Both the position numbers and the translations under genes were made by a program. Positions 1 through 64,000 of a stretch of 64,000 bases of DNA are shown here, piece by piece. The stretch lies in contig CAZLKB010000003.1 in assembly GCA_964560005.1 (NCBI GenBank), positions 174,951 through 238,950 on the forward strand. Direction: 5' to 3'. Within the stretch, counting starts at the first letter, position 1. The number at the start of each line of letters is the position of its first letter. The stretch comes from an uncultured Gammaproteobacteria bacterium. GTDB lineage: Bacteria > Patescibacteriota > Patescibacteriia > Patescibacteriales > GWC2-42-12. Under the pieces are notes generated by a model. The model was not told where the DNA came from, did not search any database, and saw only the letters and a program-made list of their open reading frames with translations.

Positions 1-693
1 ACCGGCGGCGACGAATCGGCTTTATTCGCCGCCGAATTGTTCCGTCTCTACGCCAGATTTGCCGAAAGGCAAGGCGCCAAACTGCAAATTCTTTCCGCCA
101 ACCGCATCGGCATCGGCGGCTATAAAGAAGTGATCTTTTCTATCAGCGGAAAAAATATTTACGGCAATCTAAAGTATGAAGCCGGGACGCATCGAGTCCA
201 AAGAGTACCGACAACGGAAAAAGCCGGCCGGGTTCATACCAGCGCCGTTACCGTAGCGGTTATGCCCGAAGCGGAAGAAATTGATCTGGAAATCCGTCCG
301 CAAGACATTAAAATTGATACTTTTTGCTCTTCCGGACCGGGCGGGCAAAGTGTAAACACCACATACTCGGCTATTAGAATCACCCACCTGCCAACCGGCT
401 TGGTAGTCACCTGCCAAAACGAAAAATCCCAACATCAAAACAAAGAGCAAGCCATGCAGATATTGCGTTCCAGGCTGTTAGCTAAGATGGAAGAGGAAAA
501 ACGCGCCAAAGAGTCGGCCCAAAGAAAACAGCAAATCGGTTCCGGCGACAGAAGCGACAAAATCCGCACTTATAATTTCCCCCAAGATCGCTTTACCGAC
601 CACCGCATTAAGCAAAATTGGCACGGTTTAACCAGAATTATGGACGGAGATATCGGAGAAATTATTGAAGCGTTAAAAAAGGCCGCCAAATAA
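1..693 (+). CDS. prfA: Peptide chain release factor 1, C-terminal part (5' end outside window)
   Basis: Frame open from base 1; PxT-type tripeptide (RVQRVPTTE) and GGQ motif ([12 protein letters not shown]); followed directly by prmC. Confidence 0.93.
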
Positions 694-698
694 AAATC

Positions 699-1631
699 AT
701 GACTATAGACCAAGCTCTAAAACTTGCCGCCGAAAAATTAGGCGCTAAACATATTAATCTTCCGCGCTTAGAGGCGGAAATTTTATTATCCGGCATTCTA
801 AAAAAACCGATTGAATTCTTGCTGGTTCATGGAGAAATTAAATTAACTCCTAAGGCAAACTCCAGATATCAACAACTGTTAAAAAAGCGGCTTAAAGGCG
901 AACCAATCGCTTATTTAACCGGCCACAAAGAATTCTTCGGACTGGACTTTATGGTGAATAAGAATGTTTTAATCCCCCGCCCCGAAACTGAGTTAATGGT
1001 GGAAGAAGCGCTAAGGCTCATAGCTCATAACTCACAGCTCGTAACTTTTATCGATATCGGTACGGGCAGTGGTTGTATAATTATAAGCTTAGTCAAAAAT
1101 TTTATTTCCAAATTTCTAACTTCCCTGCCTACCCGGAAAGCAGAAGATCCCCAATTTCTAGCGTCAGATATATCATTAAAAGCTTTGGCTATCGCTAAAA
1201 AAAATGCTCGTTCTCATTATGTTTATAAACAAATAAAATTTATCCAGGGCGATTTGTTAACTCCTGTTATTCATGATTCATTATTCATGATTCATAGTTC
1301 TCTTATCATTCTCGCCAATCTCCCCTATATCCGTAAAACTTGGAAAAATAATTGTTCAGCGGATACAATCGGTCTTAATTTTGAACCAAAAATTGCGCTG
1401 TTTACCGGCAAACGAGGCCTTGAACTGTATGAAAAATTGTTTAAACAAATAAGCATATTATGCGTTATGCGTTACGCGTTACGCGACATCACGGTCATGT
1501 TAGAATTTGACCCTAGGCAGGCGAAGATGATGAAAAAGTTGATCAAGCGGGAACTGCCTCAAGCGAAAATCCAAATAAAAAAAGACCTGGCCGGTCTTGA
1601 TCGTTTTGCGATTCTACAAATTAATCTCTAA
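699..1631 (+). CDS. prmC: Release-factor glutamine methyltransferase (HemK/PrmC family) with repeat-derived insertions
   Basis: SAM motif IDIGTGSGC; catalytic tetrapeptide present as NLPY (canonical NPPY); position after prfA. Confidence 0.87.
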   Translation: MTIDQALKLAAEKLGAKHINLPRLEAEILLSGILKKPIEFLLVHGEIKLTPKANSRYQQLLKKRLKGEPIAYLTGHKEFFGLDFMVNKNVLIPRPETELMVEEALRLIAHNSQLVTFIDIGTGSGCIIISLVKNFISKFLTSLPTRKAEDPQFLASDISLKALAIAKKNARSHYVYKQIKFIQGDLLTPVIHDSLFMIHSSLIILANLPYIRKTWKNNCSADTIGLNFEPKIALFTGKRGLELYEKLFKQISILCVMRYALRDITVMLEFDPRQAKMMKKLIKRELPQAKIQIKKDLAGLDRFAILQINL

Positions 1632-2107
1632 TTATTGGTAGCTATATTTATTCCAGATTTACCGGCCCTAGAGTTTGATTCCAAAAAATAGCTTAGTTTA
1701 AAATTATTACTTTTGTCGGAATAATAAAAATAACAAAACCCTTCTTGCCCGACACTAATAGCGCCGTTTGACTGTATTGGCTCCGACATCGGCCAAAGCG
1801 GATCGGTCGGCAATTCCGGCAATACTTTAGCGGCTACCAGCTCGGCGCCAACGCCGGAGGCGGCCTGCAAGCACTCGCCGGTTGAGAACGGATAGCCGCT
1901 AAGAGAATTGCTAAAATATTGAAGCAAGGCTTGATTAATCTTAGCTATGCTTTGCGCCCTGACCGAGTCTCTGGCGCGCATTCTTGAAATATTTAGAGCG
2001 GCCGCCGAAAAGACGATCACTAGGCCGATAACTAATATAACCGCCAAATATTTAGCTAAGGCGAACTTGCCCTGGTTATTTAATTTTAAGCCAAATTTTG
2101 ACTTCAT
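1628..2107 (-). CDS. Type IV pilin-like small membrane-anchored protein with degenerate N-terminus
   Basis: N-terminal hydrophobic helix then RARDSVRAQSIAKINQALLQY, the pattern found after the helix of type IV pilins; no G/FTLxE cleavage motif. Confidence 0.4.
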   Translation of the reverse strand: MKSKFGLKLNNQGKFALAKYLAVILVIGLVIVFSAAALNISRMRARDSVRAQSIAKINQALLQYFSNSLSGYPFSTGECLQAASGVGAELVAAKVLPELPTDPLWPMSEPIQSNGAISVGQEGFCYFYYSDKSNNFKLSYFLESNSRAGKSGINIATNN

Positions 2108-2216
2108 AGCAAGCTGTTATTTTTCACCAAGAATAGATTGATCACATTTTTTTTATTAACCTCAGGCCGAAAAATCCCGTCTAAACTTAAATGATATCAA
2201 CATTATAAAAATAAAC

Positions 2217-2250
2217 AAAACCTCCCCTATGAATTTTAGCGGGAGGTTTT
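2217..2250 (-). terminator. Stem-loop terminator after rplY
   Basis: aaaacctcccc / gggaggtttt stem; T-run follows on the - strand. Confidence 0.6.
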
Positions 2251-2271
2251 GTTATACAATTCAAATAATAA

Positions 2272-2973
2272 CTATTTATTGGTTTCTGCGGGCTTCTTTT
2301 CGGCCTTAGCTTCTTTCCCCTGAGCTTCTTTCTCCGGGGCTGTTTTATCCTGACCCGCTAAAGCGGCTTCGCCTTCAACCGGCGCGCCTTCAACCGGTTT
2401 AGGCGCTTCCACTTCAATCTTAGTCTCAACCACGCCGACCACAGCTTCGTTGGTAGCGCTGGCTAGCTCCACGCCCTTAGGCATAATCAAGTCATGTAAT
2501 CTGATAAATTGGTTGAAACTTTCTAATTTGGAAATATCAACTTCAATATGGCTGACCAAGTCTCCGGGCAAGCAGCTGACCTGGACCGTATCCATGTTTT
2601 TTACCAAAGTCCCGCCTAAATCTTTCACCGCTTTCGCCTCGCCGATAAAACTTAAAGGAATTTCAGCAATGATCTTTTTAGCCATATCCACCTGGTAGAA
2701 GTCAATATGAATAATATTATCGGTAATGCCGTCCCGTTGGACATCCTTTACGATAACCTTGGTCGGATTTTCCGCGCCAATGGATAAATCAACCAAATTA
2801 AATTCACCGGCTATCTGAAAGGCTTTTTCAAAATCATGCTTCTTAACTTTAATATTTTTATTGGCCAAACCGGAGCCGTAAATAACCGCCGGAATAAAGC
2901 CGGTACCTCTGATTTTTTTAGCCTTACCGTCGGCTTCACCAATCAACAAGGCCTTTAACTGTACTTTTGTCAT
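2272..2973 (-). CDS. rplY: Ribosomal protein L25/Ctc with acidic/Lys-rich C-terminal tail
   Basis: N-terminus KIRGTGFIPAVIYGSG and overall L25/Ctc-like layout. Confidence 0.9.
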   Translation of the reverse strand: MTKVQLKALLIGEADGKAKKIRGTGFIPAVIYGSGLANKNIKVKKHDFEKAFQIAGEFNLVDLSIGAENPTKVIVKDVQRDGITDNIIHIDFYQVDMAKKIIAEIPLSFIGEAKAVKDLGGTLVKNMDTVQVSCLPGDLVSHIEVDISKLESFNQFIRLHDLIMPKGVELASATNEAVVGVVETKIEVEAPKPVEGAPVEGEAALAGQDKTAPEKEAQGKEAKAEKKPAETNK

Positions 2974-3107
2974 ATAATAACGAATTTAAGGCGAATTATA
3001 AACGGATAATACACGAATTAAACTGAACTATAGAAACTTTATACAAATTATTATAAATTCTCTATAATTCGCTACAATTCGAGATTAATTGGCATTTAAC
3101 TCGCTTT
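2974..3107. repeat. AT-rich word dyad (CGAATT word family)
   Basis: cgaatt/aattcg words in opposite orientation in the two halves of the spacer. Confidence 0.55.
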
Positions 3108-4214
3108 TTAGTAATTTATTTTAGATCTTATAATGATGCTTTCCATCACCCCGACCAGCATTAAACTGGACAATAAGCCGCTGCCGCCATAGCTGACCAA
3201 GGGCAAAGATATGCCCACGACCGGCAAAATACCGAGATTCATACCTATATTAATAAACATTTCAATAAAAATCAAGCTGACCGAGCCCAAAATGAAAAAA
3301 ACTCCGAAATCATTGTTGATTCTTTTTAGGTGATAAATAGACCGATAAAAAAATATACCAAAGAATAATAAAATAAGCAAGACCCCGATAAAACCCAGCT
3401 CTTCGGCAATGACGGCAAAAATAAAATCAGTTTGAGCTTCGGGCAAAAACTTAAGCTGCGATTGCGACCCGAACCCGAGGCCGCGGCCGGCTAGTCCGCC
3501 GGCGCCAACCGCGATAATCGCCTGTGAAACATTATAGCCTTGATCCAGGTCATTAAACGATGGATTCAAAAAGGTGTTTATTCTTTCTTTCTGATAATCC
3601 TGAAACACAAAGTACCAAGAACCGGTAAAAATAACCGCTATGGCTAAAAAAATCATCAAAAAATATTTTTTACTGAAACCAACCAGCGCCACCATGGCCA
3701 GCCATAATAAAAATAGAACAAAGGCCGAACCGAAATCCGGTTGCGCCAGCACCAGAACGATAAATAACAAAACTCCGCTGCCGGAAACCAAGAGATGTTT
3801 AAACTCTTTAATTTTAAGCGAAATTGAAGAAAAATATTTTGCCAAAAATAAGACCAAAATAAATTTTATCAATTCAACCGGCTGGAGGTTGAAACCGCCC
3901 AGATTATACCAACCCCTGGTGCCGCGGTTCACTTGGCCGAAAATTAAAACTCCGACTAATAAAATAAAACCGATGATATAAAAATACCTATGATAACTTC
4001 TTAAATTATTATAATCAAAAAAAGCAAACAAAAAAAGCAAAACCATGCCTAAAACGATAAAAAGGATTTGCTTTTTAAAATTTAGCAGGTCTAACTGCGA
4101 ACGCCCCAGCGCTACGCTATAAATTTCCGCTAAACCGAAGCAGACCAATAAAACCACCGGGGCGAATAGGATCCAGTCAAAATTTTTTAAATATGAAACT
4201 AATTTATTAAACAT
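3108..4214 (-). CDS. SEDS-family peptidoglycan glycosyltransferase (FtsW/RodA/SpoVE)
   Basis: About 10 TM segments; C-terminal LPxxGxxLPLxSYGGSxLL-like motif (GISLPLVSYGGSGLLSS). Confidence 0.88.
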   Translation of the reverse strand: MFNKLVSYLKNFDWILFAPVVLLVCFGLAEIYSVALGRSQLDLLNFKKQILFIVLGMVLLFLFAFFDYNNLRSYHRYFYIIGFILLVGVLIFGQVNRGTRGWYNLGGFNLQPVELIKFILVLFLAKYFSSISLKIKEFKHLLVSGSGVLLFIVLVLAQPDFGSAFVLFLLWLAMVALVGFSKKYFLMIFLAIAVIFTGSWYFVFQDYQKERINTFLNPSFNDLDQGYNVSQAIIAVGAGGLAGRGLGFGSQSQLKFLPEAQTDFIFAVIAEELGFIGVLLILLFFGIFFYRSIYHLKRINNDFGVFFILGSVSLIFIEMFINIGMNLGILPVVGISLPLVSYGGSGLLSSLMLVGVMESIIIRSKINY

Positions 4215-4337
4215 TAATCTAAATTACCAATGACTAATGACAAATGTCAAATCAATGTCAAATGACAAATTACAAATTTGCTACGCTTACGCTGAAAATT
4301 ATTTTGTCATTGGAAATTTGTCATTTGTCATTTTAAT
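4215..4337. repeat. AT-rich word dyad (AATGACAAAT / ATTTGTCATT family)
   Basis: Left half has aatgacaaatg words, right half their complements; the 15-mer gtcatttgtcatttt (4320-4334) recurs inside rsmI at 51071-51085. Confidence 0.7.
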
Positions 4338-5303
4338 CTACTTTTTTTCCCCCACCCCTCCTTCGTAAGGAATATAAATATCATCTTTCATAATATTAAT
4401 TTCGGGAATAACTTTTACCGAATCAACCCAGCCGATCGCCCCCGGCCAACTGATTTCAATAAATCTTTTTTCGCCGGACATAAAATCGTTTAAAGTATAA
4501 TGGTTTACATTTACCAGCTCGCCGCCGCCGTAAAGCAGAATCGCGAAGCCGATATCCCAATAATTATAAGCCGTATGATTAGTCGCGTTGAAACTCAGCT
4601 GGTTTAAATTTAACTTTTCGGATAATGGGCTTGAATTCGAGGGCGTGAACTTAATATCAGCGCTTTCAATATTTAAATGCTCCTGATAATATTGATTCCA
4701 ATCGGAAATTTTATGCTGATCAATCCTCTGCCAGCTGATGTTTTCCATAATCAGCTGGGCTTGATCCGGCTCGTAAGTAAAATCTTGAGCCAGGGAAAAG
4801 AAATATTTAGTTTCTCCGGGCAGTATAAAACCCTTGGCTTTCGGCGTCTGAAGCTCGGCGGCAATAAAATAATAATCAAACTCCACCCACCATTTCTGAT
4901 TCTCGTTGGTCAACTGGGCGTAGAGATCATATTTTTTATCAGTTGATCTCAAAATGCCGATCGGTGCGATAGACAACGGCTTGGCGCTAATTTGTAAAAT
5001 ATAATCATGGCCGATGCTGTTGGTTTCAACTAATTGTTTCACTAATATACTGTCTTCGTTCATCCCGCGGGCTAAATAGTAAGCAAAGCCATAAATAGAA
5101 TAAGTCCAAGAAACCACGCCGACTAAAATTAAAAAACCATAGAACAATTTTCTGAATAATTGCTTATGTTCAACATACCATAAGCCGATTTCCAGCTGTT
5201 TGGTAGTCACTCCCTCGGGTCCGCTATAATTTTTCAGCTTGGCTTCAATCTCTCTTTGTTTAATTTGTTCTTGATTTTGATTAATACTTTGTTGGTTATC
5301 CAT
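4338..5303 (-). CDS. Hypothetical membrane protein
   Basis: 321-aa ORF, polar N-terminus, TM segment(s), large C-terminal domain; no motif recognised. Confidence 0.6.
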   Translation of the reverse strand: MDNQQSINQNQEQIKQREIEAKLKNYSGPEGVTTKQLEIGLWYVEHKQLFRKLFYGFLILVGVVSWTYSIYGFAYYLARGMNEDSILVKQLVETNSIGHDYILQISAKPLSIAPIGILRSTDKKYDLYAQLTNENQKWWVEFDYYFIAAELQTPKAKGFILPGETKYFFSLAQDFTYEPDQAQLIMENISWQRIDQHKISDWNQYYQEHLNIESADIKFTPSNSSPLSEKLNLNQLSFNATNHTAYNYWDIGFAILLYGGGELVNVNHYTLNDFMSGEKRFIEISWPGAIGWVDSVKVIPEINIMKDDIYIPYEGGVGEKK

Positions 5304-5384
5304 GTTTTTATTTTAACATAAACCATCCCGATATAGCAAACAACCAATTCAGTTTATTTATCATAATATCAGGAAATTTTCCCC

Positions 5385-5413
5385 TTGCCAGTAACTCCAT
5401 TTTTTGCTAAAAT
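5385..5413 (+). promoter_or_regulatory. Candidate sigma70-type promoter for gyrB
   Basis: TTGCCA - 17 nt - TAAAAT. Confidence 0.45.
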
Positions 5414-5439
5414 TATAGTATAAGAAAGAATAAAAACAC

Positions 5440-7575
<2,136 letters not shown>

Positions 7576-7581
7576 CATATC

Positions 7582-7608
7582 TGTCATCGCGGGCTTGACC
7601 CGCGATCC
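7582..7608. repeat. TGTCAT-type hairpin element
   Basis: tgtcatcgcgggcttgacccgcgatcc; stem atcgcggg/cccgcgat. Confidence 0.8.
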
Positions 7609-7632
7609 ATTTCCATAATTTACACAAACAAA

Positions 7633-7678
7633 ATGAAGGCGAGGAAATATTTCCTCGCCTTCATTTTTCCTTTTATTG
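7633..7678 (+). terminator. gyrB rho-independent terminator
   Basis: atgaaggcgagg / cctcgccttcat stem followed by T-run. Confidence 0.8.
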
Positions 7679-7704
7679 ACAAATGAAATAATTAATGTTA
7701 AATA
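7676..7704 (+). promoter_or_regulatory. Sigma70-type promoter of the 7.7-8.1 kb cassette
   Basis: TTGACA - 17 nt - TAAATA. Confidence 0.6.
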
Positions 7705-7714
7705 TTTATTGCAA

Positions 7715-7752
7715 GAATGCATTGTGCGTTCTAAAACGGAATGCGTGCATTC
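7715..7752 (+). promoter_or_regulatory. 5' leader hairpin
   Basis: gaatgcattgtgcgttc ... gaatgcgtgcattc pair with G-U tolerance; covers the first in-frame ATG (7741). Confidence 0.45.
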
Positions 7753-7773
7753 AAGCAAGAAAGAAAGAGTGCT

Positions 7774-8067
7774 ATGGCCGATACAACAAAACTGGCTGGT
7801 ACATTCGAAGCGTGGAGAGGTATTGTTGGAATACCGCCCGAACATTTAGGCGGCGCAATTGTGCGTTGCCAAGAGCTCGGGTTACAACCAAAGACGTGCG
7901 GGTATCAGGACGAGAGGGTTCTTGTTTCTGTTACAATACCCTGTAGCGTCTGCCAAAGTCTGGTTCAAGACTTTACCCTAAAGTGGCTAAGGCCATTCCA
8001 TGCCGCCCTCTATCACGGGGCAAAGGTGTCTCTAATCTGTCCTCCTGACAATTTAACGACGCCATAA
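7774..8067 (+). CDS. Orphan 97-aa protein with 5 Cys (includes CSVC); could instead be a structured RNA
   Basis: ORF between own promoter and own terminator; purine-rich aagaaagaaagag before ATG; no family recognised. Confidence 0.4.
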   Translation: MADTTKLAGTFEAWRGIVGIPPEHLGGAIVRCQELGLQPKTCGYQDERVLVSVTIPCSVCQSLVQDFTLKWLRPFHAALYHGAKVSLICPPDNLTTP

Positions 8068-8091
8068 GTTCCATGATTTTTTGTCAACCAT

Positions 8092-8124
8092 GCCCCGAGT
8101 AGAAAACGAAAGGGGCTTTTTTTT
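8092..8124 (+). terminator. Rho-independent terminator of the 7.7-8.1 kb cassette
   Basis: gcccc ... ggggc stem followed by T8. Confidence 0.75.
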
Positions 8125-8133
8125 CCAAAATTA

Positions 8134-9951
8134 TTATTTTCTATTTTTTATCTTCTCTTTTACTTCTTTAATAAATTCTTCTTTACCAATTTCTCTTGTA
8201 GTCTTCTCTCCCCTATCCCTAACTGCCAATTTCTCGGAGTTCATTTCCCTATCCCCGACTACAAGCATATATGGCACTTTTTCGGCCACGGCTTTTCTGA
8301 TTTTATTGCCCACGGTCTCGTCCGTTTCATCAACTTCCACTCTGATATCTCCTTGCTTGAATTCACCAGCTAATTTTTTACAAAATTCCACATGAGCCGC
8401 GCCCACGGAAACGATTTTCACCTGCACGGGCGACAGCCAAACCGGAAAAGCTCCGGCGTAATGTTCAATCAGAAAGCCGACGAGGCGCTCATGAACCGAT
8501 AACGGCGCACGATGAATACAGTATGGCATTTTTTCCTTACCGTCCTTATCAACATAGATCAAATTGAATTTCTGCGGTTGGGCGAAGTCAAGTTGGACTG
8601 TGCCTAGCGTATATTCTTTACCGATAACCGAATAAATATTAATATCAATTTTTGGCCCGTAAAAAGCCGCTTCGTTCTCTGCTTCGTAAAAATCGGCTTT
8701 TAATTCTTCTAAAACTTCGCGTAGAATCTGTTCATTTTCTTTCCAAGCCTTAGGCAAGTCTACATACTTGCCGCCCAAATCTTTGGGATCATGCTTTGAT
8801 AAGCGGTATTTAACCGTAGTCACACCGAATAATTTATAGTAATATTCATGGAGCTCGATTACTTCTTTAATTTCTGCTTTAACCTGGTCCGGCCGGACAT
8901 AAATATGTGCATCATTCATCATCATCGCTCTAACCCGGAATAAACCCTGCAGTTCTCCGCTTTTTTCGTAGCGATGGCACATGCCGTACTCAGCCAATTT
9001 AAGCGGCAACTCTCTATAACTGCGCGGCTTACTTGCATAAATGGTGTGATGGAACGGGCAATTCATAGGTTTTAAATAGTACTTTTCTCCGTCTATATCC
9101 ATAGGCGAATACATGCTTTCTTTATAATGAGGCAGATGCCCGCTTTTATAAAATAAATCTTCTTTAGTTATAAGCGGCGTAGAGACTCTTTGATAACCTA
9201 GCGCGGCCTCTTTCTCTTTGGCTAATTTTTCCAGTTCGTCGCGTAAAATTGTACCTTTCGGCAGCCAAATCGGCAACCCGGCGCCTATTTCATCACTAAA
9301 AGTAAAAATATCCAGCTCTTTTCCTAATTTCCTATGATCCCTCTTCTCCGCTTCAGCCATCATTTTTAGATAATTATCCAGCTCCTGCCGGGTTAAAAAA
9401 GCTAAACCATAAATTCTGGTAAGCATTTTATTTTTTTCGTCTCCCCGCCAATAAGCTCCAGCCAGCTTGTCCAATTTCCAGCTGCCGTTTTGCACCTGGC
9501 CGCTGGATTTTAAATGCGGGCCGCGGCATAAATCCTCAAACTCACCCAATTTATAATAACTAACCGTTTTTACCTGTGCTGAGCCAGCCGAAGCATCTCC
9601 GGTCTTCTTCAGGTCTTTTACCAGTTCTAGCTTATACTCTTGCCCGCTCTTTTTTTCTCTAGCTAAAGCTTTGGCGACGGTCATTTCCGATTTTTCAAAC
9701 AACAGGTTGGCCTTAATAATATTTTTCATTTCTTCTTCAATTTTCGGTAGATCGCCGTCGGTAATTTTCTCTTTGCCAAAATCAATATCATAGTAAAAAC
9801 CGTTGTCCACTGCCGGACCGATGGCGAATTTCACCTTTGGGTACAATTTTAAAACCGCCGCGGCCATAATGTGCGACATTGAATGCCGCATTAATTCTAG
9901 CTTGTCCACCGAAGCTTTAGCGGAGGTGGGCTTTTCATTTTTTTCTGGCAT
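8134..9951 (-). CDS. thrS: Threonyl-tRNA synthetase
   Basis: Class II core and editing/second-additional-domain motifs (MRHSMSHIMAAA, FRVRAMMMNDAHIY, anticodon-binding C-terminus). Confidence 0.96.
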   Translation of the reverse strand: MPEKNEKPTSAKASVDKLELMRHSMSHIMAAAVLKLYPKVKFAIGPAVDNGFYYDIDFGKEKITDGDLPKIEEEMKNIIKANLLFEKSEMTVAKALAREKKSGQEYKLELVKDLKKTGDASAGSAQVKTVSYYKLGEFEDLCRGPHLKSSGQVQNGSWKLDKLAGAYWRGDEKNKMLTRIYGLAFLTRQELDNYLKMMAEAEKRDHRKLGKELDIFTFSDEIGAGLPIWLPKGTILRDELEKLAKEKEAALGYQRVSTPLITKEDLFYKSGHLPHYKESMYSPMDIDGEKYYLKPMNCPFHHTIYASKPRSYRELPLKLAEYGMCHRYEKSGELQGLFRVRAMMMNDAHIYVRPDQVKAEIKEVIELHEYYYKLFGVTTVKYRLSKHDPKDLGGKYVDLPKAWKENEQILREVLEELKADFYEAENEAAFYGPKIDINIYSVIGKEYTLGTVQLDFAQPQKFNLIYVDKDGKEKMPYCIHRAPLSVHERLVGFLIEHYAGAFPVWLSPVQVKIVSVGAAHVEFCKKLAGEFKQGDIRVEVDETDETVGNKIRKAVAEKVPYMLVVGDREMNSEKLAVRDRGEKTTREIGKEEFIKEVKEKIKNRK

Positions 9952-9960
9952 ATTATCTTA

Positions 9961-10100
9961 TTGTTATTGCGAGGAATTTTACCCCCTTTAACAAAGGCCC
10001 GTCTCGTCCGCCTCGACTACGCCTTTGAGGCGAGACGGGCCTTGGTCTTGCCGAGGCGGAGGGTTAGGGGGATTTAAATCCTTTTACTTCGCATTGATAA
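9961..10100. repeat. Cluster of GC-rich mini-hairpin repeats in the thrS leader
   Basis: ccccctttaacaaagg; palindrome gcccgtctcg...cgagacgggc (9997-10040); gagggttagggggatttaaatcc. Confidence 0.7.
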
Positions 10101-10101
10101 A

Positions 10102-10653
10102 TTATTTATTTCTTAATTTCTTATAATCGTTTTTTAAAATACTCATTATTATTACATCAATAAATTTTCCATGTTTATAAACCGTTTGTCTATGTAAGCC
10201 TTCTTTTTTAAAGCCGCATTTTTCATAGCATCTTATACCTCTTTTATTAAAAGTAAATACTCCCAACTCTATTCGGTTCAGTTTTAATTTTTTAAATCCA
10301 AATTTTAAAATCGTTCTTAATGTATCCGCGCCTAAACCCTGCCCCCAATAATTTTTATCGCCGATAACGATGCCCCAAGTAGCTTTTAAATTTTTCTTCG
10401 TATCAATTTGTTGTAGTCCTGTGTTACCAATTAGTTCTCCATCTTTTGTATAGATTGCCCACCTGATCGCTGTTTTGTCGCACTTTGACTTATTAATAAA
10501 TTCTATTTCTTTCTTTAATGTCAGGCCGCTATGGTCGCGTCCTAAATACATATCCACTCCAGGGTCCTTAAACCAACGCAAAAAACTTTCCGCCTGGCTT
10601 AAATTTAACGGTTTCAAAATTACTTTTTTCCCTTTTAATATCGGCGCTTTCAT
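10102..10653 (-). CDS. GNAT-family N-acetyltransferase (RimJ/RimL-like)
   Basis: WGQGLGADTLRTILKFGF and NKRGIRCYEKCGFKKEG motifs; start moved to Met51 because residues 1-50 are translated repeat elements. Confidence 0.85.
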   Translation of the reverse strand: MKAPILKGKKVILKPLNLSQAESFLRWFKDPGVDMYLGRDHSGLTLKKEIEFINKSKCDKTAIRWAIYTKDGELIGNTGLQQIDTKKNLKATWGIVIGDKNYWGQGLGADTLRTILKFGFKKLKLNRIELGVFTFNKRGIRCYEKCGFKKEGLHRQTVYKHGKFIDVIIMSILKNDYKKLRNK

Positions 10654-10662
10654 ATATTTTTC

Positions 10663-10689
10663 TGTCATTGCGGGCTTGACCCGCAATCC
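10663..10689. repeat. TGTCAT-type hairpin element
   Basis: tgtcattgcgggcttgacccgcaatcc, near-identical to 7582-7608. Confidence 0.8.
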
Positions 10690-10747
10690 AGGAGTTAGTA
10701 GTACGCTTGTTAGTTTTACATTATCATTGTTAGCGCTACGCCCTCCT

Positions 10748-10802
10748 GGATTCCGGCTTCGCCCCGCAGATGCGGGGCTCTCCTTCGGAGGCCGGAATGA
10801 CA
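10748..10802. repeat. TGTCAT-type element (reverse orientation) with nested CCCCGCAGATGCGGGG hairpin
   Basis: ggattccggc ... gccggaatgaca with ccccgcagatgcgggg inside; the latter recurs at 38653 and as a variant at 10934. Confidence 0.7.
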
Positions 10803-11044
10803 ATTTTATTATTTTATTTAAAAACCCCGTCTCAATGCACTACAAAATAATGCACTGGGACGGGGCTCAAGTCGCCTCGTGGTTCCACCCAATTTCCCCG
10901 CCCAAGGCGGGACACTCTTTTATTCGGCTTAGCCCCGCATCCGCGGGGTCCCGCATAAAACGGGACTATACTTGGTAATATAGCAATCGCCTAAATGTAA
11001 TATTATTATATATTATTCAGACAAAATGTCAATGATTAGTTTGC

Positions 11045-11246
11045 GCTTGTTTGTGCTGAGCTTGAATAATTTATTTTCGGAGTGAGGACTGTTTGAGCCC
11101 CCACCATTTTTTCTCCTCATGTCACAAACAATCAAAAGTTACTTAATTTGGTTTGAGCAATAATTTTTCTAAGAGTTCTTAAAAAATGGTGTGGGCGAGT
11201 TCCGCAGCGAGAAAATAAATTATTCAAGCTCAGCGCGTTAACAAGC
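11045..11246. repeat. About 200-bp foldback (MITE-like) element
   Basis: Arms gcttgt..tgctgagcttgaataatttattttc.. and ..gaaaataaattattcaagctcagcg..acaagc; shares the ATTTATTTT..GCGAG / CCGCAGCGA..AAATAAAT core with 58503-58650. Confidence 0.75.
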
Positions 11247-11247
11247 T

Positions 11248-12681
11248 TTATTTTTTTATCACAATTTCAATCCGGTCAACCAGGTTAGGCATCTTCCTGA
11301 CGAAGGAGGGAAAAAACTTTATTTCATAACCGGATATTTCCGGCAAACTATTTAAATAGGCTTTCAGCTGCGCTTCGCTCAACCCGGCCAAATTATTTTT
11401 TTTAATTATGCCGGCGGTATTTTTTAGGGTTACTTTGGCATTAGAAATTACATTCACCGAGGCTGTGCCTTGGCTTAGATCAAAGTTGGCCAGAGCATAG
11501 GTGGTGTCCGGCCTGATAAATTCCACGATTTCTTTATCATCGGCTAAAGCAGCGGTTAAATTAGATTGAACCTGCGCATAAACATCATTACTCTTAAAAG
11601 CAACCACTGTCACCTTTGTTTTCATGTTGATGATAAAGCTGGCTTTTTCCTGGCCAACCTTTCCCTGCACCTCTTGGCTGATGGAATTATTGTCAACTTC
11701 AAAAATTGATTGGTCATAATCCTGATAAGCCAAGCTTATCTCTTTTTTAGCTTTGTCCAAAAGATCCGCTTTAAGTTCGTTAACTGCGTTATCTATATCG
11801 CTTTGCCGGATGATATGCTTTACTTTTTCGCTATAGATCATAGGCTCCTTGCTGGTAGCATAAATTTTATCCTGAAGTCCGGCCCAAAGCCCGGGAATGG
11901 TAAATTTGCTCGGTCCGATAGCCATGTCGGGACTGGCTTCATCGGCGTAGACCTCAGCTTCCACGCTGCCCCCGGCCGGCACATTAACGGTATTTTTCAG
12001 CCGGTAAAGTTTATTGCTCTGGCTTAATAGCCTGGTTGAGGCCACTAGCGGCTGATTCTTTATATAACTGTTTACGATTGTAACTTTACCGCTGACTTCT
12101 TCGCCTAGGGTTTCTTTACCGCTTGAAGCAAAAGTCCGAGATTGCTCTACCGGCACCTGTCTGACTATTCCTTGAATCTCGCCTGAAACCGCGGCCGAAC
12201 TGTTAGCTTTATCAATTATCGTCAAGCTTAAGCTGTCGGCGATTTTTTCTTGCGTTGGTATGATAACTAAAGTAACTTTTGAAAAGCTGAAATATAATAC
12301 GGCAAAAACCAAAAAAATTGTTAAGGCGATAAAACTAAAAGCAATCTTGCGATAAATGTTTCTGACCGCACCCGCCTGCCGGCCGGGCAGATTCTTTTTT
12401 ATAACAGAAGAATTTTTTTTAATTTTAAGCTCGGCTTTAGGCATTGGCTGATCAATAGTAATATTATCGCCGGGCTTAAAGGGCGATACATCTTCTTTTT
12501 CGCCAGAGGGCGCCTGCCTGCTCGTCTCGCTTCCAGCGCCGAGTCTAGGCGGGGAGCTCCGGTGAAGCGGGCCGGCAGGCAGAGATCCGCCTTTGGCGGA
12601 TTTCTTAGCCTTTTTTTTTGGTCTCTTCACATTTTTGGGCGGATTATTTTGAGACGGAGTTAAAAAATTTGTTTCTGGCAT
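11248..12681 (-). CDS. Hypothetical membrane-anchored protein
   Basis: 477-aa ORF from Met23 (MPETNF); basic low-complexity N-terminus containing repeat-derived sequence, one TM, large extracytoplasmic domain. Confidence 0.6.
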   Translation of the reverse strand: MPETNFLTPSQNNPPKNVKRPKKKAKKSAKGGSLPAGPLHRSSPPRLGAGSETSRQAPSGEKEDVSPFKPGDNITIDQPMPKAELKIKKNSSVIKKNLPGRQAGAVRNIYRKIAFSFIALTIFLVFAVLYFSFSKVTLVIIPTQEKIADSLSLTIIDKANSSAAVSGEIQGIVRQVPVEQSRTFASSGKETLGEEVSGKVTIVNSYIKNQPLVASTRLLSQSNKLYRLKNTVNVPAGGSVEAEVYADEASPDMAIGPSKFTIPGLWAGLQDKIYATSKEPMIYSEKVKHIIRQSDIDNAVNELKADLLDKAKKEISLAYQDYDQSIFEVDNNSISQEVQGKVGQEKASFIINMKTKVTVVAFKSNDVYAQVQSNLTAALADDKEIVEFIRPDTTYALANFDLSQGTASVNVISNAKVTLKNTAGIIKKNNLAGLSEAQLKAYLNSLPEISGYEIKFFPSFVRKMPNLVDRIEIVIKK

Positions 12682-12687
12682 ATAAAT

Positions 12688-12812
12688 TTCACGCAACTCA
12701 TAACTCGTAGCTCGTCCGCCTCGGCTTCGCTTTAGCGAGACGGGCAACTCTTTTATCCAAGATTTTGAGTTACCAGTTATGAGTTACGAGTTGTGAGTTG
12801 CGAGTTGCGAGA
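12688..12812. repeat. Word dyad (ACTCATAACTCGTA / GAGTTACGAGTT family) enclosing a GCCCGTCTCGC-family element (12710-12745)
   Basis: caactcataactcgtagctcg on the left, gagttaccagttatgagttacgagttgtgagttgcgag on the right. Confidence 0.7.
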
Positions 12813-12871
12813 TGTAAGTTATGATAATATAATTATTATACCAATTTCCCGCATTACTGTCTATGTCTAAA

Positions 12872-15800
12872 CTATTTTTTAAAAATTTTATTGATTTCCT
12901 CGGTTAAAAATCGGTCATATTTAACTTTAAAATCGGTCTCCACCAGGTTAGCGGCATCAGCCGAAGCCAATTTAAAAAATACTTTTTTATCGCCGCTATT
13001 ATTAGTTAAAACTTCTTTTAATTTAGCCAAAATATCGCTCTTTACGCTAGCGTCTAAATTAATAAATAACTTATCGTCTTTAACGACTACATGCCTGGAA
13101 GCCGGCCACGGCTCCGCGGCTGGCGCCGCCTTACCGTTTCCTACCGCCGCCTTCGCGGCACGGGGATAAAATTTTCTCATTCCGAAGTTATTTTGGCCGC
13201 CGCCGTTCAGAGGATATCCCCTGGCCGAGTCATTGATGGCGGCGGTAAACTTCTTTATAACCTCCGCGGAAGTTTCCGGACTCAACTCAATGGTTTTATT
13301 GCATAGCAGTTTCAACTCCTGATCTTTATCTGACAGCTTGCCTTGGCAAAGCAAGACTTTGCCTTCCTGCCAAATTAAATTATTTTCTTTTAACAGGCTG
13401 GGGAAAACTAAAACTTCAATATTGCCGGTCAGGTCTTCAATTTTGACGAATAACATGGGTTCGGAGGAACGAGTCATGATTTTTTTTATCTTGGTTATCA
13501 CCCCGCCGACGATTACCTGATAATCGGTTAAATGGCTACCTAATTCAGCCACCGGTAAAACCGCTGGATTTAAAATTTTCTTATAACCGGCGAAGGGATG
13601 ATCGCTGATATAGAGCCCGAGCAATTCCTTCTCCCAAATTAATTTTTCTTGAGGCTTAGCCGCCGGCGCCTGCCCGAGCTTAAGCTTGCGGCTGAAATTC
13701 GCGCCGGGGGTGTCCGTAAACAAGCTGGTCTGGCAGTTATTTTTGGCTTTGGCCGTATCGCGGTTAAATTCCAAGATGGTTTCCATATTGCCCAAGAGCT
13801 GGCCGCGTTCGCCGAAATTATCCAAACCGCCGCTCTTGATCAGGCTCTCCAGCGATTTTTTATTTAAATCCTTGTCGCAGACTCTTTCCAATAAATCAGT
13901 AAAATCTTTATAGGGGCCGTTTTGTTTGCGCTCTTTGATTATTTCCTCGGCAATATGGTCGCCGATATTTTTTATGGCCTTCAGCCCGAAACGGATAGTG
14001 CTAGAGGCTTCATTTTGGCCGACCGCAATATTTTTTTCCGTGCCGCTGGTAACTACGGTAAAAGATTCATAGGATTGATTTATATCCGGCGGCATGACTT
14101 TTATGCCCATGTGGCGGCATTCATCAATTTCAATGGCAATCCGGTCGGTATTCTCTTGATCGGCGGTTAGGAGGGCGGCCATGAATTCGGTTGGCCAATG
14201 CGATTTTAAGTAGGCGGTTTGATAGCCGATTAGAGCGTAGCAGGCGGCGTGGCTCCGATTAAAGCCGTAGCCGGCGAACGGCTCAAGAAATGAGAAAATC
14301 TTTTCCGCTTGCTGGCTGGCGATCGCGTTTCGGACGCAGCCTTCAATGAACTTCTCTTTTTGCTCAACTAAGAGCTTGGCTATTTTTTTACCCATGGCTT
14401 TTCTTAAAACATCGGCTTCGGCCATGGTGAAACCGGCTAAGTCCCGAGCGATTTGCATGACCTGCTCCTGATAGATGGCCACGCCGTAGGTCTTGGCCAA
14501 AATCGGCTCAAGCTTGGGATGAAGATAGTGCGGCTTTTTGCGGCCATGTTTGCCGTTGATATAATCGGGAATCCACTCCATCGGACCCGGGCGATACAGC
14601 GCCACCATGGCGATAATATCTTCAAACCCGGTCGGTTTAAGCTCGCGCAAATATCTTTTCATGCCGCTGGATTCAAACTGAAAGACGCCGGTGGTTTCTC
14701 CGGCCTGAAATAATTTATAAGTTGGCTTGTCGTCTTGGGGAATTTTATCAATCTCTATGGCCAAGCCGCGGGTGTTTTTAATAATCTTTATAGCCGATTC
14801 AATAATGGTTAAGTTTTTTAAGCCCAGAAAATCCATTTTTAAAAGGCCCAAATCTTCCACCGGGTGCATGGAATATTGAGAAATAATCGTCCGATCCGAA
14901 GACGAGGCATATTGCAAAGGCACATACTCGGTTAAAACATCTTTAGTGATGATAACCGCGCAGGCGTGGGTGGAAGCGTGGCGCGCCACGCCTTCCAGCC
15001 TCTTGGCATAATCTATCACCCGCCTGGCCGCTTCGTCATGCTTGTAAAGTTCTTTCAGTTCGCCTATTTCGTCAACCGCCTCCTTAATTTTAGAAAACAT
15101 GGGAATCATCTTGGCCAGCTTATCGCACAGCTCATAGGGGTAGCCCAGAACCCGGCCGACATCGCGAATCGCCGCCCGCGCCGCCATAGTGCCGAAGGTA
15201 ATTATTTGCGCCACATGATCTTTGCCGTATTTAGCTTCAACATAACGCAGCACCTCGTCGCGCCTGATATCGGCGAAATCCATATCAATATCGGGCATGG
15301 AAATTCTATCGGGATTTAAAAACCGTTCAAACAGCAAGTCATACTTAAGCGGATCAATATTGGTAATATTTAATAAATACGAGACCAGCGACCCGGCCGC
15401 CGAACCTCGGCCCGGTCCGACCACAATCTTGCTGGCTTTCGCCCAATTAACGAAATCGGCCACGATTAATATATATGACGACCAGCCCATATTCTTAATG
15501 ACTTTAAGTTCATAATCCATTCTCTGTCCGGTGGCCGCATCAATCTGCTCATAACTCTTGCCATAGCGAAAAATTAAACCCTGGCGGCATAAGTTATCCA
15601 GATGAGTTTCAATGTCTTGGCCTCCCGGAACGGCAAAAAACGGCAGCTGAATTTTCCCCAATTCTATTTCAAGATTGCAGGCTTCAGCTATTTTTTCCGT
15701 ATTTTCTATGGCCTCCGGCACATCCTTAAAGGCTTCAATCATGGTTTTAACCGAACGGAAAGAATAATCTCCGCCCAGCATCATCATTCTGTCCCGATCT

Positions 15801-16492
15801 TCTTTTTTCTTTTTGGTTTGCAGGCATAATAGAACATCTTGAGGCTCGTCATCATCTTTATTTAAATAATGAACATCGTTAGTGGCAACCAGGGGAATAT
15901 TAAATTCACGCGATATGGCTATGAGCGCGCGGTTGACCTGCTCTTGGTTTTCTAAGTTCGGATGGCTTTGCAATTCCAAATAAAAATTTCCTTGGCCGAA
16001 CAAAGCGTTGTATTCTAAAACCCTCTTCTTGGCTTTATCTAATTTTCCGGCCGCGATCAGCCGTGGGATTTCTCCGGCCAAACAGGCGGTCAAGGCGATT
16101 AAGCCTTCGCTATGCCTAGATAAGACCTCCCAATCAATCCTGGGCTTATAATAAAAGCCTTCTAAGTGGGCGATGGAAGTCAATTTGATTAAATTTTGGT
16201 AGCCGACTTTATTCTTAGCTAAGAGTACCAAGTGATAGTTCCTTTCATCTGACTTTACATTTTTATCCAAGCGGGATACCGGCGCCAGATACGCCTCTAC
16301 GCCGATAATCGGCTTTATACCGGCCTTTTTGCATTTTTGATAAAATTCAATCGCGCCATACATAACGCCGTGGTCGGTAATAGCTAACCCCGAACAGCCT
16401 TCGTCTTTGGCTTTCTGAACCAATTCATCAATCTTGGTCAAGCCGTCAAGCAAAGAATAATGGCTATGGACATGGAGATGAGTGAATCTCAT
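12872..16492 (-). CDS. dnaE: DNA polymerase III alpha subunit
   Basis: PHP domain start MRFTHLHVHSHYSLLDG, palm/fingers motifs, OB fold; start moved to Met11 because the first 10 codons are a TTGAAAATT word repeat. Confidence 0.96.
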   Translation of the reverse strand: MRFTHLHVHSHYSLLDGLTKIDELVQKAKDEGCSGLAITDHGVMYGAIEFYQKCKKAGIKPIIGVEAYLAPVSRLDKNVKSDERNYHLVLLAKNKVGYQNLIKLTSIAHLEGFYYKPRIDWEVLSRHSEGLIALTACLAGEIPRLIAAGKLDKAKKRVLEYNALFGQGNFYLELQSHPNLENQEQVNRALIAISREFNIPLVATNDVHYLNKDDDEPQDVLLCLQTKKKKEDRDRMMMLGGDYSFRSVKTMIEAFKDVPEAIENTEKIAEACNLEIELGKIQLPFFAVPGGQDIETHLDNLCRQGLIFRYGKSYEQIDAATGQRMDYELKVIKNMGWSSYILIVADFVNWAKASKIVVGPGRGSAAGSLVSYLLNITNIDPLKYDLLFERFLNPDRISMPDIDMDFADIRRDEVLRYVEAKYGKDHVAQIITFGTMAARAAIRDVGRVLGYPYELCDKLAKMIPMFSKIKEAVDEIGELKELYKHDEAARRVIDYAKRLEGVARHASTHACAVIITKDVLTEYVPLQYASSSDRTIISQYSMHPVEDLGLLKMDFLGLKNLTIIESAIKIIKNTRGLAIEIDKIPQDDKPTYKLFQAGETTGVFQFESSGMKRYLRELKPTGFEDIIAMVALYRPGPMEWIPDYINGKHGRKKPHYLHPKLEPILAKTYGVAIYQEQVMQIARDLAGFTMAEADVLRKAMGKKIAKLLVEQKEKFIEGCVRNAIASQQAEKIFSFLEPFAGYGFNRSHAACYALIGYQTAYLKSHWPTEFMAALLTADQENTDRIAIEIDECRHMGIKVMPPDINQSYESFTVVTSGTEKNIAVGQNEASSTIRFGLKAIKNIGDHIAEEIIKERKQNGPYKDFTDLLERVCDKDLNKKSLESLIKSGGLDNFGERGQLLGNMETILEFNRDTAKAKNNCQTSLFTDTPGANFSRKLKLGQAPAAKPQEKLIWEKELLGLYISDHPFAGYKKILNPAVLPVAELGSHLTDYQVIVGGVITKIKKIMTRSSEPMLFVKIEDLTGNIEVLVFPSLLKENNLIWQEGKVLLCQGKLSDKDQELKLLCNKTIELSPETSAEVIKKFTAAINDSARGYPLNGGGQNNFGMRKFYPRAAKAAVGNGKAAPAAEPWPASRHVVVKDDKLFINLDASVKSDILAKLKEVLTNNSGDKKVFFKLASADAANLVETDFKVKYDRFLTEEINKIFKK

Positions 16493-16590
16493 AATTTTCA
16501 ATTCATAATTTTCAATTTTCAAACAATTTTCAATGCTTTAATTTTCAATTGAAAATTGGTCATTGTAAATTGAAAATTTTTTTCTGTACA
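16493..16590. repeat. AT-rich word dyad (AATTTTCAA / TTGAAAATT family)
   Basis: Contains the perfect palindrome aattttcaattgaaaatt. Confidence 0.7.
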
Positions 16591-16672
16591 AATTTAACGA
16601 AAAGCAATTCCATTATTACCAAATTAGACGCATTAAAGGCACAACATATTTGTGCCTCCTTTTAACTATTTA

Positions 16673-16700
16673 AATATAGCATTTTTTAGAGAAATGGCAA
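16673..16700 (-). promoter_or_regulatory. Candidate promoter upstream of dnaE
   Basis: On the - strand: TTGCCA - 16 nt - TATATT. Confidence 0.4.
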
Positions 16701-16743
16701 ACAAAAAAACAGGCTTTTTTCCTGCTATTTGTGTTTAACTAAT

Positions 16744-17073
16744 TTATCTAATAATTTCGCACCACTTAAACGATCCTAGGCATTCGTAAGTATTAATCTT
16801 ATAGCCCGGCTCGCAACTAATGCCGGCCGGCCTTAAATTATAGGCCGCCATAAAGACAACCGAATTAAAACAGCAATCATAGGCTTTTTTATCTTTATTA
16901 TCGCAGCGCGCCGCTAATTCTTTGTAATACTTATTAAAATTTTCCGCCTGATTTTTGTTTCTTCCGGCCGCTTGCGATTTTATCAGCCAATTTAATAGAA
17001 AAACCGCTATAACAAAAACTACTATATATATTATAATTAATCTTTTCGAAAAATGGCTTTTTATTCCTTCCAT
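16744..17073 (-). CDS. Small membrane-anchored Cys-rich protein
   Basis: 109 aa, N-terminal TM helix, 6 Cys in the C-terminal half; no family recognised. Confidence 0.5.
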   Translation of the reverse strand: MEGIKSHFSKRLIIIYIVVFVIAVFLLNWLIKSQAAGRNKNQAENFNKYYKELAARCDNKDKKAYDCCFNSVVFMAAYNLRPAGISCEPGYKINTYECLGSFKWCEIIR

Positions 17074-17106
17074 AATTCATGATTTATTATTCATAATTCT
17101 AACTTC

Positions 17107-17985
17107 TTACTTCTTAATTTTCGCTACCATTTCTCCCAGCTCTTCGTCGCCAAAAAAATAAATAATCACTTCCCCGCCCTTGCCCTTCCTTTTGATTTCC
17201 GCTTTAGTGCCGAAAAATTGGCGGAAGGCGAATTCTTTATCCTTGTCCGCGTAATTAATCTTAATCCTGGCCTGCTTAGTCCCGCCCATAATCCTGGTTT
17301 CCTGAATGGCATCGCTGACTGTCATATTATTTCTTAATATTTTTTTATACAGCGCGATTTGCATGGCTTCGTTTTCCAGCCCGACGATGGTTTTAGCATG
17401 TCCTTCGTTAATCCGGCCCTGGATTAAAGCCGTTTGGATTTCTTCGGGCAGGTTTAAATACCTAATGGTATTGGCTATCACCGGCCGCGATTTCCCCACC
17501 CTGGCGGCCAGTTCGTCTTGGCTTAAATTAAACTCATCAATCAGCTTGCGATAAGCGATCGCGGTTTCAATTGAGTTCAAGCCTTCCCTCTGCAAATTTT
17601 CCACCAAGGCGACTTCCAGCTTTTGCTGTTCGTCCGCCTGCCTGATAATAGCCGGCACCGCGGTTAAACCTATGGCTTGCGCCGCCCTTAGCCGGCGTTC
17701 ACCCGCGATTAATTCATACTCGCCGTCTTTCTTAGTTACTATCAAGGGCTGAATTATGCCGTATTGCTTAATGGAATCTATGAGCTCGTTATGCTGAAAT
17801 TCGCTAAAATGCTTGCGAGGCTGCATGGGATTAACCTGAATCTTCTCCGGGTTGATTTGCAGTACCCTGTCTTTATCCGACTCACTTACTACATCAATCA
17901 CTGCTTCGCCGCCGGATGTGACTGGAATTTTTTTTACTTTCTGCGGAATAAGCGAACTTAAACCGCGGCCGAGGCTATTAGGCAT
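17107..17985 (-). CDS. parB: Chromosome partitioning protein ParB/Spo0J
   Basis: ParB box GERRLRAA, HTH region LSQDELAARVGKSRPVIANTIRYL. Confidence 0.93.
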   Translation of the reverse strand: MPNSLGRGLSSLIPQKVKKIPVTSGGEAVIDVVSESDKDRVLQINPEKIQVNPMQPRKHFSEFQHNELIDSIKQYGIIQPLIVTKKDGEYELIAGERRLRAAQAIGLTAVPAIIRQADEQQKLEVALVENLQREGLNSIETAIAYRKLIDEFNLSQDELAARVGKSRPVIANTIRYLNLPEEIQTALIQGRINEGHAKTIVGLENEAMQIALYKKILRNNMTVSDAIQETRIMGGTKQARIKINYADKDKEFAFRQFFGTKAEIKRKGKGGEVIIYFFGDEELGEMVAKIKK

Positions 17986-18030
17986 ATTATTATTAAATTA
18001 ATATTTAGTTTATTGACAAAAACTTTAGTA

Positions 18031-18162
18031 AAATTTTCAAACACCAATTTTCAATTTTCAATGAATTTTCAAAGTTATAATTTTCAAACTTTCCACCATT
18101 TTTATTTGTAAATTGATTCATTGTAATTTCATTGAAAATTGAGAATTGAAAATTGAAAATTA
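18031..18162. repeat. AT-rich word dyad (AATTTTCAA / TTGAAAATT family)
   Basis: ccaattttcaattttcaatg ... cattgaaaattgagaattgaaaattgaaaatt. Confidence 0.7.
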
Positions 18163-18164
18163 AT

Positions 18165-18935
18165 TTAATACTTCCTTTCTAAATCAATCACTTCCCTGGC
18201 CAATTTCTCGTAAGCTCGGCCACCCTTTGATTTCGGATCATAATGTAAAATTGATCGGCCGAAACTCGGCGCTTCAGCCAGTTTTACGCTTCTGGGGATG
18301 ACGCTTCTAAAAACTTTATTGGGAAAATATTGATATAGTTCATTCATCACCGAACTGGACAAGCGGTTTCTCTTGTCATACATAGTAATAACCGCGCCCA
18401 TAATACCTAATTCGGTCTTTAAATTATTTTGCACCAAGCTGATAGTATCTAAGAGCTGGCCCAAGCCTTCCAGGGCGAAATATTCGCTTTGTATCGGTAT
18501 TAAGACTTGATCTGCCGCCACTAGGCTATTTACGGTTAGCAGTCCGAGCGAAGGCGGCCCGTCAATTATAATATAATCGTATTCGTCTTTAATCTGATTT
18601 AAAATTTGCGACAGTTTGAATTCCCGATTCTCTAAATTGACCAATTCAATGCCGGCGCCGGCTAAAGCAATCGTGGCCGGAGCGATTTTATAGCCGTCTT
18701 GCAAAGTATATTTAATCACTTCAAAAATTGTTTTATGGCCGATTAAGGCTTCATAAATGCCGTGCTCTAAATTTTTATGGTCAATGCCTAAGCCGGAAGT
18801 GGCGTTGGCCTGGGGGTCAACATCAACCAACAGCACCTGTTTTCCCAAATAAGCCAGATAAGCACCCAAATTTAAAGCCGTGGTGGTCTTGCCCACCCCG
18901 CCTTTTTGATTAACTATGGAGATAATTTTACCCAT
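18165..18935 (-). CDS. parA: Chromosome partitioning ATPase ParA/Soj
   Basis: Deviant Walker A NQKGGVGKTT; start moved to Met10. Confidence 0.93.
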   Translation of the reverse strand: MGKIISIVNQKGGVGKTTTALNLGAYLAYLGKQVLLVDVDPQANATSGLGIDHKNLEHGIYEALIGHKTIFEVIKYTLQDGYKIAPATIALAGAGIELVNLENREFKLSQILNQIKDEYDYIIIDGPPSLGLLTVNSLVAADQVLIPIQSEYFALEGLGQLLDTISLVQNNLKTELGIMGAVITMYDKRNRLSSSVMNELYQYFPNKVFRSVIPRSVKLAEAPSFGRSILHYDPKSKGGRAYEKLAREVIDLERKY

Positions 18936-18962
18936 TATAAAAGTGTAAAATGAAAAAATCAA

Positions 18963-19075
18963 AATTAAAAATGACAGTTAAAAATGTAAAATTAAATATT
19001 TAAACATTTTAAACTTTACATTGTCATTTTACACTTTGATATTTACATTTTACATTTGTATTATACCCCATTTCT
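18963..19075. repeat. AT-rich word dyad (TGTAAAAT / AAAATGACA family)
   Basis: The 18-mer aaaatgacagttaaaaat is shared with the groEL upstream spacer (30618-30740). Confidence 0.65.
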
Positions 19076-19083
19076 CTCCTCTT

Positions 19084-19114
19084 TGACAAATTCATAAAAA
19101 AACTTTATTATAAT
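19084..19114 (+). promoter_or_regulatory. Candidate promoter of tRNA-Leu
   Basis: TTGACA - 19 nt - TATAAT, about 15 nt before the tRNA 5' end. Confidence 0.5.
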
Positions 19115-19128
19115 ATCAAACATAAATT

Positions 19129-19215
19129 GCCGATGTGGTGAAATTGGTAAACGCGCACGACTCAAAATCGTGTGGCTTAACGGCCTTGTGGGTTCGAGTC
19201 CCACCATCGGCACCA
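19129..19215 (+). tRNA. tRNA-Leu (anticodon CAA), class II with long variable arm, CCA encoded
   Basis: Acceptor GCCGATG/CATCGGC, anticodon arm CACGA-CTCAAAA-TCGTG, variable arm GGC..GCC, T arm GTGGG-TTCGAGT-CCCAC, 3' ACCA. Confidence 0.93.
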
Positions 19216-19216
19216 G

Positions 19217-19245
19217 AAAGCTAGAACCAGGAGGTTTAGCTTTTT
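19217..19245 (+). terminator. Terminator after tRNA-Leu
   Basis: aaagcta ... tagcttt stem plus T-run. Confidence 0.55.
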
Positions 19246-19302
19246 ATGTTCCTTTAATCGGTAAAAAACAATAGTAAACATAAACAAAAGAAAGGCATAG
19301 TA

Positions 19303-20643
19303 ATGAAACTAGGTAATGTATGGTTGGTCGGCAACGACGCCCGGGCTCATGCCATGGCGGAAGCAATCAAAAGGTCAAGCCAAAAGGTGCGGCTTACCGC
19401 CTGGATGGAAAAATCTAATCCCGGCATCAAGGACTTAGCGGACAAGGTGATTATAGGCGATGGCTATGATGAGCTTATAGACCATGCTTCTTTTTATGGC
19501 AATACCGATTTGGCCATTATTAGCCCGGAAAAGCCACTAATGATAGGGGTAGCCGATGACCTTAGGAATTTCGGCGTGTCCACGGTCGGACCCGGACAAA
19601 AACCAGCTCAAATAGAAGGGTCAAAAGCCTGGGCCAGGGGTTTGATGGTCAAACACCATATTCCGGGCATGCCGATATTCGGGGTTTTTAGTAACCTGGA
19701 CGGGCTTGAACAATATCTTGAGGCGAATCAGCCATTCGTACTGAAGCCCGACGGTTTGACCGGCGGCAAGGGGGTTCAGGTCCAAGGCGAACACTTCAAC
19801 ACGGTTGCCGAGGCAATGACAATCTGCCGGGAAATTCTGGAAAAACACGGCGCTGTGGTTGTGGAGGAAAAACTCGAAGGCGAGGAATTTTCTCTGCAAT
19901 GCTTCTGCGACGGTACCAATGTCGTAGCCACGCCCCCGGTTCAGGATCACAAGCGCCGTTTAATCGGCGACCAAGGCTTAAACACCGGCGGTATGGGCTC
20001 GTATTCCTGCGCCAATCAGCTGCTGCCTTTTCTAACATCAGCCGACCTGGAACAAGCCACTGAAATCGTTAGGCAAACCGTTAAAGCCATACGGAAAGAA
20101 ACCGGAGAGCCTTTCCAGGGCTTTCTCTACGGCGGGTTTATGAAAACCGCCCGAGGCATTATGCTGATAGAGTTCAACGCCCGCTTAGGCGACCCGGAGG
20201 CCATTGATGTCCTGTCGCGTCTGGAAACCGATTTTCTGGACATCTGCCGTTCTATCGCCAGTCCGGAGAGATACGGCGGTCTGGACCGAATAGACATCAA
20301 ATTCAAGCCCCGGGCCACGGTAGTAAAATATGTGGTGCCGGTCTATTACGGCATGCCGAGAAATCTATCAACCCCGATCGCGTCCGATCTAATTCAGATC
20401 GGCGACTTAGGGAAAGCGCAACTGTATTATTCTTCCGTAAACGCGGACGCTGCCGGCATCCACCTGACCTCTTCACGCGCTATAGCCGTTCTAGGAACGT
20501 CCGCTGATATCACCGAAGCGGAAAGAATCGCCGAGCAAGGGGCTCGAGCCGTTACCGGCGCCGTGGATCATCGTCCGGACATTGGCAGGGCCGCGCTGAT
20601 CGCTAAACGAGTGCTACACATGAAACAGCTAAGGGGGGAATAA
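19303..20643 (+). CDS. purD: Phosphoribosylamine-glycine ligase (GAR synthetase)
   Basis: ATP-grasp layout; KPDGLTGGKGV, VQDHKRRLIGDQGLNTGGMGSY, IEFNARLGDPE. Confidence 0.9.
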   Translation: MKLGNVWLVGNDARAHAMAEAIKRSSQKVRLTAWMEKSNPGIKDLADKVIIGDGYDELIDHASFYGNTDLAIISPEKPLMIGVADDLRNFGVSTVGPGQKPAQIEGSKAWARGLMVKHHIPGMPIFGVFSNLDGLEQYLEANQPFVLKPDGLTGGKGVQVQGEHFNTVAEAMTICREILEKHGAVVVEEKLEGEEFSLQCFCDGTNVVATPPVQDHKRRLIGDQGLNTGGMGSYSCANQLLPFLTSADLEQATEIVRQTVKAIRKETGEPFQGFLYGGFMKTARGIMLIEFNARLGDPEAIDVLSRLETDFLDICRSIASPERYGGLDRIDIKFKPRATVVKYVVPVYYGMPRNLSTPIASDLIQIGDLGKAQLYYSSVNADAAGIHLTSSRAIAVLGTSADITEAERIAEQGARAVTGAVDHRPDIGRAALIAKRVLHMKQLRGE

Positions 20644-20674
20644 ACTGTCTTACACCATCAACAAAAACAACACG

Positions 20675-20707
20675 GGGTTTCGCGCCAATAAGCGAAATCC
20701 TTTTTTT
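20675..20707 (+). terminator. Terminator after purD
   Basis: gggtttcgc ... gcgaaatcc stem followed by T7. Confidence 0.7.
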
Positions 20708-20782
20708 ATTAAAAAATTCAAATTTTATTACCGTCTTAAAATCACCCGGGGTTTGTGTGACGAGCTAACCGCCAAAGAAAAT

Positions 20783-20800
20783 TGTCATTCCCGGGAAGGC
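20783..20800. repeat. Truncated TGTCAT-type element
   Basis: tgtcattcccgggaaggc; only one half present. Confidence 0.5.
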
Positions 20801-20886
20801 AGTAATATATATATAGTTTGTATATTCCGTATGATACCATTATAACGTCTATAGTGTTACGAAGTCATTGAACCACTTCGTTTTAC

Positions 20887-20916
20887 TTGACAAAATATTA
20901 AAACTATGATTATATA
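20887..20916 (+). promoter_or_regulatory. Candidate promoter for the 62-aa ORF
   Basis: TTGACA - 18 nt - TATATA. Confidence 0.4.
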
Positions 20917-21014
20917 TAATGTTATCCAATTATTAAAATATAATAAATCCCTTCCTAAATCATGTACAAACAAATTAAATATAACAAAAACAACAAGTAA
21001 AGAATGAGAAAATA

Positions 21015-21203
21015 ATGAAAAGAAGATCTTTAATAATCATTGCATTAATCGTTCCCATTGCTGTGGTAACATTCTGGACTGCAGTCCAGAATGCCCTTCA
21101 ACACAAATGGTGGTTATTTGCCTGTAATATCCTAACAATTTTCTGTTCTGTAGGCGTCACAATGCTACAATGGGAAATATATAAAAATACACCTCCCGAC
21201 TAG
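21015..21203 (+). CDS. Orphan 62-aa two-TM membrane peptide
   Basis: Two hydrophobic helices; own promoter-like and terminator signals; AT-rich unlike the flanking pur genes. Confidence 0.45.
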   Translation: MKRRSLIIIALIVPIAVVTFWTAVQNALQHKWWLFACNILTIFCSVGVTMLQWEIYKNTPPD

Positions 21204-21232
21204 AAGGTGTCGAGGAATGCGCCTTGCCAAAT

Positions 21233-21267
21233 CCCGCTATGTCGAAATAAAACTGGCGGGTTTTTTT
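21233..21267 (+). terminator. Terminator after the 62-aa ORF
   Basis: cccgc ... gcggg stem followed by T7. Confidence 0.6.
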
Positions 21268-21316
21268 ATTTGCCTTTTCCGCGCTTTTATACTAATGTTT
21301 AATTAAACAAAAGGAG

Positions 21317-21346
21317 GACCGAACCCAAATAAGGTTTGGTCTTTTT
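21317..21346 (+). terminator. Second stem-loop plus T-run (terminator or attenuator) upstream of the purB unit
   Basis: gaccgaacc ... ggtttggtc stem followed by T5. Confidence 0.4.
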
Positions 21347-21417
21347 GGCCTTTAACAACCCCTAAAATGGGGATAATAGCAAAACAACAAACACCAAAAC
21401 AGAAAGAAAGTAATAAT

Positions 21418-21639
21418 ATGAAAAATGACAATGAAGCGTTTTTACTGTGGATTCAGCGCAAGCATAACTCGGATAGTTTCTGCTCCGAGCTGGTGGAAAC
21501 TTGCAAGATAGAATTTGCCAAGCATGAGGGGCTGGACAACGACGGACGCAGTGCAATTTACCGGACTCAGCGCGAAAAAATCCACACCAAACACCACGCG
21601 AGATTAAAAAAGCATTTGCGAGTCAGATGCAATTCGTAA
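21418..21639 (+). CDS. Orphan 73-aa basic protein
   Basis: ATG preceded by the A/C-rich leader acaccaaaacagaaagaaagtaataat; 40 bp before purB; no family recognised. Confidence 0.4.
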   Translation: MKNDNEAFLLWIQRKHNSDSFCSELVETCKIEFAKHEGLDNDGRSAIYRTQREKIHTKHHARLKKHLRVRCNS

Positions 21640-21679
21640 ATCAGCGACAAAAATCAAAACCAAAAAGAAAGAGAAGAAT

Positions 21680-23305
21680 ATGAAAACTGCATATAAACAC
21701 ACTGAAAAACTATTAAATAGCATGGTTGAAGGCTACGGAACAAATCTTTTACCTTTAGGGGATTTATTTAGGCTAGAACTGTCGAACGAAGATAGACAAA
21801 GACAGAATTCCCCCATTCCGGCGCTTGGTAGATACCATAAAAGTGTCGCTTTCATGGAGAATGTGACCTCGGCCCGGTCAATCGGCAAAAAGAGATTCAT
21901 GGTGCTGATCGCCTACTTCATCGCTTTGAGCAAGCTGATGGCTGGCTACAACGGAAAATTCCGCCGGGTCAGCGGTAAATTAACCAAGGTTGAAATCAAA
22001 TACCTTAAACGGCTCGGCACCGAACCAGAAGAAATCAAAATGGCCGAACAAGTTGAAAAAGTTTCCGAACACGATACGGCGGCCGCCGGAGATTATTTAA
22101 AACTCCGCATCCTTTACGATTATGTGGTCGGCGGCAAGAAAATCCTGGCCAATTTGTGCCGGAAAATCGAAGCCTTCCATTACGCCGCTACCTCCGAAGA
22201 CATTATGAGCGTTGTCTTCGGTCTAATCGCCAATGAGCTGGTTTATGTGCATTTTATGCGCAAGCTCATGGACTTCTGCGACCACATGGTAAGATTCGTG
22301 GAAACATTTCCGCAGCTACTGCTTATGCCGGAGTTAACCCATGATCAGTTCGCCGAACCAACCACCTACGGCAAAAAGGTCGCCAACGCCCTTGAGGCAA
22401 TTAATACGACAATCCATGACCATCTGCTTGAAGGGGAATCTTTCCGAACCTTTACCGCTAAATTCAATGGCGGGATCGGCGGTTTTGTTACTCACTGCGC
22501 CGCCTATCCGGACATTGCTTGGTGGTCTTTTTCCAGAAGGTTTGTCACCGGCTTCGGCCTGCATCATGAAATGATGACTTACCAATGCGTTCCCTACGCC
22601 CGGGAAGCCCAAATCCTCCGGACAATTATGACCATCTTCGATCAAATCGTGAAAATACTGGAGGATTTCATCAAGCTGGCTAGCGCTCCGGCTCATTTCT
22701 TCCAGAAAGAAAAGAAACCTGGCGCCAAAGGATCGTCCTTGATGCCTAAGGTTAACCTCTGGCAGATTGAGGGCGCAATCGTCATGCTGGAAAAAACGCA
22801 GCACAACCTGGCCTTTCTGGCGGAGAAACTGCAAAAATTCCCGCACGCGGGCAACATGAAGAGGTCATTTCTACTCCGCGATATGGGGAATGATTTCATG
22901 CCCGCTTTCATTGCCTTCGACAGAATTATGAAGGAGATGAAGATCTGCATTGCGAACCCGGAACGAATCGAAGCCGCTTTCGCGGCATCTCCGGGTATGG
23001 CCGGCAGTGCCATGCAAACGGTTCTGAAGCGAGAGGGCGCGTCCGGTGACGCTTACCGAATTGTTCAAAAAGCAGCCGTTAATCCAGACGGCAGTTACAA
23101 CAACTCAGAGCAATTTCGCCTCATCTTAGAAAGGGGGATGGACGAAATGAAATTGCGACGAAAGTTAAGGAATGAACTCCTTGGCCTCCTGGATTACAAG
23201 CGCTTAGCCGAACCTAGCCGCCAAATGGCAGAAAAATGCCTGGCTCGGTTGAAGAGAAGCTTCGCGGATTACAGGAAACGCACCAACACAATAAAAACCT
23301 TCTAA
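21680..23305 (+). CDS. purB: Adenylosuccinate lyase, long variant (541 aa)
   Basis: Aligns by eye with E. coli-type PurB: ALGRY, SEHDTAAAGDYL, ATSEDI, LTHDQFAEPTTYGKK, FNGGIGGFVTHCAAYPDIAW, signature loop GSSLMPKVN. Confidence 0.86.
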   Translation: MKTAYKHTEKLLNSMVEGYGTNLLPLGDLFRLELSNEDRQRQNSPIPALGRYHKSVAFMENVTSARSIGKKRFMVLIAYFIALSKLMAGYNGKFRRVSGKLTKVEIKYLKRLGTEPEEIKMAEQVEKVSEHDTAAAGDYLKLRILYDYVVGGKKILANLCRKIEAFHYAATSEDIMSVVFGLIANELVYVHFMRKLMDFCDHMVRFVETFPQLLLMPELTHDQFAEPTTYGKKVANALEAINTTIHDHLLEGESFRTFTAKFNGGIGGFVTHCAAYPDIAWWSFSRRFVTGFGLHHEMMTYQCVPYAREAQILRTIMTIFDQIVKILEDFIKLASAPAHFFQKEKKPGAKGSSLMPKVNLWQIEGAIVMLEKTQHNLAFLAEKLQKFPHAGNMKRSFLLRDMGNDFMPAFIAFDRIMKEMKICIANPERIEAAFAASPGMAGSAMQTVLKREGASGDAYRIVQKAAVNPDGSYNNSEQFRLILERGMDEMKLRRKLRNELLGLLDYKRLAEPSRQMAEKCLARLKRSFADYRKRTNTIKTF

Positions 23306-23342
23306 GGAAGGCAAACAACAAATCAAAAACAAAAAAAACACA

Positions 23343-23873
23343 ATGAAAAAAAGAATCGTCGCAATCATTATTGGATCAAAAAGTGACGCACCGCAATGCC
23401 TAGAGGGTGCATTGTGGCTTCAAGAGCAACAGACTAAGGGCTTAGTCCATGTCTACCGAGCATATGTCAAAAGCACGCACAGGCACAAAAAAAAGCTGCT
23501 TTGGCTTCTCGACAGTCTTCACTATGCCGACCCGGAAAAAAAGGTTGATGTCATTATCGCCGGCGCAGGCAAGGCTGCGGCTCTCCCGGGAGACATTGAC
23601 GCCTATCTAAGAAACGAACTCGGCGACACCAGTATAAAGGTTGTCGGCGTGGCCTTCAAAAGCAAAACCAAAGGGGACGACGAGGCTGCGGCCTTAAGCA
23701 TCACCAAGGTTCCCGGCACTCAGGTAACTTACGCCGGCCAGGGAGAGGCGGGATTCTTAAAGGCCTGCAAAATGGCCTTAGACGACTCGCTACCGGAAAT
23801 CCATCTAGCGGAAATTCCGCCCAGCCTAGACCTGAACCTTGCTCAATTCATCGAGCTGGCAGAGCAACAGTAG
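23343..23873 (+). CDS. PurE-family protein (AIR carboxylase / N5-CAIR mutase fold) with atypical motifs
   Basis: IIIGSKSDAPQ, VKSTHRHK (canonical SAHRTP), DVIIAGAGKAAALPG (canonical AAHLPG). Confidence 0.72.
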   Translation: MKKRIVAIIIGSKSDAPQCLEGALWLQEQQTKGLVHVYRAYVKSTHRHKKKLLWLLDSLHYADPEKKVDVIIAGAGKAAALPGDIDAYLRNELGDTSIKVVGVAFKSKTKGDDEAAALSITKVPGTQVTYAGQGEAGFLKACKMALDDSLPEIHLAEIPPSLDLNLAQFIELAEQQ

Positions 23874-23955
23874 TAAACACCTCCACGGCTCGCCTGAGTG
23901 AAACAAGCCCGGGCGAGCCGGCAAATCAAAAACACAAACCAAAGAAAGAAAATAA

Positions 23956-24867
23956 ATGAAAACAAAACCAATGCTTAAATGCAATTTCCCGTTGCTGGGA
24001 ACGCCCCATCAAGGCAAGGTCAGAGACATGTTCGACCTGGTTCCCTACATGCTCATGGTCGCTACCGACCGTATTTCGGCCTTTGATGTGATCTTGCCCA
24101 ACGGCATCCCGCGCAAAGGCGAAGTCTTAACCCAATTGTCGGCGCTTTGGCTGAAACAGCTGGCCGGAGTCATGCCCAACCAGTTGGTTTCCTGCGACCC
24201 GCGCGAATACCCGAAAATCTGCCGTCCATATAGGCAGGAATTGGATGGCCGCAGTATGCTGGTCCATAAAGCCATACCATTTGAGGTAGAGTGCGTTGTC
24301 CGCGGATACCTGGCCGGCTCGAGCTGGAAATCGTATCAGAACGACAAAACCATCTGCGGTATTCAGCTGCCACCCTGGCTCAAGGAATCGGATAAATTAC
24401 CTGAACCGATATTCACTCCTGCGACCAAGGCTCCGGGCGGCGCTCACGACGAGAATATCAACTTTGAGCGCATGATAAGAATAGTCGGCTGGAGGAACGC
24501 AACTCTTCTGAAACTGGCAAGCCTGGTGCTGTACGACCGCGCCCAAAGACTGGCCGAACCGGCCGGCATTATCATCGCCGACACCAAGTTTGAGTTCGGA
24601 CTTGGCCCTGACGGCGAGATCATCTTAATCGACGAAGTTCTGACCCCGGATTCATCCCGTTTCTGGCCGGCTGATCAATACAGGCCCGGCGGTCCCCAGT
24701 CGAGCTTTGATAAACAGTTCGTCCGAGACTACCTGGAAGAGGTCGGCTGGAACAAACGGCCGCCCGCGCCAAAACTACCGGAGCGAGTCGTTCGAAAAAC
24801 CAGCGAAAAATACCTAGAAGCCTACGAACGCTTAGCCAAGGTACTGGCATATCACCAGGAGGAATAA
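23956..24867 (+). CDS. purC: SAICAR synthetase (long form)
   Basis: GKVRDMFD, VATDRISAFDVILPNGIPRKG, IIADTKFEFG, LIDEVLTPDSSRFW. Confidence 0.93.
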   Translation: MKTKPMLKCNFPLLGTPHQGKVRDMFDLVPYMLMVATDRISAFDVILPNGIPRKGEVLTQLSALWLKQLAGVMPNQLVSCDPREYPKICRPYRQELDGRSMLVHKAIPFEVECVVRGYLAGSSWKSYQNDKTICGIQLPPWLKESDKLPEPIFTPATKAPGGAHDENINFERMIRIVGWRNATLLKLASLVLYDRAQRLAEPAGIIIADTKFEFGLGPDGEIILIDEVLTPDSSRFWPADQYRPGGPQSSFDKQFVRDYLEEVGWNKRPPAPKLPERVVRKTSEKYLEAYERLAKVLAYHQEE

Positions 24868-24873
24868 ACACAA

Positions 24874-24909
24874 AGGACACTAAGCTTAAAAGCTCGTGTC
24901 CTTTTTTTT
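24874..24909 (+). terminator. Terminator closing the pur block
   Basis: aggacac ... gtgtcct stem followed by T7. Confidence 0.8.
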
Positions 24910-24921
24910 ATGAAAAAATTT

Positions 24922-27189
24922 TTATTTACTTAACTCCCCTATCTTTTTCTCCATCTCCGCATTCCCCGGATTCAATTCCAAAACTTTCTGATAATATTTT
25001 AAAGCTTCTTCAGTATCGCCCTTGGCCTCATAAGCGACGGCTAAACTATATAAGCTGTTGGAATGCTTTGGAGAAATTGTTAAAACCAGCTTAAACCTGA
25101 CTATGGCTTTATCAATTTCTTTATGATTAAAATAATATCTGCCCAGTTCATAATAAACCTCCACGCTCTCAACCTCGCCCGCCAGCTCATTCAATAGCGC
25201 CAGGGCTTGATTATCTTTTTTATTGCTTAAATAAATTTTAGCCAAGCCGAATTTAGCTTCATAATAATCGCTCTTTAGCTCTAAAGCCCTATTATAATAT
25301 TTTTCCGCATTAACCGGGTCGTTATTGTTGGCATAGGCTTTAGCCAGCTCGGCGGCCAAGACCGGATTAGTCGGTTCAAGCGAAACGGCTCGGCTGAAAT
25401 ATTTAACCGCCCAAGCCTCGCTGCCTTGAGTTAACGGCCTGATATCGCGGTATATCATGCCCAAGGTTTCCTGGGGTAGGACGGAGTTAGGCGCTAAAAC
25501 CTCGGCTTGCCCGGCTAGCGCCAAGGCCTGGGCGATATTCGCTTGGATATTCGCGTTATCTCTTTGTTCAATCGGTTTTAGAGCTTCCGCCTTAGTTTTA
25601 TTTAAATAAAAATCGGCTAGGCTTATCCTAAAATTATAGCGGTAAGGATTTAATTTAACCGCGGCCGTTAAGTTGGCCTGGCGATTCAGCCTTTTTGAGG
25701 CGAAAATATCGGCGATAAAAAATCTGATTTCAAAAACCAAGAGTACGGCCCAAAGCGCGATTAAAAAAAATAAAACTAAATAAAATAGCCAATGGAATAT
25801 ATCGATTTTCTTTAAATCAATTATTTTTTCTTTAAAAACAACCTGATTCCGGCTTTGCCAAAAGGCGATGATTAAGCTTAAACAGAACCAAAAAATAAAA
25901 TTTAAAACCGTGTTGGTAAAAGAAAATAACCGGGCAAAAAATATTAAAATAAAAACGATCAACAGGCCGGCGATTAGATAATAATCTTGATTAGATAAGG
26001 CCGCCGGCAGGCCTTTCAGATGCTGCCTGATTAAAACGATATTTAAATAAATCACTAAGCTGATTATTAAAAAATAGCTTAGCGCGGTCAAACCGCCGGC
26101 GGTTGCCAGCATCTCTAAAAAATTTGAACTGCTTTTATCAAACCTAATCTGCCAAAAAGCGCTTTGGTTTAATTCGGCCGGACGGTAAAGAGAAAAGCCG
26201 TAGGCAAATGTTCCCGGGCCGCTGCCAAGCGCCGGATACTGCTTAACCGCTTCTTCGGTGATCGCAAGAGATTGATCGTGTGTCAATAAAATTTCTCCGG
26301 GTAAATCCTGTCCCGTGGCTCTTTTTACTAAATTTACATTAGGCCAAGCCAGCATAACCACCGCTATTAGCAATAAAATCGCGGGAATTAACAGCTGGTA
26401 ATTTAAGATCGCCTTAAGCTTGCCTCTTTGATCCAGCCAGTAGAAAAAAATTATTAAAATAGCGCCCAGACCGAGTAGAGCCCAAATTAAATAATAATTA
26501 ATGAACAGTAAAATTATTAAAAAAATCGCTAAAACTGCGCTGAAAAAAATATGGCTATGCTTTTTAAGACTATTTTGAGTTAAAAAATCAGCCAAGCCGA
26601 TTGAGACGAAGGCTAAAAAAATTCCCAAGGCGATGAGCGAACTGCCGGCTAAATTAAATAATCCGGCTGAAAAAAAGTTTACCCATCTATCCGCGGCCGC
26701 GCTTAGCCAGCCGAAGACGGAGAAAAGAAATACAACGGCAACGACCGCCGAAGAATAAAACAATATTTTTAATAAATCAATGATTTTTTTTGTGCTGTCG
26801 GCGATCTCGCTGTTAATTATTAAAAAATAAAGGATTACCAGGCTGAATAAACCCAGCCAGGCATCGGTTGAGCGTCCGAAATAACCGAAAAAAGACGAGA
26901 AACGGTCAAGGCTGAGCCAAGAAGCGGCTAGAGCCAATAATAAAAAAATTAAGACCGGTAAATTCAACGGATTAATTTTCAATTTTAATTGTCCCGGCGC
27001 CAAGGCTTTAATCAGCCAAAGGAAAAGCGCCAGAGGCATAGTGAGCCAAAGCAAAAACTGCTTATTAAACTCAAAATATTCACTCGTCCAAGGTAAAAAA
27101 AACAAAGGCAGGAGAAAAATTGTCGCCTTTATTAATATTACAACAGATTTATCTAATTTATTGATAATCTTATCTGCCATCACATTCAA
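24922..27189 (-). CDS. Polytopic membrane protein, O-antigen ligase/polymerase-like, with C-terminal TPR repeats
   Basis: More than 12 TM helices then repeated A..YY..A...P TPR-like units (AEKYYNRALELKSDYYEA, ALKYYQKVLELNPGNAE). Confidence 0.7.
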   Translation of the reverse strand: MNVMADKIINKLDKSVVILIKATIFLLPLFFLPWTSEYFEFNKQFLLWLTMPLALFLWLIKALAPGQLKLKINPLNLPVLIFLLLALAASWLSLDRFSSFFGYFGRSTDAWLGLFSLVILYFLIINSEIADSTKKIIDLLKILFYSSAVVAVVFLFSVFGWLSAAADRWVNFFSAGLFNLAGSSLIALGIFLAFVSIGLADFLTQNSLKKHSHIFFSAVLAIFLIILLFINYYLIWALLGLGAILIIFFYWLDQRGKLKAILNYQLLIPAILLLIAVVMLAWPNVNLVKRATGQDLPGEILLTHDQSLAITEEAVKQYPALGSGPGTFAYGFSLYRPAELNQSAFWQIRFDKSSSNFLEMLATAGGLTALSYFLIISLVIYLNIVLIRQHLKGLPAALSNQDYYLIAGLLIVFILIFFARLFSFTNTVLNFIFWFCLSLIIAFWQSRNQVVFKEKIIDLKKIDIFHWLFYLVLFFLIALWAVLLVFEIRFFIADIFASKRLNRQANLTAAVKLNPYRYNFRISLADFYLNKTKAEALKPIEQRDNANIQANIAQALALAGQAEVLAPNSVLPQETLGMIYRDIRPLTQGSEAWAVKYFSRAVSLEPTNPVLAAELAKAYANNNDPVNAEKYYNRALELKSDYYEAKFGLAKIYLSNKKDNQALALLNELAGEVESVEVYYELGRYYFNHKEIDKAIVRFKLVLTISPKHSNSLYSLAVAYEAKGDTEEALKYYQKVLELNPGNAEMEKKIGELSK

Positions 27190-27305
27190 TGAAAAATTAA
27201 AATTTCAAAATGTAAAATGACAATGCAAAATGTAAAATTATTTTTATTTAGACATTTTAAACTTTTAATTGTCACTTTTAATTTTGATTTTTACATTTTA
27301 AATTT
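27190..27305. repeat. AT-rich word dyad (TGTAAAAT / AAAATGACA family)
   Basis: aaaatgtaaaatgacaatgcaaaatgtaaaatt ... aattgtcacttttaattttgatttttacatttt. Confidence 0.65.
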
Positions 27306-28367
27306 TTACCCCTCTTCCCTTATTGCCTTCCTGCCTTCTTCCCGACTATCAAAAATATCCTTGATAAAAACCGCTAAAGCCGTGGCCACCGGGATGGAAA
27401 GAATGGCGCCGATAACGCCGGCTAATTTAAAACCGGCCAGCATGGCTAGAATGCTGATGATCGGATTCAAACCCACCGCTTTTTCCATTATTTTCGGATA
27501 GAGAAAATTGCCTTCTATAAACTGTATGATATAAAATAATATTATAACGAAAACAGCCAACAGCGGCGCCTGGGTAAAAGCGATAAAAACCGCCGGCAGC
27601 GAGCCGAAAACCGCCCCCATATAAGGTATGAAGGAAAACAAACCGACTAAGATAGCCAGTATCAAGGCGTAATTAACCCCCAAAATCAAGAGTCCGATGT
27701 AGGTCGCGATGGCTAAGACCAGCCCTAAAATAAGCTGCCCCCTTAACCAATAGCCCATCTTAATTTGCACCCGGTTAACCAACTGCATGATATAGGACTG
27801 ATGCTTTTCCGGCGCCACGGACCAAACCAGTTTCTTCATAGCGCTTTCCTCCACCACCATGTAAAAAGTCAAAACTAAAATTAAAATAAAAGAAACGATG
27901 CCGCCGAAAATATTGGTTACCGTGAAAAAAATTCCTGAAGCCGTTGTTTGCAAATAGTTGGACAGAAGATCCAAGGACCCTTGGAACTTATCGGCCGCGC
28001 CGTATTTTAACGAGTAGTCTCTTAAATCGCTGAATTTTGAATAAAGAGATTCAAAATAGCGCGGGAAATTACTGGAAAGATCGTTAATTTCTTTCATGAT
28101 TACCGGAATAATCAGATACAAGGCCATTCCCAGGATGGCGAAAACCACGAAATATAAAAACAGCACGCTCAGCGAACGCGGGATTTTCTTTTTCTTGAGC
28201 CAGTCAACCCAGGGATTTAAGGCGCTGGCGAAAACCAAGGAGACAAAAAAGAGAATCAGGATATCGCCGACTAAATATAAAAAATACAGCAAAACAAAAA
28301 TCGCGATTATTTTTATTATGGTGGAGCTGGAAATATTAATATTGACCGGATGCTTGTTGAACTCCAT
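27306..28367 (-). CDS. AI-2E family transporter (PerM/UPF0118)
   Basis: 8 TM layout, FIPYMGAVFGSLPAV motif; start moved to Met37 (Met24 at 28406 also possible) because a terminator hairpin lies in the longer ORF. Confidence 0.83.
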   Translation of the reverse strand: MEFNKHPVNINISSSTIIKIIAIFVLLYFLYLVGDILILFFVSLVFASALNPWVDWLKKKKIPRSLSVLFLYFVVFAILGMALYLIIPVIMKEINDLSSNFPRYFESLYSKFSDLRDYSLKYGAADKFQGSLDLLSNYLQTTASGIFFTVTNIFGGIVSFILILVLTFYMVVEESAMKKLVWSVAPEKHQSYIMQLVNRVQIKMGYWLRGQLILGLVLAIATYIGLLILGVNYALILAILVGLFSFIPYMGAVFGSLPAVFIAFTQAPLLAVFVIILFYIIQFIEGNFLYPKIMEKAVGLNPIISILAMLAGFKLAGVIGAILSIPVATALAVFIKDIFDSREEGRKAIREEG

Positions 28368-28424
28368 ATCATTATAATTAATCTTTATGCTATAATTATA
28401 AAACATTAAATGAATTTCAGCAAT

Positions 28425-28478
28425 AAAAAAGAGCCTTGGCGGATAGTTCGTTAAATGGTAACGAATCTCCGCCAAGGC
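28425..28478 (-). terminator. Strong rho-independent terminator on the - strand
   Basis: gccttggcgga / tccgccaaggc 11-bp stem extended by ttcgtta/taacgaa; T6 follows on the - strand. Confidence 0.75.
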
Positions 28479-28492
28479 GTTGATGCAAGGTG

Positions 28493-28699
28493 CTATTGCG
28501 CCAGCAGACGCTGCGATATTGCACGGATATGTTGCGTACCCGTTTCGGGCATTTGAGTTATAAGCTTTCTGGCCTCAAGCCGACCCCCTTCGCTCAAAGC
28601 GTTGCGCGCTAAGAGCAGCAACGCCGTCGCCATGATGGCGGATACAGCTGGCGAGACACATTTTGGAAACCAGCAAAAGAGCCTGCAAGTTATCGCCAA
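28493..28699 (-). CDS. Possible small protein (46-68 aa) in a GC-rich island; could be ncRNA or a gene remnant
   Basis: ORF ends 15 nt before the terminator; internal ATG gives MATALLLLARNALSEGGRLEARKL...; no RBS or family recognised. Confidence 0.3.
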   Translation of the reverse strand: MAITCRLFCWFPKCVSPAVSAIMATALLLLARNALSEGGRLEARKLITQMPETGTQHIRAISQRLLAQ

Positions 28700-28800
28700 A
28701 CTGGGGTGGTTCCCTCGGCTAACAAAATAGCCAAATAGCCATTTTAAACCACGCGCCGCGGCGGTTCGTCACTAAGACGACCCCACGGCTTTTTTTAATT

Positions 28801-28958
28801 GCAAATTAAAAGCGAATTAAACACGAATATATCGCTAATTAAATGCGAATTCAGCGAATAAAAACAGGCGTGGAGTAATTCCCGCGCCTGTTTTGGGCAA
28901 ATTATAAAATTCGCTAAATTCGCATTTCATTCGTTCTTATTCGCTTTTCATTCGCGAT
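28801..28958. repeat. Word dyad (CGAAT family) around the groEL terminator
   Basis: gcgaattaaacacgaat...gcgaattcagcgaat versus attcgctaaattcgcatttcattcg...; central hairpin caggcg..cgcctg (28860-28891) with a T-run on the - strand. Confidence 0.7.
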
Positions 28959-30740
<1,782 letters not shown>

Positions 30741-31031
30741 TTATTCTAGTACCGCTAATATATCACTTTCGGAAATTATAAGATATTCCACTCCGTCAAC
30801 CTTGACTTCGTCCGGAGAATATTTTTTAAACATAACCTTGTCGCCGACTTTTACGGACATCTTGGCCGTCTGGCCATTGTCCAGCATCTTGCCAGAGCCT
30901 ACGGCCACGACTTCGCCTTTTTCCGGCTTTTCTTTATCCACCGTATCAGGCAAAACTATGCCCGACTTGGTAACTTCGTCTTGAACGATTGGCTTCACGA
31001 TAATGTGATCGCCTAAGGGTTTTAATTTCAT
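30741..31031 (-). CDS. groES: Co-chaperonin GroES
   Basis: MKLKPLGDHIIVKP..., mobile loop; start moved to Met16 because upstream codons are a word repeat. Confidence 0.95.
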   Translation of the reverse strand: MKLKPLGDHIIVKPIVQDEVTKSGIVLPDTVDKEKPEKGEVVAVGSGKMLDNGQTAKMSVKVGDKVMFKKYSPDEVKVDGVEYLIISESDILAVLE

Positions 31032-31070
31032 AAATCTCATAACTCGTAGCGCGTAACTCATAACTCGATT

Positions 31071-31112
31071 TGTCATTGCGAGGAGCCCGTAATCAGGCGA
31101 CGAAGCAATCTC
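31071..31112. repeat. TGTCAT-type hairpin element in the groES leader
   Basis: tgtcattgcgaggagcccgtaatcaggcgacgaagcaatctc. Confidence 0.7.
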
Positions 31113-31161
31113 ACGAATATTTATTACACGCTCAAGTTTTATTAATTATTAATTTTTCTTT

Positions 31162-31188
31162 TTAGCACTTAAGCAGTCAGAGTGCTAA
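31162..31188. promoter_or_regulatory. CIRCE operator (HrcA binding site)
   Basis: TTAGCACTT-N9-GAGTGCTAA versus consensus TTAGCACTC-N9-GAGTGCTAA, directly downstream of the groES promoter. Confidence 0.88.
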
Positions 31189-31198
31189 CTGTTATTGT

Positions 31199-31227
31199 AT
31201 TTTAGCCTCTGGCTTGATAGTTGTCAA
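31199..31227 (-). promoter_or_regulatory. groESL promoter
   Basis: On the - strand: TTGACA - 17 nt - TAAAAT, immediately followed by CIRCE. Confidence 0.7.
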
Positions 31228-31267
31228 GAGTTTAAATTTTGGCTTATTTTAGAGATAGAGCTCTAAT

Positions 31268-31296
31268 AAAAAATCCGTCAACCTTGGGCTGACGGA
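31268..31296 (-). terminator. Terminator of the 31313-32098 gene
   Basis: tccgtca ... tgacgga stem; T6 follows on the - strand. Confidence 0.7.
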
Positions 31297-31312
31297 AGTG
31301 AAGAAACAGAAT

Positions 31313-32098
31313 TTATTTTGCGATGAAACCGCGAACTTCGACCCGACCGTCGAATCCCCTAGCCGCCTTAGTAGCGACATGCATAAGTAAACCGAGTTGA
31401 TCTTCATCTTTAGCCGAAACCACGACATAGAAAGGATTATCTTTGGTAAATCTTTGCCCAAAACCATGGTCCCCCAAAGCAATACTTGCCAGTGTCTCAA
31501 TTTCTTTTTGTATGTAATCACTGCTCAAACCCAGAGCCTTTCCACTAGACATAAAGCCGGCCGGTAATTCTTTTAAAGCACCGGGGTTAAACTTACCGGT
31601 GCCGTCAAGATAGATCGCTCGCTCATTATGTACCGGACCGGACATTTCTGCTGCGCTGGTATGCGCGTATTCGGCGCCTAATTTTTCCGCCAGTTCTTTA
31701 CTGAAATGAGCCGCCAACTGGTCCGATGAAGTTACGCCAATAGGCAAGAATTCACCAGCTTCCTGGATTTGCTTGAATTTAATGGCGGCGGCGCCGCAAC
31801 CGTCGTGGCTTTTTACCACTCTTATCTTGCCCTTATTCCGGCGGACGAATTCTGCCACCTCGTCTTCTGAAGCCAAAATAAGATCTCCGGCAACGCCGCA
31901 GCGATGTTCGGTGCATCGGCCGTCAGAACAACCCAACTCTTCAGGCTCTTTCTCAAAGGCCTTCTTCGTATCAAGCTGTGCCATAATTTCCTCCATGAGT
32001 TTGCCCCGCTTTAAGCCTTGAATAAAAGGCAGCTGCTCCGACTTTTGCCAGAGCCTTTCTGTTTCCTCAGCATGGCCGTGTTCATGATTTGTGCTCAT
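31313..32098 (-). CDS. Hypothetical 261-aa protein with beta-carbonic-anhydrase-like CxDxR / HxxC metal-site motifs
   Basis: GGAGG 9 nt before ATG (MSTNHEHGH); motifs GCSDGRC and SHDGCGAA; own terminator. Confidence 0.6.
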   Translation of the reverse strand: MSTNHEHGHAEETERLWQKSEQLPFIQGLKRGKLMEEIMAQLDTKKAFEKEPEELGCSDGRCTEHRCGVAGDLILASEDEVAEFVRRNKGKIRVVKSHDGCGAAAIKFKQIQEAGEFLPIGVTSSDQLAAHFSKELAEKLGAEYAHTSAAEMSGPVHNERAIYLDGTGKFNPGALKELPAGFMSSGKALGLSSDYIQKEIETLASIALGDHGFGQRFTKDNPFYVVVSAKDEDQLGLLMHVATKAARGFDGRVEVRGFIAK

Positions 32099-32134
32099 AT
32101 TTTCTGTTCCTCCTTCTATTTTGTTTGTTTTCAT

Positions 32135-32239
32135 TTTATCTAAACTATATACGAATTACAAATTTATTACAAATTTACGAATAATTAAGTATTTTAGTCA
32201 TAAATTTGTAAATTTGTACAGGATTTGTAATTTGTATAC
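32135..32239. repeat. AT-rich word dyad (ACAAATTTAC / GTAAATTTGT family)
   Basis: cgaattacaaatttattacaaatttacg ... cataaatttgtaaatttgtacaggatttgtaatttgta. Confidence 0.65.
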
Positions 32240-32677
32240 TTATTCCAAATTTTTTAATTTCCTCCACCTCTTCACCGCCTTGGTTCTGGCCAATTCCCGC
32301 TCGAGCGACGCATTAATTTCCGCGAAATTCACTTTCTCGCCAGATCTGGCCTGCTTTTTCAGTTCTTCGGCGCGGCTCCGGCCGGCTTCGGCGCGAGCCA
32401 GGTCTATTTCTTCGGCACGTTCAGCGATATCGGCTAAAATTACCACCTTGTCTTTCTGCACTTCTAAAAAGCCGCCGGAAATTGAGATGATTTCGTCGGT
32501 GCCGTCTTTCTTTTTAATCTGAACCACGCCCGGCATTAAACTGGACACTAAGGGAATATGATTGGGCAAGACCGTAATCTCTCCCATCTTAGTCGGCAGG
32601 GTGATTTGCGAAATCTCCTCTTTTAAGATAATACGTTCTGGTGTGACAATCTCAAATTTTATGAAATTATTGCTCAT
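32240..32677 (-). CDS. atpC: ATP synthase F1 epsilon subunit
   Basis: FKFEIVTPERI start typical of epsilon; last gene of the atp cluster; start moved to Met11. Confidence 0.9.
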   Translation of the reverse strand: MSNNFIKFEIVTPERIILKEEISQITLPTKMGEITVLPNHIPLVSSLMPGVVQIKKKDGTDEIISISGGFLEVQKDKVVILADIAERAEEIDLARAEAGRSRAEELKKQARSGEKVNFAEINASLERELARTKAVKRWRKLKNLE

Positions 32678-32702
32678 TTTTGTTATTTTATAATTTTCCT
32701 TA

Positions 32703-32776
32703 CCCACAAATCTACAAATCGGCTACGAATATTACGAATATTTGTATTATTTGTAGCAAATTCGTAGATTTGTGGG
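32703..32776. repeat. 74-bp palindromic dyad upstream of atpC; a second copy lies upstream of typA
   Basis: cccacaaatctac...gtagatttgtggg; the 20-mer tacaaatcggctacgaatat is identical at 56269-56288. Confidence 0.85.
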
Positions 32777-32787
32777 TTGGTAATAAT

Positions 32788-34316
<1,529 letters not shown>

Positions 34317-34383
34317 TGTCATTCCCGCGAAAGCGGCCTGTTTTCCTCTTCTGCGCCGAGGTCAGCACCGAGGAGTAATCCAG
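34317..34383. repeat. TGTCAT-type element, extended form (left end of the atpG-atpD insert)
   Basis: tgtcattcccgcgaaagcgg...gcgccgaggtcagcaccgaggagtaatccag. Confidence 0.7.
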
Positions 34384-34407
34384 AAATTCCATACCTTCGA
34401 CGAGAGA

Positions 34408-34436
34408 TTGACTAATTATTAATTATATAATATATT
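34408..34436 (+). promoter_or_regulatory. Promoter antisense to the atp operon
   Basis: TTGACT - 17 nt - TATATT. Confidence 0.55.
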
Positions 34437-34508
34437 ATATTGTTAGGTTAATATCAATCGCACATTCCAACAAAACGGTGGCGACCGAATACGCGAAAAG
34501 GAAAAATC

Positions 34509-34706
34509 ATGAGAACTGTCTTGGTAAAAGGTACATATGCTCCCTTCCTTATGAGCGAAAAAGCCGCGAAACGTGGCAAGCACATTATTCTTCTTGGGCA
34601 CAAAGCAATCGGAACCGCTAACGCCAAGAAAGGCAACGGCCGTGCTTTGTCTAACGGCAGGAAAAATAGGAACTTCAGGCATGTCCCGGAAACCCTACTT
34701 GATTAA
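34509..34706 (+). CDS. Orphan 65-aa highly basic protein, antisense within the atp operon
   Basis: AAGGA 8 nt before ATG; 14 Lys/Arg versus 3 Asp/Glu; followed by a clean terminator; no family recognised. Confidence 0.4.
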   Translation: MRTVLVKGTYAPFLMSEKAAKRGKHIILLGHKAIGTANAKKGNGRALSNGRKNRNFRHVPETLLD

Positions 34707-34728
34707 CGCCAAGTGGCCTCGTTCTGCC

Positions 34729-34760
34729 GCCACCGACTTCAAAAGTTGGTGGCTTTTTTT
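34729..34760 (+). terminator. Rho-independent terminator of the antisense cassette
   Basis: gccaccgac / gttggtggc stem (one G-U) followed by T7. Confidence 0.8.
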
Positions 34761-34823
34761 ATTTAAAGAACTTTCTTCTCTTTCTGTAATGCCGGGGCGG
34801 AGCGGAACGATAGCATGTTTTAC

Positions 34824-34890
34824 TGTCATGCCGGACTTGATCCGGCATCTCATGAATTAAATGAGATCCTGAATCAAGTTTAGGATGACA
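34824..34890. repeat. Composite TGTCAT...ATGACA inverted pair (three hairpins)
   Basis: tgtcatgccggacttgatccggcatc - ctcatgaattaaatgag - gatcctgaatcaagtttaggatgaca. Confidence 0.85.
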
Positions 34891-34936
34891 GATTAGAGCT
34901 CCTTGCAGTCGCTCCCTCCAGTATAACAACACCACA

Positions 34937-35866
34937 CTACTCCGCCAGCGCGTTAGCCCCGGCGCTAATTTCAGCTATTTCCGAGGTGACTCCCGCTTGC
35001 CTGGCTTTATTATATGATAAGGTCAATTCACCCACCATATCGGAGGCCGCGTCCGTAGCCTGATGCATGGCCAGCCGCCGCGCGCTTTGTTCGGAAGCGT
35101 TGGATTCCAGCAAGGCCTGGTACAGCTGAATTTCAATCAACCGAGGCAGCATATCATTTAAAACTTCTTCCGGGCTGGGTTCAAAAATATAATCATTGCT
35201 AACTTGCGCATTAGATTGCTGCTCGCCTTGTTTTTCCCCGACACTGCCTAAATCCTCATCTATTTTGCTTATATCTATGGGTAAGAGCTGTTTTAGGCGA
35301 GGCAGTTGTTTCGCGGCATTAACGAAATCGGTGTAAGCTACCAGAACTTTGTCATACTTGCCGGATAAATAATCATCAATAATCATTTTCGCCACCGCCG
35401 TGATTTCACCGACCTCGTCAATATAATCCAGCTTGGGAAAATCGGCCGCCACTTCAAAACCAAAATTTTTGTGCACCATCCCGCCTTTCTTGCCGAGTAA
35501 AATAAATTCATGGCTGATATTTTTACCATCGCCGCCAACTGCGTGTTTCTTAATTGATTCAATGGCTTTTTTTATAATCACTGAATTAAATCCGCCGCAT
35601 AAGCCGCGGTTGGAAGTAATTAAAATAATGGCTGCCTTTTTTATTTCTTTTCTCTTGAATAACAACGGGTGGAGAGTTTGGCTGTCTCTGCCTCGCGCCA
35701 AATCTAAAACCGTGGCCCAGCTTAAATTTGCGTAAGCCCTGGTCTTCAGCACCGCTTCAATGGCTTTACGCATCTTCGCGGCCGAAACCATTTCCATAGC
35801 CCGCGTAATTTTCTTGGTATTGCCAATGGACTTTATTCTTTTTTTGATGTCGCGTGTATTTGCCAT
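34937..35866 (-). CDS. atpG: ATP synthase F1 gamma subunit
   Basis: MANTRDIKKRIKSIGNTKKITRAMEMVSAAKMRKA start and C-terminal ITSEIAEISAGANAL helix. Confidence 0.95.
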   Translation of the reverse strand: MANTRDIKKRIKSIGNTKKITRAMEMVSAAKMRKAIEAVLKTRAYANLSWATVLDLARGRDSQTLHPLLFKRKEIKKAAIILITSNRGLCGGFNSVIIKKAIESIKKHAVGGDGKNISHEFILLGKKGGMVHKNFGFEVAADFPKLDYIDEVGEITAVAKMIIDDYLSGKYDKVLVAYTDFVNAAKQLPRLKQLLPIDISKIDEDLGSVGEKQGEQQSNAQVSNDYIFEPSPEEVLNDMLPRLIEIQLYQALLESNASEQSARRLAMHQATDAASDMVGELTLSYNKARQAGVTSEIAEISAGANALAE

Positions 35867-35877
35867 TCGTCTTTTAT

Positions 35878-35946
35878 TGTCATCCTGAACTTGATTCAGG
35901 ATCTACTTTTTTGCCGAATAGATTCCGGGTCAAGCCCGGAATGACA
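35878..35946. repeat. Composite TGTCAT...ATGACA inverted pair
   Basis: tgtcatcctgaacttgattcaggatc ... gattccgggtcaagcccggaatgaca. Confidence 0.85.
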
Positions 35947-35953
35947 TAATATA

Positions 35954-37516
35954 TTATTTCACCAAATACTCCACCGTCTCCTTATAATCCTCAACCAGTT
36001 TCTTCATCTCCCCTTCCAGCTTTTCGTTTAACTCCTTCTTCTCGGCGATTTCTTTTAATATCTTAGCGCCGCTGGTAGCCGCGTATTTATGAAGCCCGGC
36101 TTCAAATTCCGCGATTTTTTCCACCGGCACATTATCCGCCAAACCGTTAATCAAAGCAAAGAAAATCAAAACTTGATTGGCTACGGCGAGGGGCGAATAT
36201 TGGCCCTGCTTAAATATTTCCTGTAATCTCTTGCCGCGCTCCAGCTTAGCTTTAGTGTCCTTATCCAAATCAGAACCGAATTGGGCGAAAGCGGCCAATT
36301 CTCTGAACTGCGCCGCCTCCAGCTTCATTTTTCCGGCAACTTTCTTCATGGCTTTTATCTGCGCAGAACTGCCGACCCGGGAAACCGAGAGGCCGGCGTC
36401 CACGGCCGGACGGCTGCCCTGATAAAACAATTCCGGCATTAAATAAATTTGGCCGTCGGTAATGGAAATGACATTGGTCGGAATATAGGCCGACATATCC
36501 CCGGCTTGGGTTTCAATAATCGGCAAAGCGGTAATGGAACCGCCGCCGTATTCCTTACTCAACTTGCAGGCTCTTTCCAATAATCTGGAATGTAGATAGA
36601 AGACATCGCCGGGATAGGCTTCGCGGCCGGGCGGGCGCCTTAAAAGCAAGGAAATTTCACGATAGGCTACCGCGTGCTTAGACAAATCATCATATACTAT
36701 TAAAACATCTTCGCCCTTGTCTAAAAAGTATTCGGCCATGGCGCAGCCGGCATATGGAGCGATATAGAGGAGTGATGCCGGATCCGAGGCTCCGGCCAAG
36801 ACAACCGTGGTATATTCAAGCGCGCCCGATTGTTCCAACTTAGCCACCATGCTCGCCACTTTAGATTCTTTCTGCCCGATGGCTACATAAATACACTTCA
36901 TGTTTTGGCCTTTTTGATTGATAATCGTATCTATAGCTATGGCGCTTTTGCCGATCTGGCGGTCGCCGATAATCAATTCTCTTTGCCCGCGGCCGATAGG
37001 AATAATCGCGTCAATAACCTTGATTCCGGTCTGAACCGGCTCCTTAACTCCCTGGCGGGTAATTACGCCCGGCGCGATTTTTTCCACCGGATAAAATTTT
37101 TCCGCCTCTATTTCCCCCTTGCCGTCCAGCGGCTGGCCCAAGGCGTTAAGCACGCGCCCGATAACGCCAGGTCCCACCGGCACCTCCAGAATTTTTTTCA
37201 GGCATCTTACCTCGTCGCCCGCTTTAATTTTTGAACTATCGCCCAAAATTATGGCTCCGACTCGATCTTCTTCCAAATTAAGCGCCACGCCATAAGACTT
37301 TTCATTTTCAACCAATTCGCGTTCATTCGCGTTCATTCGCGATGAATTCGTGATCTCCAACATTTCCGACATCATGACATCGGAGATGCCTTCAATTCTG
37401 GCAATGCCGTCGCCGACTTCAATCACCCGGCCGACGGTTTGCTCCTTCACGCTAGCCTTATAACCGGCGATTTGCTCTCTTAATTGTTCAACGATAAAAT
37501 CTTTGGTATTATTCAT
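35954..37516 (-). CDS. atpA: ATP synthase F1 alpha subunit with an in-frame repeat-derived insertion near the N-terminus
   Basis: Walker A GDRQIGKS, typical alpha motifs; extra [19 protein letters not shown] segment. Confidence 0.98.
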
Positions 37517-37620
37517 ATAAATTTTTAATTTATAATTTTGAATTTTGATTAAATTTTTAATAATTAATTATTAAACCATTCAAAATTAATTCAAAACTCA
37601 AAATTCATTATTCAAAATTT
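37517..37620. repeat. AT-rich word dyad (GAATTTT / AAAATTC family)
   Basis: ttttgaattttgatt ... ttcaaaattaattcaaaactcaaaattcattattcaaaatt. Confidence 0.6.
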
Positions 37621-38022
37621 TTATTTTATCATCCTATCTTTTAAACCCTCTAGTTGCGCTTTCAGGCTGCCATCAATAATCTTATCGCCATATTTAATAA
37701 CCACTCCGCCCAGAATATTTTTATCAACTATTTCGTCAACTTTGATTTCTTCCGCTCCGGAATGTTTGGCAATATAAGTTTTTAGCAATTTCACGGTTTC
37801 CCGGCTTAATTCGTTGGCGCTCAGTATTTCCGCTTCTACCTGGCCGCGTTCGGTCTGCCAAACCTTAGTAAATTCTTTTATAATCTTATCCGCCGATGCG
37901 ATTTTATTTTTCTCTGCCAATATTTCCACAAACTTTTTTATAACAGGTTTAACATCGGCGGCCGATTTACCTTCGACCGATTCATATAAACTTAAAGCGA
38001 ATTGTTTAGCGGTAATACGCAT
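37621..38022 (-). CDS. atpH: ATP synthase F1 delta subunit (short form, 133 aa)
   Basis: Position between atpF and atpA; C-terminal GGVVIKYGDKIIDGSLKAQL typical of delta/OSCP. Confidence 0.85.
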   Translation of the reverse strand: MRITAKQFALSLYESVEGKSAADVKPVIKKFVEILAEKNKIASADKIIKEFTKVWQTERGQVEAEILSANELSRETVKLLKTYIAKHSGAEEIKVDEIVDKNILGGVVIKYGDKIIDGSLKAQLEGLKDRMIK

Positions 38023-38108
38023 AAAAAATAATTTCTAACAATAATTGAAAATTTAGACATTATTACATTGAAAATTGTTTGAAAATTGAGAATTGAAAAT
38101 TGAAAATT
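38023..38108. repeat. AT-rich word repeat (TTGAAAATT family)
   Basis: cattgaaaattgtttgaaaattgagaattgaaaattgaaaatt. Confidence 0.6.
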
Positions 38109-38597
38109 TTATCTCACTATTTTCCTAATTATTTCCAAATCATCTTTCTTGTCGAGCTTCTTGTCCAATATTTTTTCCACAGTTAAGACAACCAAGTCGG
38201 CCACTTCTTTCTTTATTTCTTTTAAAGTCCTGGCCTTTTCCGCCTGCATTTTCTGCTTTTCCTGATTAATAATTTGGCCGATCTCTTCTTTGGCGCGAAC
38301 GATCGCCTCTGATTTTTTAGCTTCCGCTTGCTCGTTGGCTTTTTCCAAAATCAAGTTGGCCTGCTTTTTTGCTTCGGCCATGGTTTTATTAAATTCATCT
38401 TTGGTTTCCGATAATTTTTTTTCAATCTGCTTGGCTTCGTCCAAGCTCTTGGCGATCTTACCCGACCTTTCGGCCATGATTTTAACTAAAGGCTTAAAAG
38501 CAAACCAATACAAAACCGCCAGAACAATGGCGAAATTAATAATCTGCGCCAAAAATAGCCGCCAATCAAGATGAAATGTTTCTATAATATTTTCCAT
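38109..38597 (-). CDS. atpF: ATP synthase Fo subunit b
   Basis: Single N-terminal TM then a long charged coiled coil; operon position. Confidence 0.88.
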   Translation of the reverse strand: MENIIETFHLDWRLFLAQIINFAIVLAVLYWFAFKPLVKIMAERSGKIAKSLDEAKQIEKKLSETKDEFNKTMAEAKKQANLILEKANEQAEAKKSEAIVRAKEEIGQIINQEKQKMQAEKARTLKEIKKEVADLVVLTVEKILDKKLDKKDDLEIIRKIVR

Positions 38598-38790
38598 AAT
38601 GAATAATGTAAAATGTAAATCTCAAAATGAAAAATGCTAGCTCCGCTAACACCCCGCAGATGCGGGGTCATTGCAGAGCAATGACAATGAAAAATTCAAA
38701 ATGAATTAATAATTTTACATTTTTAATTGTCATTTTTAGATTTACATTTTCAACTTTACATTTTTAATAATCTCACCCCTGCCCCAGCCA
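38598..38790. repeat. 220-bp spacer: TGTAAAAT word dyad enclosing GC-rich hairpins
   Basis: ccccgcagatgcgggg (38653-38668) and gtcattgcagagcaatgac (38667-38685), flanked by tgtaaaatgtaaat / atttacatttt words. Confidence 0.7.
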
Positions 38791-38817
38791 ACTAAGCGGG
38801 AGCAGTGCGTAAAACTA

Positions 38818-39064
<247 letters not shown>

Positions 39065-39140
39065 GGGAATGTTAAATTTATGCTCAAACGCTAATTTATA
39101 ATCCTAATATTTTTAATATATTTTTAATTTGTTAAAATCC

Positions 39141-39992
39141 CTAGTGTTCTTCTACTGTCGCCATCATTGTTAAATAAGTCAGGATCAGCATGGCGAAGAT
39201 CAAGGCCTGAATCACGCCGACCATAACTTCCAAAAACATAAAAGGTATGGGTAAGCCGAAAGCCAGGATAGCGGCCATGGAAGCGACTAAGACTTCGCCG
39301 GCGAAAATATTGCCGAAAAGCCTGAATGACAGACTGGCGATTTTGGCTAATTCACTGATAATTTCCAGCAAACCGACGAAAAACTTAATCGGATTGACTA
39401 TTAACACCGCTGGATCCTTAAATACTTTCTTGGGAATTTCAATCAAGGCCTTCAAATTGATAAACTTATTAGAATAATTCCAGAGGCCGATCGCGACCAT
39501 GCCGAAGATATGGCTGGCGGCCACGCCGATAATAGCCAGGGCAAAAGTGGTATTCAGGTCGGCCGTGCCGCCTCGAAAAAATGGAATAAACAGCTTTCCG
39601 CCATGCTCGGAAACTACCTGGCCGATGGAGCCGATGCCGGGCAACAGCCCCAGCCAATTATTAAGCAATATAAAAATAAAAAAACTAAAGACAAAAGGAA
39701 AAAATTTTAAAGATCTCTGGCGCGAACCGGTTACCGAATCAAATGTATCTAGAAGCATTTCCATAACCGCCTCTAGAATATTCTGCAAGCGGCCCGGAAT
39801 CAGTTTGACTTTTTTTCTAAAATATAACCCAAAAATCACTACCGCGAAAACGACCAGCCAGGTATTAAGCAAGGAGTTAGTAATAGAAAAATTGCCGACT
39901 TGATAAATTTGCTCGGCGTATAGAGTATGATGTTCCTGAATCTGCGTTTGCGCCGAACTAGCTTCAGTGTTCAGTTGTTCGGTAGTTTGCAT
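39141..39992 (-). CDS. atpB: ATP synthase Fo subunit a
   Basis: Polytopic; conserved Arg helix LSFRLFGNIFAGE. Confidence 0.93.
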   Translation of the reverse strand: MQTTEQLNTEASSAQTQIQEHHTLYAEQIYQVGNFSITNSLLNTWLVVFAVVIFGLYFRKKVKLIPGRLQNILEAVMEMLLDTFDSVTGSRQRSLKFFPFVFSFFIFILLNNWLGLLPGIGSIGQVVSEHGGKLFIPFFRGGTADLNTTFALAIIGVAASHIFGMVAIGLWNYSNKFINLKALIEIPKKVFKDPAVLIVNPIKFFVGLLEIISELAKIASLSFRLFGNIFAGEVLVASMAAILAFGLPIPFMFLEVMVGVIQALIFAMLILTYLTMMATVEEH

Positions 39993-40005
39993 AATATAAA
40001 TTAAA

Positions 40006-40317
40006 TTAATTTTTTGGCTCTCCGGTTCTATCCTTGCCTAGATTATCCGGCTTAACAAATTTTTTTAATTCTCGGCTGGTGCTTCTAATCAAGCCGATCA
40101 TGGAAATAATAAAGGCTATGCCAATACTGGAAAGAAATAGCCAAGGCTCGGTCTGATATTTCTCGTCCAGCCATTTTCCCAGATACATGGCAATGATAAC
40201 CGGCGCGGTAATCCAGACTGATAATTTCAAAAACATCATTATGGCCGGCTGCCACCAAGCCGTTTTATCTTGGTTCTTTGGCACATTTCTCCCTTTTAAA
40301 TCACCTACTCCGTCCAT
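40006..40317 (-). CDS. Small membrane protein, AtpI/AtpZ-like, first gene of the atp cluster
   Basis: 103 aa, two TM helices, 13 bp upstream of atpB. Confidence 0.5.
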   Translation of the reverse strand: MDGVGDLKGRNVPKNQDKTAWWQPAIMMFLKLSVWITAPVIIAMYLGKWLDEKYQTEPWLFLSSIGIAFIISMIGLIRSTSRELKKFVKPDNLGKDRTGEPKN

Positions 40318-40379
40318 ATTTTTTCTTGCTTATTCGCATCTGCCCAATTTGCCTGCCTGCCGGTAGGTAAATGGTGCTC

Positions 40380-40418
40380 GCCCGTCTCGCCTAAAGGCGA
40401 AGCCGAAGCGGACGAAGC
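40380..40418. repeat. GCCCGTCTCGC-family GC-rich element
   Basis: gcccgtctcgcctaaaggcgaagccgaagcggacgaagc; copies at 12710-12745 (reverse) and 9997-10040 (palindromic variant). Confidence 0.8.
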
Positions 40419-40538
40419 GATAACTAAAAAAATATTCAAGGGCGTCATAGTCCTTGAATTTCTTCAAATTATTCGCTCCTGCCTGCTGGTCTAACTACTC
40501 GTATATTACATATCAAACAGGCGGAGCTGCCCACTTAT

Positions 40539-40567
40539 TTTATACAGTAAAAAATAAAAATAGTCAA
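40539..40567 (-). promoter_or_regulatory. atp operon promoter
   Basis: On the - strand: TTGACT - 17 nt - TATAAA, about 215 nt before the atpI-like start. Confidence 0.65.
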
Positions 40568-40655
40568 CTCATAAAATCTCGTAACCCATAACTCACAACT
40601 CGTAACTGCTTTAGCACGGCATTTTGAGTTACGGGTTACGAGTTATGAGTTGCGA
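40566..40655. repeat. Word dyad (ACTCATAACTCGTA / GAGTTACGAGTT family)
   Basis: ctcgtaacccataactcacaactcgtaact ... gagttacgggttacgagttatgagttgcgag. Confidence 0.75.
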
Positions 40656-40660
40656 GAAAC

Positions 40661-41500
40661 TTATATCTTAAACAGCTTCCTGGCATTGGCCGTACTAACC
40701 TCGGCGATCCTTAAAAAACTTAGATTTTTTATTTCCGCGATTCTTTCAGCAACTTTTTTTACTAACAGCGGTTCGTTGCGCTGGCCGCGGAAGGGTTCGG
40801 GCGTCATGTAAGGACAGTCGGTTTCAATCATAAATTTATCGTTCGGTATCCGGCGAATCAAATCATCCCATTTGGCGGAAAAAGTTATCAAGCCGGTAAA
40901 AGAGACGATTAAGCCTAAGGAAAAGTACTGCCAGGCCAGCTCCTCGTCGCCGGAAAAACAATGCATCACTCCCCAGACCTTGTCTTTCGCCATATCGCTC
41001 TTATAGTCTTTTTTAAAAGTTTTTAAAACCTCTAGCATATCATCGTGCGCCTGGCGGCAGTGGATTATAGCCGGCAATTTAAGATTATGGGCCAGCCTGA
41101 GCTGATCGTAAAAAACTTTTTTTTGCTTCTGCTTAATCGCGGTAGCATCGGCCGTAATGTCAAGCTGATAATAATCCAAACCGATCTCGCCGATGGCCAC
41201 GACTTTTTTAAATTGTCCTAATTTTTCGTAGACATCATAGCTGAATTCCTCTTGGCGCGTATTAAAATCATAGTCATCGCCGGAAATTTCCCGGGCATGA
41301 GTATGCACCGGGTGCAGGCCAACCGCGGCGTAGACGCCTTTTTCGTATTTATTGGCGTATTCTAAGGCGCGCTTTGAAGTCTTAACTTCCGAACCGACTA
41401 AAATCATCCAGGTGTCGCCCGCCAAAGAACGGCGAATCACTTCGTCGGCATCGTTTTTAAAAGCGTTAAAATTAACGTGAGCATGGGTATCGATGAGCAT
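40661..41500 (-). CDS. tatD: TatD-family metal-dependent hydrolase
   Basis: MLIDTHAHV start and HxH...H...H...D pattern; the ATG at 41515 is supplied by a TGTCAT element, so Met6 is preferred. Confidence 0.9.
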   Translation of the reverse strand: MLIDTHAHVNFNAFKNDADEVIRRSLAGDTWMILVGSEVKTSKRALEYANKYEKGVYAAVGLHPVHTHAREISGDDYDFNTRQEEFSYDVYEKLGQFKKVVAIGEIGLDYYQLDITADATAIKQKQKKVFYDQLRLAHNLKLPAIIHCRQAHDDMLEVLKTFKKDYKSDMAKDKVWGVMHCFSGDEELAWQYFSLGLIVSFTGLITFSAKWDDLIRRIPNDKFMIETDCPYMTPEPFRGQRNEPLLVKKVAERIAEIKNLSFLRIAEVSTANARKLFKI

Positions 41501-41509
41501 AAACAACTT

Positions 41510-41570
41510 TGTCATTCCCGCGAAGGCGGAAATCCATTTCCTTTGTCATTGCGGGCTCAGACCCGCAATC
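41510..41570. repeat. Two tandem TGTCAT-type hairpin elements
   Basis: tgtcattcccgcgaaggcggaaatcc and tgtcattgcgggctcagacccgcaatc. Confidence 0.85.
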
Positions 41571-41575
41571 TAGAA

Positions 41576-41728
41576 TTTTTAATTTCCAATTTTATAATTT
41601 TTAAATAAATCTTAATTTTTAATTTTTAAAATAATAACTTTGGCTATTTTACTGTTTGAAAATTAAAAAATTTAATCATTAAAAATTGTTTGAAAATTGA
41701 AAATTAGAAATTGAAAATTCTTGATTTA
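41576..41728. repeat. AT-rich word dyad (AATTTTTAA / TTGAAAATT family)
   Basis: tttaatttccaattttataattttt ... aaaaattgtttgaaaattgaaaattagaaattgaaaatt. Confidence 0.6.
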
Positions 41729-42364
41729 CTATTCCCTTATCACTTTTATATTCTCCATATCTCTTAAATCTATTAATTTAGATGGTTTCGCGTTCGCGCA
41801 TTCTCCCGCGTCAATCGCCAGGTCTGGCAAAACCGTAAAATATTTTTCCAAGCCTCTTACATTATCCAGAGGCGGCTCGCCGGTTTTATTCAAACTGGTG
41901 GAAACGATAGGAAAGCCAGCCTTACTAATCATTTTAATCAAAAATTCACTTTTTGGCAATCTAACGGCCAAACTATTTAAGCCGCGGGTTAATTCTTCAG
42001 GCAAATTTTTCCTGCCTTTAAAAATAACAGTGGTCGGCCCGCTTTTTACCCCCTTAATAAAGGGGGTTAGGGGGATTTTTCGTACTCCCCAAACCTTTTT
42101 TAAATACTCCATCTGTTCCTCGCTAACTTCACAATACTCTTTCAGCATGATAAAATCACTTATTAAAATTATGAATGGCTTTTCATCCCTGCCGCCCTTT
42201 ATCTTTTTTATCTTTTCCACCGCTCGCGCATCGCGCGCGTCGCAGCCCAGACCATAAATCGTATCGGTCGGATAAGCGATCACTAAACCGCGCTTTAAAT
42301 AATCCACGATTATGTCTATTTGTTCTGGAGTTATTTTATTTATGTCTATTTTTATGGTTTGCAT
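41729..42364 (-). CDS. tsaC: L-threonylcarbamoyladenylate synthase (TsaC/YrdC family) with an in-frame repeat insertion
   Basis: VIAYPTDTIYGLGCDA, VSTSLNKTGEPP; the W-GPTTVIF motif is interrupted by 16 extra residues. Confidence 0.9.
   Translation of the reverse strand: MQTIKIDINKITPEQIDIIVDYLKRGLVIAYPTDTIYGLGCDARDARAVEKIKKIKGGRDEKPFIILISDFIMLKEYCEVSEEQMEYLKKVWGVRKIPLTPFIKGVKSGPTTVIFKGRKNLPEELTRGLNSLAVRLPKSEFLIKMISKAGFPIVSTSLNKTGEPPLDNVRGLEKYFTVLPDLAIDAGECANAKPSKLIDLRDMENIKVIRE
42048..42079. repeat. GC-rich CCCCCTTAATAAAGGGGGTTAGGGGGATT element inside tsaC
   Basis: Same family as intergenic copies at 44701-44745, 44812-44842 and 10069-10090. Confidence 0.85.
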
Positions 42365-42372
42365 TTGTCATT

Positions 42373-42398
42373 TATCATTCCCACGAAGGCGGGAATCC
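42373..42398. repeat. TGTCAT-like element (TATCAT variant) overlapping the 3' end of the upstream CDS
   Basis: tatcattcccacgaaggcgggaatcc; its complement encodes GFPPSWE plus the stop codon. Confidence 0.75.
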
Positions 42399-43445
42399 AG
42401 AATTTATTTTTTTTTTCAAAATTTTCACTACCCCATTATCCGCGTCCACTTCCACCAAGTCGCCGTCATGCAAAACCTTAGTGGCAATTTTGGTGCCGAT
42501 GATGCAGGGCTTTTTAAGCTCACGCGCAACAATGGCCGCATGACAGGTAATACCACCTTCATCAGTGACAAAGGCGGCGGCTTTTCTCATTGCTGATATA
42601 AAATCTGGCGTTGTCATTGAACTAACGAGAATTTCACCACTCTTAATTTTAAAAATATCTTTATTCTTTAAAATAATTTTGACAACACCACGTGCTTTCC
42701 CTCTATAAGCAACCTGTCCAGTAAAATGGTCTATTTCTGATAAATTTTGCTCTCCCTCAAGAATAAAATTGAATTTTTTCTCCAGTTTTTTTAAATCATT
42801 GACGGTTATCAACTCATCTCCATTTAAAACTAACGTTTTCTTTTTTCTGACTTTTAGCTGGCTTTTAGTTGGGATTAAATTTTTTCTAATCTCATTTAAA
42901 CTTATAAAACTGGAAAGTTCACCTAGCTCGGGATAAATTTTTCTAAGAGCTGTTTCAATTGAGTGGAAAGCGTCATATTCCACTTTATCTATTTTGCGTC
43001 TTATCCCTATCATAAAATTTCTTTCTGGTTCGCTGTAGCTCATGTCGTTCGGAATAAACAAAGAGGCATAAATCAGCAACCAAAAATCTCCTAGTACCTC
43101 CGTAAAGACTAATAAATCCTTTCTTGTTGGGTGAGGGTTGGCATAAAATTTCTCCAGTACCGGAATCTGACGCAAGTGTTTCTCGGAAAAAATTTTCAAA
43201 AATTTTTGTTTTTCGGCCATCTTATCTTCAAAAATTTTTCGTAATTCTTTATCAAGCGGATTCTCATTTCTGTATGCTTTAGCGAGGCCACCTTCAATTA
43301 AAAAAATGTAGCGCGGGAAAGTCTTAATTTTCTTTCCAAAAAATTCCTTATATCTCCCGCCCCATACTTGGCAGAGAATTAAAGGAAAATCTCTGACAAA
43401 GGCCTTCGGAATAATTATCGGTTTTCTCTTGAACATAATAGTCAA
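42375..43445 (-). CDS. PEP-utilising-enzyme mobile (phosphohistidine swivel) domain protein with an unknown N-terminal domain
   Basis: C-terminus LVSSMTTPDFISAMRKAAAFVTDEGGITCHAAIVARELKKPCIIG matches the swivel domain of PpsA/PPDK-type enzymes. Confidence 0.75.
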   Translation of the reverse strand: MTIMFKRKPIIIPKAFVRDFPLILCQVWGGRYKEFFGKKIKTFPRYIFLIEGGLAKAYRNENPLDKELRKIFEDKMAEKQKFLKIFSEKHLRQIPVLEKFYANPHPTRKDLLVFTEVLGDFWLLIYASLFIPNDMSYSEPERNFMIGIRRKIDKVEYDAFHSIETALRKIYPELGELSSFISLNEIRKNLIPTKSQLKVRKKKTLVLNGDELITVNDLKKLEKKFNFILEGEQNLSEIDHFTGQVAYRGKARGVVKIILKNKDIFKIKSGEILVSSMTTPDFISAMRKAAAFVTDEGGITCHAAIVARELKKPCIIGTKIATKVLHDGDLVEVDADNGVVKILKKKINSGFPPSWE

Positions 43446-43506
43446 TTATCCATAATAGTAACCAAACAAAATTGGAATATGAGACTTTCGTAATTCTTGC
43501 GTCCAC

Positions 43507-44691
43507 CTACCTCCCCTTATTCACGTGCACGACTTTGGCCGGCGGGAAGCCGTTGAAGTAAGTTGAGGAAGCGATGGAGTAGGCGCCGATATTCTCGGCG
43601 TATAAGAGGTCGTGGATTTGCAAGTCAATGGGCAGTTCGTCGGAGGTGGAAATAGTGTCAAAAGCATCGCAGGTTGGGCCGAAAGTGGAGCAAACCTTAG
43701 TCTCGCCGTCTTTAAAAGCGTGGAGCGGATTAAATTGATGGTCGAAAACCTGGCCGGAAAAAGTATGATAAACGCCGTCATTCAGGTAATAGCAGGTTTT
43801 GCCGTCGCGAATGGCCTTGCCCACGATTTTTGTTACCACCACGCAGGCGGTCGCTACCATAAACCGGCCAGGTTCGGCAATAATCTGGACATTGTCATTT
43901 TTGAATAAACGCTTAAATTCCGAATTCAGCTTTTTAGCCAAGCTGGCGAACGATTGCACCTCGACCGTGTACTGCGCCGGAAAACCGCCGCCGATGTCCA
44001 AAACTTTTTTCCTCTTGCCTTCTTTATCTATAAAACCGATCGGATATTTTCTTAAATCCGCTTCTTTAAAAATTGACGAAGCTAAAGTTAAGGATTGGAC
44101 ATAGTTGTCAAAATTACAGCATTGGCTACCCACGTGAAAACTGATACCTTCCACGCCCAGCCCGTAACTTATGGCTTCGGCGATTAAATCCACGGCTTCG
44201 CCCGGATGAGCGCCGAACTTTGACGACAGTTCTACCACCGAGCCGGTATTGGGCACGCGGATGCGCAAGACTAAACCGGCGTCCGGCGCGTGTTCTTTTA
44301 TTTTTTTCAGTTCTTCGGAATTATCAAAAGTAACCAAAGGTTTATATGGATTCAATTCTTTCAACGTTTCCACCGGCTTAATGGTATTGGCGTAAATTAT
44401 TTTGTCCCAGATAAAATCCTGCCGCTCTTTAGCCGGTAAATTCTTAATATTTTCGTGCACGGTCATAAACTCGGGAAAAGACGCCACGTCGAAGCTCGCA
44501 CCCATATCATACATGGTTTTTACGATTTCCGGATTGGAATTGGCCTTGATGGCGAAATAAATTTGCACATCCGGCAATCTTTTTTTGAACTCGCGGTAAT
44601 TTTCCCTGATTTTATCATGGTCAATAATGAATATCGGCGTGCCATGCTTGGCCGCCAAGTTCTGCAATAATTTTTTTTGTTCTTGGTTCAT
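43507..44691 (-). CDS. PLP-dependent ornithine/diaminopimelate-type decarboxylase (alanine-racemase fold), likely ornithine decarboxylase
   Basis: YFAIKANSNPEIV (PLP-Lys), DIGGGFP, GPTCDAFD, EPGRFMVA motifs. Confidence 0.86.
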   Translation of the reverse strand: MNQEQKKLLQNLAAKHGTPIFIIDHDKIRENYREFKKRLPDVQIYFAIKANSNPEIVKTMYDMGASFDVASFPEFMTVHENIKNLPAKERQDFIWDKIIYANTIKPVETLKELNPYKPLVTFDNSEELKKIKEHAPDAGLVLRIRVPNTGSVVELSSKFGAHPGEAVDLIAEAISYGLGVEGISFHVGSQCCNFDNYVQSLTLASSIFKEADLRKYPIGFIDKEGKRKKVLDIGGGFPAQYTVEVQSFASLAKKLNSEFKRLFKNDNVQIIAEPGRFMVATACVVVTKIVGKAIRDGKTCYYLNDGVYHTFSGQVFDHQFNPLHAFKDGETKVCSTFGPTCDAFDTISTSDELPIDLQIHDLLYAENIGAYSIASSTYFNGFPPAKVVHVNKGR

Positions 44692-44700
44692 ATTATTTTT

Positions 44701-44842
44701 GCCCCTTTTAACAAAGGGGGTTAGGGGGATTTAAACCCTCCTTCTAAAGGAGGGTTAGGGAGGTTTCCGCCGGAGGCGGATCCGCCTTTGGCGGAAAATT
44801 AACATTGATTAACCCCCTTAATCCCCCTTTATAAGGGGGACG
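44701..44842. repeat. Array of GC-rich mini-hairpin repeats
   Basis: cccctttaacaaaggggg, ccctccttctaaaggaggg, tccgccggaggcgga, atccgcctttggcgga and cccccttaatccccctttataaggggga in one spacer. Confidence 0.85.
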
Positions 44843-44851
44843 GTAATACTT

Positions 44852-46300
44852 TTAATCTATAAACAAAAAGCTCTCAAATTGCCAAGGATCGGGGTTAGGC
44901 TTAGCGGCCGGATTTTCTTTAAAATAAACTACGCGATTTTTCAGCGGAGTCCAGTCGGAGCGAGTAGAAATAAAATTACCTAAATAAGGTTTAGCAATGT
45001 CTAAAACAAAATCATGGGGCAGGTCATCGGGCAGATTCAGCCCTTTTCTCGGATTTTCCAGCATCCATAAAATCGCCGCTATGACGCCGGCCGCTACCTG
45101 TAAAGTGGTGGCGTTTTGGCCCGGCACCAATTCCCTAGTCTGGTCAATGGATAGGGCGCTCCCCGTCCACCAGCTCTTATAAGCATGCCCCATTATTAAA
45201 GCACCCAAAGTATCGGTGCCGGTAGTGATTTCGTCCTGTAAAATTCTTAATTTGGGCGGTAAAACATAATTCAAGCCCCTTAATTCGCAAAGCGAGGACA
45301 AAGTTTCATGACAAGGCATGTAAGCGTAATGCACGGTCGGCCGATAAACGGCCTTTCCAGCCTCCCAGACAGTAAGCCGGTCAGAGATGCCAAAGGCTTC
45401 GCCATGGCGAATTACCATGCCCACGATTTCTTCGTTCGGTATCCAGCTCCTTACCCAGGTGTTAATTCCCATCTGCGCCAAAAAAATCTGATTTTTCGGC
45501 CCATAAGACGGCAGATGCGCTAAAGCCGGCAAGGTTTTCTCGTGCGTACCCCAGCCCATTTCAGCCGGCGCAGTGCCTTCTTCCCTTAAACCTTCAATAC
45601 TCCAAGTGCCCACGAATTCGTTAACTTCTTTCGGCCGATTGGTAATCTGCGTGTCCCGCTCGCTGCAGTGGATTACTTTAACGCCTAATTTCTCCGCCAG
45701 CCTGGGGAAGTCTCTTTTTTTTATGTAATCATATAATTCTTCTTCCTCCGCCTGACTGACTTTTTTTTCTTTAATTAAGCTTACGGCGATATCAATCAAC
45801 CCTTGCTTGACAAAATGTGAAATCAGACCCGGGTTAGCGCCATGGTCTACCACTGCCGTGGGTGCGTCATGCCAATTTTTCGACATTTCCCGAAGCTTCA
45901 TCTGCCTAAAGTAAAGCGATTTTTCAAAAGGAGTCTCTTTAAAAACTCCGCCCAAAGAATCCCAAACCTCAACCGAAGCGTTAACATATAAAACATTATG
46001 GTCGTGGCACCAGCCGATAATGTCATCGGCGCCGATATTCCAAGCCAAATCCACGACCAGCCCGCCGTCGTCAACATATTTAGCCAGAGTTTTACCTAAA
46101 TCTTCTTTGGTAATCCTCTCTAAAGCAAAGTTCAAGCCATTATCCGTGTACTTTTTTAAAGCTCTGGTCTTGTCTTCAAAATCAATAATCGTAATATTTT
46201 TTAGCGGCGCTTCAATTTTTTCTAAAAAGATCGGCAAGGTGCATTGTGCCACCGCGCCATAGCCGATGATAAGAATTTTTTCTGAGAATTGTTTTTTCAT
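44852..46300 (-). CDS. hss: Homospermidine synthase
   Basis: Collinear by eye with bacterial HSS: IIGYGAVAQCTLP, HGANPGLISHFVKQ, ERDTQ, YRPTVHYAY, GQNATTLQVAAGV, DPWQF; start at Met12. Confidence 0.9.
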   Translation of the reverse strand: MKKQFSEKILIIGYGAVAQCTLPIFLEKIEAPLKNITIIDFEDKTRALKKYTDNGLNFALERITKEDLGKTLAKYVDDGGLVVDLAWNIGADDIIGWCHDHNVLYVNASVEVWDSLGGVFKETPFEKSLYFRQMKLREMSKNWHDAPTAVVDHGANPGLISHFVKQGLIDIAVSLIKEKKVSQAEEEELYDYIKKRDFPRLAEKLGVKVIHCSERDTQITNRPKEVNEFVGTWSIEGLREEGTAPAEMGWGTHEKTLPALAHLPSYGPKNQIFLAQMGINTWVRSWIPNEEIVGMVIRHGEAFGISDRLTVWEAGKAVYRPTVHYAYMPCHETLSSLCELRGLNYVLPPKLRILQDEITTGTDTLGALIMGHAYKSWWTGSALSIDQTRELVPGQNATTLQVAAGVIAAILWMLENPRKGLNLPDDLPHDFVLDIAKPYLGNFISTRSDWTPLKNRVVYFKENPAAKPNPDPWQFESFLFID

Positions 46301-46432
46301 AAATTTAAAATTTAAAATAAAGTATTTACTCATGCCTTTAATTAAATTATAGCTTGTATTAATAAAAAAGCAAGCAGAAAATCAAATTTTCTACTCTAAA
46401 ATAACCGAAAAAAATGTTTGTGAAAAAAGCTA

Positions 46433-46461
46433 TGGACATTTTCTGATATTAGTGCTATGAT
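46433..46461 (+). promoter_or_regulatory. Candidate promoter of the 46.5-47.7 kb cassette
   Basis: TGGACA - 17 nt - TATGAT. Confidence 0.45.
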
Positions 46462-46494
46462 TTTTGATTATTTTGTTCATTGAGAATTCAGCGC

Positions 46495-46547
46495 TAAATG
46501 CCGAATTAAGAGCCATAAAAATGCTTGTGCTTTTAATTCGGCATTTA
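46495..46547 (+). promoter_or_regulatory. Leader hairpin with perfect 15-bp arms
   Basis: taaatgccgaattaa - 23 nt - ttaattcggcattta; no T-run after it; 32 nt before the ATG. Confidence 0.6.
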
Positions 46548-46579
46548 CAAAAAAACAACGCAAACACAAAAATAAAAAA

Positions 46580-47089
46580 ATGAGTAAAAAAACTGTTGAT
46601 TTCGTGACGCATGCAGAAAATTACCCAGGGTCAAATCCGAGCCTGACGGCGACCGGGTGCCTGGATGTACGAAAGATAAAAGAGTTAGTCTTAAGTCCGA
46701 CGCATGTATACTGCGGCACGGGCAGGCGCCACGAAGAAACCCGCAGAGAACTCGGCCTTGAACTTGTGCCGACAACCTGGACCCCGGCGATTGGCGGGGC
46801 GGAATCTTCAGCCGTTGTAGATGACCAGGAATTAGTCATATTGGCTGACGGCACGCCTATTCCGCGCAAGAACTACAAGCCAACGATTGACTTCGTGACT
46901 TCAATGCTGGTTTTGCTGGATCAGGCGCCCAATCACTCCGTCATAATTTCCGGACGGCACAACTTAATGATGCTCGGGGTAACAGACCCCCGGCCGGCAA
47001 CCGTGTATCGCATCAGCTTTAAGGGCAAACCTACAATACATAATGTGAAAATCCAGGAGGTCAAAAAAACCGTCGATAAAGGAACTTAA
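46580..47089 (+). CDS. Histidine-phosphatase-superfamily protein, SixA-like, with RHG changed to THA
   Basis: VDFVTHAEN...LTATGC...VYCGTGRRHEET...VIISGRHNLMML parallels the SixA/PGAM-fold order RHG...LTxxG...SPxxRAxQT...SH. Confidence 0.55.
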   Translation: MSKKTVDFVTHAENYPGSNPSLTATGCLDVRKIKELVLSPTHVYCGTGRRHEETRRELGLELVPTTWTPAIGGAESSAVVDDQELVILADGTPIPRKNYKPTIDFVTSMLVLLDQAPNHSVIISGRHNLMMLGVTDPRPATVYRISFKGKPTIHNVKIQEVKKTVDKGT

Positions 47090-47133
47090 GCTGCCTATTC
47101 TTAAAAAAAACAAAAACAAACCAAAACAAAACA

Positions 47134-47616
47134 ATGAAAAAATTAATAATACGGCGATCCGGTAGCGGGCATAATCCGAATAGCATCAGCCGCGATGAGA
47201 TGGTGCAGGCATCACGCCAAGGCATGATGATGCTACACGCCTTGCATCCTAAGATTGTTTTTTATGAACTAACGATCAACGCTGTCCTAACCGCTTTTGC
47301 ATTCTGCGCGGGCATGAGTACATTCCCAGCCCTTACGCAGGGCATCAATATGGATCCACTGCATCGTAGCTCGGCTGACGAATCGCTTGGCTTTTGCCGC
47401 GATACGGTTGAGTCCATCTTCAATCAAATTAAGGACGGTGAAACGGGAATGGCGTTTTTAAGCGACCTGTTCGTTTCACTGGCGATTCACGCTTTCAGCG
47501 ATACCCGCATTAATGAAGAAATAGAGGGAATAGTTTTGTACCAAGACGACGGCGAAATCCGGGTCACCGGAAAAATTCCAGCCAAAAAACGAAAAACGGC
47601 CCTAGAGCCGGCTTAA
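47134..47616 (+). CDS. Hypothetical 160-aa protein (possibly a degenerate paralogue of the preceding gene)
   Basis: LIIRRSGSGHNPN near the N-terminus and LAIHAFSD late in the protein loosely echo the same fold order; weak. Confidence 0.45.
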   Translation: MKKLIIRRSGSGHNPNSISRDEMVQASRQGMMMLHALHPKIVFYELTINAVLTAFAFCAGMSTFPALTQGINMDPLHRSSADESLGFCRDTVESIFNQIKDGETGMAFLSDLFVSLAIHAFSDTRINEEIEGIVLYQDDGEIRVTGKIPAKKRKTALEPA

Positions 47617-47621
47617 CCAAC

Positions 47622-47687
47622 AGCGAGGTCGCGGAAGTCAAGACGCATAACTATGCGCTTCTACTTCCGCCCTCGCTCTTTTTTTAT
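47622..47687 (+). terminator. Long-stem terminator of the cassette
   Basis: agcgaggtcgcggaagt ... acttccgccctcgct followed by a T-run. Confidence 0.8.
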
Positions 47688-47718
47688 TAAATTTTAGAGT
47701 AAAAAAATAGTTAATTTT

Positions 47719-48657
47719 CTACAACGTCGTAATCGGCCTACTTTGCGTAATATAAAATTTATTTTTCACCAAGGCCCATTCAATATCCTGCGGCTTCTTA
47801 TAATGAAGTTCTATATTTTTACAAATTTTCGCCAGCTCCACGATTTGCTTGCCGGTTAATTTCTGCTTGCCGCCCTGCTTAACCGACAGCTTTTTATGTA
47901 CATTACCACTCTTGACACCATGCGTTATCATCATGCTTTGCTCCGACACATTGATATCTAAAATGGAAAAATCGTTTTTATGGATAACATAAGTATCCGG
48001 CGTGATCTGGCCAGAAACGATAGCCTCGCCTAACCCGAGTCCTGCTTCTATCACCATTTGATTATAATCCTTGGTTACCGGATGAACGGTGAAGCAAATG
48101 CCGGACACTTCGGACTGCACCATGGTCTGAACGACTACGGCCACGGACACTGACTTCTTGTTCATTTTTTGTTCAAAGCGATAGAAAATCGCCCGCGGCG
48201 TAAATAAAGACGACCAGCAAAGCTGGACATTTTTTAAAACTTGTTTTTCGGTAGTATTTAAATAGGTTTCCAGTTGCCCGGCCCAAGCCGCGGCGGAACT
48301 ATCTTCCGCGGTGGCCGACGATCGCACAGCCACATATTTGGCTTTTAACTTTTTAAAATTGTCCATTACTTCCGCGGCAATATCTTTCGGCATCTTGGCT
48401 TTTAAAATCATGGCGCGAATTTCATTTGACGACCGATCCACGGAATTTATGTCCTGATGATTGACTTTTTTTAAAGTCGCTTCAATTTCCATATCCAAAT
48501 CGGTTTCTTCTAAAAATCTATCAAAAGCCGAAGCTAAAACCACAAAACCGGGCGGCACCGGTATACCCGCCTTTGTCATTTCGCCTAAAGAAGCGCCCTT
48601 GCCGCCGGCTATTCGCACATCTTTTTTCGTTAGTTGTTTAAAGGTTTTGGTGAACAT
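47719..48657 (-). CDS. PEP/pyruvate-binding (ATP-grasp) N-terminal domain protein of the PpsA/PPDK family
   Basis: AGGKGASLGEM, VAVRSSATAEDS, PQDIEWAL...QSRPIT as in the PpsA N-terminal domain; ends after this domain. Confidence 0.85.
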   Translation of the reverse strand: MFTKTFKQLTKKDVRIAGGKGASLGEMTKAGIPVPPGFVVLASAFDRFLEETDLDMEIEATLKKVNHQDINSVDRSSNEIRAMILKAKMPKDIAAEVMDNFKKLKAKYVAVRSSATAEDSSAAAWAGQLETYLNTTEKQVLKNVQLCWSSLFTPRAIFYRFEQKMNKKSVSVAVVVQTMVQSEVSGICFTVHPVTKDYNQMVIEAGLGLGEAIVSGQITPDTYVIHKNDFSILDINVSEQSMMITHGVKSGNVHKKLSVKQGGKQKLTGKQIVELAKICKNIELHYKKPQDIEWALVKNKFYITQSRPITTL

Positions 48658-48675
48658 ACTATTTTTATTTTTAAT

Positions 48676-49176
48676 TTATACCATCCCCTTGAATTTTCCC
48701 ATTAATTGCGGTATAAGCGGCAGAATAACTTTGGTAAAATTAATCAAAAACGGCGCCACTTGCGAGTTATTTAGCCAGCCCGAAAATGAAGATTGTGAAA
48801 TGTAAAGTAAAATCAAACCTAAAACCAAGCCGCCCTCAATAAAGCCCAGAGCCACGCCGGCCAGTCGATTAATTGTTTTTAAAAAAGGAATCACTGATAA
48901 AAGGTCAAAGGTTCGGTCTAAAATGGCGAAAACAAAGCCAATCAGCCGATTGACCAGGGTAAAGAGAATAATAAAAGTAATGATTTTCCCGGCCACCTCA
49001 TGGCCAAAAAATAAATATTTTGCCCATTCAAAAACCGTCGGATAAAAAATAAAGGCCAGCCATAGCCCCAGCACCATGCCGAGGAGCGAGCCGATCGTCC
49101 TGATCAGCCCGAAAAACAGGCCATAAAAAATAAAACCGGCAAGAATCAGTAATAGAATAACATCAAAGATGGGCAT
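48676..49176 (-). CDS. cvpA: CvpA-family membrane protein
   Basis: MPIFDVILLLILAGFIFYG start and 4-TM layout; start moved to Met13 because earlier codons are a TGTCAT element. Confidence 0.78.
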   Translation of the reverse strand: MPIFDVILLLILAGFIFYGLFFGLIRTIGSLLGMVLGLWLAFIFYPTVFEWAKYLFFGHEVAGKIITFIILFTLVNRLIGFVFAILDRTFDLLSVIPFLKTINRLAGVALGFIEGGLVLGLILLYISQSSFSGWLNNSQVAPFLINFTKVILPLIPQLMGKFKGMV

Positions 49177-49187
49177 AGACTTGGTAT

Positions 49188-49257
49188 TGTCATTGCGGCC
49201 TCCGAGCCGCAATCTTCTCTGTCAATTCATAGATCCCGGGTCAAGCCCGGGATGACA
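49188..49257. repeat. Composite TGTCAT...ATGACA inverted pair
   Basis: tgtcattgcggcctccgagccgcaatc ... gatcccgggtcaagcccgggatgaca. Confidence 0.85.
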
Positions 49258-49265
49258 ACCTAAAA

Positions 49266-50726
49266 TTAAATTCTCGGGAACAGCGGCTCGCCTTTCTTTA
49301 TTTGCTTCTCGCTGAATTGCTTAATGATTTTTTCGGAGACCGTAGGCATAAACGGCTTCAGTAGATTGGCCGCATTTAAAATATCCTGGGCAATGGGTTT
49401 TAAAATGTTCTCAATCTCCGTTCGTCCTGAGCCTGCCGAAGGATTCTCTATTTTCCACGGCTTGGTTTCACTTAAAATTTCGTCGCTCGCTCTTAATTTT
49501 GCCCATAATAATTTAAGCGCTTCATCAAATTTAAAAGCTGCCAAATGATCGGCATATTCCTTGATTATTTTTTTATCACTATCTAGTTTTAATTTTAATG
49601 CCAAATTATTTTTTTCTATCAAATTAGCGACCCGAGCAGCTAAATTACCCAAGCCGTTGGCTAAATCGGCGTTATATTTGTCATTGAATTTTTCAAAGCT
49701 GATATCCCCGTCGTGGCCGAATGCCGCCGCGCTCATTATCAGATAGCGGCTGGCGTCAACGCCGTACTTTTTCACCAGATCAAGCGGCGCGATCACGTTG
49801 CCTAAAGACTTGCTCATTTTCTGGCCGTTGATTTTAAAATAGCCGTGCACAAAAATGGCTTCTGGTAATCTCAATCCCAGGGACAACAGCATGGCCGGCC
49901 AAATCGTGGCATGTACTCTTAGTATATCTTTGCTCATCAGTTGAACGTTTGGCGGCCAATAATTTAAATCCCCCTTGACCTCTTTATTAAAGGGGGCGAT
50001 AGAACCGTCCCAGCCAAGACCGGTCAAATAATTTAAAAACGCGTCAGCCCAAACATAGACGGTATGAGATTTATCCCAAGGAATGGGTATGCCCCAGCTA
50101 ATGTTCTTTCTGGAAAAAGAAATATCTTCTAAGCCTTCTTTTTCGTAAAAACTGATAATTTCGTTTTTTCGATTCAGGGGTAAAATTTGTAATTCATCGT
50201 TTTTTATTTTCTTAAGCAATTCATCCTGATATTTTGACAATTTAAAAGTGTAGCATTCCTCGCTCATTTTTTCCGGAACTAAATTATGATCCGGGCATTT
50301 GCCGTCCACTAAATCTCGCTCGCTTTTATACTGTTCGCAGCCGCGGCAATAAAGGCCCTGGTATTTTCCTAAATAAATATCGCCCTTGCCGTACATATAC
50401 TGCAAAGCCTCTTGCACGGCCGCCGCGTGCTTCGGGTCGGTGGTGCGCAAAAAATTATCGTTGGAAATATTCAATTCTTTCCAGGCCTGTTGGAATTTTG
50501 CCGAGATCTCGTCGGCGTACTGTTTCGGTTCCATTTTCATGGCTACGGCTTTTTCATTGATTTTGGCGCCATGCTCGTCCGTGCCGGTTAAAAAAAATGT
50601 TTTATCGCCTTTAAGCCGGTGCCAGCGCGCCAAAACATCGGCCGCCACGGTCGTATAAGTATGCCCGATATGAGGCACGTCGTTAACATAATAGACCGGA
50701 GTGGTAATATAAAATTTTTTTGACAT
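49266..50726 (-). CDS. metG: Methionyl-tRNA synthetase (short form)
   Basis: HIGH motif (PHIGHTYT), KMSKS motif (QKMSKSLGN), Zn knuckle CxxC...CPDH. Confidence 0.96.
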   Translation of the reverse strand: MSKKFYITTPVYYVNDVPHIGHTYTTVAADVLARWHRLKGDKTFFLTGTDEHGAKINEKAVAMKMEPKQYADEISAKFQQAWKELNISNDNFLRTTDPKHAAAVQEALQYMYGKGDIYLGKYQGLYCRGCEQYKSERDLVDGKCPDHNLVPEKMSEECYTFKLSKYQDELLKKIKNDELQILPLNRKNEIISFYEKEGLEDISFSRKNISWGIPIPWDKSHTVYVWADAFLNYLTGLGWDGSIAPFNKEVKGDLNYWPPNVQLMSKDILRVHATIWPAMLLSLGLRLPEAIFVHGYFKINGQKMSKSLGNVIAPLDLVKKYGVDASRYLIMSAAAFGHDGDISFEKFNDKYNADLANGLGNLAARVANLIEKNNLALKLKLDSDKKIIKEYADHLAAFKFDEALKLLWAKLRASDEILSETKPWKIENPSAGSGRTEIENILKPIAQDILNAANLLKPFMPTVSEKIIKQFSEKQIKKGEPLFPRI

Positions 50727-50872
50727 AAATATGACAATTTTTAATTTCTAATTTTCAATTTTTAAACAATTTTCAATGACTTAATTTTCAATTTTAAAAA
50801 CCAGGGGCATTGAAAATTGAAACATTAAATCATTGTTTGAAAATTGAAAATTGAAAATTGAAAATTTTTTAA
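50727..50872. repeat. AT-rich word dyad (AATTTTCAA / TTGAAAATT family)
   Basis: ctaattttcaatttttaaacaattttcaatg ... cattgaaaattgaaac...gtttgaaaattgaaaattgaaaattgaaaatt. Confidence 0.7.
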
Positions 50873-51610
50873 CTATTTTCCCACAATAACCACGAACTCC
50901 CCCTTCTGATCGTTTTTATCCGCTTTAATTTTTTCAATTATGCTTTTTAAATCGCCACGATAAACCGTTTCATGCATCTTGGACAGCTCGCGGCATACCA
51001 CTACTGATGTTAAATTTGCCATTTTACTTTTGTCATTTGGATTTTGACATTGATTTGTCGTTTGGCATCCGTCATTTGTCATTTTCTCCAGCTCGTCTAA
51101 AAACTTCAAGATTCTATGCTTAGATTCATAAACCACTACCGGATACTCGCTGGTTGCGATTTTTTTAATAAAAGTCTGCCGCCCCTTTTTATGCGGCGGA
51201 AAACCCATAAAAATAAATTTATCCGTGGGTATGCCGGAGATTGATAAAGCGGCCGTAACCGCCGACGGTCCGGGCACGGCTTCAATCTGCACCTCGTTAT
51301 TTAATTTCTCCAAAATTATTTGGATCAGCTTGCCGCCCGGATCGGAAATGCCGGGCGTGCCGGCGTCGGACACCAGGGCCAAATTTTTGCCGCTTGCCAG
51401 CAAATCTATTACTTCATTTTCTTTGCTTAAACCGGAATGCTGATGGTAAGAAATCGTCGGAGTTTTTATATTATAACGTTTGAGCAAGACCGAAGTAACG
51501 CGCGTATCTTCGCATAATATAAAATCGACTTCGCCTAATATGCGAAGCGCTCTCATGCTGATATCCTCTAAATTGCCGATTGGCGTGGCCACGATGTATA
51601 GGGTGGACAT
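50873..51610 (-). CDS. rsmI: 16S rRNA (cytidine1402-2'-O)-methyltransferase with an in-frame repeat insertion
   Basis: LYIVATPIGNLEDIS, CEDTR, SDAGTPGISDPG; start at Met10. Confidence 0.92.
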   Translation of the reverse strand: MSTLYIVATPIGNLEDISMRALRILGEVDFILCEDTRVTSVLLKRYNIKTPTISYHQHSGLSKENEVIDLLASGKNLALVSDAGTPGISDPGGKLIQIILEKLNNEVQIEAVPGPSAVTAALSISGIPTDKFIFMGFPPHKKGRQTFIKKIATSEYPVVVYESKHRILKFLDELEKMTNDGCQTTNQCQNPNDKSKMANLTSVVVCRELSKMHETVYRGDLKSIIEKIKADKNDQKGEFVVIVGK

Positions 51611-51725
51611 AATAAAAATTAAAAATGCAAAAATCAAAATGTAAAATTATTGTAAAATTATTTCGTGAAAAATTTTTAAAATTTTTCACTCCATAATTTT
51701 TAACTTTAATTTTTAAATTTTACAT
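51611..51725. repeat. AT-rich word dyad (TGTAAAAT family)
   Basis: aaaatgcaaaaatcaaaatgtaaaatt ... tttaatttttaaattttacattt. Confidence 0.55.
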
Positions 51726-53411
51726 TTACATAATCTCTTCCTTCCTCTCCTTAACATACTTGGTCCAATCTTCGGCGATACCGACGAAAACCTTAAAGGG
51801 CGCTTCAATAATAAAGTCTAAAATTAAAACAAAGAAGTTAAGCCGGGAAAACTTCTCGTTAAGCCATTTGCCGACTTCAATTATCGGCACATAGAAAAAG
51901 TCCGTCACAAAGGAAAAAATGCTTTCTTTGCCTTCAAGAATGTACATCTCGCGGGCGACTTTCCTGATTCTTAAGCTGAAAAAACTTACTAAAGTCAGAA
52001 AAAATAGGAAGATCACGATGCTGACGAAAGTAAAATGAATCCTGTTCAATATATAAATTACCAGGCCGAAAGTTATAAGGAAAGTAGCCGCGTAAATCAC
52101 GGTGAAAACCCCGCTAATGCCTCTTTTCCGTTTAGCCGGCGGCTTTAAAATTATCGGCTCTTTTTTCTCTTTCTCTTTAAAGACAATTTCCTCCACCCCC
52201 TGAACGATTCTGCGCGTATTGGCCTCCGACGGCATTCTGGTAAATAAAACTATTAAAAATAAAAGTAGCGGCGGAAAAGCGACATTGATAGCCAAAGAAG
52301 TATAATTCAATATTTCTCCCAGCCAAAGAGTAACCGGTATTTCCAAAATCAAGGCCAAAATCATTTTAGTCAAGAAAATATAAATAATACTTCTAACCGC
52401 GGCTCGGCGCAATTTTACCTTGGACTCGTGATATCTTTTCAGGGTGAACTTTTTAACCAAGCGCGGAAAGGCCTTGGGATCTTCTTTGATATCTTCATAG
52501 ACCCTGACCGGATCGTCGGTAATCACATCATTTAAAATCGTATAATAAACCGAATAATGGCCGACCAGCTTGTTTATCTGCGCGGCCAGAGGGTGGTTCA
52601 TCTGCTCGCTAATCGCCTTCCCGGTGTCTCCTAAACGGTTGGATAAATAGGTAATTTCTTCGTCCGTGGCTTTTTCCCAGTTTGCGTTAAAATATTTAAG
52701 CAGTAAAAACTCCAACATGTCGTTATCAAATTTCATGAAAATGCGATGAATGCTCAAATAAATCTGAATCTCTTTATCCGGCCGGTAGATTGAATCGTCC
52801 GGTAAAACCACATGCTTTGACAGCAATTTAAACATGTTGTTGACAATGGTTTGCGATACTGGATCAACGCATAATTTTTCTTCTATTTCCGCCGAAGCCA
52901 CGGCTAAAATCCATTTGCTGATTTCATTTTTTTGCCGGTCGTCGGAGATTTTTGACAAACTCTCCTTCCTTAATTTTAAATATTTATCTATCACTAAAGC
53001 AATCTCCGATATTTTAGTTTCCGGTAATTTATTGTTTGGCAGATAACCGGCTCTAATCAGCTCAACTAAAAGATTATTGGCAATATCCTCGGCCTCAAGC
53101 GTTTTTAACTGCGCCTCAATTATTATTTGCCTTTTTAGAACCCTTAAAATTGAGCTTTTCCGCAACAAATACTCCTCTTTGTAGTCAACTGAATTACGGA
53201 TTTTTTCATAATAAAAAGCCAGCCTGGAAATCAGGTCGGATACCTTTATTCTCGGGACATCTTCCTCGTCTTCCGCCTTATTTTGTTCGCGGTAAATTAC
53301 CTGGAATAACCTCTTGGCATCTTCGTTGGGCGTAAAAACCACTTCTACTTTTCTAGACATTGTAGGGTTTATAGGCATATTTTTTATTGAATTTCCACAA
53401 CCGTTCTGCAC
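51726..53411 (-). CDS. Hypothetical large membrane protein
   Basis: 561-aa ORF; soluble N-terminal half, 5-6 TM helices in the C-terminal half; no family recognised. Confidence 0.6.
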   Translation of the reverse strand: MQNGCGNSIKNMPINPTMSRKVEVVFTPNEDAKRLFQVIYREQNKAEDEEDVPRIKVSDLISRLAFYYEKIRNSVDYKEEYLLRKSSILRVLKRQIIIEAQLKTLEAEDIANNLLVELIRAGYLPNNKLPETKISEIALVIDKYLKLRKESLSKISDDRQKNEISKWILAVASAEIEEKLCVDPVSQTIVNNMFKLLSKHVVLPDDSIYRPDKEIQIYLSIHRIFMKFDNDMLEFLLLKYFNANWEKATDEEITYLSNRLGDTGKAISEQMNHPLAAQINKLVGHYSVYYTILNDVITDDPVRVYEDIKEDPKAFPRLVKKFTLKRYHESKVKLRRAAVRSIIYIFLTKMILALILEIPVTLWLGEILNYTSLAINVAFPPLLLFLIVLFTRMPSEANTRRIVQGVEEIVFKEKEKKEPIILKPPAKRKRGISGVFTVIYAATFLITFGLVIYILNRIHFTFVSIVIFLFFLTLVSFFSLRIRKVAREMYILEGKESIFSFVTDFFYVPIIEVGKWLNEKFSRLNFFVLILDFIIEAPFKVFVGIAEDWTKYVKERKEEIM

Positions 53412-53562
53412 TAAATTAGTAAAGCGATTATTCGAATGTGCCCCATTTGTAGCGGGGCTCCGCCAATGGCGGATGACTTTATATTAACATTTATCCCATA
53501 AAAAATCAACTACTAAAAAGCGACCTAGTATTTCCTAGGCCGCTCGCAAAAAATTTTTAATA

Positions 53563-53790
53563 TTACATCTTAAAATACTTTTCCACTTCTCTCTTGATCC
53601 ACCAGATCTTATAAGCCAAGTAGAAAAAGGCGTAGGCTATCACTAAGATAAATAATCCGATCACCAGCTTCAAAACGAAATCCGTCCAAACGATTAGGAT
53701 ACCCAGCATGACTAAAATCAAGCCGGTAACAATTAAGTTGATAATTGTCCATCTAACTTTTCTTTGAATTTTTTTCAGTAAATTTTGCAT
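53563..53790 (-). CDS. Small two-TM membrane protein
   Basis: 75 aa, two hydrophobic helices. Confidence 0.5.
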   Translation of the reverse strand: MQNLLKKIQRKVRWTIINLIVTGLILVMLGILIVWTDFVLKLVIGLFILVIAYAFFYLAYKIWWIKREVEKYFKM

Positions 53791-53919
53791 AAACTCTATT
53801 TATAATGATTTATAATATTATTATACCATAAAATTCATCTGATAGCATAATCAACGATTAAAATTTACTATAAATAATGAAAGTGATATAATCATAATAT
53901 AATTGAATCATAAAAATTT

Positions 53920-54315
53920 ATGAAAATCATCAAAGAATTTAAAGAGTTCGCCCTAAAAGGCAACATGGTTGACCTGGCGGTCGGCGTAATCATCGGCGGC
54001 GCCTTCGGTAAAATTATCGCCTCCATCGTCAACGATTTAATTATGCCGCCGCTTAGCTTAATCACCGGCGGAGTTAATTTTAAAGAGTTAAAAATCGTCT
54101 TAAGCCGGGCCGCCGACGGTACCGTTGCCGCGGCTTGGAATTACGGCAATTTTCTCCAAACCACGATTGAGTTCCTGATTATTGCCTTAATTATTTTTCT
54201 GATGATAAAAGCCATGAACAAACTAAGGAAGAAAGAAAAAGAAGAGGCGCCAGCGCCCGTGATTCCGAAGCAGGAACAGCTACTGGCAGAAATCAGAGAT
54301 CTATTAAAGAAATAA
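53920..54315 (+). CDS. mscL: Large-conductance mechanosensitive channel
   Basis: [39 protein letters not shown] matches the MscL N-terminus/TM1. Confidence 0.93.
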
Positions 54316-54344
54316 AAGCGAATAAAAAAACGACATATATTACT

Positions 54345-54412
54345 TGTCATCCCGGGCCTGACCCGGGATCTTATGGTTAAGCCATAGATCCTGAATCAAG
54401 TTCAGGATGACA
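54345..54412. repeat. Composite TGTCAT...ATGACA inverted pair between convergent mscL and typA
   Basis: tgtcatcccgggcctgacccgggatc - tatggttaagccata - gatcctgaatcaagttcaggatgaca. Confidence 0.85.
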
Positions 54413-54430
54413 TTTAGTATATTGTCGTTT

Positions 54431-56221
54431 TTATTTTCCTCTGGCCGCCTTGGTCCGGTCGTTCCTGGTTAAATAAATTTTTCTTAAGCGCACGCTCTTG
54501 GGCGTAACTTCCAGGTATTCATCGGCTTTCATAATGCCCAGTCCCCGCTCCAAAGTAATTTCATACGATGGAGTCAGCCTGATGGCTTCGTCCGAACCGG
54601 AAGCGCGCATATTGGTTAACTGCTTGCCCTTAATCGGATTAACTTCCAGGTCATTGCCCTTGGCCACATTGCCGATAACCATGCCTTCATAAACTTGAAC
54701 ATTGGCGTCTACATATAACTGGCCGCGTTCCTGCAGATTCCATAAGGAAAAAGCTAAAGCCTTGCCCGCGGCCATGGAAACCATGGAACCGAGCTCGCTC
54801 TTGGCGATTTCGCCGACATGAGGCTTAAAACCGATGGCATGGGTGTAAATAATCCCCTCGCCTCTGGTATCAACCACGAATTCATTGCGATAGCCTAATA
54901 GTCCTCGGGTGGGAATTTCAAAAATCATCCTGATGGCGCTATGCTCCGGCTTCATTTCTTTCATTAAGCCTTTCCGTTTGGATATTTTTTCAATAATGAC
55001 GCCGGATAAATCTTTGGGCGCGTCAATCATTACTTCTTCAAAGGGTTCAAGTTTTATGCCCTTTTCTTCTTTAATAATTACGGTTGGCTGGGAAACTTGC
55101 AGTTCAAAGCCTTCTCGCCTCATATTTTCCAGCAAGATGGCGATATGCAACTCGCCCCGGCCGTAGACTTTATAATAATCGCCGGCAGTAAAGTCAATTT
55201 TTAAACCGACATTGACTTCTAATTCTTTTTCCAGGCGCTCCTTAATTTGGCGGCTGGTGACATACTTGCCCTCGCGGCCGGCGAAGGGAGAATTATTGAC
55301 TAAAAAATTCAAGGAAATCGTGGGCTGATCTATGGCGATAGCCGGCAAAGGCTCTTGATCGTCCGAAGCGCAAATGGTTTCGCCGATATAGATATCAGGG
55401 AGCCCCGCGATCATCACAATATCTCCGGCCACGGCCTGTTTAACCTCTTTTCTTTTCACGCCCTCAAAAGTATATAGTTTGCTGATTTTACCGTTTCTAA
55501 CCGCGCCTTCCGGTTTTTTTATGATTACATTATCCCCTTGCTTAACGATACCTTCATAAATCCGTCCGATAGCCAAACGGCCGATAAAATTATCGTAAGC
55601 CAAATTAAACGGCTGAATTTTAACCGGCATTTTTTCCGCATTTTTGCTTCCGGCCGGTTTAACTTTTTCTAAAATTACATCCAAAAGAGGCGTTAAATCG
55701 CGGCTATCGTCTTTCATGCTTTTTTTGGCGATGCCTTGCTTGGAAATAGCGTAAACCGTCGCGAAATTAAGCTGTTCGTCCGAGGCGCCCAAATCTAAAA
55801 ATAATTCGTAAATTTTTTCCAAAGTCCATTCCACTCTGGCCGCCGGCTTGTCAATTTTATTAATTACCACGATCGGGTGAAGCCCCAGCTCCAGAGATTT
55901 TTTTAAAACGAACTTAGTTTGCGGCATGGGCCCTTCCTGCGCATCCACCACTAAGAGCACCGAGTCAATGGATCTTAAAACCCGCTCCACCTCCGAACCG
56001 AAATCCGCGTGGCCTGGCGTGTCCACGATATTTATTTTCGCGCCTTTATAAAGCACCGAAGTATTTTTTGAATAAATAGTGATGCCGCGCTCCACTTCCA
56101 GGGCGTTTGAGTCCATGCTGACGCCAGGCTCGGTCATCCCGGTCTGTTGCATTAATTTATCGGTTAAAGTGGTTTTGCCATGGTCAACATGAGCGATAAT
56201 GGCGATATTTCTAATTTCCAT
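54431..56221 (-). CDS. typA: Translational GTPase TypA/BipA
   Basis: IRNIAIIAHVDHGKTTL, DTPGHADF, NKID; EF-G-like domain order, 596 aa. Confidence 0.96.
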   Translation of the reverse strand: MEIRNIAIIAHVDHGKTTLTDKLMQQTGMTEPGVSMDSNALEVERGITIYSKNTSVLYKGAKINIVDTPGHADFGSEVERVLRSIDSVLLVVDAQEGPMPQTKFVLKKSLELGLHPIVVINKIDKPAARVEWTLEKIYELFLDLGASDEQLNFATVYAISKQGIAKKSMKDDSRDLTPLLDVILEKVKPAGSKNAEKMPVKIQPFNLAYDNFIGRLAIGRIYEGIVKQGDNVIIKKPEGAVRNGKISKLYTFEGVKRKEVKQAVAGDIVMIAGLPDIYIGETICASDDQEPLPAIAIDQPTISLNFLVNNSPFAGREGKYVTSRQIKERLEKELEVNVGLKIDFTAGDYYKVYGRGELHIAILLENMRREGFELQVSQPTVIIKEEKGIKLEPFEEVMIDAPKDLSGVIIEKISKRKGLMKEMKPEHSAIRMIFEIPTRGLLGYRNEFVVDTRGEGIIYTHAIGFKPHVGEIAKSELGSMVSMAAGKALAFSLWNLQERGQLYVDANVQVYEGMVIGNVAKGNDLEVNPIKGKQLTNMRASGSDEAIRLTPSYEITLERGLGIMKADEYLEVTPKSVRLRKIYLTRNDRTKAARGK

Positions 56222-56257
56222 GAATTCTTAAAATTATCTATTTATAACTCGCGCCTA

Positions 56258-56335
56258 CCCTACAAATTTACAAATCGGCTACGAATATCACAAATAATAT
56301 TTGTACTATTTGTAGCTGATTTGTAGATTTGTGGG
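56258..56335. repeat. Second copy of the palindromic dyad seen upstream of atpC
   Basis: ccctacaaatttacaaatcggctacgaatat...gtagctgatttgtagatttgtggg; lies 37 bp upstream of the typA start. Confidence 0.85.
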
Positions 56336-56430
56336 TTGTAAAAAAACTGCCACACAAAGCGGCAACTTTATATTTTACTATAATACATCTTTTAAATAAA
56401 GTCAAGGAAAATAAAATAAAAATAAATTTC

Positions 56431-56466
56431 TTGACAACATATGCTAAATCATCTAATATGTTGTCA
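56431..56466 (+). promoter_or_regulatory. Promoter with an embedded perfect 11-bp inverted repeat (operator-like)
   Basis: TTGACA - 17 nt - TAATAT; TGACAACATAT - 13 nt - ATATGTTGTCA spans the -35 to +1 region. Confidence 0.65.
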
Positions 56467-56496
56467 GTCAAATTAACGGAAAAAAATAAAAATAAA

Positions 56497-57006
56497 ATGA
56501 AAACAAACGCAAATGAGGAGGCCGAGCGTATAGCGCTGGCAATAGTCAAAAACACCGCTCATAATAAGGGTATATTTTTTAGGCCGAAGGACACTGTGGA
56601 GGACCTGAAAAAGATGTCCGAGGAAATCGGAATTTCCGTGATTTATCTGGCCTACTTCATCGCCCGGGAAATTCTGGGCGAAATCTTTTGGCGCTGCACC
56701 GGCGTGAAAATCCAAATTGAAGTTTTCAGCCAGCCCGGTTTCAACGGCTATAATGCCGGCGCAGTGGCTTTAACCCTTCTAAAGCACGACCATGACGCCA
56801 GGAAAATCGCCCGCGCTCTGAAAGAAGAGAGCGTGAGAGCCAGTCAGCTCCCGGAAAATCTGCAGAGAATATTTGATGAGCAGGTGAAATACGCCGGCAT
56901 AAGCAGTCAAGAGCTGGCGATCTTCTACCGTCAGGAAATCGTTCCAACGGTTTCGGCGTCGGGAAGCCAAACCAGCTCTTTTACCAAGGAGGCTCGTGGC
57001 GGTTAA
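56497..57006 (+). CDS. Orphan 169-aa protein
   Basis: First ATG after the promoter; GC-rich ORF; own terminator; no family recognised. Confidence 0.55.
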   Translation: MKTNANEEAERIALAIVKNTAHNKGIFFRPKDTVEDLKKMSEEIGISVIYLAYFIAREILGEIFWRCTGVKIQIEVFSQPGFNGYNAGAVALTLLKHDHDARKIARALKEESVRASQLPENLQRIFDEQVKYAGISSQELAIFYRQEIVPTVSASGSQTSSFTKEARGG

Positions 57007-57027
57007 GAAGCCGCTTTCGCGTTAACC

Positions 57028-57056
57028 CGCGTCCGATTAAAACTCGGACGCTTTTT
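57028..57056 (+). terminator. Rho-independent terminator
   Basis: gcgtccga ... tcggacgc stem followed by T6. Confidence 0.85.
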
Positions 57057-57079
57057 TATATAGGACATACGCGTTTGGA

Positions 57080-57194
57080 CTCGAGGCAGGTGGTTGTTTT
57101 GAGCGCATACGAAATTGTAGCGATTTTCCGCCAAATCATTTAGCGGAAAATCACCCAAATTTCGTCCTAAGCGAAAAATAACCCCCACCTCGGG
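57080..57194. repeat. About 115-bp foldback (MITE-like) element
   Basis: ctcgaggcaggtgg..ttttgagcgcatacgaaattg ... caaatttcgtcctaagcgaaaaa..ccccacctcggg; core shared with 63801-63945. Confidence 0.75.
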
Positions 57195-57250
57195 CTATCC
57201 GGAGTCGCGAATATAAATATGCCATTCTATGACCAAACGCGTAAATCCTG

Positions 57251-58495
57251 TTATAAAGACTCTTCTGCCGCGCTTTCCCCTGCCACATACCCGGTGCTCC
57301 AGGCGGCTTGCAGGTTATAGCCTCCGGTCGGGCCGTCTATATCCAAGAGTTCGCCAGCGATAAATAGATTATTAACTAGCTTTGACCGCATGGTGCGAGG
57401 ATCAATTTGTTTTAAAGACACGCCTCCGGCCGTAACCATAGCTTTATCAAAGTCTTCAAGCGCTTTAAAAGTCAGCTTGAAATGCATAAATATTTTTATC
57501 AAGGCCATCCTCTCGGTTTTGGTTATGGCGCTGGATTGCCTGTCGGCATTAATTGATAATAATTTTAATATAACCGGCGTTAACCTGGACGGAATTAAAC
57601 CCGCCAGGCTATTGCTAAATAATTTTTTACCGTTTTTCACTAAAATACTTTGCAATTTTTTGTCAAATTGAGCGGCATCAATTTCAGGAAAAAAATCAAG
57701 TTCCACTATTAAACCGCTAACTGATTCAGTGCCAACGAATCTGCTTAAATCCAGAACCGCCGGCCCGCTTAGTCCGGAAGAAGTAAATATAATATCTCCG
57801 ATAACAGAAGCTAGTTTTTTATTACTATTCCATAAACTAATACCCGCATTATTCAAACTTAAACCCTGCAACTCTCTGATAAATTTCTCTTTTACCAAGA
57901 TCGGCGTCAGCGCCGGCCTAAGCGGTAAAATCGTATGGCCTAGTTGCCTTAACCATTCATAGCCGGAACCGCTTGACCCGGTCGAAGGATAAGATTTTCC
58001 ACCGGTGGACATAATATAATTTTGCGCTTTAATTTCTTCTCCATCGACTAAAATGATTTTTTCTATCTTTCCATTTTTAGCAATAATTTCTTTAACTTCC
58101 GCGTTAAGGCGGATTTCCACTTCTTTTCTTTTCACTTCATCAAGTAAAACCTTAAGTACATCGGCGGCCTTATCGCTCTGCGGAAAAACTTGATTGTTTT
58201 TTTCTGTTTTCAGTCTTAGCCCGCGGCTCTCAAAAAAATCAATCACCTCGGACGCGCCGAATTTATTAAACGCGGAAATTAAAAACTTGCCTTTAGGGCC
58301 GAAGCGCGAGGCTAGCAATTTCGCGTCAGTTAAATTGTTGGTTAGATTGCATCGTCCGCCGCCGGTAATTAAAAGTTTAACTCCCGGACGATGATTTTTT
58401 TCAACCAGAAGCACGCGCGCGCCCGACTCTCCGGCTCGTATCGCGGCCATTAAACCGGACGGACCGGCGCCGATTATTATGACATCATAATTCAT
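57251..58495 (-). CDS. FAD-dependent oxidoreductase, HI0933/BaiN-like family
   Basis: DVIIIGAGPSGLMAA dinucleotide fold, GGGRCNLTN motif, C-terminal GGYNLQAAWSTG. Confidence 0.88.
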   Translation of the reverse strand: MNYDVIIIGAGPSGLMAAIRAGESGARVLLVEKNHRPGVKLLITGGGRCNLTNNLTDAKLLASRFGPKGKFLISAFNKFGASEVIDFFESRGLRLKTEKNNQVFPQSDKAADVLKVLLDEVKRKEVEIRLNAEVKEIIAKNGKIEKIILVDGEEIKAQNYIMSTGGKSYPSTGSSGSGYEWLRQLGHTILPLRPALTPILVKEKFIRELQGLSLNNAGISLWNSNKKLASVIGDIIFTSSGLSGPAVLDLSRFVGTESVSGLIVELDFFPEIDAAQFDKKLQSILVKNGKKLFSNSLAGLIPSRLTPVILKLLSINADRQSSAITKTERMALIKIFMHFKLTFKALEDFDKAMVTAGGVSLKQIDPRTMRSKLVNNLFIAGELLDIDGPTGGYNLQAAWSTGYVAGESAAEESL

Positions 58496-58502
58496 ATTTG
58501 GT

Positions 58503-58650
58503 AGATTGTGCTAGTTATAGCCGTAGAGTTTTGGCTAAATTTATTTATTTTTGAAGCGAGGAATGACCGGCCGGCACATAATGAATTTGATCCGCAGCGA
58601 AAAAATAAATGAATTTAGCCAAAACTAAAATCATTAATTAGCACAATTTC
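58503..58650. repeat. About 150-bp foldback (MITE-like) element
   Basis: gattgtgcta..gttttggctaaatttatttatttttgaagcgagg ... ccgcagcgaaaaaataaatgaatttagccaaaac..tagcacaattt. Confidence 0.75.
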
Positions 58651-58685
58651 TATTTATTTAATTATACCACAAACAACTGACTGCC

Positions 58686-58737
58686 TTGACAGCCGGTTGA
58701 CAATAATCTAATATTTAAAGTTAGTTAAGTCAACCGG
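58686..58737 (+). promoter_or_regulatory. Promoter overlapped by a 9-bp inverted repeat
   Basis: TTGACA - 17 nt - TAATAT; CCGGTTGAC - 27 nt - GTCAACCGG brackets the -10 and start region. Confidence 0.6.
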
Positions 58738-58790
58738 AAAGCACCTTATAACAACATCAAAAATCAATACAGAGAACGACAGGAGAGATC

Positions 58791-59444
58791 ATGCAAAAAA
58801 TAATTGAAAAATCGGTCAGCCTGCTTATTATGACTCGGTTGAAAATCAAACCGGACGGTCCGGAAGAATTGGTAGCCGTACTTCAACGGCGAGGAGAGTT
58901 TAATCACGAAACTATGGGACCGGAGTCGTGGCCCGGCGTTGACCAGCTCACGGTTCATGGGAAAATCAAGAATAGCGAAAGCGACAAGGGCGCGCTTTGC
59001 CGCGAAACCCGGGAAGAACTGGGAGGAGACTTCGTCAGTGGCAAACTGGCCTGGGAGGCAATCACCGCTAATATGATTGAAATCGGCCGGGTGGAAAAAC
59101 CCGATAAAGTCATAGTTCACTACGCTATTGAAGTTTTAGCTCTGGCTTTGCCGTTATTCCGTCTTAACTCTTCCACCGGCGGTCTGCGGCTAATCACGAA
59201 GTCTGATCTATCTGACATCCAGGCGGTTCCTAACTGGAACTGTAATAAAACGGACGGAGTCTACGCCAGAAGGACCTTCGCCATGTTTCCGGACGAGATC
59301 AAGGCGCTGAAACAAGCCTTCACCATCTTCGACAACCGGACAACTGCAACTCCTTGCGCAGAAGTTATTGAGGATGCTGTGCTCGCAGGACATCTACGCA
59401 AGGTGGCGCAAGTGTCATTAAACCCAACGCCATCGGCCGCTTGA
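58791..59444 (+). CDS. Nudix hydrolase family protein
   Basis: Complete Nudix box G-x5-E-x7-RE-x2-EE-x-G: GKIKNSESDKGALCRETREELGG. Confidence 0.85.
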   Translation: MQKIIEKSVSLLIMTRLKIKPDGPEELVAVLQRRGEFNHETMGPESWPGVDQLTVHGKIKNSESDKGALCRETREELGGDFVSGKLAWEAITANMIEIGRVEKPDKVIVHYAIEVLALALPLFRLNSSTGGLRLITKSDLSDIQAVPNWNCNKTDGVYARRTFAMFPDEIKALKQAFTIFDNRTTATPCAEVIEDAVLAGHLRKVAQVSLNPTPSAA

Positions 59445-59452
59445 TAAACACG

Positions 59453-59489
59453 CCGCAATGATTGGAAAACCAATTCTTGCGGTTTTTTT
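59453..59489 (+). terminator. Rho-independent terminator
   Basis: ccgcaa..attgg aaaa ccaat..ttgcgg followed by T7. Confidence 0.85.
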
Positions 59490-59640
59490 ATTTTTGCATT
59501 ATCTTAATTAAGAAATAATTTTGTCTTCTTAAAATTTTCCTTATCATTTTCTACTACCTGCCGGTTTTCCGGAGATTTTGGCATAAGTTTATTCAGTTTA
59601 AAATAGTTATACCGATATTATACCATTTATCCCGCTAATA

Positions 59641-59886
59641 AAAAAACGGGTGACTTTGATTTAATTTCTCAAGGTTACCCGTCTGGGCTACTTATTGCTT
59701 GCGTCTGCAAGCAACCCCTCCCATCATGCCCAAGGAGGGAGTCGCCGGACAGCACGTCTTAATTGTTGTTATTGTTGTTTGATCTGTACATAAAATAGGC
59801 GCCTTTTTAATGAGCCATACTTCACTTTAAGGTTAATACAACTAACCCTCGTGGATCGTTTAACCCTCGTGGATCGTTGTTCCGTT
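59641..59886 (-). ncRNA. Candidate about 245-nt structured small RNA of unknown class
   Basis: Own promoter (59893-59921), tandem 18-nt repeat forming ACGA-loop hairpins, 8-bp hairpin ttgcttgc-agac-gcaagcaa, terminal hairpin plus T6; no ORF longer than 10 codons. Confidence 0.4.
59843..59878. repeat. Perfect tandem direct repeat, 18 bp x2
   Basis: taaccctcgtggatcgtt taaccctcgtggatcgtt. Confidence 0.95.
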
Positions 59887-59892
59887 ATTTTG

Positions 59893-59921
59893 ATAATAGC
59901 ACAGCTCTTTTTTTCTGACAA
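59893..59921 (-). promoter_or_regulatory. Candidate promoter of the small RNA
   Basis: On the - strand: TTGTCA - 17 nt - TATTAT, starting 20 nt after the stop of the upstream gene. Confidence 0.5.
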
Positions 59922-59941
59922 GGCTAAGATTACAGGCTAGA

Positions 59942-60544
59942 TTAATACAGCGCCATTTCTTCCGAGCTGATATTAAAAATTTCTTTGCCGAAATAATGCG
60001 TCCTTAACTCCGCTAAATTCAAAATATGGTGCTTGCCGCCTTTAACGATTTCATAGACTCTTATCTCTCCCCGCTGGCGAATTAGCTGGCCGTTTAAATG
60101 TCCGCGCGTCTGATATTTAGACAGCTCTTCCGCTGTAGTTTTTATAATCGCCCGGCCTCGGTATTTCTCCAGCTCTTTTAAATTCGCGATCTGTTTTTTC
60201 GCTTGGTCTTGGATAATATAAATTTTACGATCACCGGCCCGCAGTAAAGTCCCGTCCGGATAAATTTTTTCGCCTAAAACCCGCGTATCGGCCGCGACCG
60301 GCCGAATTTCCGCTGTCTGGTTCTCGCTAAGCTGGCTGGCCGGCTGATTCTGTATCGGTAATATACCCGACCCGCCGCTATTTTGAATTATCGGCGCCGG
60401 CGCGATTATAACCGGCTCTTCTACCGGCGGATTATTTCCGGACACTGCGCCGGGGTTAGTGCTGATTGAACCGGTAATTTCCGAGGCGCCGGCGCCGGAA
60501 GAAAAAAACATGGATAGAATAATAACCAATAATACTTTTTTCAT
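59942..60544 (-). CDS. Secreted hypothetical protein
   Basis: Signal peptide MKKVLLVIILSMFFSSGAGA; 200 aa; no family recognised. Confidence 0.6.
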   Translation of the reverse strand: MKKVLLVIILSMFFSSGAGASEITGSISTNPGAVSGNNPPVEEPVIIAPAPIIQNSGGSGILPIQNQPASQLSENQTAEIRPVAADTRVLGEKIYPDGTLLRAGDRKIYIIQDQAKKQIANLKELEKYRGRAIIKTTAEELSKYQTRGHLNGQLIRQRGEIRVYEIVKGGKHHILNLAELRTHYFGKEIFNISSEEMALY

Positions 60545-60568
60545 GGGATTTTTGTGATTATATTTTAT

Positions 60569-61957
60569 TTATTCCGTCAAAATACCGTAGCTTGAGCTAT
60601 AATAGCCCGCCGTCGTGCCGACCGGCACTTTCATTCTAACGATTATTTTAACCTGCCGTCCGGCGGCCGCTCCGTTGTCAATCCCGGCTATGTCGGCGCC
60701 AGCCGCCGGATAAGCCGCGTTAGCCGTAATGTCGTGCCAAATCGTACCGTTATCCACGCTATATTGCATGTTGGCGGCGGCGTCCAGAGCGGTTCCGCCG
60801 ATCCATTGATTAAATTTCATTTTCAAAGTAGTTTCCGCCTGATTCCAGACCGTGATATTAAATTCCCATTGCCAGCCGTCCGCGTATTGGTTATTAGCTC
60901 TGGCCGAAGATTCGGTCATTGTTAGAGAATCCAAAGTAATGCCGCAAGGTAGGGTGGTGAAACTGCCGTCGCTGGTTTGGTCATTTTCCGTGGCGTCAAT
61001 ATTCTCGGCATAAATAACATAATGGTAAACGGTGGCGCAGGCCAGGCCGGTTAAATCTATAACCTTAGTAAAGTTCGCGCTTACGGTGCTAGACGCGGTT
61101 GAACTGGCGTAAGCGGTATTTAATCCATACCTGACCAGCGCATTGCCCGCGGAATTAACCTGAAAAACTATTTGCGCGTTAGTTGAATTAATATTTTGTA
61201 CCGGTGCGGCGTCGGGCGTAATGGTCAATAAAACCGTACCGCCGATATCATCGTCGCCGCCGATCGCCGCTCCGTTTTTTGGCGTCGGATTGCTTGACTG
61301 CATGAAATCAACATTATTATTATCGCTATCTTCTCCGCTGGATGTCCTGACAATGCTTCCGCCTGCCAACGGGTTAGCTGCCGCGGAGCTGCCTTCATAA
61401 AATAAAGCTGCGCCAAAGCCGACAAAATCAATGATATCCAAATCGGTGGAACTGGCAATATTGTCATTATTATTCACCAGATAAATTATATTATCATTGG
61501 TTAAAGAAAATGTACTGCCCGCCGCCAAAACATCGGCTAAATCCTTTAAACTCTGCGTCGTTGACGCATGATCTCTAACGATCAATAAATAACCTCCGGC
61601 AGGAATAATACTATTATTCACCCCGACGCCGGAAAAAGATTTTTTATATAAGCTGGCGCCCGAGGAATTTGTTTTCTGGATAGACCAGCTACTTAAATCA
61701 ATGGGTGCGGCAGTTGGATTATAAAGCTCAACCCAATCATCATAGGCGCCTCCGGCGCTAACAGCGCCTTCAATGCTGACTTCATTTATCACTACATGAT
61801 CAGCTAAGGCGGCTTTAGCCTGATCAGCCAGGCCAAGACCTAAGCCGATTAGAAAAAATAAAAAAACGCCCACGGTAAATCCATTAGGCATTTTGCCCGC
61901 TTCACAGAGAAGCAAGCCTCCCCTCCTTTGGTTGCTCATAATTTTGTTTATCGCCAA
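60569..61957 (-). CDS. Lamin-tail-domain (LTD) extracellular protein; start uncertain
   Basis: VVINEVSIEG...DDWVELYNPTAAPIDLSSWSI matches the LTD core; hydrophobic signal/anchor; Met at 61939 or 61891 are alternative starts. Confidence 0.78.
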   Translation of the reverse strand: MAINKIMSNQRRGGLLLCEAGKMPNGFTVGVFLFFLIGLGLGLADQAKAALADHVVINEVSIEGAVSAGGAYDDWVELYNPTAAPIDLSSWSIQKTNSSGASLYKKSFSGVGVNNSIIPAGGYLLIVRDHASTTQSLKDLADVLAAGSTFSLTNDNIIYLVNNNDNIASSTDLDIIDFVGFGAALFYEGSSAAANPLAGGSIVRTSSGEDSDNNNVDFMQSSNPTPKNGAAIGGDDDIGGTVLLTITPDAAPVQNINSTNAQIVFQVNSAGNALVRYGLNTAYASSTASSTVSANFTKVIDLTGLACATVYHYVIYAENIDATENDQTSDGSFTTLPCGITLDSLTMTESSARANNQYADGWQWEFNITVWNQAETTLKMKFNQWIGGTALDAAANMQYSVDNGTIWHDITANAAYPAAGADIAGIDNGAAAGRQVKIIVRMKVPVGTTAGYYSSSYGILTE

Positions 61958-61988
61958 GCCGGCGATAAAGATTAAGAATTATAATTAA

Positions 61989-62018
61989 ATTATAAAATAT
62001 AACAAAGAAAATTGTCAA
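61989..62018 (-). promoter_or_regulatory. Candidate promoter for the LTD gene
   Basis: On the - strand: TTGACA - 18 nt - TATAAT. Confidence 0.5.
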
Positions 62019-62170
62019 TTAAATTAATATTTTCTATAACAAACCAACTATATATCTTTAATGATTTGTTTATGCTTTAAAAACTTAATCATATTACTGC
62101 TTCCCGCCCATAGCTTAAGCGCGCTTAAAAAGCCTAAGAAATCCTAAAATAGTCAACCGGTTTAATTCAG

Positions 62171-63784
62171 TTATATTTTACCACTTTTTTCCTGCTTTAA
62201 CAATTTTGACCGTTGTAATTTAATTATAATGAATATGGCTAAAAAATAATATAAAATTATCCAGCCAATGGACAAATAGCTGATTTCTAAAGAACTGTGC
62301 GGCAGGCTAGCGAAAAACCTTACCGCCGCTAGAATATATTTGGTTAAAATCAAACTGGGCAGAAAAAAAATAAACGACCAGCCGGGCAGAAAAAAACTTA
62401 TAGGCAAGGCCGCTAAAATTAAAACGGTTAAAATCGGCAAAGCCCAAAGCACGGCTAAGTTGGCCAAGGGCGCAATCAAAGAGATCTGCGAAAAATTATA
62501 AGCCAAGATCGGCAAAGTAAATACTTGCGCGGCCAAGGTAATCAAAAGCGCATCGCTTAAACCTTTTAATTTAGGCAACTTAATCTTTTCCCATAAGGCT
62601 TCAAGGATTGGATAAGCATAAACCAGGCCGGCGATAGCTAAAAAGGACAACTGAAACCCCACGTCATCGCGCAACAATTTTGGATTAATAATTAGCAGTA
62701 CGGCCGCGGTTAGAACTAACGAATTAGTCATTTTATTCAGCCGGCCCAGCTTTAAAGCCCAAAGCACTAAGAAGCCCATCAGTCCGGCGCGCATGGCCGA
62801 TGCCGGCAAACCCACTAAGACAATATAACCGGCTAAAAACAATGTCGCCAGATAAAAGGCATACCGACGGCTAAGGCCAATAGCTAACAGCACCACCATC
62901 ACTATGGCCGCTAAAATGCTAATATTAAAGCCGGACACGGCCATAATATGGGTTAAGCCGGCTTTTTGAAAATCATCTCTGATGCTTTGGGGCAAGCCTT
63001 TTTGCCCGCCGAAAACGATCGGCCGGGCTAAGCTGGACTCCGGTTCGCTTAAGCCGAAATCAATTAAACCGGACATAATCTTCTTAAAATTAATAATATT
63101 CCGATAAAATATATTTCCTCCGCCCGCCCGCTCAACTTTTATCTTAGGATAATAACCAACCGAATAGATATCATAGCGAGCCAAGTAGCGGTCATAAGCA
63201 AAACCCTTGAACTCTTCCGGCTGGACTAATTCACCGGTGATTTCCAGCTCATCGCCGTATTGAAATTCCGGATATAAATTAACGGTCAATAAAAGTTTGC
63301 CGGAAACTTTTCTGCAAAGCCCGGAGTTAACCTCGGCGTTAGGGCAAAGCTCGCCAACCTTAATTTTTAATTTCTGGCTCGTTTCCCTGATGTCCGGTTC
63401 GTCGGCTATAAACCCGCGCACTACCACTTCTTGATCGCCCGCTTGTTCCAGAGATAAGTTATAATGCCAAACTTTATCCGGCGTATTTACCGGCAGGCTG
63501 GCGGAGTAGCGCCAAATAGCGAAAAATAAAATTGCTACAAATAAAAAAACCAAGCGAACGATTTTTTGTCCAATTGGTTTTTCATACCGCCAAAACAGAA
63601 AGGTTAGAATCAAAAAAAATACAGTCAGGCCGAACCACCAAATTTTATACTGAAGCAGCCCGGCAGGCCCGCCCGCCGGCCAGGCGGGAAAAAACGAAGC
63701 TAAGGCAATGCCTAAAATAAAAACCAGGCAGCCGATTAAAAAAACTTTGCCTTTAGAAAACATTACCCCTCCTTGTATATGCAT
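62171..63784 (-). CDS. comEC: ComEC/Rec2 DNA internalisation channel (no C-terminal metallo-beta-lactamase domain)
   Basis: N-terminal TM plus OB-like region, then competence domain (GLTHIMAVSGFNISIL, polytopic C-terminal part); 537 aa. Confidence 0.9.
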   Translation of the reverse strand: MHIQGGVMFSKGKVFLIGCLVFILGIALASFFPAWPAGGPAGLLQYKIWWFGLTVFFLILTFLFWRYEKPIGQKIVRLVFLFVAILFFAIWRYSASLPVNTPDKVWHYNLSLEQAGDQEVVVRGFIADEPDIRETSQKLKIKVGELCPNAEVNSGLCRKVSGKLLLTVNLYPEFQYGDELEITGELVQPEEFKGFAYDRYLARYDIYSVGYYPKIKVERAGGGNIFYRNIINFKKIMSGLIDFGLSEPESSLARPIVFGGQKGLPQSIRDDFQKAGLTHIMAVSGFNISILAAIVMVVLLAIGLSRRYAFYLATLFLAGYIVLVGLPASAMRAGLMGFLVLWALKLGRLNKMTNSLVLTAAVLLIINPKLLRDDVGFQLSFLAIAGLVYAYPILEALWEKIKLPKLKGLSDALLITLAAQVFTLPILAYNFSQISLIAPLANLAVLWALPILTVLILAALPISFFLPGWSFIFFLPSLILTKYILAAVRFFASLPHSSLEISYLSIGWIILYYFLAIFIIIKLQRSKLLKQEKSGKI

Positions 63785-63800
63785 AATGAACTATATTTTA

Positions 63801-63945
63801 GGTCGCTGGGAAGAGAAGCGGTTTTGAGCGAATATGAAATTGTATTATTTTTTCTTTAAATTATCCAGACCCAATATATAATAATTTAAAGAAAAAATAC
63901 TCAAATTTCATCCTGAACGAAAAACCGCTTCTCTTCCCAGCGACC
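63801..63945. repeat. 145-bp near-perfect foldback (MITE-like) element upstream of comEC
   Basis: About 25-bp terminal arms ggtcgctgggaagagaagcggtttt / aaaaccgcttctcttcccagcgacc, inner arms tttctttaaatta / taatttaaagaaa. Confidence 0.85.
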
Positions 63946-64000
63946 AGTATTAAAAATCTATATAAACGGATCTTTCTTGGTAAAATCCGGCAACATCACG

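What the first reader, a model, noticed from the sequence alone, without database searches (positions are those of the whole stretch)
42041..42088. GC-rich intergenic repeat inserted in frame into the conserved core of TsaC/YrdC
Seen: the element acccccttaataaagggggttagggggatttt (42048-42079) belongs to the same family as purely intergenic copies at 44701-44745, 44812-44842 and 10069-10090. It lies inside tsaC and is translated as GVRKIPLTPFIKGVKS. This splits the sequence W|GPTTVIF, which is contiguous in canonical family members (WPGPxT motif). The reading frame continues undisturbed.

Established: Rickettsia palindromic elements are the classic case of repeats inserting in frame into protein genes.

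Inference: an analogous process operates here in an essential tRNA-modification enzyme.
Basis: partly seen in the sequence, partly recalled or inferred. Interest (0 to 1): 0.72.

Follow-up and report, generated by a model that had tools for sequence, protein, structure and literature searches.

The report
Hairpin repeat inserted in-frame in tsaC
A short GC-rich hairpin repeat that normally lies between genes sits in frame inside the essential tRNA-modification gene tsaC of a Patescibacteria genome, and the same few codons carry different hairpin repeats in almost half of the related genomes examined, so this spot is a recurrent insertion hot spot.

Summary
tsaC (41729-42364, minus strand) carries a 48-nt in-frame segment (42041-42088) that replaces the first Pro codon of W-P-G-P, a net gain of 15 residues. 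Its 37-nt core is 31/37 identical to an intergenic copy at 44697-44733. Solved and distant TsaC/Sua5 homologues lack the segment. A confident AlphaFold model (pLDDT 89) places it as the only disordered loop, between a helix and a strand.

The case is not isolated. Of 120 Patescibacteria orthologues, 53 carry an insert at this site. It belongs to at least four hairpin-repeat families (A-D), plus other insert types. Genes 87-92% identical differ in state (empty, B, C or D). In 67 loci sampled without regard to the site, every length difference is a multiple of 3 and both gene halves stay in one frame, so the inserts are most likely translated. Similar in-frame elements sit in loops or N-terminal tails of metG (also in this window), atpD and a PPDK-like gene.

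Hairpin cores are conserved at synonymous sites far above the gene background. One filled/empty pair shows a recombination tract. The empty target, TGGCCCGGGCC, is itself a GC palindrome.

Verdict: an analogue of Rickettsia palindromic elements or cyanobacterial small dispersed repeats. I found no published description in Patescibacteria. The multi-family hot spot is unusual, and the mobilising mechanism is unknown.

The parts
41729..42364 (-). tsaC (threonylcarbamoyl-AMP synthase, single-domain YrdC type), 211 aa
   Evidence: ORF. Pfam PF01300, E=1e-42, covering residues 22-211. PDB homologues 1jcu, 9d3h, 6f89 and 1hru. Conserved PEP-utilizer / tsaC / tatD / ATP-synthase gene order in relatives.
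42041..42088 (-). 48-nt in-frame segment encoding GVRKIPLTPFIKGVKS (residues 93-108). It replaces the first Pro codon of W-P-G-P, a net gain of 15 aa.
   Evidence: 15-residue gap against every aligned solved structure. +45 nt relative to the orthologue consensus, in the same frame. pLDDT is below 50 only for residues 95-107 in a model with mean pLDDT 89.3.
42043..42079 (-). Core of the family-A repeat. On the coding strand it reads AAAATCCCCC-TAA-CCCCCTT-TATT-AAGGGGG-TAAAAA.
   Evidence: 31/37 identical to the intergenic copy 44697-44733. Chance expectation 0.
42048..42067 (.). Perfect 8-bp stem with a 4-nt loop (ACCCCCTT-AATA-AAGGGGGT on the + strand)
   Evidence: Sequence. Hairpin scan. RNA fold of the 54-nt context gives -22 kcal/mol, z = -1.9.
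42070..42080 (.). Third arm and tail (GGGGGATTTTT on the + strand; a direct copy of the C-arm on the coding strand). With the hairpin it looks like a terminator on the + strand, which is antisense to tsaC.
   Evidence: terminator-like site 42050-42074 followed by ATTTTT.
44697..44733 (-). Intergenic family-A copy immediately upstream of the ATG (44691) of the ornithine/DAP decarboxylase gene. Its G-rich arm lies about 10 nt before the start codon.
   Evidence: A near-identical copy sits at about L002 2811-2850, upstream of the likely orthologous gene; the gene identity there was inferred, not checked.
44735..44766 (-). Adjacent related copy with CCCTCC/GGAGGG arms and the same hairpin + TTA + third-arm + TTT architecture
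   Evidence: (D19, 67%).
44766..44795 (.). Two tandem family-D hairpins (TCCGCCGGAGGCGGA, TCCGCCTTTGGCGGA). This is the same family as the tsaC insert of locus L085.
44812..44842 (+). Intergenic family-A copy in the opposite orientation (CCCCC-TTAAT-CCCCCTTTATAAGGGGG)
10061..10075 (-). Tail module only (GGGTTAGGGGGATTT), following a different hairpin (CCGCCTCG...CGAGGCGG)
49967..49997 (+). Second in-frame copy in this window. It is a partly decayed family-A element inside metG (49266-50726, minus strand), in the opposite orientation relative to the gene. It encodes APFNKEVKGD.
   Evidence: Orthologues have SAGKAPK here, so this metG is 7 aa longer. There are 8-12 residue gaps against solved MetRS structures. 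It uses the single stop-free frame of that orientation.

Best explanation
SHOWN. A copy of about 48 nt of a dispersed GC-rich hairpin repeat (family A: C-arm, TAA, C-arm, loop, G-arm) lies inside tsaC. It has replaced the first proline codon of the W-P-G-P motif, keeps the reading frame and has no stop codon. The predicted protein keeps a confident YrdC fold, and the extra 15 residues form the only low-confidence loop, between helix 82-91 and strand 111-117.

SHOWN. This is one case of a general process in this Patescibacteria lineage.
- The same stretch of at most 9 nt of tsaC holds inserts from at least four hairpin-repeat families, plus an AT-rich hairpin and nested or tandem forms, in 53 of 120 orthologues.
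- Genes 87-92% identical carry different occupants or none.
- Related elements sit in frame in loops or N-terminal tails of metG, atpD and a PPDK-like gene.

INFERRED. The elements are copied into new places by an unidentified mechanism. Selection then keeps only insertions in the one or two stop-free phases and in permissive loops. Occupied alleles turn over by new insertion, by imprecise deletion (scars such as W-GES-PVT) and by homologous recombination of short tracts that carry the insert.

INFERRED. The insert is translated and tolerated as a surface loop. It is not needed for catalysis.

INFERRED, weaker. The site is hit so often partly because its DNA, TGG-CCC-GGG-CC(G/A), is itself a 10-12 bp GC palindrome in an AT-rich genome, and native palindromes attract these elements.
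For: Insert and repeat identity.

Absence from solved and distant homologues.

Hot spot:
- The alignment of 120 homologues shows 53 with an insert after W92.
- All other internal sites together have about 18 inserts of 3 aa or more.

Reading frame: 67 loci were retrieved through C-terminal peptide patterns, so the sample is not biased with respect to the site.
- Both gene halves are always in one frame.
- The extra lengths are 0, 3, 6, 9, 12, 18, 21, 24, 30, 36, 42, 45, 48, 60 and 75 nt, all multiples of 3.

Hairpins: perfect 6-10 bp stems occur in most inserts of 18 nt or more; exceptions are L001, L030, L033 and L069.

Family membership, shown by copies of the same families outside tsaC:
- B in L015 and L002, intergenic.
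- C in L017 and L014, intergenic.
- D in window 44766-44795.
- A in the window and in L002.

Different states in close relatives:
- L084 empty, L085 D, L038 B and L039 C are 83-88% identical in nucleotides.
- L086 is empty and L087 carries B, at 92%.
- L017 carries C and L029 carries B.
- Junctions differ: B and D replace CCCGGG, C is a pure 18-21 nt insertion, and L051 and L023 insert after WPG.

Other genes:
- atpD, +31 and +10 aa.
- metG, five different inserts in one loop region.
- PPDK-like gene, a clean 39-nt B insert 3 nt from a native hairpin.

Frame logic: family A has exactly one stop-free frame per orientation. tsaC uses one and metG uses the other.

Structure: mean pLDDT 89.3, pTM 0.87; the only segment below 50 is residues 95-107.

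Recombination: between L086 and L087, 31/132 mismatches lie within 66 nt of the insert against 17/459 elsewhere, Fisher p=5e-11.
Against: - There is no direct evidence of translation. No proteomics could be done, and frame conservation is indirect.
- No mobilising enzyme was identified, and the target-site signatures are inconsistent. Family C has 4-6 nt direct repeats, while A, B and D show small target deletions.
- Family A has only 3-4 other copies in 64 kb. For most related loci no copy with the same arm as the tsaC insert was found in the short flanks available.
- Hairpin cores are conserved at four-fold degenerate sites far above the gene background: 14/16 against 36/111, p=4e-5. A purely neutral passenger does not predict this. 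It points to recent or recurrent arrival, gene conversion, or selection on the structure.
- The hot spot could reflect loop tolerance alone. The atpD insertion sites have no GC palindrome nearby.
- The position of the loop relative to the active site was not measured.
Confidence: 0.8

Rival explanations
1. The hairpin is a functional nucleic-acid element kept by selection inside the gene, not a passenger. It could be an mRNA stability or processing site, a translational pause, or a terminator of antisense transcription. On this view recurrence at one site reflects a selected function.
For: - Synonymous sites in hairpin cores are almost invariant (14/16) where the gene background is 36/111.
- L028 has a compensatory C/G indel that keeps both the stem and the frame.
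- The + strand of the element is terminator-like, antisense to tsaC.
- Intergenic copies sit at fixed positions just upstream of start codons and are conserved between genomes.
Against: - About 55% of orthologues do without any insert, including genes 92-94% identical to insert-bearing ones.
- Unrelated hairpin sequences occupy the site.
- Decayed stems exist (L001, L069, P0009).
- Deletion scars exist.
- The fold z-score of the window copy is only -1.9.
- No Rfam family matches.
Confidence: 0.2
2. There was one ancient insertion in an ancestor of this clade, followed by vertical divergence into the present 'families' and repeated precise loss. There is no recurrent insertion.
For: - All A and B inserts have the same orientation and frame. 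Most are 48 nt.
- Within the A6 group (family-A inserts with six-C arms: L014, L018, L024) the insert as a whole is about as diverged as the gene.
- The NJ tree of a 196-aa protein is poorly resolved.
Against: - Junctions differ. Inserts lie after W, after WP with PGP retained, or after WPG.
- Families B, C and D have their own copies outside tsaC in related genomes.
- Empty alleles are exact WPGP, whereas observed deletions leave scars.
- Three different occupants and the empty state occur among genes 83-88% identical.
Confidence: 0.08
3. The segment is not translated. It is bypassed by the ribosome or removed from the mRNA, so the protein has a contiguous W-(P)GP.
For: A stable hairpin sits inside a coding gap-like segment, which recalls the 50-nt bypass in phage T4 gene 60 (from memory). 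There are no protein data.
Against: - All 40 length differences in 67 loci are multiples of 3, and both gene halves stay in one frame; 14 non-zero lengths are seen. Removal before or during translation would not require this.
- The metG copy uses the only open frame of its orientation.
Confidence: 0.03
4. The insert is an assembly or chimera artefact of the metagenome-assembled genome, or a native lineage-specific loop that only by chance resembles the intergenic repeats.
For: The exact protein is known from a single record, and no read data are available.
Against: - Equivalent inserts recur in independent assemblies. The same allele is in L014, L019 and L020; L040 equals L041; P0052 is on 47 contigs.
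- The identity to the intergenic copy is 31/37 with 0 expected by chance.
- The reading frame is preserved.
Confidence: 0.02

Closest known systems
Rickettsia palindromic elements (RPE; Ogata et al. 2000, Claverie & Ogata 2003; cited from memory)
   Same: They are palindromic repeats of a reduced, AT-rich genome. They occur both between genes and in frame inside conserved, essential protein genes, at positions compatible with the fold, and they add a peptide segment.
   Different: RPEs are about 100-150 bp. The elements here are 18-54 nt simple hairpins with an extra copy of one arm. There is no sequence similarity and the phylum differs. Here several families occupy one codon junction with rapid turnover, which to my knowledge has not been described for RPEs.
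Cyanobacterial small dispersed repeats (SDR; Elhai et al. 2008, Genome Res 18:1484; reference seen, content from memory, paper not held)
   Same: They are very small hairpin-forming dispersed repeats (about 20-30 nt) that behave as mobile DNA, nest within each other and can lie within genes.
   Different: The lineage and sequences differ. The architecture of three arms plus a tail, and a multi-family hot spot in one essential gene, are to my knowledge not part of that description.
REP / BIME / REPIN elements with RAYT transposases (PMC3116915, PMC3733652)
   Same: They are 20-40 bp GC-rich imperfect palindromes present in many copies, mostly between genes, and are proposed to act in termination or mRNA stability.
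   Different: REPs are by definition extragenic and carry a GTAG or CGTC tag at one end. No such terminal tag is visible in families A-D. A RAYT gene was not searched for.
Optional GC clusters in the yeast mitochondrial var1 gene (Butow and colleagues; Wenzlau & Perlman 1990; from memory)
   Same: They are GC-rich palindromic clusters in a very AT-rich genome. They are optional in-frame insertions in a protein gene that spread between alleles by gene conversion. The recombination tract around the L087 insert is comparable.
   Different: That system is an organelle genome with a single gene. The elements differ in size and target.
Coxiella burnetii MITEs inside ORFs (PMC5896051, title and abstract seen)
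   Same: They are small non-autonomous palindromic repeats of a reduced genome that contribute to protein-coding sequence.
   Different: They are larger elements with terminal inverted repeats. No shared hot spot is reported in the abstract read.

Membership tests
TsaC/YrdC/Sua5 (PF01300), the host gene | Significant match to the family profile over the whole domain | tested here: met
   E=1e-42, 146 bits against a cut-off of 25.1, residues 22-211. PDB TsaC/Sua5 hits down to 2e-23.
TsaC/YrdC/Sua5 (PF01300), the host gene | Conserved catalytic and substrate-binding positions and fold retained despite the insert | tested here: met
   T35, K56, R135 and S155-T-S-L-N159 are invariant in the 104-sequence alignment. 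AlphaFold2 mean pLDDT 89.3 outside the insert. The catalytic role of these residues comes from the literature (KxR/SxN motifs, PMC10321239).
In-frame palindromic repeat insertion (RPE-like phenomenon) | The inserted segment belongs to a dispersed repeat family that also occurs between genes | tested here: met
   31/37 identity to 44697-44733. Further copies at 44735-44766, 44812-44842 and the tail at 10061.
In-frame palindromic repeat insertion (RPE-like phenomenon) | The segment is absent from orthologues and the reading frame is preserved | tested here: met
   67 of 120 homologues have contiguous W-PG-x (x mostly P). PDB and distant homologues lack the segment. All length differences are multiples of 3.
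In-frame palindromic repeat insertion (RPE-like phenomenon) | The insert lies in a loop compatible with the fold | tested here: met
   It lies between helix 82-91 and strand 111-117 and is the only segment with pLDDT below 50. Surface exposure and distance to the active site were not measured.
In-frame palindromic repeat insertion (RPE-like phenomenon) | The insert is translated into protein | not testable with these tools
   Only indirect evidence: frame conservation and use of the single open frame.
Rickettsia palindromic elements proper (RPE-1 to RPE-8) | Element of about 100-150 bp homologous to an RPE consensus, in Rickettsia | tested here: not met
   The element is 37-48 nt and the host is a Patescibacteria genome. 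Sequence comparison with RPE consensus sequences was not run.
REP/REPIN | Extragenic location and a GTAG or CGTC tag at one end of the palindrome | tested here: not met
   This copy is intragenic. No terminal GTAG/CTAC or CGTC/GACG is present in the A, B, C or D consensus sequences read.
REP/REPIN | An associated RAYT (IS200/IS605-like Y1 transposase) gene in the genome | not tested
   The window ORFs were not scanned for PF01797, and only 64 kb of the genome is available.
MITE | Terminal inverted repeats plus a target-site duplication of fixed length | tested here: inconclusive
   The hairpin arms could serve as inverted repeats. Family C inserts are flanked by 4-6 nt direct repeats (GGCC, GGCCTG). 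A, B and D inserts instead replace 3-6 nt of the target, and the PPDK-like insert is a clean 39-nt insertion.

The most novel reading that the evidence does not exclude
Patescibacteria carry an undescribed class of ultra-small (about 20-50 nt) mobile hairpin elements. They integrate preferentially at or next to pre-existing GC-rich palindromes, such as the TGGCCCGGGCC that encodes W-P-G-P in tsaC, GGCCGGCC in metG, and a native hairpin in the PPDK-like gene. Their hairpin cores are kept intact by nucleotide-level selection or by gene conversion. The result would be structure-directed, recurrent insertion into essential genes, with the occupied alleles then spreading between lineages by homologous recombination.
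Probability: 0.3. Interest if true: 0.8.

Novelty: new variant of a known kind. Interest (0 to 1): 0.6.

Why it matters
In-frame insertion of palindromic repeats is a known but rarely documented route by which selfish or structural DNA changes proteins. Three things would matter here.

1. It shows the process at work in Patescibacteria (CPR), whose genomes are tiny and considered streamlined. It affects their most conserved housekeeping genes (tsaC, metG, atpD).
2. One stretch of at most 9 nt has been occupied by at least four different repeat families and is polymorphic between near relatives. That offers a natural system for asking what directs such elements to a target and how fast they turn over.
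3. There are practical consequences. These inserts inflate apparent protein divergence, create spurious 'lineage-specific loops' in alignments and structure predictions, and may cause gene-calling or assembly problems in CPR metagenome-assembled genomes.

Tried and rejected
- Looking up the exact TsaC protein in the contig index found nothing. The source genome could not be named beyond Patescibacteria relatives.
- The genome-contig scan gave only three close loci. The metagenome scan was needed.
- Gapless searches for each insert in its own 17-20 kb locus found no second copy outside the window. Searches for hairpins with the same arm also found none. Family membership for B, C and D therefore rests on copies of the same families outside tsaC in other related loci.
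- The first AlphaFold run, with 28 close sequences, was unusable (pLDDT 49.9). It was repeated with 104 sequences.
- The Rfam gathering scan of the window found only a tRNA.
- Literature searches combining Patescibacteria/CPR with REP, MITE or palindromic elements returned no relevant paper. The Elhai 2008 paper is not held.
- A donor for the L087 recombination tract was sought among all loci and not found.
- A common target motif beyond 'GC palindrome containing GGCC' was considered. It was not adopted because the atpD sites lack one.
- Ribosomal bypass or excision, a single ancient origin and an assembly artefact were considered and rejected, as set out under the rival explanations.
Full report
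**1. The observation**

The minus-strand ORF 41729-42364 encodes a 211-aa protein. It matches Pfam PF01300 (Sua5/YciO/YrdC) with E=1e-42 over residues 22-211. It also matches solved TsaC/Sua5 structures down to E=2e-23.

On the coding strand the DNA reads AAAATCCCCC-TAA-CCCCCTT-TATT-AAGGGGG-TAAAAA. That is a perfect 8-bp hairpin (42048-67) preceded by a direct copy of its C-rich arm.
- Positions 42043-42078 match the intergenic stretch 44697-44732 at 86% (family D19).
- A gapless comparison gives 31/37 identical.
- The 28-nt core finds only these two places at up to 3 mismatches, with none in 100 shuffles.
- The tail GGGTTAGGGGGATTT is exact at 10061, 42064 and 44718, and occurs with two mismatches at 44752, against 0.19 expected.
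- The hairpin pattern also finds 44822-44840, in the opposite orientation.

Relative to homologues the net gain is 15 residues, because S108 aligns with the first Pro of WPGP. The copy near 10069 shares only the tail module, which there follows a different hairpin.

**2. Is it an insertion?**

All three residue-level alignments to solved structures (1jcu, 9d3h, 6f89) show a 15-residue gap exactly between W and PGP. Distant homologues fetched from archaea and other bacteria have a contiguous (W/L/F)PGP.T.

A search of the large protein collection gave 577 homologues, and the best 120 were aligned. Of these, 67 have a contiguous W-PG-x (x mostly P), with a typical length of 195-196 aa. The other 53 have extra residues after W92.

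**3. The site is a hot spot for several repeat families**

The 53 inserts are not one sequence. DNA of 75 related tsaC loci was obtained. The DNA shows these families:
- Family A: C5-6T...AG5-6 hairpins preceded by a copy of the C-arm. Found in the window, L014, L015, L018-21, L023, L024, L052 and L075.
- Family B: CCTCACCCC-nn-CCTCTCC-TTAGTAA-GGAGAGG. Found in L016, L028, L029, L038, L040/41 and L087, and nested in L043.
- Family C: CCTGCC...GGCAGG. Found in L017, L030, L033 and L039.
- Family D: TCCGCC...GGCGGA. Found in L085.
- An AT-rich hairpin in L051.
- A hairpin-less 45-nt insert in L069.

Copies of the same families also lie outside tsaC in these genomes:
- B occurs three to four times around a small DUF559 gene in L015, and in L002.
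- C occurs in L017 and L014.
- D occurs at window 44766-44795.
- A occurs at window 44697-44842 and at L002 2823.

After W92 there are 53 inserts. All other internal positions of TsaC together have about 18 inserts of 3 aa or more. One of those is a 60-nt GC-rich hairpin insert after KIKG in L002.

**4. Recurrent events**

Outside the insert, insert-bearing proteins often have an empty allele as nearest neighbour:
- P0039 (B) and P0040 (empty) are 92% identical.
- P0056 (B) and P0072 (empty) are 92% identical.
- P0071 (C) and P0072 (empty) are 94% identical.
- P0045 (D) and P0094 (empty) are 91% identical.
- P0068 (C) and P0090 (B) are 88% identical.

At DNA level, L084 (empty), L085 (D), L038 (B) and L039 (C) are 83-88% identical and differ only in what lies between TGG and CCG-GTN.

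The junctions differ:
- B and D replace the hexamer CCCGGG.
- C is a pure 18-21 nt insertion that leaves PGP intact and is flanked by 4-6 nt direct repeats.
- The L051 and L023 inserts follow WPG.
- The window's A copy replaces one codon.

Short forms such as W-GES-PVT, W-GEQQ-PTT and W-STSAAR-PVT look like imprecise deletions that kept the insert flanks. Exact WPGP is therefore more likely the unoccupied state.

A single ancient insertion cannot easily produce this pattern. At least five independent events are needed.

**5. Recombination also moves the alleles**

Between L086 (empty) and L087 (B), 19/66 and 12/66 positions differ in the 66 nt on either side of the insert. Elsewhere in the gene only 10/210 and 7/249 differ. 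Pooled, that is 31/132 against 17/459, Fisher p=5e-11.

For the upstream patch, L086 is not among the seven best matches printed (at least 77%), although the rest of the gene is 95-97% identical to it. This is the signature of a short imported tract that carries the insert, or that removes it. No donor was found among the loci held.

The other close pairs show no such clustering of differences.

**6. Is it translated?**

The metagenome loci were retrieved with peptide patterns from the C-terminal half. The sample is therefore blind to the state of the site.

In all 67 loci that hold both halves, the halves are in the same frame. The extra lengths are 0 (27 loci), 3, 6, 9, 12, 18, 21, 24, 30, 36, 42, 45, 48, 60 and 75 nt, and every one is a multiple of 3.

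Family A has exactly one stop-free frame per orientation. tsaC uses one (KIPLTPFIKGVK). The metG copy, in the other orientation, uses the other (FTPLIKGVRGI type).

This is what selection on translated sequence predicts. Bypass or excision would not predict it. Direct protein evidence is lacking.

**7. Where it sits in the protein**

With a 104-sequence alignment, AlphaFold2 gives mean pLDDT 89.3 and pTM 0.87. The only segment below 50 is residues 95-107, between helix 82-91 and strand 111-117. An earlier run with a shallow alignment was unusable.

W92 and T112 are nearly invariant. T35, K56, R135 and the S155-T-S-L-N159 stretch are invariant. More distant Patescibacteria orthologues have W-xxxxx-PTT (three residues longer, no PGP) at this place, so the loop is length-tolerant.

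The phrase 'conserved core' is right for the flanking residues but not for the loop itself. Exposure and distance to the active site were not measured.

**8. A general process**

In this same window, metG (49266-50726, minus strand) contains a partly decayed family-A element in the opposite orientation (about 49967-49997, APFNKEVKGD). Orthologues have SAGKAPK there. Solved MetRS structures show 8-12 residue gaps at that place.

In related loci the same metG loop region carries other inserts:
- PASPAKRGE in L061 and PASPKFKRGE in L085.
- FTPLVKGDGRCS in L050.
- A 27-aa insert with a reversed B element in L051.

Other genes are affected too:
- atpD has +31 aa in L014, including SLPTGQAG from a family-C hairpin, and +10 aa in L085.
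- A PPDK_N-like gene in L029 has a clean 39-nt B insert (PHPRPLLSKEREF), 3 nt upstream of a native conserved hairpin, CGTGGCCG...CGGCCACG.

**9. Two observations that a neutral-passenger model does not fully explain**

First, hairpin cores are far more conserved than their genes.
- In L014, L018 and L024 (gene identity 70-74%), 33 of 35 central nucleotides are identical while the flanks have drifted.
- At four-fold degenerate sites, 14/16 inside the cores are identical across the compared lineages, against 36/111 in the rest of the genes, p=4e-5.
- L028 has a matched extra C and extra G that keep both the stem and the 48-nt length.

Recent or recurrent arrival, gene conversion from dispersed copies, or selection on the structure could each explain this.

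Second, the empty target TGG-CCC-GGG-CC(G/A) is itself a 10-12 bp GC palindrome in a genome of 33-44% GC. The metG loop contains GGCCGGCC and GCCGGC. The PPDK-like insert abuts a native hairpin.

I infer that native palindromes attract the elements. The atpD sites have no such palindrome, and selection for a permissive loop could produce a hot spot by itself. This step is a hypothesis.

**10. What the intergenic copies may do**

- The A copy at 44697-44733 ends about 10 nt before the ATG of the decarboxylase gene. It is nearly identical in L002.
- B copies in L015 and L002 sit just upstream of the ATG of a small DUF559 gene.
- Their G-rich arms (AAGGGGG, AAGGAGAGG) resemble ribosome-binding sites.
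- On the + strand the tsaC copy is terminator-like, which is antisense to tsaC.
- No Rfam family matches.

None of this was tested further.

**11. Comparison with known systems and novelty**

The phenomenon works like Rickettsia palindromic elements and like the very small dispersed repeats of cyanobacteria. The allele spread by recombination recalls the optional GC clusters of yeast mitochondrial var1.

It is not a member of the RPE families, on size and host. It is not a member of REP/REPIN, because the copy is intragenic and has no GTAG/CGTC tag; a RAYT gene was not tested.

Full-text searches combining Patescibacteria/CPR with REP, MITE or palindromic elements found no description.

I rate it a new variant of a known kind. 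The class (in-frame palindromic repeat insertion) is established. The lineage, the very small three-arm elements and above all the multi-family, fast-turnover hot spot at one codon junction are, as far as I can tell, new.

Interest 0.6.

Noticed in passing
window 49967-49997 (inside metG 49266-50726, minus strand): A second in-frame family-A element in this window, in the opposite orientation and partly decayed. It encodes APFNKEVKGD where orthologues have SAGKAPK. The same metG loop region carries four other repeat-derived inserts in related loci (L050, L051, L061, L085).
   Followed up: yes
window 12585-12601 (inside ORF 11248-12747, minus strand): A family-D hairpin, ATCCGCCTTTGGCGGAT, encodes SAKGGS. 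It lies in a low-complexity, Pro/Gly/Lys-rich N-terminal tail that precedes a predicted membrane helix. This may be another coding copy, or the start codon may be mis-called.
   Followed up: no
window 44692-44851: The 160-nt spacer between two minus-strand genes is almost entirely made of five hairpin elements (A, A-like, D, D, A reversed). In L015 the likely equivalent spacer (between the two neighbouring genes with the same Pfam domains) instead holds a small PDDEXK_3 gene. The A copy next to the start codon is conserved in L002 (2811-2850).
   Followed up: partly
window 41508-41575 and 42366-42400: tsaC is bracketed by copies of another abundant hairpin family (GTCATTCCCGCGAAGGCGGGAATCC and TTGCGGGCTCAGACCCGCAA types, usually flanked by GTCA...CCAG). 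This family is the commonest GC-rich hairpin in nearly all related loci.
   Followed up: partly
window 16485-16571, 18024-18161, 34198-34316, 37512-37630, 38051-38108, 41559-41719, 50728-50866: AT-rich arrays of the heptamer AATTTTC/GAAAATT occur in both orientations in many intergenic regions. They often form long inverted pairs (families D2/D3, I1-I14). Their function is unknown.
   Followed up: no
window 12762-12825 and 40621-40656: Short arrays of a 7-nt unit (GAGTTAC/GAGTTGC/GAGTTGT) are shared between two distant intergenic places (D16).
   Followed up: no
L014 15736-17211; L085 16951-18363: The ATP synthase beta subunit carries in-frame N-terminal inserts. L014 has +31 aa, including SLPTGQAG from a CCTGCC...GGCAGG hairpin. 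L085 has +10 aa, PTFAKATVGE. Four orthologues lack both.
   Followed up: yes
L029 541-579: A clean 39-nt family-B insertion (PHPRPLLSKEREF) lies in a PPDK_N-like gene, 3 nt upstream of a native hairpin that is conserved in six orthologues without the insert.
   Followed up: yes
L002 10163-10225 (tsaC, after KIKG): A different 60-nt GC-rich palindromic insert (PAFAPPTPRLRWVSKASAGE; the 90-nt context folds at -34 kcal/mol) sits at a second site of tsaC, in a genome whose W-PGP site is empty.
   Followed up: partly
L015 14293-14851; L014 14922-15310: Small endonuclease-like genes (DUF559/Vsr-like in L015, GIY-YIG in L014) are inserted between atpG and atpD and flanked on both sides by hairpin repeats. 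This suggests a link between the repeats and mobile endonuclease cassettes.
   Followed up: no
L086 1737-2327 against L087 3035-3667: Nucleotide divergence is 6-10 times higher within 66 nt of the insert than in the rest of the gene. This is a short recombination tract associated with the presence/absence difference.
   Followed up: yes
L079 271-555: Only the C-terminal half of tsaC was detected although the match starts 270 nt inside the contig. No N-terminal half was found upstream. This could be a truncated or split gene.
   Followed up: no

Follow-up and report, generated by a model that had tools for sequence, protein, structure and literature searches.

How does a run of short A+T-rich words, of a kind that also fills an intergenic spacer, come to be translated inside a conserved rRNA methyltransferase? 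The question is raised by the rsmI gene in a 64-kb stretch of DNA (64,000 nt, hereafter the window). The comparisons reported here point to one arm of a dispersed hairpin element as the source of the extra segment. Related loci are referred to by our own L numbers.

The host gene and the position of the insert

The rsmI coding sequence occupies positions 50873 to 51610 of the window on the minus strand (245 aa), with the start MSTLYIVATPIGN and the stop codon at 50873-50875, as indicated by the ORF list, the PF00590 domain and homologues. PF00590 was found in all 120 RsmI homologues compared (66-84% identity). The product aligns with Escherichia coli RsmI (5HW4, E-value = 4.8e-44) on both sides of the insert. 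From its tetrapyrrole-methylase fold domain and its full-length similarity, the host ORF is identified on sequence grounds as RsmI (16S rRNA C1402 2'-O-methyltransferase). The window derives from a Patescibacteria (CPR) genome, and the closest relatives of its RsmI are found in MAGs labelled Patescibacteria, Falkowbacteria or Parcubacteria.

The alignment with 5HW4 pairs residues 1-175 of the query with residues 1-173 of the chain, and resumes at query residue 202 and chain residue 181. The loop in between exceeds that of E. coli by 19 residues and that of the shortest close orthologues by 13-17. At this site the 120 homologues exhibit between 0 and +46 extra amino acids. The original prediction, made from the letters of the window, had claimed an insertion of about 22 codons in an otherwise continuous RsmI. 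Continuity is confirmed by the 5HW4 alignment on either side; the size was roughly right, the part colinear with the repeat arm described below being 20 codons. This segment (M177 to K196, MTNDGCQTTNQCQNPNDKSK) is located at 51023-51082 on the minus strand. It is 60 nt long, leaves the rsmI ORF intact, and contains codons that are rare in the source genome (ACA 11%, TGT 21%). In an AlphaFold2 model based on 42 homologues, a helix (residues 164-179) is followed by residues 181-197 with pLDDT below 50 and by a strand (202-208). The insert is thereby predicted to form a disordered loop between this helix and this strand.

Match with one arm of a spacer hairpin

An ORF-less hairpin element of the TGACAAA type occupies positions 4215-4337, the spacer between an FtsW/RodA-family gene (3108-4214; PF01098) and the next gene (4338-5303). 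Its arms extend over about 4226-4281 and 4296-4334. Folded as RNA, the element reaches -27.9 kcal/mol (z = -3.45), and none of 200 shuffles folds as well. A 15-mer of the rsmI insert, GTCATTTGTCATTTT (51071-51085, plus strand), had been predicted to be identical to positions 4320-4334. This holds: the word occurs exactly twice in the window, at these two places, and with one mismatch at most allowed, none of 100 dinucleotide shuffles reaches two matches (mean 0.03). The word TGTCATTTG occurs three times in the window, against 0.44 expected. A second shared 15-mer, not mentioned in the original prediction, lies at 51043-51057 (TTTGACATTGATTTG on the plus strand, listed also as tttgacattgatttg) and is the reverse complement of 4251-4265.

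Matching of coding and non-coding words at k = 12 was too noisy in this A+T-rich window, and was replaced by local alignment against shuffled and coding controls. Both 15-mers fall in a single ungapped alignment of 56 nt, which pairs rsmI 51028-51085 with the left arm of the 4215-4337 element, taken as its reverse complement; about 44 positions (about 79%) are identical. Its score of 57 compares with a mean of 27.7 (sd 3.3, maximum 41) for dinucleotide shuffles of the insert, which lies about 9 sd below, and it is unmatched by 1436 other 72-nt coding windows (mean 23.8, sd 3.7, maximum 52). Random expectation for such words, a reservation attached to the original prediction, is therefore exceeded in both controls.

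The region around the insert (51005-51095) does not exhibit any hairpin of its own: z is +0.45, and 140 of 200 shuffles fold equally well or better. This rules out that the insert is a complete palindromic element, as does its alignment to one arm. Since the spacer element has a long hairpin and the insert has no fold of its own, the gene holds a single arm. The 4215-4337 element is the sole donor-type copy within the window, 47 kb away from rsmI. Against Rfam, this hairpin obtained just a sub-threshold match to a miRNA precursor (21 bits, cut-off 83), and the window as a whole yielded one tRNA and no rRNA.

A dispersed hairpin family and its PF05635 ORF

The twenty codons M177-K196 are colinear with the arm ATGACAAATGACAAATTTCCAATGACAAATCAATGTCAAAATCCAAATGACAAAA of the TGACAAA-type hairpins. 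They are also colinear with the 5' leader (MTNDKFPMTNQIQNPNDKNK) of an ORF, described below. Sequence comparison thus shows the 60-nt segment of rsmI to be homologous to one arm of a dispersed hairpin element. Metagenome contigs were scanned for the 23-mer signature AATGACAAATTTCCAATGACAAA, and at least 120 exact matches were obtained. Among the matches listed, we classified 109 non-identical copies, the gene calls at all loci compared being simple longest-ORF calls. Clear ORF-less hairpins account for 31 of the 109 and single or degenerate arms in non-coding DNA for 54; seven copies lie near a contig end. In seven further copies the arm is the 5' leader of an ORF of about 130 aa, five copies are at the 5' end of long ORFs, and five are in frame within long ORFs. 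Most family copies among the matches listed are thus intergenic hairpins devoid of an ORF, like 4215-4337.

The ORF of about 130 aa belongs to PF05635 ("23S rRNA intervening-sequence protein"; 46.2 bits, cut-off 33.8). In ORF-bearing copies, from metagenomes and genomes alike, the complementary arm comes directly after it. The complete element therefore consists of a TGACAAA-type arm of 7-8-nt words, a PF05635 four-helix-bundle ORF and the complementary arm, the first arm making up about the first 20 codons of the ORF. Inverted repeats, with scores of 32-57, flank 15 of the 17 PF05635 ORFs that could be tested. PF05635 genes with arms built of other words are present in L021, L134, L007, L047 and L088. 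For L159, L021 and L134, the arms have matches among the ORF-less hairpins of the window (TGACAAA, AAAATTG and AAAATGT families). These matches score 58-72, except for the right arm of L159 (43), where shuffles reach at most 36-47. In particular, the 4215-4337 hairpin is identical at 30 of 30 nt to the left arm of the L159 element. No significant counterpart among the window spacers was found for the arms of the L047, L088 and L007 elements.

In most of its spacers the window exhibits word hairpins or G+C-rich palindromes. PF05635 is absent from the six small window ORFs that were scanned, and the window copy at 4215-4337 is itself ORF-less. The L003 element and the 4215-4337 element stand in different genomic contexts, yet they share identical runs of 32-33 nt in each arm; the synonymous sites of rsmI are near saturation between L003 and the window genome. 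No transposase could be tied to the family, the sole arm-associated ORF being PF05635, which is not a known transposase.

Many ORF-less copies retain ATTAATTT in the loop, adjoining the right arm; in the ORF-bearing form, a similar TATTAATTT stands at the stop codon. This resemblance suggests that ORF-less copies arose through internal deletion.

Spacers around rsmI

Similar elements surround rsmI itself. Directly downstream of the gene is an ORF-less hairpin of the AAAATTG word family (50727-50872), which matches the right arm of the L021 PF05635 element with a score of 58 (shuffle maximum 47). The upstream spacer (51638-51725) contains, by sequence comparison, an AAAATGT-family hairpin. In L003, L009 and L074 the spacer directly upstream of rsmI holds a TGACAAA hairpin, and in L047 and L088 it holds a PF05635 element. 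The L003 insert shares exact runs of 21-26 nt with the hairpin just upstream of the L003 rsmI gene. Among 67 related genomes, this spacer is empty (1-28 nt) in about 23; most of the others exhibit a hairpin built of one or another of many different words, and two a PF05635 element. The word content thus varies between copies at one and the same orthologous spacer.

Arms and other repeats in further proteins

Among the matches listed from metagenomes, the same arm is read in the same frame in DprA, a MiaB-like enzyme, RNase HII, PGM/PMM and GyrB. It is found between DNA_processg_A and the winged-helix domain in DprA, between UPF0004 and Radical_SAM in the MiaB-like enzyme, after domain III in PGM/PMM, and between Toprim and the C-terminal domain in GyrB; four of these five in-frame inserts, among the matches listed, lie between Pfam domains. 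Only one of the three sense frames of the arm is free of stop codons. This open frame is hydrophilic (mean hydropathy -1.9) and is the one read in rsmI and, as a check of the frame of the coding copies revealed, in all five other proteins. The antisense frames are hydrophobic. The single antisense coding copy among the matches listed (L096) corresponds to a hydrophobic stretch of a protein predicted to lie in the membrane.

In other lineages the RsmI loop holds different repeats. Those of L044, L045 and L006 each match spacers of their own locus (z = 12.6 with 39 of 40 nt identical, 8.3 and 7.6, respectively). About 50 of the 58 RsmI loops of other lineages gave no significant match within 20 kb or less of their own locus, which says little because so small a part of each genome was compared. 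In the window, tsaC carries an insert of 15 codons (VRKIPLTPFIKGVKS; 42041-42085, minus strand) from a G+C-rich palindromic repeat, with a score of 52 to the spacer 44692-44851; we take this insert to interrupt a conserved motif of the enzyme family. The insert of atpA, 17 codons of CGAATGA words (37295-37345, minus strand), matches the spacer 28476-28958 weakly (score 31).

The original prediction had proposed an in-frame invasion of rsmI by a repeat, the same process acting in tsaC and atpA. For rsmI, this is supported by the colinearity with the arm, the repeats of other lineages, the five other proteins and the orthologues that lack the segment (see below). Its extension to tsaC stands, and atpA is a probable further case of this process, given its weaker spacer match.

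Presence and absence among orthologues

An insert of the same length and at the same position is present in L003, L001/L002, L004 and L088 at the DNA level, and in P0004 at the protein level. It is common to at least five related species of Patescibacteria; the event is old enough to be shared by them, and the presence of the insert does not track the RsmI gene tree (see below). The inserts of L003, L001, L004 and L088 are colinear with the hairpin arm. P0004 appears to hold a further repeat nested within the same insert, as seen at the protein level.

In codon alignments, L085, L086 and L087 lack 13 codons of the insert. Outside the loop these three are 81-86% identical to the window protein, and the carriers 80-87%; alignment of orthologues, one of the checks suggested with the original prediction, thus reveals equally close relatives without the 13 codons. 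The corresponding 39-nt indel is placed at 51038-51076 on the minus strand, its exact placement being ambiguous owing to a direct repeat that bounds it. The left copy of this repeat (51071-51078, minus strand) reads CAAATGAC in the window and TCAAATGACAAA in L003, and the right copy (51032-51039, minus strand) is CAAATGAC again. A local tandem-repeat expansion was considered and rejected: there is no head-to-tail copy of adjacent host sequence, only 8-12 nt of the insert are repeated locally, and the remainder matches the dispersed arm. Because a word of the arm itself makes up the direct repeat of 8-12 nt at the indel, this repeat is not separable from a target-site duplication.

The insert-free sites of L085, L086 and L087 read atg kca aay gac raa. 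In the distant RsmI genes L012, L026, L060 and L079 the loops are short and contain no such word; therefore M-[AS]-N-D-x-x-K-K, which the insert-free forms retain, may be the scar of a deletion. Alternatively, the insert-free sites could be the original word-like target.

Conservation at the nucleotide level

Between carriers, third codon positions are 83-100% identical in the insert; in the flanks the figure is 47-55%. The insert differs between carriers by 0-1 synonymous and 3-8 non-synonymous codon changes, against roughly two synonymous per non-synonymous change in the flanks. Where carriers share an amino acid in the insert, they use the identical codon in 8-13 of 9-13 cases, against 56-70% in the flanks for the same amino-acid types. 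Pairwise Fisher p-values for this codon identity range from 0.004 to 0.19, the pairs being not independent and several being individually non-significant. The preserved unit is the DNA word, not the peptide. A neutral passenger of such age should have decayed more; therefore the insert either postdates the species or has had its DNA preserved. Candidate causes are conversion by other genomic copies, an age younger than the species split, and a constraint at the level of the nucleic acid. Among these, continuing conversion by other arm copies of the genome is the likeliest.

Origin of the insert

We consider it probable (about 0.8) that the disordered surface loop received, in frame, a copy of one arm of an IVS-like PF05635 element, probably the upstream neighbour of rsmI, and that this copy is a tolerated passenger, partly deleted by slippage in some lineages. 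Homology to the arm, location in the loop, distribution among orthologues, anatomy of the element and recurrence are seen in the comparisons above; the mechanism of copying, the direction of the indel and the mobility of the family are what we infer from them. An ancestor of a Falkowbacteria-like clade would have copied one arm into the RsmI loop. The donor was probably an element of the kind that relatives still have in the spacer immediately preceding rsmI, at a distance of about 0.5 kb. Word-sized homology would most likely have primed the copying, by template switching or short-patch gene conversion, and the element would not have transposed as a whole. In some lineages the 39-nt core would later have been lost by slippage between the TCAAATGACAAA repeats, leaving M-[AS]-N-D-x-x-K-K as the scar. 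The peptide would be a tolerated passenger, selection mainly filtering orientation, frame, hydrophilicity and position in a loop. Counting against this reading are the single arm in rsmI, the distance of 47 kb to the sole donor-type copy of the window, and the nucleotide-level conservation of the insert.

The most serious rival to this single gain is a series of independent site-specific insertions, in which a mobile arm targets word-like sites (ATGKCAAATGACRAA) and each carrier lineage has recently gained the same 39 nt separately. The RsmI gene tree, on which the main reading draws as well, speaks for it. In bootstrapped neighbour-joining (NJ) trees of 198 loop-free codon columns, from one short protein, L004 (with the insert) and L087 (without) are sisters with 83-94% bootstrap support, and the monophyly of the insert carriers receives 0%. 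Sisters of opposite state and carriers that are not monophyletic require at least two events. Repeated insertion would also agree with insert DNA far less diverged than the flanking synonymous sites, and with the at least 120 near-identical copies of the family in many contexts. However, the five carriers are identical in length, boundaries and internal word order, whereas intergenic copies vary by whole-word indels, and one gain followed by slippage losses between 12-nt direct repeats is mechanistically simpler. On balance we regard repeated insertion as unlikely, though it is the rival to be taken most seriously.

A second alternative is that the segment now serves a function, either as a peptide modulating the docking of RsmI on the 30S subunit, or as an RNA arm that pairs with nearby complementary arms and regulates the expression or processing of rsmI. 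Such a role would be consistent with a nucleotide conservation exceeding that of synonymous sites. It would also fit the arrangement in L003, where the end of a complementary arm coincides with the rsmI start codon, at a point about 470 nt upstream of the insert. Yet no complementary arm was found near rsmI in the window sequence, close relatives manage without the segment, its amino acids vary freely, the loop is predicted to be disordered, and the same arm is found in unrelated proteins. A functional take-over thus appears improbable.

Chance resemblance, that is, a low-complexity linker grown by local slippage whose A+T-rich words mimic the spacer, would account for the variable length of this site (0 to +46 aa among the 120 homologues) and for the many loops rich in K, E and N. 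It is refuted by the 56-nt alignment, whose score lies about 9 sd above the shuffles and at the top of all coding windows, and by the 60-nt colinearity with PF05635 leaders from other genomes. Furthermore, the shared stretch has an irregular, non-periodic sequence (e.g. tttgacattgatttg), and the insert is no duplicate of adjacent rsmI sequence. This explanation is highly improbable. An artefact of assembly or binning (a chimeric contig), conceivable for a metagenome-assembled genome, can practically be dismissed, the same in-frame insert having been recovered in assemblies made independently of one another, with different samples and sources (NCBI GCA_018896595.1 and GCA_022012935.1, ENA, and two JGI metagenomes).

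Beyond rsmI, the single-gain reading can be extended tentatively. The word hairpins in the spacers of the source genome, and of many Falkowbacteria-like Patescibacteria, would be the ORF-less stems of undescribed IVS-like selfish elements residing between protein genes. Their turnover at orthologous spacers would be rapid, and time and again single arms would pass from them into essential proteins (RsmI, GyrB, DprA, RNase HII, MiaB-like, PGM) as disordered loops. We put the chances of this extension at somewhat below even. If it is true, a family of mobile elements would include the rRNA intervening sequences as one special case, with the PF05635 proteins as candidate mobility or maintenance factors. 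In its own right, the rsmI insert offers a concrete, datable case of a genome-reduced uncultivated bacterium acquiring new protein segments, with its intergenic hairpins supplying the arms and with frame, hydrophilicity and loop position acting as the filter. It also ties the anonymous and very abundant spacer repeats of CPR bacteria to an identifiable element, PF05635 with inverted repeats, of which the only described relatives are rRNA intervening sequences. With at least 120 copies outside rRNA, the question of origin and mobility becomes accessible to comparative genomics and RNA end-mapping. In practice, such inserts make loops longer, give rise to spurious N-terminal extensions, and can lead the annotation and alignment of CPR proteins astray.

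Comparison with known systems

In the open-access literature on CPR/Patescibacteria, a coverage that is incomplete, we found no PF05635/IVS-like elements and no repeat-derived in-frame inserts. Several known systems nevertheless share part of the pattern. Like MITEs and REP/BIME sequences, the copies described here are short, numerous and non-autonomous-looking hairpins in spacers. Unlike MITEs, the family has no associated transposase, and its word content differs at the same orthologous spacer. TIGR-Tas arrays have units of about 36 nt and an associated Tas gene; they are ruled out here by the period of 7-8 nt and by PF05635 being the sole associated ORF.

Intervening sequences (IVSs) of 23S rRNA with an S23p/PF05635 ORF are known, for example, from Coxiella burnetii and Leptospira (PMC4990558). 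The IVS of C. burnetii is 428 nt long, has a 28-bp stem of terminal inverted repeats whose loop contains an S23p ORF, and is cut by RNase III; the origin and mobility of rRNA IVSs have been debated since the 1990s (PMC4990558). The complete element described here similarly has a long stem formed by terminal inverted repeats and a PF05635 ORF of about 120-130 aa in its loop, for a total of about 430-500 nt. Unlike the rRNA IVSs, which are inserted in helices 9, 25 or 45 of 23S rRNA, the copies examined lie between or inside protein-coding genes, and the window contains no rRNA. In addition, the left arm belongs to the ORF, and ORF-less copies far outnumber the ORF-bearing ones.

In Borg proteins, tandem repeats create disordered regions, these repeats being perfect local tandem duplications (PMC9879509). 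Here too, repeats common to intergenic and coding DNA yield new disordered, hydrophilic segments. In contrast with the Borg repeats, the unit is of 7-8 nt, non-local, and copied from a dispersed hairpin family.

The closest precedent appears to be the Rickettsia palindromic elements (RPEs), repeats of about 150 bp inserted in frame into protein-coding genes (PMC10969869). The likeness is one of behaviour, and we set the Patescibacterial family beside the RPEs by description. In both cases, dispersed palindromic repeats are found in spacers and in frame within unrelated housekeeping genes, the host ORF remains intact, a conserved peptide is produced from one frame, and the inserts are located where the fold tolerates them. 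The rsmI gene holds one arm of about 60 nt, in contrast to the 150 bp or so of an RPE, the second arm being not inserted. Because only one arm is present, and the likeness does not come from sequence comparison, we do not file the rsmI insert as an RPE. The two systems differ also in their hosts, Patescibacteria and Alphaproteobacteria, and in their build, the arms described here being arrays of 7-8-nt words and the full element carrying a PF05635 ORF.

Content of the spacer upstream of rsmI

The spacer separating rsmI from a gene of about 550 aa was compared in 67 orthologous loci, those of related genomes (L001-L089) together with the window (51638-51725). It is a fixed site with an extreme turnover of content. 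In about 23 of the genomes the spacer is empty (1-28 nt), and the non-empty spacers are mostly occupied by hairpins made of quite different words, such as ttaggtttt/aacctata, cacatagca and gtacttagg. A PF05635 element ("23S rRNA intervening-sequence protein" family) is present there at two of the 67 loci.

Hairpins and long non-coding stretches of the window

Long hairpins, each arm of which is an array of a single 7-8-nt word, occupy many spacers of the window. Examples are found at 16523-16600, 17986-18164, 18963-19062, 27190-27305, 30618-30740, 32135-32239, 34195-34310, 37517-37620, 38023-38108, 38598-38790, 41516-41728, 50727-50872, 51638-51725 and 56260-56328. The words of these spacers fall into several families (AAAATTG, AAAATGT, GAGTTAC, CGAATTA, ACAAATT, TTTGAAT), and three word families of the window match arms flanking PF05635 ORFs in other genomes. 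Many hairpins without the ORF (L090, L092, L104, L138, L151, L152) exhibit the loop sequence AATTAATTAATTTTTTGACATT, which is similar to TATTAATTTGACATT, found where the PF05635 ORF meets, at its stop codon, the right arm. This resemblance hints that the ORF-less hairpins derive from the ORF-bearing form by internal deletion of the ORF.

Four longer non-coding stretches of 440-720 nt (10804-11247, 20644-21366, 28476-28958, 59445-59941) contain neither an ORF of at least 70 aa nor an Rfam family at the gathering threshold. A single tRNA (19129-19212) was found across the whole window.

Repeats in reading frames

A G+C-rich palindromic repeat, aaagggggttagggggattt, lies within the TsaC/Sua5 gene (42041-42085), where it is translated as VRKIPLTPFIKGVKS, and occurs again 2.6 kb away in the spacer 44692-44851. 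The VRKIPLTPFIKGVKS insert appears to break a conserved motif of this enzyme family. A second G+C-rich palindromic family, tgtcatcccgggcctgacccgggatc and its variants, is present in several window spacers (7576-7610, 35867-35953, 49213-49265, 54340-54415) and in the 5' part of the ORF 10102-10803 (10663-10684); this last copy may count as coding only because the ORF was called too long. In AtpA, a 17-codon segment of CGAATGA words (37295-37345) is located towards the N-terminus and matches the spacer repeat at 28476-28958 only weakly.

The TGACAAA-type arm is also read in other contexts. In locus L096, a 748-aa stop-free reading frame that looks like a membrane protein contains the arm in antisense (minus strand, near position 2972); the resulting peptide, LLFVIGNLSFVIYVY, is hydrophobic and resembles a transmembrane segment. 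The orientation of the arm seems to set the kind of protein able to accept the repeat. Elsewhere (L109, L120, L143, L137, L142, L160) long ORFs start within the arm, which supplies their initial codons (MTNDKFPMT...); they include sugar-kinase-like and glycyl-tRNA-synthetase-like proteins, as named by eye. These starts are either genuine N-terminal extensions or start-codon miscalls from the ATG of the repeat itself.

RsmI loops and the annotated start

Some RsmI loops of relatives (L007 10505-10711, L016, L014, L051) carry peptides such as LPTCLPDRQAGQAG, PASTKATAGKQ and SYAKASEGK, which look like translated G+C-rich palindromic repeats; no matching repeat counterpart was found in the flanking DNA covered, at most 20 kb per locus. 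The public annotation of the window RsmI (P0001, 227 aa) begins at M19 of the ORF 50873-51610 (minus strand) and lacks the conserved N-terminus LYIVATPIGNLEDIS, which aligns with Escherichia coli RsmI from residue 1.

Follow-up and report, generated by a model that had tools for sequence, protein, structure and literature searches.

All coordinates below are positions in the window, the whole 64,000-nt stretch of DNA that was analysed. By direct reading, the stop codon (TAA) of a secreted-protein gene lies at 59944-59942 on the minus strand, and between it and the T-run of the same gene's terminator sits an insert of about 270 nt of non-coding DNA (roughly 59925-59655, minus strand) that, judged from comparison with relatives, is lineage-specific. 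Past the T-run come the promoter and the remnant of an HD-domain gene, followed by a convergent Nudix-like gene. In the 5′ to 3′ direction of the minus strand, the features of this region are the following.

59921-59944, minus strand: near-tandem duplication of 12-13 nt over the secreted-gene stop codon, GTATTAATCTAGCCT / GTAATCTTAGCCT (TRF, period 12, 1.9 copies)
59893-59921, minus strand: sigma-70-like promoter TTGTCA-17-TATTAT with a TG extension (TGcTATTAT), 10 of 12 consensus matches
59838-59880, minus strand: predicted long imperfect hairpin in which repeat copy 1 pairs with copy 2 around an AAAC loop (-15.8 kcal/mol)
59843-59878, minus strand: perfect tandem duplication of two 18-nt copies, AACGATCCACGAGGGTTA (TRF and direct reading)
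59829-59835, minus strand: UAACCUU, site A, complementary to the AGGGUUA of either repeat copy (direct reading)
59790-59825, minus strand: weak A/U-rich hairpin around a GGCGCC palindrome, holding the AUG of the mini-ORF (MFE and centroid structures)
59759-59791, minus strand: ten-codon ORF, MYRSNNNNNN and stop, ATG to TAA (direct reading)
59715-59741, minus strand: GC-rich hairpin A, CTCCCTCC/GGGAGGGG (CUCCCUCC, 11-nt loop, GGGAGGGG; reading and folding)
59695-59714, minus strand: hairpin B, TTGCTTGC-AGAC-GCAAGCAA (UUGCUUGC-AGAC-GCAAGCAA), with eight perfect pairs (reading and folding)
59671-59690, minus strand: UAGCCC...UAACCUU, in and just before the terminator 5′ arm, complementary to the repeats
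59640-59683, minus strand: intrinsic terminator, an interrupted hairpin (59683-59646) with T7 (59646-59640), -14.2 kcal/mol, z = -4.5
59617-59639, minus strand: extended -10 promoter of the former HD-domain gene, ATTAGCGGGATAAATGGTATAAT, outside the RNA and conserved in relatives
59504-59584, minus strand: internally deleted remnant of the HD-domain gene, with N-terminal and C-terminal matches to relatives
59453-59482, both strands: bidirectional terminator hairpin common to the Nudix-like gene and the HD remnant, conserved in relatives

Among relatives, the ancestral order at this locus is the secreted-protein gene, a short terminator, a TGGTATAAT promoter, the HD-domain gene, sometimes a MazG gene, and a convergent Nudix gene; the presence of HD and MazG varies, and Nudix is convergent throughout. 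The secreted-protein homologues (56-61% identity) are followed by short spacers (106 nt in relative L009, 110 nt in L041, 85 nt in L010 and 112 nt in the P0002 contig), none of which holds any insert-like sequence; at the position of the insert, these relatives have a terminator of about 40 nt only. In a three-way alignment of the window with L009 and L041, the extra block falls between the stop region and the T-run. Homology to both relatives fades just past the stop-codon duplication, which marks the left edge of the extra sequence, and the T-run with the sequence after it is homologous to their terminator tails, whereas the terminator stem is not. The element was absent at every syntenic locus compared (reached through 16 secreted-protein and 27 Nudix-like homologues; 12 contigs), and in none of the sampled relatives is the secreted-protein gene separated from HD or MazG by another gene. 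The TypA protein of the source genome is the sole member of its 90% cluster and the databases hold no close relative, so that only distant relatives were sampled and the absence of the element therefore excludes conservation only among relatives whose secreted protein is at most 61% identical.

The sequence-only reading had placed nothing downstream on this strand except a convergent Nudix cassette. That was wrong, as a TGGTATAAT promoter (59625-59617, minus strand) and the HD-gene remnant lie directly past the T-run. The T-run together with ATTAGCGGGATAAATGGTATAAT is 87.5% identical to L009 over 32 nt (E = 0.001). About 18 initial codons of the HD gene are kept (MPKSPENRQVVENDKENF...), with TTATGCCAAAATCTCCGGAA identical to L041, MPKSPE being the start of the L041 HD protein, and ATGCCAAAATCTCCGGAA identical to the start of the HD gene in that relative; the final codons, EDKIIS* at 59527-59508, are in a different frame, and DKI(F/I)(S/T)* fits the HD C-termini of L041 and L043. 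The bidirectional terminator past the remnant shares 77-84% identity with L043 and L042. What the window retains of the ancestral frame is thus the terminator T-run, the next promoter, and the first and last HD codons. By these matches, the internal deletion of the neighbouring HD-domain gene is documented, and the locus, as read from its comparison with relatives, has recently lost genes. Because the relatives keep Nudix in the ancestral order (it is the convergent neighbour in L010, L042, L043 and L044), the Nudix gene is, on this comparison, an old neighbour and not an inserted cassette. The earlier proposal of an orphaned riboswitch or attenuator whose gene had been displaced by Nudix finds no support in this gene order; the lost HD gene has its own promoter past the terminator, and L009 and L041 keep HD with a 106-110-nt gap and no such leader.

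Searches for homologues of the insert covered RNA families, genomes, metagenomes, mobile elements and proteins. Rfam cmscan, the check that the sequence-only reading had recommended, matched no family to the element: with 4227 models at the gathering threshold, the sole match in the window was a tRNA at 19129-19212, and at E <= 10 there was nothing relevant on 701 nt and no match on the 71-nt repeat stretch, sub-threshold matches being at chance level (AS-pc01, 25.8 vs 79; SNORA58, 19.3 vs 75). A tmRNA or tRNA identity was ruled out by ARAGORN, which finds none at the element. The exact 18-mer gave seven single matches across 185,579 species genomes (the source genome not among them), all in unrelated phyla and at chance level, and the nine loci returned by a degenerate tandem pattern in JGI metagenomes were rejected as GGATCCACGAG microsatellites or unrelated GC-rich repeats, with no homologues among them. 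Pattern scans of viral contigs yielded nothing beyond chance or unrelated matches, BLAST against phages and plasmids gave no match to the element, and the window holds no paralogous copies, terminal inverted repeats or mobile-element ends. The element most likely lies outside any conserved RNA class. At the protein level, tblastx against all relatives, including their HD, MazG and Nudix genes, produced no match to the insert, a 44-aa frame peptide had 0 matches among 1.84 billion representatives, and none of the six small ORFs (26-50 aa) of the spacer was called as a gene in 15 billion proteins, a look-up from which the 10-codon ORF was excluded as too short. That mini-ORF is present as first described (59791-59759, minus strand), its Asn codons (59779-59762) being a perfect 9-nt duplication in two copies; no clear Shine-Dalgarno sequence precedes its AUG, and it is most likely not a gene. 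On these searches, the insert is non-coding and without a credible ORF.

The promoter, situated 20 nt past the secreted-gene stop, was confirmed by direct reading and by tools, with TG preceding its -10 element, and transcription is predicted to start near 59886. Across the window, seven sites have TG and match the consensus at 10 or more of its 12 positions; five of the other six are intergenic and correctly oriented before gene starts, a high hit rate at real gene starts for this promoter class within the window. Because the insert has no terminator before 59646, it would be transcribed as a 3′UTR of about 290 nt on the secreted-protein mRNA. The strong extended -10 promoter probably fires too, which would give an RNA of about 240 nt sharing the mRNA terminator, and an independent transcript of this size from its own promoter (roughly 59886-59642) is plausible. 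The promoter-to-terminator anatomy of a non-coding unit, as originally read, holds, with the hairpin and T7 serving as the first terminator of the upstream gene.

A hairpin does stand where the sequence-only reading had put the terminator, its run being T7 and not T6. The stem (GACGGGU-A-AC-C-UUGA ... UCAA-A-GU-C-ACCCGUU) is non-canonical: it either closes a 19-nt loop or is interrupted, with two A.C mismatches. A consensus terminator scan did not call a terminator at 59640-59683. The stem pairs better on the plus strand (-22.4 kcal/mol); an RNA from that strand was considered for this reason and rejected, since neither a promoter nor a U-tract is found there. Hairpins A (59741-59715) and B (59714-59695) were both recovered as read. 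The predicted RNA consists of the long 5′ hairpin, the weak A/U hairpin, an unpaired CA-rich stretch, the two GC-rich hairpins and the terminator. As a whole, the 250-nt stretch out-folds 200 of 200 shuffles (z = -3.3; -3.4 in a second run), and its overall stability is about equal on the opposite strand (z = -3.1).

Inspection of the 18-nt tandem repeat (59878-59843) confirmed it as perfect, and no further copies were found in the window at up to three mismatches, where the chance expectation is 0. The predicted fold of this domain is the single long hairpin, its stem lengthened by flanking ACAAC/GUUGU (pair probabilities 0.5-0.87) and strand-specific by virtue of G-U pairs, the plus strand reaching only -8.9 kcal/mol (z = +0.5). 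The twin GAUCC-ACGA-GGGUU hairpins of the sequence-only reading can be drawn but are not the predicted fold: at -7.4 versus -15.8 kcal/mol they are 8.4 kcal/mol worse than the long hairpin, their tetraloop closing pairs have a probability of 0.01-0.02, and the twin fold has a probability of about 4e-7 in the ensemble. The same reading had the two copies competing for a single downstream UAACCUU. TAACCTT does stand at 59835-59829 with the complementarity described, and the duplex of the repeat domain with site A (-13.0 kcal/mol) is equalled or bettered by 1% of shuffles, but the pairing probability of site A in the ensemble is only about 0.1. The idea that this layout looks like a switch is not supported, because an 18-nt duplication yields such a layout automatically and the predicted fold differs. 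Further downstream, UAGCCC and UAACCUU each complement the GGGUUA of one repeat copy. No other part of the transcript partners the repeat domain as well as these words do (joint duplex -16.9 kcal/mol), a value that 1.1% of shuffles match in a post hoc test. This pairing is not formed in the MFE structure; the UAGCCC...UAACCUU segment is a possible long-range competitor of the terminator.

Taken together, we consider it probable, if only modestly so, that the element is a lineage-specific extra sequence of about 270 nt in a gene-losing locus, likely young, transcribed as a 3′UTR and probably also as an RNA of about 240 nt. Three tandem duplications fall within about 190 nt, those of 18 nt and 9 nt being perfect and the third matching at 91%, and the apparently switch-like repeats and the Asn6 mini-ORF would be recent products of slippage (18 nt, 9 nt and about 12 nt, two copies each), not design. 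Most likely the unit arose recently and is either neutral or has a purely local function. Counted against this reading are a promoter that is unusually good for accidental sequence, GC-rich hairpins that are conspicuous in an AT-rich spacer (with the fold z-score of -3.4 from the second run), and repeat complementarity to UAACCUU and the terminator 5′ arm that beats about 99% of shuffles. Such strong complementarity would fit a selected regulatory design, and the match of the repeats to the terminator 5′ arm is the weak hint of a switch that remains.

Among the alternatives, a functional, lineage-specific small RNA embedded in the 3′UTR, with its own promoter and sharing the mRNA terminator, deserves the most attention, though we judge it unlikely. 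Its proposed mode of action is base pairing in trans, with the unpaired CA-rich AUCAAACAACAAUAACAACAAUUAAG as one possible site, or the binding of a protein to its 5′ hairpin. A promoter of a type found mostly at real gene starts in the window, an intrinsic terminator, a significantly stable fold with a strand-specific 5′ hairpin, a long unpaired A/C-rich segment between structured domains and the lack of a credible ORF all speak for it, while no conservation, target or partner protein was identified, the element is absent in all sampled relatives, overall stability is similar on the opposite strand, and its perfect internal duplications point to change that is very recent and unconstrained. 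Known 3′UTR-embedded small RNAs of this kind, such as DapZ in Salmonella and MicL in E. coli, have their own promoters and share the terminator of the parent mRNA; they are conserved, act on known targets and bind Hfq. The element resembles them in a promoter at or after the end of the coding sequence, a shared intrinsic terminator, a length in the range of about 100-300 nt and the absence of a credible ORF, and it differs in being unconserved among the relatives compared and in having its promoter past the stop codon, inside sequence that relatives lack.

A cis-acting conditional terminator, in which a ligand or protein selects between repeat pairings and so controls transcription downstream, is a good deal less probable. 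In the states proposed for it, repeats paired with each other or with 59835-59829 would allow termination, and repeats paired with the terminator 5′ arm would give read-through. The arm is indeed the best partner of the repeat domain at -16.9 kcal/mol (about 1% of shuffles are equal, and likewise for site A), and it offers each repeat copy a complementary word of its own. The antiterminated state is nevertheless strongly disfavoured, as it costs 7.5 kcal/mol in addition to opening the 5′ hairpin of -15.8 kcal/mol, and 15% of shuffles do as well as the antiterminator that prefix folding yields. The sequence downstream offers nothing to regulate, being no more than a gene remnant that has a promoter of its own; the element is missing in relatives whose HD gene is intact, no Rfam family matches it, and the complementarity test was made post hoc.

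We give equally little credence to the reading of the unit as the shell of a lost gene, comprising promoter, leader, first codons, last bases and terminator after an internal deletion, the leader having possibly been that of an attenuator or riboswitch. The adjacent HD gene shows exactly such a remnant (promoter, about 18 first codons, last codons), the locus gains and loses genes among relatives, both perfect duplications are divisible by three (18 and 9 nt), and the layout is that of a promoter, a 95-nt leader and an AUG. No frame, however, shows any protein similarity, no single frame spans both duplications, no relative carries a gene in this place, ahead of HD or MazG, the AUG has no Shine-Dalgarno sequence, and the Asn run is a simple 9-nt duplication. 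Seen beside the remnants that internal deletions leave behind in reduced genomes, the likeness lies in the gene-less promoter, leader and terminator at a locus with a proven recent deletion and variable gene content, yet the HD remnant has clear homologues and the insert has no identifiable ancestral gene. Leader-peptide attenuators such as trpL, hisL and pheL likewise have a short ORF with a run of one codon, here six Asn codons, followed by hairpins and a U-tract terminator. In such attenuators the leader ORF is translatable from a ribosome-binding site, and antiterminator and terminator helices exclude each other according to where the ribosome stands. When the element was tested as an attenuator, the candidate leader ORF showed an AUG and the six Asn codons, the AUG lying in a predicted hairpin without a clear Shine-Dalgarno sequence, and the alternative pairing of the terminator 5′ arm with the post-ORF sequence gained -9.7 kcal/mol, which 15% of shuffles match. 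Unlike those attenuators, the element has no regulated biosynthetic or tRNA-synthetase gene downstream, only the HD remnant, which has a separate promoter; the run of Asn codons is a slippage duplication of 9 nt, and the element is missing where relatives keep the downstream gene.

Several classes built on repeats were also compared. Perfect tandem direct repeats in a terminated non-coding transcript recall the type III toxin-antitoxin RNAs, of which ToxI has 5.5 copies of 36 nt, but the element has only two copies of 18 nt and no toxin gene follows. ANTAR dual hexaloops were rejected, as the loop would read CACGAG and so lack the A conserved at position 1, and CsrA/Rsm sponges, TRAP sites and type III antitoxin repeats do not fit in motif or copy number. 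That the twin ACGA units, with three segments complementary to them (UAACCUU at 59835-59829, and UAGCCC and UAACCUU of the terminator 5′ arm), might form a new kind of ligand- or protein-controlled terminator switch, a reversed-polarity cousin of guanidine-II that arose by recent duplication, strikes us as very improbable; if true, it would be an RNA switch caught at birth in an uncultivated bacterium.

Least probable of all, and barely credible, is a guanidine-II-like (mini-ykkC-like) sensor whose two ACGA-capped hairpins kiss upon binding a small cation. Guanidine-II RNAs are translational switches directly before a gene (SugE-like transporters, guanidine carboxylases). The class is defined by ACGR tetraloops, one on each of two hairpins, with an inter-hairpin linker of 7-40 nt (PMC5558903), and below each tetraloop are two conserved G-C pairs, 5′-GG ACGR CC-3′, the closing pair being conserved without covariation (PMC5558903, PMC10351892). 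The likeness to RF01068 is that two identical, short, tandem ACGA-tetraloop hairpins can be drawn; against it, both copies read 5′-CC ACGA GG-3′, with polarity reversed relative to the invariant 5′-GG...CC-3′, the linker is AAAC (4 nt against 7-40 nt), and the predicted fold is one long hairpin, the twin fold being as rare as given above, with no Rfam match to the 71-nt stretch even at E <= 10. No Shine-Dalgarno sequence or gene follows the second hairpin, the nearest AUG being 51 nt on and opening the 10-codon ORF ahead of the terminator and the remnant, and the transporter or carboxylase context is absent. Membership was therefore rejected on closing pairs, linker, context and covariance model.

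In practical terms, it would be wrong to list the element among riboswitches, attenuators or conserved structured RNAs, and the story of a displaced gene gives way to the documented internal deletion of the HD gene. If the RNA is real and functional, it would add another lineage-specific 3′UTR small RNA from a poorly studied, uncultivated lineage, and possibly represent a very young RNA gene built by insertion and slippage.

Two convergent genes are separated by a 497-nt spacer (59445-59941), which holds the candidate small RNA (59641-59921, − strand), and nearly all the features that a sequence-only reading had listed for it (promoter, repeat, TAACCTT, ORF, hairpins, terminator) are present when the − strand is read.

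Features of the spacer and its flanking genes
59942-60544, − strand: secreted-protein gene (200 aa, signal peptide, no Pfam match)
59944-59942, − strand: its stop codon TAA, by direct reading
59921-59893, − strand: promoter TTGTCA-17-TATTAT with TG before the −10, beginning 20 nt past the stop
59878-59843, − strand: perfect tandem repeat, 18 nt x 2
59835-59829, − strand: TAACCTT
59791-59759, − strand: 10-codon ORF, MYRSNNNNNN
59741-59715, − strand: hairpin A
59714-59695, − strand: hairpin B
59683-59646, − strand: interrupted hairpin, followed by T7
58791-59444, + strand: Nudix-like gene (217 aa; weak NUDIX match, E = 0.004)

Databases hold no close relatives of this genome: the secreted protein, the Nudix-like protein and TypA are each the sole member of their own 90% cluster, and the nearest secreted-protein homologues are 56-61% identical. 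The locus was compared across contigs carrying homologues of the secreted or Nudix-like proteins. In two of these, L009 and L041, the spacer from the secreted-gene stop to the start codon of an HD-domain gene measures ~106-110 nt, and only a small hairpin of ~40 nt stands ahead of the terminator T-run. At the position of that hairpin the window has ~270 nt (roughly 59925-59655), which take in the promoter, repeats and mini-ORF as well as hairpins A and B and the current terminator stem. At the nucleotide level this insert resembles none of the relatives' loci. It has no second copy or terminal inverted repeats within the window and no match in phages or plasmids, and where genome, metagenome and viral collections were scanned by pattern, chance-level or unrelated matches alone came up. 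The degenerate pattern matched long microsatellite-like GGATCCACGAG arrays (period 11) in four JGI metagenome contigs (L019, L020, L023, L026); in L022 it met GACCCACGAGGATCG in five spaced copies, and in L024 a tandem of 16 nt, GATCCACGAGGGTTCG / GACCCACGAGGGTTCG, none of them related to the window. Past the terminator of a homologous secreted-protein gene, L003, from a relative (GCA_041643215.1; L003 positions 4640-4760), carries GC-rich palindromes, CCCTCTCC-TAATTA-GGAGAGGG and CCCCGC-AATG-GCGGGG, which resemble hairpin A in style but lack detectable sequence homology to it.

One assembly (L001) is 100% identical to the window over the entire spacer, and a second, independently assembled version of this sequence (L002, an SRR12133403 contig) ends right after the tandem repeat (window 59821); judged by their agreement, the insert did not arise as an assembly artefact in a single run. 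Besides the 18-nt repeat, a perfect 9-nt x 2 duplication forms the Asn6 run of the mini-ORF, and a third, near-tandem duplication of ~12 nt covers the secreted-gene stop codon. Three tandem duplications inside ~190 nt, two of them perfect, point to recent, unconstrained change. The − strand also carries three TAGCC and two TAACC words in ~300 nt (59685-59690, 59922-59926, 59933-59937, 59829-59835 and 59671-59677), against ~0.6 TARCC words expected; all five are complementary to GGGTTA of the repeat, which may reflect duplication history or selected pairing.

Nothing had been thought to lie downstream on the − strand except a convergent Nudix cassette, and this proved wrong: a promoter and a gene remnant follow the T-run.

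HD-gene remnant and shared terminator
59504-59639, − strand: remnant region, with promoter and first and last codons kept
59625-59617, − strand: conserved extended −10 promoter TGGTATAAT of the former HD gene
− strand: first ~18 HD codons, MPKSPENRQVVENDKENF
59527-59508, − strand: last HD codons, EDKIIS*, in another frame
59453-59482: bidirectional terminator hairpin CCGCAAgAATTGGttttCCAATcaTTGCGG, with A-runs and T-runs at its flanks

The ancestral terminator T-run and ATTAGCGGGATAAATGGTATAAT are kept (87.5% identity with L009 across 32 nt, E = 0.001), and TTATGCCAAAATCTCCGGAA is identical to the HD gene start of L041, MPKSPE... opening both proteins. A junction somewhere in 59567-59531 leads into GAAGACAAAATTATTTCTTAA, whose product EDKIIS* agrees with the ends of the HD proteins in L041 and L043, ...QDKIFS* and ...QDKIFT*. 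Because promoter, start and C-terminus all match relatives, the 26-aa ORF at 59584-59504 is, on sequence grounds, what an internal deletion has left of an HD-domain phosphohydrolase gene. Its start agrees at 20/20 nt with that of a relative whose adjoining secreted protein is only 58% identical, and such near-identity to distant relatives suggests that the deletion is recent. The HD promoter may still drive a ~170-nt transcript into the conserved bidirectional terminator, which directly follows the remnant and is common to the Nudix gene; this hairpin keeps 77-84% identity in relatives that share only 64-71% identity in the Nudix-like protein. The insert cannot be a leader that the lost HD gene left behind: a promoter of that gene's own lies downstream of the terminator, and the element is missing from relatives in which the HD gene is intact.

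Gene content of the locus in relatives
L041: secreted gene, HD gene, MazG
L009: secreted gene, HD gene
L043: HD gene convergent with Nudix
L044, L046: secreted gene, MazG, convergent with Nudix
L042: MazG convergent with Nudix
L010: secreted gene directly convergent with Nudix, 85-nt spacer

Overall the locus runs from an LTD-domain gene through the secreted-protein gene, a short terminator, the TGGTATAAT promoter, the HD-domain gene and a MazG-like gene to the convergent Nudix-like gene, with HD and MazG varying in presence; the Nudix-like gene is thus the ancestral convergent neighbour rather than an inserted cassette. Taken with L009, L010 and L041-L046, the interval 58791-60544 stands out among relatives as a hot spot where genes are gained and lost.

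As there is no terminator between the secreted-gene stop and 59646, transcripts of that gene must, by this reasoning, traverse the insert as a ~290-nt 3′UTR. A perfect promoter (TTGACA-18-TATAAT, 12/12; 62018-61989, − strand) stands 32 nt ahead of where the LTD-domain gene starts and is the probable driver of the operon that this gene forms with the secreted-protein gene; a second 12/12 site lies at 11032-11005 (− strand). The insert's internal promoter is credible. Sites with at least 10/12 consensus matches are intergenic in 26 of 42 cases (16% of the sequence is intergenic), five of the six other such sites that also have a TG extension are correctly placed upstream of a gene start, and the conserved HD promoter shows extended −10 promoters to be in use in this lineage. 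From this evidence a separate ~240-nt RNA, from ~59886 to ~59642, is likely.

That such an RNA is a functional local sRNA is a reading we take seriously and consider doubtful. The 250-nt stretch is more stable than 200/200 shuffles (z = −3.3; −3.4 in a second run), and its opposite strand is nearly as stable (z = −3.1), a consequence of the palindromic form of hairpins A and B and of the terminator. Strand specificity is clear only in the 5′ repeat domain (−15.8 on the − strand versus −8.9 kcal/mol). There the twin ACGA-capped hairpins of the sequence-only reading are not the predicted fold (−7.4 kcal/mol; closing-pair probability 0.01-0.02): the repeat unit is self-complementary (GAUCC...GGGUU), so the two copies pair with each other, in a predicted single long imperfect hairpin (−15.8 kcal/mol) with an AAAC loop and a stem lengthened by flanking ACAAC/GUUGU. 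On the + strand the terminator stem (59646-59683) forms 14 pairs without a mismatch, two of them G-U (−22.4 kcal/mol); on the − strand, on which the T-run lets it act as a terminator, it has two A.C mismatches (−14.2 kcal/mol). The better + strand pairing is explained neither by a promoter nor by a U-tract on that strand. The proposed Rfam search gave no family for the candidate: the sole Rfam 15 match in the whole window is a tRNA, the region yields chance-level matches at E ≤ 10, the 71-nt repeat stretch yields zero, and ARAGORN finds no tmRNA there.

A conditional terminator is improbable. Prefix folding offers the terminator's 5′ arm an alternative partner adjoining the mini-ORF stop codon, a gain of −9.7 kcal/mol that 15% of shuffles equal. 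The repeat domain can form a duplex with UAACCUU at 59835-59829 (−13.0 kcal/mol, equalled by ~1% of shuffles), and its best partner in the transcript is the terminator 5′ arm, UAGCCC...UAACCUU (−16.9 kcal/mol, likewise ~1%), a complementarity noticed post hoc. This modelled complementarity is the sole observation that favours designed competition. The anti-terminated state of the supposed repeat-competition switch is strongly disfavoured energetically, and only a gene remnant lies downstream as a target.

We give equally little credence to the insert as the shell of another lost gene. Translated comparison with relatives, their HD, MazG and Nudix genes among them, shows no similarity; a 44-aa open frame over the GC-rich part has zero matches among 1.84 billion protein representatives, and none of six small spacer ORFs (26-50 aa) was ever called as a gene. 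The 10-codon ORF falls below the look-up length; its ribosome-binding site is not convincing and its AUG lies within a predicted hairpin.

A guanidine-II-like sensor is very improbable, and membership is rejected: that class is defined by ACGR tetraloops, two invariant G-C pairs below each loop (5′-GG ACGR CC-3′, closing pair without covariation), a 7-40 nt linker and a translational expression platform ahead of transporter or carboxylase genes (PMC5558903, PMC10351892), whereas the candidate has closing pairs of reversed order (5′-CC ACGA GG-3′) and a linker of 4 nt, is followed by no gene and draws no match from the covariance model.

The sequence-only interpretation was only partly right; its features are real, but its twin-hairpin structure and downstream statement needed correction. 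The best-supported reading, on balance a probable one, is of a young, lineage-specific non-coding insertion, which would be transcribed as an extended 3′UTR and probably also as a promoter-to-terminator RNA, with the repeat "switch" and Asn mini-ORF as by-products of slippage duplications. It would sit at a locus that is losing genes; HD, MazG and Nudix all being nucleotide-hydrolase types, this locus looks like a small, variable "house-cleaning" cluster.
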